Shown here one piece after another: positions 1 through 19,179 of a DNA stretch of 19,179 nt. A program made the position numbers and the translations under genes. This stretch comes from an uncultured Nitrososphaeraceae archaeon (GTDB taxonomy: Archaea > Thermoproteota > Nitrososphaeria > Nitrososphaerales > Nitrososphaeraceae). Location of the stretch: assembly GCA_963825865.1 (NCBI GenBank), contig CAWGVG010000050.1, forward strand, positions 1 through 19,179, read 5' to 3'. The notes under the pieces are model-generated. The model made no database searches. It saw only the letters and a list, made by a program, of their open reading frames with translations, and was not told the DNA's origin. The first letter of the stretch is position 1. Each line of letters opens with the position of its first letter.

Positions 1-183
1 ATACTAAGATATCTATATATGGAACACATAATACTTGATATAGATATATAGTTGGAATCGCAATAGTAGCAAGTATCATGATTGTTAGTTCTAATGGTGC
101 TGTTTCTGGACATCTATCAAATGTATCTTTTTAGATGATACTGTATATACGCCATCGTTTCAATCTTGTACGAGAACGTATTA

Positions 184-445
184 CCATTATATAATGAAAA
201 CATGCTCTATATAGATATGTGCAGATGGATATAAATATATCCAATCTAGATATCGCATTTTCAAGTCCCCTTCCTGCTGGGTCTTAAAACCCTCTGCTAC
301 CATTATCCCTTCCGACACATCCTTACTTTAATGATGAATTTCACTAAATTTAGAAAAAATAGGCTTTAAAAAGTAATTCAATAGACCTATTGTCAGCTGT
401 ATAATCACTTTGTTAGTATGATATATTGCAATAACAGCACTTGCT
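184..445. repeat. Copy A of a ~250-bp degenerate non-coding direct repeat (copy B at ~903-1142)
   Basis: Blocks shared with copy B at a constant 710-nt offset: ATGGATATAAATATAT (225-240/935-950), CCCTCTGCTA (290-299/1000-1009), ACACATCCTTAC (315-326/1025-1036), TAAATTTAGAAAAA(A)TAGGCTTTAAAAAG (345-373/1055-1082). Weaker similarity extends on both sides. Confidence 0.85.
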
Positions 446-902
446 CGAAACCTGTTTGCCTGGGGTTTTCGGGGTGGGCGACATGCGAGGCGTGTAAATT
501 GCCATTTTTGTATGATATGTGTCACATGTGTCAGAAACAATATTCTACTGTCTACTGGCTGTCCAAGCTTCCTCCTCCTGCTACTGTTCAAATCTATAAA
601 ACTTCATAGCGAGGGAAAAAGCATCAGACAAAGGTATCGTTATGTGATGTTGCTTCCTTGTCTAGAGTTCGTTCATTATCCACAGCTGTTCTTAAGGAAG
701 TTATCAGCTTGTCAGACCTTTTTGGATGTGATTGCAACAAGTCGTCCACCATACAGCAGCATCTTGCAGTGTGTAATCATATCTTTATGCTATCTAGCGA
801 AAGGTGCTGTTGCGTCCTTCTGTATTTGCTCTTTATAGTAGCCATGGAGCTCACCTATCTGGATCTTCAAGGACCTGATAAAGGATGGATTTTGTCAACT
901 AT

Positions 903-1142
903 CCATTATATCTTGAAAGCATGCCCTACCTGATATGGATATAAATATATCAAACTTAGATATGCAATTTTTCACGTCATCTTCGTGATACCTCTTAAGC
1001 CCTCTGCTATCGTGTACCTTTCTAACACATCCTTACCTATTTTGAATATTAAAGTAAATTTAGAAAAATAGGCTTTAAAAAGAATCGTCATTAGCTGTGT
1101 TATCCCTTTGTCAATACGATATGGTACAATAGAAGTATAGCT
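903..1142. repeat. Copy B of the ~250-bp degenerate direct repeat
   Basis: Same blocks as copy A. The left edge CCATTATATcttGAAAgCATGCcCTA also matches CCATTATATaatGAAAaCATGCtCTA at 184-209. Confidence 0.85.
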
Positions 1143-1406
1143 TAGGGTATCGACCCCGTCTTACGCAATTTCTAACAAAGTGAGTAGGTATTTGTCAAAT
1201 GCAAAAGTACTCCTAAGATACGCATTTCTGTATGTAACTTAATCAGCAAAAAATAACCCAGGAAGATATCGATTCACAAGAAAATCCATCACAGTGATGA
1301 CGCTGAAGATGTTCTACTATCTTACTATCGACGATACGGTCTATGTGAACCTCCAACAACACAGTACAACGAATCAAAGATTATACAACAAAAGAAGAAG
1401 AAGTAG

Positions 1407-1628
1407 ATGAAATTAGTCTCAAGCATCTTAGGCAAATATGGCCGTATTCACATATCAAACATCTACATAATAGGTATGGTCGTAGGATTAGCTCTTGTTA
1501 ACAGTCTATTTGTAATTCCGCTGCATGAACACTGTAGATTAGTCCAGACACTAATTTTTCACAAAATTGAAGATTATATCAATAATACGAATATCTTATG
1601 GGCAGGCCAGCATCAAACATTCTACTGA
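1407..1628 (+). CDS. Small hypothetical protein with one hydrophobic segment (possibly a fragment)
   Basis: ATG start and hydrophobic stretch IYIIGMVVGLALVNSLFVIPL; no family recognised. Confidence 0.3.
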   Translation: MKLVSSILGKYGRIHISNIYIIGMVVGLALVNSLFVIPLHEHCRLVQTLIFHKIEDYINNTNILWAGQHQTFY

Positions 1629-1874
1629 AAGCAGATCCAAAAGGACCCGTATATAAAATCCAGAGTAACGCCGTTACTCGTAAGAGCTGGAATTAATGCC
1701 TTCTGCAAAGTGTCTACGTGAACGATAAAGACAGGGTTCAGTGACCATGACTTATTATTATCTACCTCAAATACCCGTAAACTCCGACGTCTTAGCTCCC
1801 ATTTATCGGATATACAGGATTTCTTTTACGATACCCCAAATGAACCATACAAACCATTACTACCGACAATCCCC

Positions 1875-2045
1875 ATGTTATCCCATCATAGGGACAAAGG
1901 AAGAATACAACAACAATACTTACTAATTTGCAATTGCTTAATAATTAAGAAGAAGTTGGCTGAAGAATACGGCTTAGATTTACCATCCAGTGTTGTCCTC
2001 GAACGAAGGGGCGAAGGAATACTCATCAGGAAACTCGAAATCTAA
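1875..2045 (+). CDS. AbrB/MazE/SpoVT-like small DNA-binding protein (56 aa, below the ORF-track cutoff; N-terminus uncertain)
   Basis: Hand translation MLSHHRDKGRIQQQYLLICNCLIIKKKLAEEYGLDLPSSVVLERRGEGILIRKLEI*. The LII-x-K-x-LAEEYGL...VVLE...GILIRK pattern is the swapped-hairpin AbrB/SpoVT signature. Confidence 0.7.
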   Translation: MLSHHRDKGRIQQQYLLICNCLIIKKKLAEEYGLDLPSSVVLERRGEGILIRKLEI

Positions 2046-2184
2046 TGACATGCCTGATCACAGTGACAGGTATTGTGGTACTGAAAGTAACTAGTAGCAG
2101 GTGAAAACAAAGAGGGAGCAGAGTAGTAGCAGGTAATAGGCAGCTTTTGTTTTATTTTTATATCGTATTTATTAAACAAGTTAG

Positions 2185-2487
2185 ATGATCTTAACAACAC
2201 AGCAAAGGGAAAGACTTGTTTTAGACCTTTACAATCAATGTAAAAACACACGCGGGATAGCTGAAGAAGACAGAATGTCATTTAGTGCTATAGGCGCTAT
2301 TCTGAAAAAAGCAGATAAAGAAAAGGAGGCACAGGCAGAGCAAGAACGAAAGCTATCTCTAGCCTCCCAGACTTACAAATTATTTTCAGAAGGTAAAACT
2401 TCACTACGAGTGGCCATTGCATTAAACCTAAGAAACGCGCGAGTAACTGAATTATACAAGACGAACACCTTCATTTATTCAAATTAG
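2185..2487 (+). CDS. HTH-domain hypothetical protein of a multi-copy Nitrososphaeraceae family, probably C-terminally truncated
   Basis: RERLVLDLYNQxKxTRxIAEExRMSFSAIGAILKK is an HTH-like unit. A second unit YKLFSEGKTSLRVAIALNL follows. Family assignment is from recall. Confidence 0.65.
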   Translation: MILTTQQRERLVLDLYNQCKNTRGIAEEDRMSFSAIGAILKKADKEKEAQAEQERKLSLASQTYKLFSEGKTSLRVAIALNLRNARVTELYKTNTFIYSN

Positions 2488-2499
2488 AAAAAAGAAAGA

Positions 2500-2505
2500 G
2501 GAGGT
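2500..2505 (+). promoter_or_regulatory. Shine-Dalgarno-like GGAGGT upstream of ATG 2514
   Basis: GAGGAGGT ends 8 nt before the start codon. Confidence 0.5.
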
Positions 2506-2513
2506 AGTAATTT

Positions 2514-5321
2514 ATGTTCGAAAACAAGAATCATGATAACCCAACTATAAAAGTGGTAGCAGATCAAGAAATAGGAATAGGGGGGTCAAAGTCCAAACAA
2601 TCTAGACCGCCAACTTTACCCCCTTCTTCGGCAGATAGTCAAGATGATTCTGTAGCGGTGGTGTTCTCAAGTCAGAGAAGCCAGTTTGCAGATTACACAA
2701 CTTGGAAGGGTATCGAGAATAAGACCGGTATTGAACGGGAACATGCCTATGATTTTGTCCTGAAAGAACTGTTAGACAACGCTGTGGACTATTTAGAAAC
2801 TCAACATAACACAGTGCTCCTACTACTGCTGCTGACATACCACCACTAGAAATTCATGTCACCATCAAGAAACTAAAACCGCAGGAGAAGTTAATTCGTA
2901 TAGTGGTCAGTAATTCCAACTATGATACTTCCACTAGCAGCAGTATCAGCAAAGCCACATTTTCTAAACAGATTCTAAAGTCTATCTTCGATTTTGATAG
3001 ATACCATAGCAGCAAACGCAATCAGTTCAAAATAACAAAAGGCGCGCTAGGTGATGCTTTGAAGGAAGTCCTGTGCATTCCTCACGTTTTAGCACATGAC
3101 AGTGAAATAAACAACTGGGATTATCCATTAAAGATATATGCTGCTCAAAAAGTATTCCAGGTTTACCTTGCTATAGACAGAATAAATCAACTCGTTCATG
3201 CAAGGATAGATGATGAAGCCGATGATGACGCAGAGGTTACGTACTACGATAATACGAAAATAGAAGTCACTCTGCCGGTAGTTATTGTTGAAGGTCAAAA
3301 TAAAGACTACCTGATAACTAGGCTATATAACTATCTATGTAACTACGCAATCTTTGCAACCCACATAGGATTTTCGTTTGAGTATGAAAGTGATCAAGGA
3401 GGTCTTTATAGAATTCCCACAACTCCAAACTATCAATCCAAAATGGAAGAATCAAACCAGCATTTATTATTACAGGCGAAACCAGTTCCATGATTTTATT
3501 TTAGGACTGGAAAACAATGACTCGATAAGCTATAGCGTATTGTATAAAACATTCAGAGAAGCTAGCAACATGCGTAAAACCAATCTTACACAGATGACTG
3601 TTAGCCAGTTAAAACATTCTCCTGCCACACAGATAGGTTATATGATGAACTGCGAAATACCCATGAGTGCACCTACCGCTCTGACATTGCCATTTGATAT
3701 AACAAGAAAGGTGCAAGAGCACAGGCTATAAAGCAAAGGGTTGAGCAGACGTATGGACAATTTTCAGAAATGAAATACAGGTCGGAATCAGGCTATTTAA
3801 GTGAAAGCGGTGATGGTGATCAATCTCAGTTCCCCTTCTTCTTCGAGATTGCAATATTTCACGATGTGCAGAATCTGCGTGGTAATCTGGTCTTCAGACA
3901 GGCCTTAAATTGTTCGGCTATACCAATTACTGGCTCGACTGTATTTGGTGGAGAATTGTTTGAATGGGTTACTGCAGGCAGCAAATTTACATATACATCA
4001 AACACTATTCAAGATATTTTTCGACATTACGGCTATTCATATGATAATAAAAAATGTAAAAAGCCACGCAGCGTAATAATTGCAAACTTGATATCTCCAA
4101 AAATGGATTATCAGAGTTACGGTAAATCCAGAATAGATTTCAGGCCATTTGCTGATGTTATAGCGAAAACTACTGACTTGGCCTGTATGGGCGGCGGACG
4201 TGCTTCAGATGGAAAGCCTTCGAAGAGGGCTGTTCTATTGAAAATCTTGGAAAAAAGAAAACAGAAATGGGAATCAATGGACGCTGTATTAAGATTAAAA
4301 CATTGGTGGACTCAATCCGATGTATTCTATGCAACCCGTAAGATGCTAATAGAGTATCATTACGCAAATGAAGAAATTGACAGGGATTACATAACCGGAT
4401 TGGTCAAAGAAATCTGTGAAGATAAATTAGGTGTAAAGCGTGAAGACATAGGAATTTTAGCTGCTGACAGGGCACGCCTATACTTTAAAGGTAAATGGAT
4501 GGATGTCGGTCTCAAAGAGATTGAAGAGCAAAGTCTCTATGGTGTAGACATGCTAATTATCAAAAAGAGGTATTGCAGAGCAATTAGCATTGTTTGCAGA
4601 TCAGAAAGGAATTGCATTACTTAATACAAGAGGGTTTTTGACAGAATATGCTGAGATTCTATCTAGGAAATCCGAGAAAGAGGGATGCAACATTGCTATC
4701 TTAACTGACTTTGATGTTTCAGGTTTGATTTTGGCAACTAAAGTCCCTGGAGCCTATAGAATAGGAATTGACTTTGAAACATTAGATAAGCTTGGACTGG
4801 ATATTGAAGATGTAGAGGAGGAATACAGGCCTGGAAATCATTTAAAACCATTACAGGAAGGCGGAGAACTTGCTGATGTGTATCCACAAGATTGGGTGGA
4901 TTATGTTGAGAATAGACGTGTAGAGATTAATAGTGTCGTAACTGAACTAGATGATAATGCTAAATTCTGGGAATGGATTGTTCAAAAACTACGAGACAGA
5001 TTTGATACACGAAATTACAACCGTGCAGTTGATATTCCTGAATATGTGATGCCTAAATGTTTTGAATCTCTTACCAAAAAGACTAGAGAAGATAGGAAGT
5101 GGCATACTGAAAGAACAGCGTTTGAAAAACTACAGGACCGTCTCTCTGGTATTGGCCCTGGATTTCTATTTGACCGAACTGATAAGGTATTATTGAATAA
5201 AAGCGATGACATTATGACAATCAGTAAATACGAGCAAACGCTAGCTGATCAGTCACGACATATTATTGAATCCAATGAGATCATGAAACCAATCTTGGAT
5301 AAAATTGAAGATTTGGATTGA
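2514..5321 (+). CDS. Single-chain type IIB topoisomerase-like protein (Topo VI B+A fusion, Topo VIII-like), ~930 aa, interrupted by indels (ORF pieces 2514-2849, 2903-3493, 3378-3731, 3770-4624, 4590-5321)
   Basis: Motifs in order: GHKL N-box LKELLDNAVD; ATP-lid SSKRNQFKITKGALGDALKE; transducer-like FFEIAIF...VIIANLISPKMDYQSYGKSRID; WHD TQSDVFY (candidate catalytic Tyr, cf. Topo VIA/Spo11 RDxYY); Toprim LLNTRGF and ILTDFDVSG (DxD). The transducer and WHD motifs lie in one unbroken ORF (3770-4624), so the B-A fusion is seen directly. Confidence 0.75.
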
Positions 5322-5870
5322 CTACATGTAGGACAGGTGCTTAGGTCTCTTGTAATGCTGTGCATTAGGCATAGTGGCTTGACTGATCTACCTCAGTTGG
5401 CTATCTCGTAGCCTTTCACTAAAGTACCTCCTCATAGCATGCATATTTTCAGATATTATTGTATATACTCTGATCGTTTCAATCCTATCCTAAACAAAAG
5501 AAGGCTATCATATGAAGAAATGATTGGAGTAGGAGTAGTAGCTTCGAAATGGGAGGAAAGGTCGTACTCACTCCATAGTGAGGATGAACAACAATATAAG
5601 CTGAGTGTCCCTCTGTTTATCGAAGAAATTAGTAATATATTTTATAATCTCTTATTTCTGGATGTATAGCCTTCTCTAGCGAGAAATAATAATTTTAGCT
5701 CTACTTTGTGTCAGGATTATTATCTAGAAGTTCGTACAACTCTCTCTTCTTTTCCTCCGATATCCTTCTGACAGGTGTATATCTCACACAACTGACTAGA
5801 CTCTAGCAAGCTAACGCTATAACGATAAGATGAATTTGTCAAAAAGGCAGGTACGAGTTTACCTTAATTG

Positions 5871-6024
5871 TCAATTGATAACATACAATGCTGTTTCATT
5901 CATGTATTTTTTGATATTGGCCTGGCTTATTTGCAATATCCTGGATATCTCTGAGTGATTATGATCTCTGACTTGCTATCTCTAAGACCTTACTTCTACT
6001 ACATTCCAGAGTATTATTATTCAC
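5871..6024 (-). pseudogene. Decayed HTH-protein remnant (putative small-terminase-associated family)
   Basis: Minus-strand hand translation LECSRSKVLEIASQ / (frameshift) HNHSEISRILQISQANIKKYMNE resembles an HTH (SEISRILQISQ). It lies divergent from the terminase-like fragment. Confidence 0.5.
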
Positions 6025-6139
6025 ACGTGATGACAGAACTATATATGTCAGCTTGTATAACAAACCACTTACATACACACATACATATGACAATTTTTAT
6101 TTGTCTGGGAATGTAGTATTATCATCACCAGTATATAAT

Positions 6140-6420
6140 ATGTCTAAAAACCAATTTTTCGATTACCAGGAATTATTGTATGAGGCTCTGCTTACATCAG
6201 ACTTTTGCAATCCGCTGAACCATGATTTCAAAGACAAGCACCTGTGGATAAAGAAGGCAACAGGATTAGGGGTAACAGAGTTCTTTCTCAGGTTCATGGC
6301 ATGGCTTTGCTTGAGAAATAATGATTATAGAAATTCACAGATGTGCATTGTAACGGGTCCTAACATAGACATTGCCATCAAGCTAATCAAGAGAATGAAG
6401 TGATTATTTGAGCGAACTTG
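6140..6420 (+). pseudogene. N-terminal fragment of a terminase large subunit-like ATPase
   Basis: FDYQELLY (adenine-binding Q-motif region), HLWIKKATGLGVTEF (terminase-type Walker A), MCIVTGPNIDIAIKLI. An in-frame TGA at 6401-6403 is followed by LFE, then similarity is lost. No Walker B or nuclease domain. Confidence 0.6.
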
Positions 6421-6578
6421 ATAAAACAAAAACAGAAGCATAATACTATTTCAAACAACAATATCTATCTACTTATTCTTTATAGTAGTAAGAATTACTA
6501 TTAATTTAAGAGAAACTAAGTATAGAAACAATGTTAGAAATGCAAATATACTAACAATAATTACTAAAATATCTATAT

Positions 6579-6788
6579 ATGGAATATATAAAAAAAGTAA
6601 TGAAGCTTGGGATAGTTGCCATCATAATATCCGTTTGTTTATTGTTATTAATAGGCAGTTTTATTATAAATACAAAGATGCAAGCGTTAGCACAGCTACC
6701 AGCAGACCATTTATACACACCACATACAGGAATTGTACATCAGATTCCAGGGAGAGTGACTCTTATTCCAGTATCGCCAAATAAGTAG
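6579..6788 (+). CDS. Small exported or membrane-anchored hypothetical protein
   Basis: Basic N-terminus followed by hydrophobic LGIVAIIISVCLLLLIGSFII and an ALA-type cleavage site. Confidence 0.5.
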   Translation: MEYIKKVMKLGIVAIIISVCLLLLIGSFIINTKMQALAQLPADHLYTPHTGIVHQIPGRVTLIPVSPNK

Positions 6789-6879
6789 AGTCTTCTTCTA
6801 TGTCTTCAGAACTGAATAAACGAGAATAAAAATCAGGCATCCTCTTCAAATACTAAAGACCACATCAATTTAATGCATT

Positions 6880-7179
6880 ATGGCAACGATAATAGCCTTT
6901 GTATTGTCTGTTGTTTTAGTATCATTTTTAGTTGCTGGTTGCTTTGAAAATACTGCAAAGATACAACAAGCGAAGGCACAGGATTACAATAATAATGGCA
7001 CATTGAATGTAGGTTCTCCTCAGAAAATGACTATTTCAGGACTGACTAAGCCTCCTGTGCTATCACCCGAAAAGAAGCAAGCGTTAGAACAAGATCAAGC
7101 AAAAACTCATCATAGTCCTCAATTGCCATCCTCAGATCAAGCTATTCTTGGCCCAATACTTGGAACACAGGCACACTAA
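6880..7179 (+). CDS. Small secreted hypothetical protein (possibly an N-terminal fragment)
   Basis: Signal-peptide-like IIAFVLSVVLVSFLVAGC...AKA followed by a polar, Pro-rich body. Confidence 0.55.
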   Translation: MATIIAFVLSVVLVSFLVAGCFENTAKIQQAKAQDYNNNGTLNVGSPQKMTISGLTKPPVLSPEKKQALEQDQAKTHHSPQLPSSDQAILGPILGTQAH

Positions 7180-7760
7180 AAAGTTTCCTAGTCTTTTTTC
7201 ATAGGAATAAGGAATAAGTCCATGTGTCATACGTCACCTAGTGATTTTTCAACTTAATTTAGTTGAAGATATAAGACACCAGATTCAGGTTTTCATTGAC
7301 ACTTATAATATGATAGATAAGTTAAAGGCATTATATTTTAAACCTAACCTAATGAGATTGACCGACCCATGATCTCTGGTAGTTTTTAGAAAAACTAAAA
7401 GCAAGAGTTCCAGATGTGGAAATGCGGCCATACAAGGATTCTGGCATGAAGGAAAATGTATGTTGAGTTTCAACTTCTAAAATCTGTCGCATACAAAAAC
7501 TACAAAAGGAATTGGAAGAAAAAGCAAGATACAAACGGTAAATAAAAAAATATTACTAATAGAAACAGAATAATGTGACTGTCCTTCTGCTGCTACTGTT
7601 GCTGGTAACCTTATAAAGATCATCTATTAGCGAACGTCTTAACCAGGGCGCCCATATATTAAAGGTATAGAAGTTGAAATCAACCCAAAAAATTTCCTGA
7701 GTAAATGCAATAAACCGTTTATATGTGAGAATGCTCAATTTTTTGTTAGAAAACATTCTA

Positions 7761-8576
7761 ATGGAAAGGATTGTGCTGGACAGCGATATCAGATATATTG
7801 ATGGAAATGGGAATTTGTTACGTAGTAGAACGGAATTCTCTGTTTCAAAGATCTTACAATTTATGGAACGAAGCTATGAATATAATACGAAAGTGAACTT
7901 TGACGATAAGACTTTTACCACAATCGATTTCAAAACTGGTGACAGATATATTGAAGTTATCGATTCCGAGGCTGACGCTGACAAATTGAAACTGATACGA
8001 AAGAATCTACCCGAGATTAATATTATTGGTGTTGGTCACTCAAAGTATGCGGGTAAAGTGAATGAACTAGACTCATTCTTTTTCTTAAATTCTGATGACG
8101 AAAATCAAACTGCCTCTATATTTATAGAAGATCAGTCGCTTGCTTTTGATTATGCACATATTTTACCCTTGGTGGAAAAATGTTCTATTTTGCATGGACA
8201 TACTTCTACTGTTATGGTTGAAATAATAGGTAATCTGAACAATAACAATCTTGTCATCGATTTTGGCCATGCCAAGAGGATAATTAAAGAAGCATTAAAT
8301 ATCATTGACCATAAATTCTTTATTAGCAAAAAGTATTTACAGAAAGAAGATGATTTTCATTATCATATATCATTTGAAGGACCAAAGGGTTATTTCAGTC
8401 TGCAATTGCCAAAATTGACAACTTTTCTCCTCTCAGGAGAAGCTACCGTAGAAAATCTTTCAACAGAAATAATCAAGTTGCTTGCGCCGAAAATGCCACC
8501 AAATGTAGAAGCATTAGGTGTGTATGTTTACGAAGGCGTCAACAAAGGAGCGCACATAATAGCCGAAATAAAATAA
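7761..8576 (+). CDS. queD: 6-carboxy-5,6,7,8-tetrahydropterin synthase (QueD/PTPS family) with a ~115-aa N-terminal extra domain
   Basis: FDYAH...KCSILHGHT metal/catalytic motif, VIDFG, IDHKF, TVENL; adjacent to queC. ATG 7761 is preferred over the upstream GTG 7725. Confidence 0.85.
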   Translation: MERIVLDSDIRYIDGNGNLLRSRTEFSVSKILQFMERSYEYNTKVNFDDKTFTTIDFKTGDRYIEVIDSEADADKLKLIRKNLPEINIIGVGHSKYAGKVNELDSFFFLNSDDENQTASIFIEDQSLAFDYAHILPLVEKCSILHGHTSTVMVEIIGNLNNNNLVIDFGHAKRIIKEALNIIDHKFFISKKYLQKEDDFHYHISFEGPKGYFSLQLPKLTTFLLSGEATVENLSTEIIKLLAPKMPPNVEALGVYVYEGVNKGAHIIAEIK

Positions 8577-8585
8577 GATTGAGTA

Positions 8586-9242
8586 ATGAAAGGATCAAAG
8601 GCACTTGTAATGCTGTCTGGAGGGTTAGACTCTGCAACTTGTCTTTTCTGGGCGAAGAAGAAATTTCAAGACGTTTCTGCCATTACTTTCAATTATTACC
8701 AAAGAATTGAAAACGAAAGGAAGGCTACTATAAAATTATCGAATAAAGTCAATGTCACGAATTTATTAGAGATTGATATTCCTTTTATCAAAGAATCTTC
8801 GGAATTTCCTGACGGCCGTCATCTCCAATCGATTCGTGATACCAGAGAATCATCATATATTCCTGCAAGGAATCTAATATTTTATTCTATAGGAGCATAT
8901 TATGCAGAATTTCTTGGTATTAAATGGATCATAGGCGGACATAATAGCCATGATGGGAAATTTTACAAAGATGCAACAAAAAACTACATACAAAAGATAA
9001 ATTTCCTATTCAAACAAGGCCGTATATGTTGCAATGATGAACCATGTGTAATCGTTCTCCCATTGGCTGAAATGGATAGAAAAAAAATAATCAACCTCGC
9101 AATTGAATTAAATGTGCCCCTAGAATTGACCTGGAGTTGCCATAATAAAGGCCAAAAACATTGTGGACAATGTTACTCGTGCGAACAGAGACTTGAAGCC
9201 TTCAATTCATTATGTATAAAGGACCCAGTTTTTTTTACATAG
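8586..9242 (+). CDS. queC: 7-cyano-7-deazaguanine (preQ0) synthase
   Basis: SGGLDS PP-loop, YIPARNLIF, and C-terminal Zn site TWSCH...HCGQCYSC. Lies 9 nt after queD. Confidence 0.95.
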   Translation: MKGSKALVMLSGGLDSATCLFWAKKKFQDVSAITFNYYQRIENERKATIKLSNKVNVTNLLEIDIPFIKESSEFPDGRHLQSIRDTRESSYIPARNLIFYSIGAYYAEFLGIKWIIGGHNSHDGKFYKDATKNYIQKINFLFKQGRICCNDEPCVIVLPLAEMDRKKIINLAIELNVPLELTWSCHNKGQKHCGQCYSCEQRLEAFNSLCIKDPVFFT

Positions 9243-9526
9243 CGTACATTCAATGCTGCAAGTAGGTGTGGTGGTTTATTTATATAGCTATTGTTTAAAT
9301 TCGTATCTGTCGAGTGATTTAACAGAGGACTACCCACCTATCAACTATACTTGCACTCCGAAGTATAGCGCAAGGAGATTTTTAGTATTCTACCTGATGT
9401 AGATAAAGCAAATCTATTCTTATTCTTTTTGACAATATCAAAAGAAATTATTTAGAAATATTCATCCCGACAAAATTATTCTGACAACTGAATAAAACAA
9501 CAATAAATTATAACTTAATAGTTTTT

Positions 9527-9803
9527 TTATGATTTAATTATTTTACTGTCACTGGGAGAATGAAGGAGGGAAATGTATAGTCTATCGTAAAGTCTAGACA
9601 GTATTTTTTGCAAAAATATAAAAGTAATGATAGATGGCGCTATCAGAGCAATCCACATCGAATTCGAGGCATATTCTTTAAACATTTCGGAAGCAAAAAG
9701 TAACATTGTCAGGAAAATAGAAATACCCATGCTAAACAAGAAGAACGATGCTGGCTAATATCAATATCAGAACGTGCAACAACATCAATAATCGATTAGC
9801 CAT
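9527..9803 (-). CDS. Small membrane protein (one indel near 9735)
   Basis: ATG at 9803 gives MANRLLMLLHVLILILASIVL, which joins by a one-base shift to LFSMGISIFLTMLLF...WIALIAPSIITFIFL. Two to three hydrophobic segments. Confidence 0.55.
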
Positions 9804-9822
9804 TTACAGAATAGTGTAATCA

Positions 9823-9836
9823 TATTAACGTTAATA
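9823..9836. promoter_or_regulatory. Perfect 14-bp palindrome TATTAACGTTAATA in the short divergent intergenic region before valS
   Basis: Seen directly; AT-rich and TATA-like on both strands, between ATG 9803 (-) and ATG 9844/9868 (+). Confidence 0.4.
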
Positions 9837-9843
9837 ACCGTAT

Positions 9844-12228
9844 ATGCGTGCAATTAACGAAGAACAAATGGAACCTAAATTTGCAGACAAATCATGGAAT
9901 CCTGCTGTTGAGCAGACCATTTGGAAAAAATGGGAAGATAACAGTATTTACCAATTTTCAATAATAGAACAGAAACATGCTTTTGTAATTGATAGTCCTC
10001 CCCCATATCCATCAGGAAGACCTTGGCATATTGGAGCCGCAGCTCACTACGCCCAAATAGATATGATCGCCAGGCTTGCCAGAATGATGGAGTACAATGT
10101 CATTTTTCCAATAGGCATCGATAGAAATGGTTTGCCAGTGGAGATTTATACAGAAAAGAGACATAAAATTAGAATGAGACTGATGGATAGGGAAAAATTC
10201 CTTGACCTCTGCAGAGTTGCTCTCGATGATCTGGAAACAGAAATGATCCAGATAATGAAAAGCATAGGTATAAGTGCCAACTTTAAAGAATATTATCGCA
10301 CTGATTCAGATGAATTTCGGTCGCTAACACAGAGTACATTTATCGATCTGTGGAATCGTGGCCTCGTATATCTTGCAAATAGACCAAACAATTATTGTCC
10401 AGATTGCGAAACTACAATAGCAGATGCAGAAATCATCTATGGTGACGTTCCTACACAGCTTGTTTATATTTATTTTAAGGTTAAGGGAACTGATGATAAT
10501 ATTGCTGTTGCTTCTACTAGGCCAGAATTGCTTTTTGCATGTCAGTCCATTATCGTTAATCCAAAAGACGAACGTTATGTGAAGATACAAGGAAAGTATG
10601 TCATATTGCCTATATTTAATAGAGAAGTTAAGGTCTTGTCACATCATTCTGTAAATCCTGAATTTGGTTCAGGTATCGTGATGGTATGCAGTTATGGTGA
10701 CAAGAATGATGTGCATATATTTAGAGAATTAGGATTAGAAGAGATTGTAGCGTTAAATAAGAACGGAATAACAACTGTGGCAGCAGGACCGTATGCTAAT
10801 CTTCGTGTAAATCAAGCAAGGACGAGAATCATTGAAGATTTGAAAAATGCTGGTCTTGTTGAAAAAGAAGAAAGTATCATGCATAGAACACCGTTATGTG
10901 AACGGAGCAAAACACCAATTGAAATAATACCATTACAAGATTATTATATAAAACAACTTAATTATATTCCATACCTAAAAGAAATTGCAATGAAAATTAA
11001 ATTCCATCCTGAAATGCATAGACAAATTTTGCTTAACTGGCTCGATTCAGTAGCAATCGATTGGCCGATCTCAAGAAGACGATTTTATGGTACCGAAATT
11101 CCAATATGGTATTGTAATAACTGTCAAACTCCAAACCTTCCAAATCCTGGCAAATACTATCGTCCATGGAAAGAAAATCCTCCGTTTGAAAAATGCAAGA
11201 AATGTTTCAGTACCTGAATTTAGCGGTGAAGACAGAACGTTTGATACTTGGATGGATTCTAGCATCACCCCATTATTTATTACAAAATATAAAAAGGATC
11301 AAAGGTTTCACAATTCCACATATCCTACACAAATAAGACCTCAAGCAAAAGATATCGTAAGAACGTGGCTTTACTATACAATTCTGCGCTGCTTCCAGCT
11401 ACAGATAAGCAACCATGGTCTGATGCCTGGATTATGGGATATGGTATAGACGAGAAGGGTGAAAAGATGAGCAAAAGTAAAGGAAATGTGATTGACCCAT
11501 TTCCTATTATTCATCGATATGGAGCAGACACTTTCCGATTCTGGTCTGCAAGTGAAGTTAATTTGGGACAGGACTTTCGATGTTCTGAACAGAGAATTGC
11601 AAGTGCACAGAAATTCTTATCAAAATTATGGAATGTTGCTAGATTTATTTCTTCGTTTGATGTTATTTCAGACACACCTAGGCAACTTGCTATATCTGAT
11701 AGATGGATTATTGCGGAATTGTCAAACCTGATTGAAGAATGCAAGAAAGGCTTTCATGACTTTAATTTCTTCATTCCAGCAAATGCAATTAGAGAATTTA
11801 CGTCGAATCTATTTGCATCTCATTATATAGAAATGGTAAAAGGTCGTGTGTATGGTTCAACAGATGAATCTGGACAGAAATCCGCCATATCCACCCTGCA
11901 CAAATGTCTGTCAACAATTTTATTATTACTGGCACCCATATGTCCATTCATTACAGAAGAACTCTGGACAACAATTTACTCTAGCAAGAGCATCCATTTA
12001 CAGCACGTACCTCAATCACAAATGAACTATAATGAGCTTACAAAGCATACTAAACAGATTATGGATTTCAACTCGATTGTGTGGAACAAGAAAAAAGAGA
12101 CTATTTCAAAGGGAACTGGAAAAGCACTTTCTCTGAAAGACTCTATAGATATCGCTGTTCCTGCTGATTTGGAGCCATTTAAAGAAGATCTTCAGATTAT
12201 GCATAATTTGAAAAGTGAAAGTAGATGA
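9844..12228 (+). CDS. valS: Valyl-tRNA synthetase, archaeal type (two indels near 11200 and 11400; start may be 9868)
   Basis: DSPPPYPSGRPWHIG (HIGH-like), DWPISRRRFYGTEIPIW, TFDTWMDSS, RPQAKDIVRTW, KMSKSKGN, and an anticodon-binding domain. Confidence 0.95.
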
Positions 12229-12386
12229 ATGTACAATTTTTTATGAACATTCTTCATTCGATCTTTTTGAAGTGTAAAGAGTTTCGTGATCAAATTGTCG
12301 TTAATAAATCTGACAACATTAATGAGTTTTAGTCCTGAAACAACCTGAAACAAACAACAAAAAACATCACACTTGGTATAATATGA

Positions 12387-12776
12387 TCATTGAGTCAAGT
12401 TTGCTCTATTTAAGAGTTCCAGCGTATCCTCAGCAATATCTATTGCGGTGTGTGAATCAACATTCGGTTCCAAAGTAACTAAAAATATTTTTTTATTCAG
12501 GTAATACGTAATTATAGAAATCTTTTCACGCTCTACATATGCAAACCTTGCTTTACCCATACTGTAATCAAATCTTTGCCTCATTGATTTTCGAAGAGCC
12601 GTTTGAGCTAAATATAATTCCTCGTTGGTCTGATCTACAACTGAATCAATGCCGTTACGCATGCCTCCAGCAATTAGTAATCCTGTATCATCTATGACTC
12701 CTGCATAACGTATATCATCGTGTAAAGCAAAGATTGCTTCACATAGTTTTTCGTAATCCACAATATAAGTAAGCAA
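12387..12776 (-). CDS. Thaumarchaeal roadblock/profilin-like (DUF6659-type) protein; start possibly GTG at 12761
   Basis: DYEKLCEAIFALHDDIRYAGVIDDTGLLIAGGMR...MRQRFD...GKARFAYVEREK pattern. Confidence 0.7.
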   Translation of the reverse strand: MLTYIVDYEKLCEAIFALHDDIRYAGVIDDTGLLIAGGMRNGIDSVVDQTNEELYLAQTALRKSMRQRFDYSMGKARFAYVEREKISIITYYLNKKIFLVTLEPNVDSHTAIDIAEDTLELLNRANLTQ

Positions 12777-12880
12777 AATCTATCTATTGAATGTTGAGTC
12801 AATGTTTGCTTATTATAGATTATAACTTGTCAATTCTTTTTTCATCCAACATATTAAAGTTAGAAATTGACTCTAAGGTA

Positions 12881-12896
12881 TGTGGGAGAGGGAGAG
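12881..12896. repeat. Left target-site duplication TGTGGGAGAGGGAGAG
   Basis: Identical to 13991-14006. Confidence 0.85.
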
Positions 12897-13990
12897 TGGT
12901 AGGCTAAGTAACATGTGTCACCCCTTCTGCACAATAAGCAAAGTGAGAATAAATGATTATTGTACAAGGAGAGGTGTACCTAGAAGAATGGCATATAGCC
13001 ATATTAAAGAATGAACCAGAGTCTGTTAGAAAGCGATATCATGCAATAGCTAGAACTCTGGTCAGTGACATTGTCAGAATAACTAGACAAGAACTGCTGA
13101 CATGATTGATAGAAGTAGACGTCAACTGCAGAGAATAGTAAAAAGATTCAGAGAAGAAGGCATAAAAGGTCTGAGATTTAAATCCAAAAAGCCATACAAT
13201 ATCTTAAACAAAACACCCATAGAGATCGAGAAAAGGATAATCAAAGTAAGAAAAGCTACGGGTTTTGGTTCTGAACAGCTAGCAAACATAGTTAATGAGA
13301 GTTTGAATGTAGAACACAAATATAATCGGCATATCAGCAAGACCACAGCTTACAACATTCTCGTCAGATACGAATTGGTTGATGCAGAGAAAAAGATGGT
13401 AAAAGAATACGAATCATTTGAGCGAGATAAGCCTGATGAATTAATACAGGCTGACCTCACAAGATTTAATGGATTACCAATATTAACAATGGAAGACGAC
13501 CATTCCAGAAAGTTCTGGGCTGCAAGACTGGACAATGAAAGAGATGATACCGTGATAGCGACTATGACGAAACTACATGGCCAGAAATACGATTATCTTT
13601 TGACTGACAATGGTAGTCAATTCAGTAGAAGAAATTCTGTTATGAAAAGATATTGCAAACAGTATCTGAGTGAGAAACATATCTGGACATCGGTACATCA
13701 CCCTCAAACAATGGGTAAACTATCAAACGCTCAGAAAGGATTGAAAAGATTCCTTATCTACAGACTTGGATGGAGCAAAGATTCACAGTCGGTAGATGAA
13801 AGTATATCAATTTATATTGACTGGTACAACAATGGTAAGAAAATATCAACTACTGGTTACTATCCAGAAGAAAGATACTCAGAAAAGAGATACTGAATGT
13901 TATACAAGACTAGTAAAAGCACTTAAGCTTGATAACATATTACCAATACCAGTTGCAGTAGTGGGATGACATGTGTTCCTTGGTTTTACA
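12897..13990 (+). mobile_element. IS481-family insertion sequence (~1.09 kb)
   Basis: Imperfect terminal inverted repeats: left TGGTAGGCTAAGTAACATGTGTCACCCC vs reverse complement of right TGTAAAACCAAGGAACACATGTCATCCC (19/28). Right end is ...ACA. Flanked by an exact 16-bp direct repeat. Confidence 0.85.
12953..13969 (+). CDS. IS481-family (rve/integrase-core) transposase, with indels near 13095 and 13890
   Basis: N-terminal piece from ATG 12953 (MIIVQGEVYLEEWH...TRQE) joins AADMIDRSRRQLQRIVKRF (HTH). Core FERDKPDELIQAD, LTDNGSQF, HPQTMGK, WYN. A shifted frame continues to TGA 13967-13969. Confidence 0.85.
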
Positions 13991-14006
13991 TGTGGGAGAG
14001 GGAGAG
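13991..14006. repeat. Right target-site duplication TGTGGGAGAGGGAGAG
   Basis: Identical to 12881-12896. Confidence 0.85.
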
Positions 14007-14122
14007 GCAGGGAGAAATGAAAAAATACAGGAAGACAGTCTCGAGGTAGGATAGAGTATATCCTGTTCTATAATAAGAGATAAGGCAGAGGTCTTTAATT
14101 ATATTTAACAATATTTAGCATG

Positions 14123-15019
14123 TCAAAATTTAACTATATTACGGTACATTTGATATCTTTCCTGAACATCTTCGTTATTAATCGCAAGCAATTTTCTTAC
14201 TCCGAAATCTTCTACAGCAAATGCACCCATAACATTCCCATAAATCATCGCCTCTTTCATCATATTGGCATTTGTGCCATTTTGCTTAGCGATATATCCT
14301 ATGAACCCTCCAGCAAAAGAATCTCCTGCACCCGTAGGATCCATAATTTCTTCCAAAGGGTACGCTGGAGCAGGAAAAATCGTATCACTAGTGAGGAGCG
14401 CGCACCATGCTCGCCTTTCTTGATTATTGCAAACTGTGGTCCCCAAGACATTATCATTTTTGCACATTTGATTAAGTTGTTAGTCTTGCATAAAAGCCGA
14501 GCCTCTTCATCATTAATCACCACTCCATTAACCTTGCTCATCATTTTTATAATATCCTCGCGTTTGTTCAGAAATCCAATATTCTATAGTATCACATACT
14601 ATGAGTTTTGGATTTGAAAAGTATTCGAGTATCTTCAGGTTTTGGATTGGGTCATTGTTTGCAAGGTACACATATTCAGAATTGACATATTCGTCAGGGA
14701 TGATAGGTTCGAAATTTGCTATTACATTTAACTCAGTTTTATTAGAAATTCTATGGGAAAGGTCATATTCAAACGAAGAATCATAATGGAATGTTTTATC
14801 CCCTTGTTTGGTAATAATGCCTCTGGTGTCAAGTCGGCTGTCAAGGATCTTTCGATATTCAGATGGAAAATCTGAACCTACAACCCCGACTATAGAAGTA
14901 TCTGTAAATAGGCTAGAGGAAAGTGAAGCATACGTGGCTGCCCCTCCCATAATCTTTGTTTCGGTCTTAAAAGGAGTTCGAGTTGTATCTAGTGCAATAG
15001 TTCCAAAGACTGTTAACAT
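14123..15019 (-). CDS. PfkB/ribokinase-family carbohydrate or nucleoside kinase (two indels)
   Basis: GTIALD...GGAATY, VGVVGSDF, INDEEA, IIKKGEHGA and DPTGAGDSFAGG across three overlapping frames. Confidence 0.9.
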
Positions 15020-15115
15020 AGTTGAATTAATTTTCTCTATGAATAATAAATGCTTGCCAAACCTATTTTATCAGCATGATTAAATAACTACTAAGAGAAG
15101 ACTGCTATTGAATTA

Positions 15116-15679
15116 ATGCAATTAATAGTGGCAATAACTGGAGGTTCAGGTGTCGTATATGGGATTAAAACACTTGAGATCCTTAGGGATCTAAAAATGG
15201 AAACCCACCTCATTATCAGTGAATGGGGCGAGAAGAACATTAAGATTGAAACTGACAAGTCCATTGATTATGTCAAATCCCTTGCCACAAAATTCTACGA
15301 CAAGGATAACATGGCTGCTGCAATTTCAAGTGGTTCTTTTAAGACAGACGGTATGATAGTCGTTCCATGTAGCATGAAAACATTATCAAGTATTGCAAAT
15401 GGCTATGATGAGAATCTAATTTCAAGGGCAGCAGGAGTATCCATTAAAGAATCTCGAAAAATAGTTATTGTTCCAAGAGAAACTCCTCTTTCAAAGATTC
15501 ATCTTCAAAATATGATAAAGCTGGTTGAAATAGGGGTTATTGTATTGCCAGCTATGCCTGGTTTTTATCACAAACCAAAAACTATAGATGATTTAATAAT
15601 TCATATTGTAGGAAAGATTTTGGATCAATTTGGGATTGAACACCATATTTTCAAAAGATGGGGAGGAGGAAATTATTGA
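15116..15679 (+). CDS. ubiX: Flavin prenyltransferase UbiX
   Basis: AITGGSG, ISSGSF, PCSMKTL, VPRETPL, PAMPGFYHKP. Confidence 0.95.
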   Translation: MQLIVAITGGSGVVYGIKTLEILRDLKMETHLIISEWGEKNIKIETDKSIDYVKSLATKFYDKDNMAAAISSGSFKTDGMIVVPCSMKTLSSIANGYDENLISRAAGVSIKESRKIVIVPRETPLSKIHLQNMIKLVEIGVIVLPAMPGFYHKPKTIDDLIIHIVGKILDQFGIEHHIFKRWGGGNY

Positions 15680-15720
15680 TTATACCGAGTATTAGTGCTA
15701 TTTTTGAAGCAAGTCATTTG

Positions 15721-15890
15721 GAACATCGACTATTATACAAATGGGGTTTCAGTCCTAAAGTACCCAGAATGAGATTTGTTAATGCTGCATCAAAGGAAGA
15801 AAAAGGCAAATTTCGAAAAAAGCTAAAAGGATAATCTCGCATATACCTAAAGGATTCACTGTCGCTGTTGCTGCTGATTAATCCATCTTT
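15721..15890 (+). pseudogene. IS630-family transposase remnant spanning the ORF-A/ORF-B junction
   Basis: HRLLYKWGFSPKVPRMRFVNAASKEEKGKFRKK (IS630 winged-helix region), slippery A AAA AAG at 15816-15822, then -1 frame KAKRIISHIPKGFTVAVAAD*SIF (first DDE Asp motif DESxF, with the Glu codon now TAA). Confidence 0.7.
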
Positions 15891-15999
15891 ACAATACTCA
15901 TTGAGAAGCCCCCATTGCAAGTTAACCATATGTGAACAAGATATAATCAACCGAATCAGATGGTAACGTATAATATTTTGCAATCTCGAAACAAAAGAA

Positions 16000-16305
16000 T
16001 TATGTCATTTGAGTGAAAATATTGTAATGCAAACCTGACGTAGCATCTTTAGCCAAAATAATTCTAAAGTCTCTTTCGCTTGCCTCATATATGGTTGTTC
16101 TCGGGCAGTTAGGAAAGTTACAACCGTATACTACGACCGTCTAACATTCAGCTCATGTAAATGCTTTTCCAATAACGTATTGTAAAATGCTCCCCACCTG
16201 GACTTGTACATTATCCATTCCATATGACCGATCTGTTGAAGGTGACCAGAAAGCAGCAGGTCTGAATCCAATCTATTGACAGAAGAGGGCTTGAGCTCTC
16301 GTGGA
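16000..16305 (-). pseudogene. C-terminal fragment of an isochorismatase/cysteine hydrolase family gene
   Basis: Hand translation EWIMYKSRWGAFYNTLLEKHLHELNV / (frameshift near 16140) VVVYGCNFPNCPRTTIYEASERDFRIILAKDATSGL. The N-terminal half is absent. Confidence 0.8.
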
Positions 16306-16329
16306 TGGCCTAGTCAGCTGGTGATTCTG

Positions 16330-16578
16330 TCATTTTTGCCAGTAACCCTGTTGAGGTTGGGTCTGCATTTGCTCTGCAATTTGCTTTTACTGTTGCTCCA
16401 ATTGTAGAAACTGGTTACACAGAACGTTAAGCGCTACCTTGGTTAAAGCTGCAGGCTTGGGCGATTTTATCTGGCCCTGGGCAAATAATTTTTTAGCTAT
16501 ATCCTCTATAACGGGGTAATCCTCATTCCTTACCCGCATAGATATGATGACTCCATGTCGTTGTTTTTCTTTAGACAA
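16330..16578 (-). CDS. Small ribbon-helix-helix-like DNA-binding protein (63 aa to TAA at 16387; the frame continues Gln-rich to 16330)
   Basis: Alternating beta-strand VIISMRV, then helix NEDYPVIEDIAKKL and a second helix PAALTKVALNVL. After the TAA the frame reads KQIAEQMQTQPQQGYWQK*. Confidence 0.5.
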
Positions 16579-16630
16579 TATAATACTTATACAGATATTT
16601 TATATATAAAAATCTATCGAAAAATGTTTC

Positions 16631-16800
16631 TGGAAAAAACTGCAAAAGGCCTTGGAATGAAGTGCATTCCAATGGAAAAGCCCTTGGAAAACTTTTGTCT
16701 GGAAAAATTAATGACATTTACCTCATGTACCTTGTCACTTATTCCAAAGCGTTTTCCACGTCTTTTTCCACACTTTTCCAATGGAAAAAATACTTTTCCA
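16631..16800. repeat. Array of TGGAAAA/TTTTCCA heptamers in two opposed blocks
   Basis: TGGAAAA at 16631, 16673, 16685, 16700, 16782 (variants at 16641, 16653). TTTTCCA at 16752, 16764, 16774, 16794 (variant at 16742). Palindromes TTCCAATGGAA 16667-16677 and TTTTCCAATGGAAAA 16774-16788. Confidence 0.85.
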
Positions 16801-16817
16801 CGAGTTTGTATTACAAA

Positions 16818-16896
16818 TGTAAACAATTGTAAACAACGGGAGTAAATTGTAAACAATTGTATACAGCTGTAAACAGAATCAGTCTACATGTTTACA
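16818..16896. repeat. 10-bp-phased TGTAAACA repeats
   Basis: TGTAAACA at 16818, 16828, 16848, 16868; TGTATACA at 16858; inverted TGTTTACA at 16889. Confidence 0.9.
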
Positions 16897-17627
16897 ATAG
16901 CAAAAGCAGAAAAAAAAGAAAGTGCTTTTGCCATTATTCTTTCAAGCAAATGCTATTGTAGATGGCATATTTGTTGTATGCTGTTCCTTTCCGCTCGACA
17001 TCCTTCAAGCACCGCTCCCAATTTTTAAAACTCCATTTCTTTCGGCATTTTTTCGGGAATCCCCTTAAATCTTTTCTTTTCTTGGAATTGTTTGAGCTGG
17101 AGATATTTATGATTCACAAGAATAAAAAATAATAATAAAATAAATAACAATCTACTATCTAGACAATTTAATTTATAGGAAATTCTAATCTACTAAAAAA
17201 GGAAAAGCGACGTCTTTAGGCTCGGCTATTATATAAGACATAATTTGGGTTTACCGCCTAGAATAGAGATTTATTACAATAGTATCTAAACGTCGTTTAT
17301 AAAGTAAAATTTTCATACCAAATATGAACTATCGATATCACATTCCAAGAAGATCGTTGATATCATATTATCATTCTCCTTCAGAAGATGCAGCATCCAT
17401 AGTCTTTACGATTCCCTGAAGGTGTTTCTCCATCATCTTCCCCTTTTTTGTAGATACTGGCTAGAATATACTACTTCTTTGAACTGCATAAGCATCCGTA
17501 AGCATCATTCTATTTTTACAATATAATATACCAAAAAAAACCACTTAATTCTTTCTATCCTACAATAATACTTATTATCAAAACAACTTGCCAGTCCTTT
17601 TTTTACACATAATGACGGTTATTTTAC

Positions 17628-19027
17628 TTATTGTTGCTCCTTCTTTTTAAAAGCTCTTTTCCTTTTAGCACTTGTTCCAGTTTCCCTTGTGTCAGCAGAA
17701 ACAATTTCGATAAGTTTCGCTTTTCTATTTGAGTCTCGTTTGGGTCTTAGCAGCCTGCCAAGCCTTTGAATAAACTCCCTACTACTTCCGGTTCCACTTA
17801 GAATTATACCTAATTCCGCATCTGGAACGTCCACTCCCTCGTCTAAGACTTTAGAAGTAACTATTGGGCATATCTTCCGTCTCTAAATCCCTGTAAAGTA
17901 TCCTGTCTTTCTATCTTGCTTGATTTGTGAGTTATACAAGGGATTAGAAACCTGTCTGATATCTCATATACCAATTTGTTATGTTGGGTAAATATTATTA
18001 ATTTTATTCCTTTATTATCTGAAAAGGATTTGCTTTAGCTCTTCTAATTTGGATTTGCTATTTAGCGCTATGTCCATGGCTTTGTTTCTTGCAAGTATAG
18101 CCTGTCTTGCAATAGGGCTTCTCCCGGACATCATTATTAATTTATGAAAGGCGATAGGTAGGTTCATTCTTAATCCTAACTTCAGCAAAGAAGTCTGGTA
18201 GATACCAAAGCTCCTTTTTATATATTTCAAGTTCTTCTGGCCACATATTTACCTGTCTTCTTTCAATTTCATAAGAAGCAAGATGTTTTGCTTTGGCAAA
18301 ATCACTACTCTGAGCTTCAAATACTACACCACCAACAAGCCTTGGAAATTCTTTATGCATGTTATCCTCTCTTTCGATTGTGGCTGTTAATCCTAGTCTG
18401 AATGGAGATGCTAACTGTTCTGCTATCGATCTATAGCCTGGTGCTCCTAAATGATGTACTTTGTCAAATATTATAAAAGCAAATTTGTTACCTATGTTTG
18501 CTGCTCGTATGTATGCGGAGTCATACGTAGATACAGTAATTGCTTGAATGTCATCTGTTCCTCCACCCAAATTTCCAATTTTTATATTTGTAAAATATTT
18601 TGATAGAACTGAATTCCATTGATCCATAAGATCAATAGTTGGGACCATGACTAGTGATGCAGAGTTTACTATTTCTATTGCCTTGACTCCTATGACTGTC
18701 TTACCTGAACCTGTGGGTAATACTATACAGCCTTTCTTACCTGCTTTAACCCAGCTGTCAAGTGCTTTTTGTTGGTAATCTCTTAGAGAGAGACTGCTAT
18801 GGTTGTTATCTATTAAAATATTTGGACAAGGCACAAGATTCTCAAACATGATTATCGTCATATTCTATTTCGCTCTGTTTTAAATACTCTATAATATTTT
18901 GATAATACAATGCCTGTGCTCTTAGATGATTCTGCTCTGTGGATTTAACTGTAGCAAAAGGTATGTGAGCAATACCGCCTGTTATTAGTATTGTACCATT
19001 ATCATACCTTAAAACTGCTTTGAGCAT
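17628..19027 (-). CDS. XPB/Rad25-like SF2 DNA helicase (about four indels)
   Basis: N-terminal [10 protein letters not shown]...[39 protein letters not shown] (hand-translated gap), [20 protein letters not shown]. Confidence 0.9.
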
Positions 19028-19179
19028 TCTTTTCTTTACAATACTATATACAGAGAACAGATTAAAAGCCTTGAGCTTTGGTTGTTGCTCAAATATTAAT
19101 TAAATTAAATTTACAAATAGTGGGCATTACCCGGCCTTTTTGCTAATACATGTATGAATTACAATTGGTTTTAGATGTG

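Follow-up and report, generated by a model that had tools for sequence, protein, structure and literature searches.

A frame-broken gene copy for a predicted single-chain type IIB DNA topoisomerase of the Topo VIII kind in a Nitrososphaeraceae archaeon

The window analysed here, a stretch of 19,179 nucleotides from an uncultured Nitrososphaeraceae archaeon (contig CAWGVG010000050.1), very probably carries, at positions 2514-5321 of the plus strand, a gene copy with a broken reading frame for a predicted type IIB DNA topoisomerase that is made as a single chain and resembles Topo VIII. In its assembled form this copy is untranslatable. Its family is a large one among the ammonia-oxidising archaea of soil, is undescribed in the literature searched, and has genes that are currently annotated as 'hypothetical', 'RNase M5' or 'toprim domain protein'. 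A first-pass annotation, made from the letters alone, had proposed a hidden single-polypeptide type IIB enzyme resembling Topo VIII; this proposal is borne out by fused intact homologues, by Topo VI-B and Top6A matches in both sequence and fold, by strong profile matches to two published Topo VIII proteins, and by a tree that shows the family as a separate clade next to Topo VIII.

The frame-broken copy and its intact relatives

The copy consists of five plus-strand ORFs in which two frames alternate (Table 1). Three intact proteins, P0047 (918 aa), P0048 (909 aa) and P0053 (947 aa), align across the whole of the stretch in frames 3,2,3,2,3, and the colinearity of these intact 909-947-aa proteins with all five pieces confirms that the pieces make up one protein, as had been supposed. 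The per-segment identity of the window copy to the three proteins is 72-93% and the long segments reach E = 0.0, so that the alignment is not due to chance; a family profile matched the window copy with E 1.6e-177, reading through 8 stops. The GHKL, transducer, WHD-Tyr and Toprim motifs named in the first-pass annotation were all located in the window, and the junction between the B and A halves does lie within one ORF, the fourth, which encloses both the switch Lys (end of B) and the Tyr (start of A).

Table 1. Coordinates of the predicted topoisomerase copy, its motifs and neighbouring features in the window
Feature	Position	Strand	Basis
Gene copy, ~910-950 aa single-chain type IIB (Topo VIII-like, predicted), frame-disrupted	2514..5321	+	colinearity with P0047, P0048, P0053
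Piece 1 (ORF 2514-2849): N-terminus and start of GHKL fold	2514..2849	+	N-box KELLDNAVD 2763-2789; homology stops near 2813
Piece 2 (ORF 2903-3493): remaining GHKL fold	2828..3395	+	G1, ATP-lid and G2 motifs
G1 region VVSNSN, without Asp	2903-2920	+	in piece 2
ATP-lid HSSKRNQ	3005-3025	+	in piece 2
G2 box GALGDA	3041-3058	+	in piece 2
Piece 3 (ORF 3378-3731): H2TH-like region	3405..3710	+	YKTFREASNM 3543-3572
Piece 4 (ORF 3770-4624): transducer and 5Y-CAP, B/A junction inside	3716..4567	+	switch Lys and Tyr motifs
Switch-Lys motif QSYGKS	4112-4129	+	transducer, piece 4
Catalytic-Tyr motif TQSDVFYATR	4310-4339	+	5Y-CAP, piece 4
Break at Toprim Glu: two bases absent, IIEKEG becomes IIKKR	4557..4575	+	P0048, C3 paralogue, soil contigs
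Piece 5 (ORF 4590-5321): Toprim domain and C-terminal helical extension	4569..5321	+	Toprim and T2BI motifs
Toprim motif TDFDVSG	4704-4724	+	in piece 5
T2BI box RVEINSV	4917-4937	+	in piece 5
HTH ORF, 100 aa, 27 nt before the topoisomerase start codon	2185..2487	+	weak HTH matches only
Fragment of multi-copy terminase-large-subunit-like gene	5972..6403	+	tblastn, PHROG 2

The damage is not limited to the four frame junctions counted at first. At least 9 small indels are needed to restore the frame of the window copy (near 2814, 3399, 3625, 3661 and 3703, at 4562 and 4568, and near 5082-5104 and 5125), and they include two compensating frameshift pairs hidden in seemingly intact ORFs, ~3625/~3661 in piece 3 and ~5082-5125 in piece 5. 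At the Toprim Glu, where two missing G had been proposed, two bases are missing, because P0048 reads IIEKEGIAEQLALFADQKGIALLNTRGF at 4558-4575, because the paralogous contig C3 has, compared with the window at these positions, one added base after ATC and another inside GAGG, and because related soil contigs (relatives only) add an A at 4560 and a G at 4568. The repaired peptide IIEKEGIAEQLALFA of the first-pass annotation is matched letter for letter in P0048, the closest intact homologue, and the Toprim Glu is recovered; the identity of the bases did not hold entirely, the second one being an A in C3, which gives a synonymous Glu codon.

We regard assembly errors and real decay into a pseudogene as about evenly balanced explanations of these indels. 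In a search of sequencing runs, the best run shares 0.23 of words and no run reaches half. The essential ValRS gene downstream of the topoisomerase copy is also frameshifted, at two sites near 11.20 and 11.40 kb. Programmed frameshifting was considered and rejected, because the shifts (at least 9) are too many, share no common motif and are absent from the homologues.

Type IIB identity and relation to Topo VIII

Intact relatives of 909-1037 aa contain a B-like half followed by an A-like half in one polypeptide. The N-terminal half is composed of a Topo VI-B-like GHKL ATPase, then an H2TH region and a transducer with the switch lysine, while the C-terminal half comprises a Top6A/Spo11-like 5Y-CAP with an invariant Tyr and a Toprim domain with invariant Glu and DxD, followed by a Topo VIII-type RVE[IL][ND]S box and a helical tail of 130-190 residues. 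A split form (G022, 301 + 619 aa) is also present in the family.

Residue conservation was counted over the 117 members of the family that are 800 aa or longer. The Tyr, the Toprim Glu, the DxD, the switch Lys and the Gly of the Toprim DxDxxG are each found in 117/117, and the switch Lys aligns with KxxGK in the Topo VI-B of S. shibatae. The position Tyr+3 is Arg in 107 proteins, and Tyr-4 is Ser in 107 and Arg in 1. The N-box catalytic Glu and Mg-binding Asn, the SSKR lid, the G2 box and the switch Lys are conserved in 105-117 of the 117. The T2BI box, which reads RVEINSV in the window and in P0048 and RIEIDSV in P0001 (R in 109/117, E in 112/117), is a variant of the Topo VIII motif that does not match its exact word. 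The G1 box, like Tyr-4, departs from Topo VIII: at its Asp position 105 proteins have N, 3 have D, one each has S and G, and 7 have a gap, and the box lacks both Gly kept by four Topo VIII proteins and by the genome's own Top6B (DxGxG); a few distant relatives of the family retain DNGxG.

Pfam gave nothing above cut-off on the five pieces, and Pfam, NCBIfam and PADLOC searches on the family gave sub-threshold matches only (NCBIfam Topo VI-B 18-28 bits against a cut-off of 274 and Topo VI-A 19-25 bits against 424; Pfam TOP6A Toprim 14 bits against 24). The profile and Foldseek comparison with Topo VIA/VIB, which the first-pass annotation had put forward as a check, returned both GHKL and 5Y-CAP/Toprim matches. 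Against PDB profiles, the B half matched Topo VI-B (1z59, E 3.3e-8) across the GHKL, H2TH and transducer KxxGK motif. With Foldseek, the best match was 1z5a_B (E 7e-17) for the full-length model (pLDDT 78) and 1d3y (E 3.7e-4) for the A-half model (pLDDT 88). When the A half was compared with 48,161 chains by VIA-align, the matches were Top6A (Z 15.5, 14.7 and 13.5), MksG (Z 11.6) and Spo11 (Z 11.5), the following match reaching only Z 6.6; the Top6A matches span residues 1-410 of the A-half model, 5Y-CAP included. The closest ESM Atlas clusters are those of fused TOP6A_Toprim and HATPase_c proteins (score 0.97-0.98). The structural alignment of the A half begins at about residue 70 of Top6A, and the family therefore seems to lack the N-terminal part that binds Top6B. 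The genome also has, on contig C14, an intact canonical pair of Top6A and Top6B genes.

Profile comparison places the family much nearer to established Topo VIII proteins than to the Topo VI of the same genome. With hhalign, the two family profiles matched the Topo VIII of H. jeotgali plasmid 5 with probability 99.4 (E 1.1e-21, 643 columns) and 99.1 (E 4.2e-19, 687 columns), and the Topo VIII of Paenibacillus polymyxa was matched with probability 96.1 (E 3.7e-9, 602 columns), against E 0.017 for the genome's own Top6B and E 0.008 for its Top6A. With single sequences, tblastn matches to Topo VIII were marginal or blank: the sole match of P0001 among 72,556 plasmid records is the Topo VIII gene of Halalkalicoccus jeotgali, and P0048 found no match in plasmids (E <= 0.01) or phages (E <= 1). 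The family matched PHROG 6247 'DNA topoisomerase' weakly (E 0.0085), and a Foldseek comparison of the A-half model with the viral structures of BFVD returned nothing at E <= 0.001 and so showed no link to viral Mini-A.

A tree of the A domain separates the family (31 rows, support 100/99), Topo VIII (4 rows, 98/89) and Top6A (15 rows, 100/100). The thaumarchaeal branch suggested by the first-pass annotation thus appears as a clade of its own beside Topo VIII and outside the four Topo VIII proteins sampled (both G2 types), in a tree that has long stems, includes no Mini-A and gives no sister group for the family, 11 of the 42 family rows having been left out by a motif filter.

Distribution and genomic neighbourhood

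The family comprises 713 clusters at 50% identity (E <= 0.001) and is confined, within the data searched, to Nitrososphaeria from soil, where its distribution is patchy (7/41 and 3/201 genomes). In the genome of the window the gene is multi-copy and fragmentary; one paralogue is interrupted by IS630-family ORFs, and one family locus adjoins a primase-helicase. This patchy and often multi-copy occurrence suggests an accessory gene or one carried by a mobile element. As regards the mobile-element branch envisaged in the first-pass annotation, copy number, patchiness and the IS-disrupted paralogue suggest mobility, but the borders of an element were not found. Against mobility, no att site was seen, no tRNA lies in the window or in the 19 kb upstream on C3, no integrase was seen there among the ORFs of at least 110 aa, and the flanking genes are ordinary chromosomal or housekeeping ones.

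The terminase-like debris reported near the copy is real: in addition to the fragment listed in Table 1, tblastn finds this gene in 21 places in the genome, and its intact 513- and 517-aa copies match the PHROG 2 terminase large subunit (E 1.8e-19 and 4.5e-18). Nine other loci of the genome match the stretch of the HTH ORF with 66-82% DNA identity.

Two companion genes, F3 and F4, are conserved upstream of the family gene in 7 related loci; they match no Pfam family and are missing from the window.

Possible activity and comparison with known systems

To our knowledge, every GHKL enzyme uses its G1-box Asp to bind adenine. Its replacement by Asn in the family leads us to infer that relaxation or cleavage may be ATP-independent or may use an altered nucleotide, as reported for the Topo VIII of Microscilla and Ammonifex. 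By analogy with Topo VIII, the family enzyme would act as a homodimer, in which the Tyr and the Mg2+-binding Toprim that cut both DNA strands would come from different chains, and in which the GHKL halves would form the N-gate. We tentatively suggest, as a possibility held with clear reservation, that the family is a third lineage among type IIB enzymes made as a single chain, spread through soil Nitrososphaeria and acting, on a mobile element, as a topoisomerase that is ATP-free or uses another nucleotide, or as a programmed DNA breaker, the adenine-binding Asp having been replaced while all other ATPase and cleavage residues would be under selection.

The altered G1 box (Asp to Asn in 105/117, both Gly lost) could also be that of an enzyme that makes DNA double-strand breaks without strand passage, like Spo11 + Top6BL, its GHKL half being regulatory or dimerising and binding no ATP; such an enzyme would serve a mobile element, through integration, resolution or the killing of competitors. 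Consistent with this, passages of Gadelle 2014 (PMC4117785) report that P. polymyxa Topo VIII loses its ATP-dependent activity when mutated by D61A and that cleavage is all that the Ammonifex enzyme achieves, and passages of Takahashi 2020 (PMC7671362) describe degenerate ATP boxes as accompanying break-making Topo VI-like enzymes. We nevertheless consider it rather unlikely: since it supposes that no nucleotide is bound, the retention of the other ATPase elements (N-box Glu and Asn, SSKR lid, G2 box, switch Lys) is hard to explain, and the Asn could still touch a base.

The first-pass annotation had raised, as an alternative, a repurposed GHKL-Toprim protein that cleaves DNA or serves in defence. 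A module of this sort, related to JetD/MksG (Wadjet) or to OLD/Gabija, which would combine an ATPase with a Toprim nuclease and have no topoisomerase activity, is in our opinion highly improbable. What recalls such modules amounts to sub-threshold matches on the Toprim part (DUF2399/JetD, E 0.005 and 2.4e-4; PADLOC JetD, 6e-4 to 0.013) and to the MksG nuclease structure (8b7f, Z 11.6); however, this last match covers model residues 98-407, that is the Toprim, whereas those of Top6A extend over the 5Y-CAP with a higher Z. Moreover, the Tyr is invariant, the N-terminal half is Topo VI-B-like and neither SMC- nor ABC-like, the Topo VIII profile matches are full-length and colinear, and a general family scan, not specific to Wadjet, gave no JetABC-type family among the ORFs scanned in the window and in related loci. 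Finally, automatic ORF calling into five pieces and the lack of a Pfam family above cut-off might suggest five small genes that have nothing to do with one another and bear their motifs by chance. This reading has practically no likelihood and is refuted by the single intact homologues, 84-93% identical, that run through all five pieces in order, 106 longer homologues having been found.

Read as a single-chain type IIB topoisomerase, the family would extend Topo VIII-like enzymes to TACK archaea and to soil ammonia oxidisers, which are of ecological importance, and would offer many natural sequences for structural work. Reviews describe Topo VIII as the least understood type II topoisomerase, with three enzymes assayed, all weak and none archaeal. 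The family would also serve as a natural experiment on what the ATP site does in type IIB enzymes, the G1 residue that P. polymyxa Topo VIII needs for its ATP-dependent activity being changed and its partners conserved, and, if the third lineage proposed above is real, as a prokaryotic parallel to the Spo11/TopoVIB-like machinery.

Among known systems, Topo VI (Top6A + Top6B) agrees with the family in its domain folds (GHKL, H2TH, transducer, 5Y-CAP and Toprim) but distributes them over separate A and B subunits, whereas the family has them fused in one chain. Mini-A (Takahashi et al. 2020) shares with the family a 5Y-CAP and Toprim core without the Top6A N-terminus; it is A-only, about 300 aa long and carries an xWELDAL box, whereas the B half of the family is complete and its T2BI box is of the RVE type. 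The Spo11/TopoVIB-like meiotic machinery resembles the family in the fold of its cleavage core (Spo11 8uru, Z 11.5) and in the degenerate ATP box of its GHKL partner; the family differs in being prokaryotic and single-chain and in conserving the rest of the ATPase site. JetD/MksG resembles the family by its Toprim fold and by the DUF2399 matches, but the family adds a GHKL half, and its Top6A matches take in a 5Y-CAP with an invariant Tyr.

Topo VIII differs from the family in several respects. Its G1 box is DxGxG (N-[ST]-N in the family), its length is 751-906 aa (about 900-1090 aa), and it is encoded by plasmids or integrated elements, whereas the family is a candidate for carriage by a mobile element. 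The archaeal Topo VIII proteins published are four, all from Euryarchaeota according to passages of Takahashi et al. 2020 (PMC7671362), whereas the hosts of the family are Nitrososphaeria. The published rule gives Arg at Tyr+3 as specific to Topo VIII and Arg or His at Tyr-4; published type IIB enzymes follow the latter, whereas the family has Ser. In common with Topo VIII, the family has a single chain with B then A, the N-box ELxDN, the switch Lys, the catalytic Tyr with Arg at +3, the Toprim E and DxDxxG and a C-terminal extension, as well as the GxxGxA G2 box of the archaeal Topo VIII group and the occasional split form. Its T2BI box RVEINSV is likewise close to those of Topo VIII (RVEINAF in H. 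jeotgali, RVELNSM in P. polymyxa and RVELNAM as published), all of which carry the signature RVE[IL]N[AS].

A probable single-chain type IIB topoisomerase in five pieces

The topoisomerase-like gene of the window is split into five forward-strand ORFs that switch between two frames. None of these pieces matched a Pfam family above cut-off; the top match was DUF2399 (JetD Toprim domain), found in the last piece with an E-value of 0.005. A homologue search retrieved 106 longer relatives of piece 4, the closest being P0047 (918 aa) and P0048 (909 aa), both intact single chains, with identities of 88% and 89%. With tblastn, these two proteins and the homologous P0053 align end to end with the window in frames 3, 2, 3, 2, 3, and this colinearity along the whole stretch bears out the proposal of the first-pass annotation that the five pieces encode one protein. 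The same annotation had restored two missing bases at 4558-4575. The repaired peptide, IIEKEGIAEQLALFA, is identical to residues 652-666 of P0048, a paralogous contig elsewhere in the genome has the two bases absent at 4562 and 4568, and related soil contigs carry insertions at 4560 and 4568 relative to the window; this observation is therefore confirmed. The window copy is broken as assembled. The damage is greater than had been claimed: when the three tblastn alignments, the soil contigs and the paralogous contig are combined, indels are needed at no fewer than nine sites (~2814, 3399, 3625, 3661, 3703, 4562, 4568, 5082-5104 and 5125), and two compensating pairs are hidden within seemingly intact ORFs.

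Features of the window in and around the topoisomerase-like gene
Feature	Position	Strand	Remarks
Helix-turn-helix ORF, 100 aa	2185-2487		Directly upstream of the topoisomerase-like gene; 9 other genome loci at 66-82% DNA identity
Piece 1 ORF	2514-2849	+	ORF scan
Piece 2 ORF	2903-3493	+	ORF scan
Piece 3 ORF	3378-3731	+	ORF scan
Piece 4 ORF	3770-4624	+	ORF scan
Piece 5 ORF	4590-5321	+	ORF scan
Terminase-large-subunit-like fragment	5972-6403		Gene at 21 places in the genome
Valyl-tRNA synthetase (ValRS) gene	9844-12228		Two frameshifts, neither in a homopolymer run
IS481-family transposase ORF	13102-13896		E 2e-33, below curated cut-off
166-bp repeat	15728-15893		~97% identity to copies on contigs C6 and C23; 83-91% to further copies

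In the protein analyses, the window protein was represented by P0001, an intact 1004-aa relative encoded at the end of a contig in a related genome (full form P0002, 1037 aa). When all PDB sequences were searched with profile A1, built from 27 homologues, seven matches reached E <= 10. The best five are Topo VI subunit B (1z59, E 3.3e-8), in two stretches: one spans GHKL and H2TH, and the other is the switch-lysine segment of the transducer. For the full-length AlphaFold model (pLDDT 78), Foldseek likewise ranked Topo VI-B structures best (E 7e-17, TM 0.57-0.61 on the target), with gyrase B and MutL behind them. The C-terminal 480 residues (A half), modelled separately (pLDDT 88), retrieved M. 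jannaschii Top6A first with Foldseek (E 3.7e-4). With VIA-align against 48,161 chains, three archaeal Top6A structures scored Z 15.5, 14.7 and 13.5, followed by the MksG nuclease (11.6, Toprim only), Spo11 (11.5) and a next match at 6.6. NCBIfam matches, far below threshold, are to Topo VI-B in the N-terminal part and to Topo VI-A in the Toprim domain of the same chains. The structure searches proposed in the first-pass annotation relate the two halves to Topo VI-B and Top6A.

Assembly error or gene decay

The window makes up contig C50 in full and duplicates C3:95804-114483, on another contig of the same genome, with 93.8% identity over 18,789 columns. Divergence between the two versions is uneven, in a mosaic of 1 to ~200 differences per kb, and the IS481-family ORF is located within one of the most divergent stretches. 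Substitutions at first, second and third codon positions number 50, 28 and 101 in the topoisomerase-like gene and 94, 57 and 253 in ValRS. Given this third-position bias, the two versions appear to be real diverged alleles under selection, and they resemble a pair of co-assembled strains, or else alleles that have recombined, more than noise. Their indels fall mostly at different sites.

Two explanations of the breaks in the topoisomerase-like gene, an assembly artefact and real decay into a pseudogene, are about equally probable. ValRS is an essential gene, yet it is frameshifted twice in the window and the only other ValRS locus of the genome, at C3:105.3-107.6 kb, is worse, in many pieces; other ordinary genes nearby are split too. 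The lack of an intact copy of an essential gene, together with these split neighbours, indicates that the assembly clearly contains indel errors, in favour of an artefact. The topoisomerase-like gene requires 9 indels in 2.8 kb, whereas the genes next to it require 3 over 5.4 kb (P 0.005, rough binomial estimate), and the disruption of further copies in the genome is genuine, both of which argue for decay. No public sequencing run holding the window sequence was found.

Copies, distribution and surroundings

About a dozen places in the genome match the family, fragments for the most part, and the canonical Top6B-Top6A pair is also intact. One paralogue, on contig C6, stops directly after the Toprim Glu motif IIEKEGIAEQL at an IS630-family ORF, and its C-terminal part lies 43 kb off, adjoining another IS630-family transposase ORF (loci L021, C6:68000-76000, and L024, C6:25000-31000). 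P0001 matched 713 clusters (50% identity) at E <= 0.001 and 415 at E <= 1e-10. Contigs from one genome per species yielded 17 related loci, mostly on short contigs, all 17 in Nitrososphaeraceae, Nitrosopolaris, Nitrososphaerales, 'Nitrosopumilales' or unclassified Thermoproteota MAGs. Piece 5 matched in 7 of 41 relatives, own genome counted (6/24 within the same family and 0/16 in other families of the order), and, of 201 genomes in the class, three matched the family profile at E <= 1e-10.

Gene neighbours vary by locus and include Rad50-Mre11-HerA-NurA, a Y-family polymerase, P450 and a GH1 glycosidase; a primase-helicase occurs at one locus. The window copy is flanked by the multi-copy helix-turn-helix gene and the fragment of a multi-copy terminase-like gene. 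The terminase-like debris reported earlier is indeed present, and intact copies of 513-517 aa at C59:13048-14598 (-) and C4:29411-30949 (+) match the phage terminase large subunit, PHROG 2 (E 1.8e-19 and 4.5e-18). It is unusual for one archaeal genome to have so many terminase-like genes that stand alone. Ordinary genes (QueD, QueC, ValRS, UbiX and XPB) follow the fragment, and neither a tRNA nor an integrase marking an element border was found around the gene. The 166-bp repeat may be a miniature transposable element. At seven related loci (L018, L021, L028, L031, L032, L033 and L040), the topoisomerase-like gene is directly adjoined by two families of 330-440 aa, F3 and F4, which have no Pfam match and are absent from the window. 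Their frame abuts or overlaps that of the topoisomerase gene at L032, L018, L031 and L033, and they may be functional partners of its product. At L052 (G053:C22), the Top6A match lies inside an 835-aa open frame, about twice the usual length, which might reflect a fusion or read-through.

Relation to Topo VIII

Among 72,556 plasmids, P0001 had a single tblastn match (E 0.05), a protein of 906 aa annotated as 'hypothetical' on Halalkalicoccus jeotgali B3 plasmid 5, which is named as a carrier of archaeal Topo VIII in the consulted text of Gadelle et al. 2014 (PMC4117785). Used as query, this protein recovers published bacterial Topo VIII plasmids. By hhalign, it matched family profiles A1 (probability 99.4, E 1.1e-21, 643 columns) and A3 (99.1, E 4.2e-19, 687 columns) from the N-box to past Toprim. 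A3 also matched the biochemically characterised P. polymyxa Topo VIII (96.1, E 3.7e-9, 602 columns), and the genome's own Top6B and Top6A with E-values of 0.017 and 0.008. ESM Atlas look-alikes (score 0.97-0.98) come from bacteria and phages, are 745-875 aa long and combine TOP6A_Toprim and HATPase_c. With both folds and these profile matches, the reading as a Topo VIII-like, single-polypeptide type IIB enzyme holds, and the original observation and its main interpretation stand.

An A-domain tree (IQ-TREE, LG+C20, 282 columns) comprised 31 rows for the family and 4 for Topo VIII, plus 15 Top6A of the same phylum, leaving out Mini-A and 11 of 42 family rows missed by the motif filter. All three groups were monophyletic (family 100/99, Topo VIII 98/89, Top6A 100/100). 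The family falls outside the four sampled Topo VIII, in a small sample with long stems and without Mini-A; as these four cover both G2 types, it is not nested among them. No thaumarchaeal Topo VIII is reported in the accessible parts of the literature searched, including Topo VIII papers since 2021 (PMC11894792, PMC11302465), with subscription journals outside its scope. In their consulted sections, a thaumarchaeal mobile-element survey (PMC6563490) mentions only type IA topoisomerases and a 2021 review (PMC8185306) gives Nitrososphaera viennensis one type IIB enzyme; the four archaeal Topo VIII in main-text Table 1 of PMC7671362 are all from Euryarchaeota.

Among 117 family members with a length of 800 aa or more, the catalytic Tyr, the Toprim Glu, both Asp of DxD and the switch Lys are conserved in 117/117, and the N-box Glu and Asn each in 105. 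Features separating type IIB subfamilies are described in the relevant part of Takahashi et al. 2020 (PMC7671362). Like Topo VIII, the family has Arg at catalytic Tyr+3 (TQSDVFYATR; 107/117), a GxxGxA G2 box and a T2BI box, RVEINSV, close to RVEINAF in H. jeotgali, RVELNSM in P. polymyxa and the published RVELNAM. Unlike Topo VIII, it has Ser at Tyr-4 (107/117) instead of Arg or His, and N-[ST]-N at the G1 position (Asn 105, Asp 3, Ser 1, Gly 1, gap 7), where Top6B and each of the four Topo VIII proteins compared carry DxGxG. A few deep-branching relatives (P0228, P0243) retain DNGxG, so the G1-box change looks derived. According to the consulted text of Gadelle 2014 (PMC4117785), D61A, a substitution of the G1 Asp, removes ATP-dependent relaxation by P. 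polymyxa Topo VIII, DNA relaxation by the Microscilla enzyme needs no ATP, and that of Ammonifex shows cleavage only; because of these results, we infer that ATP dependence may be altered or lost in the family. It is best classed as a new, divergent Topo VIII variant with an unusual ATP site.
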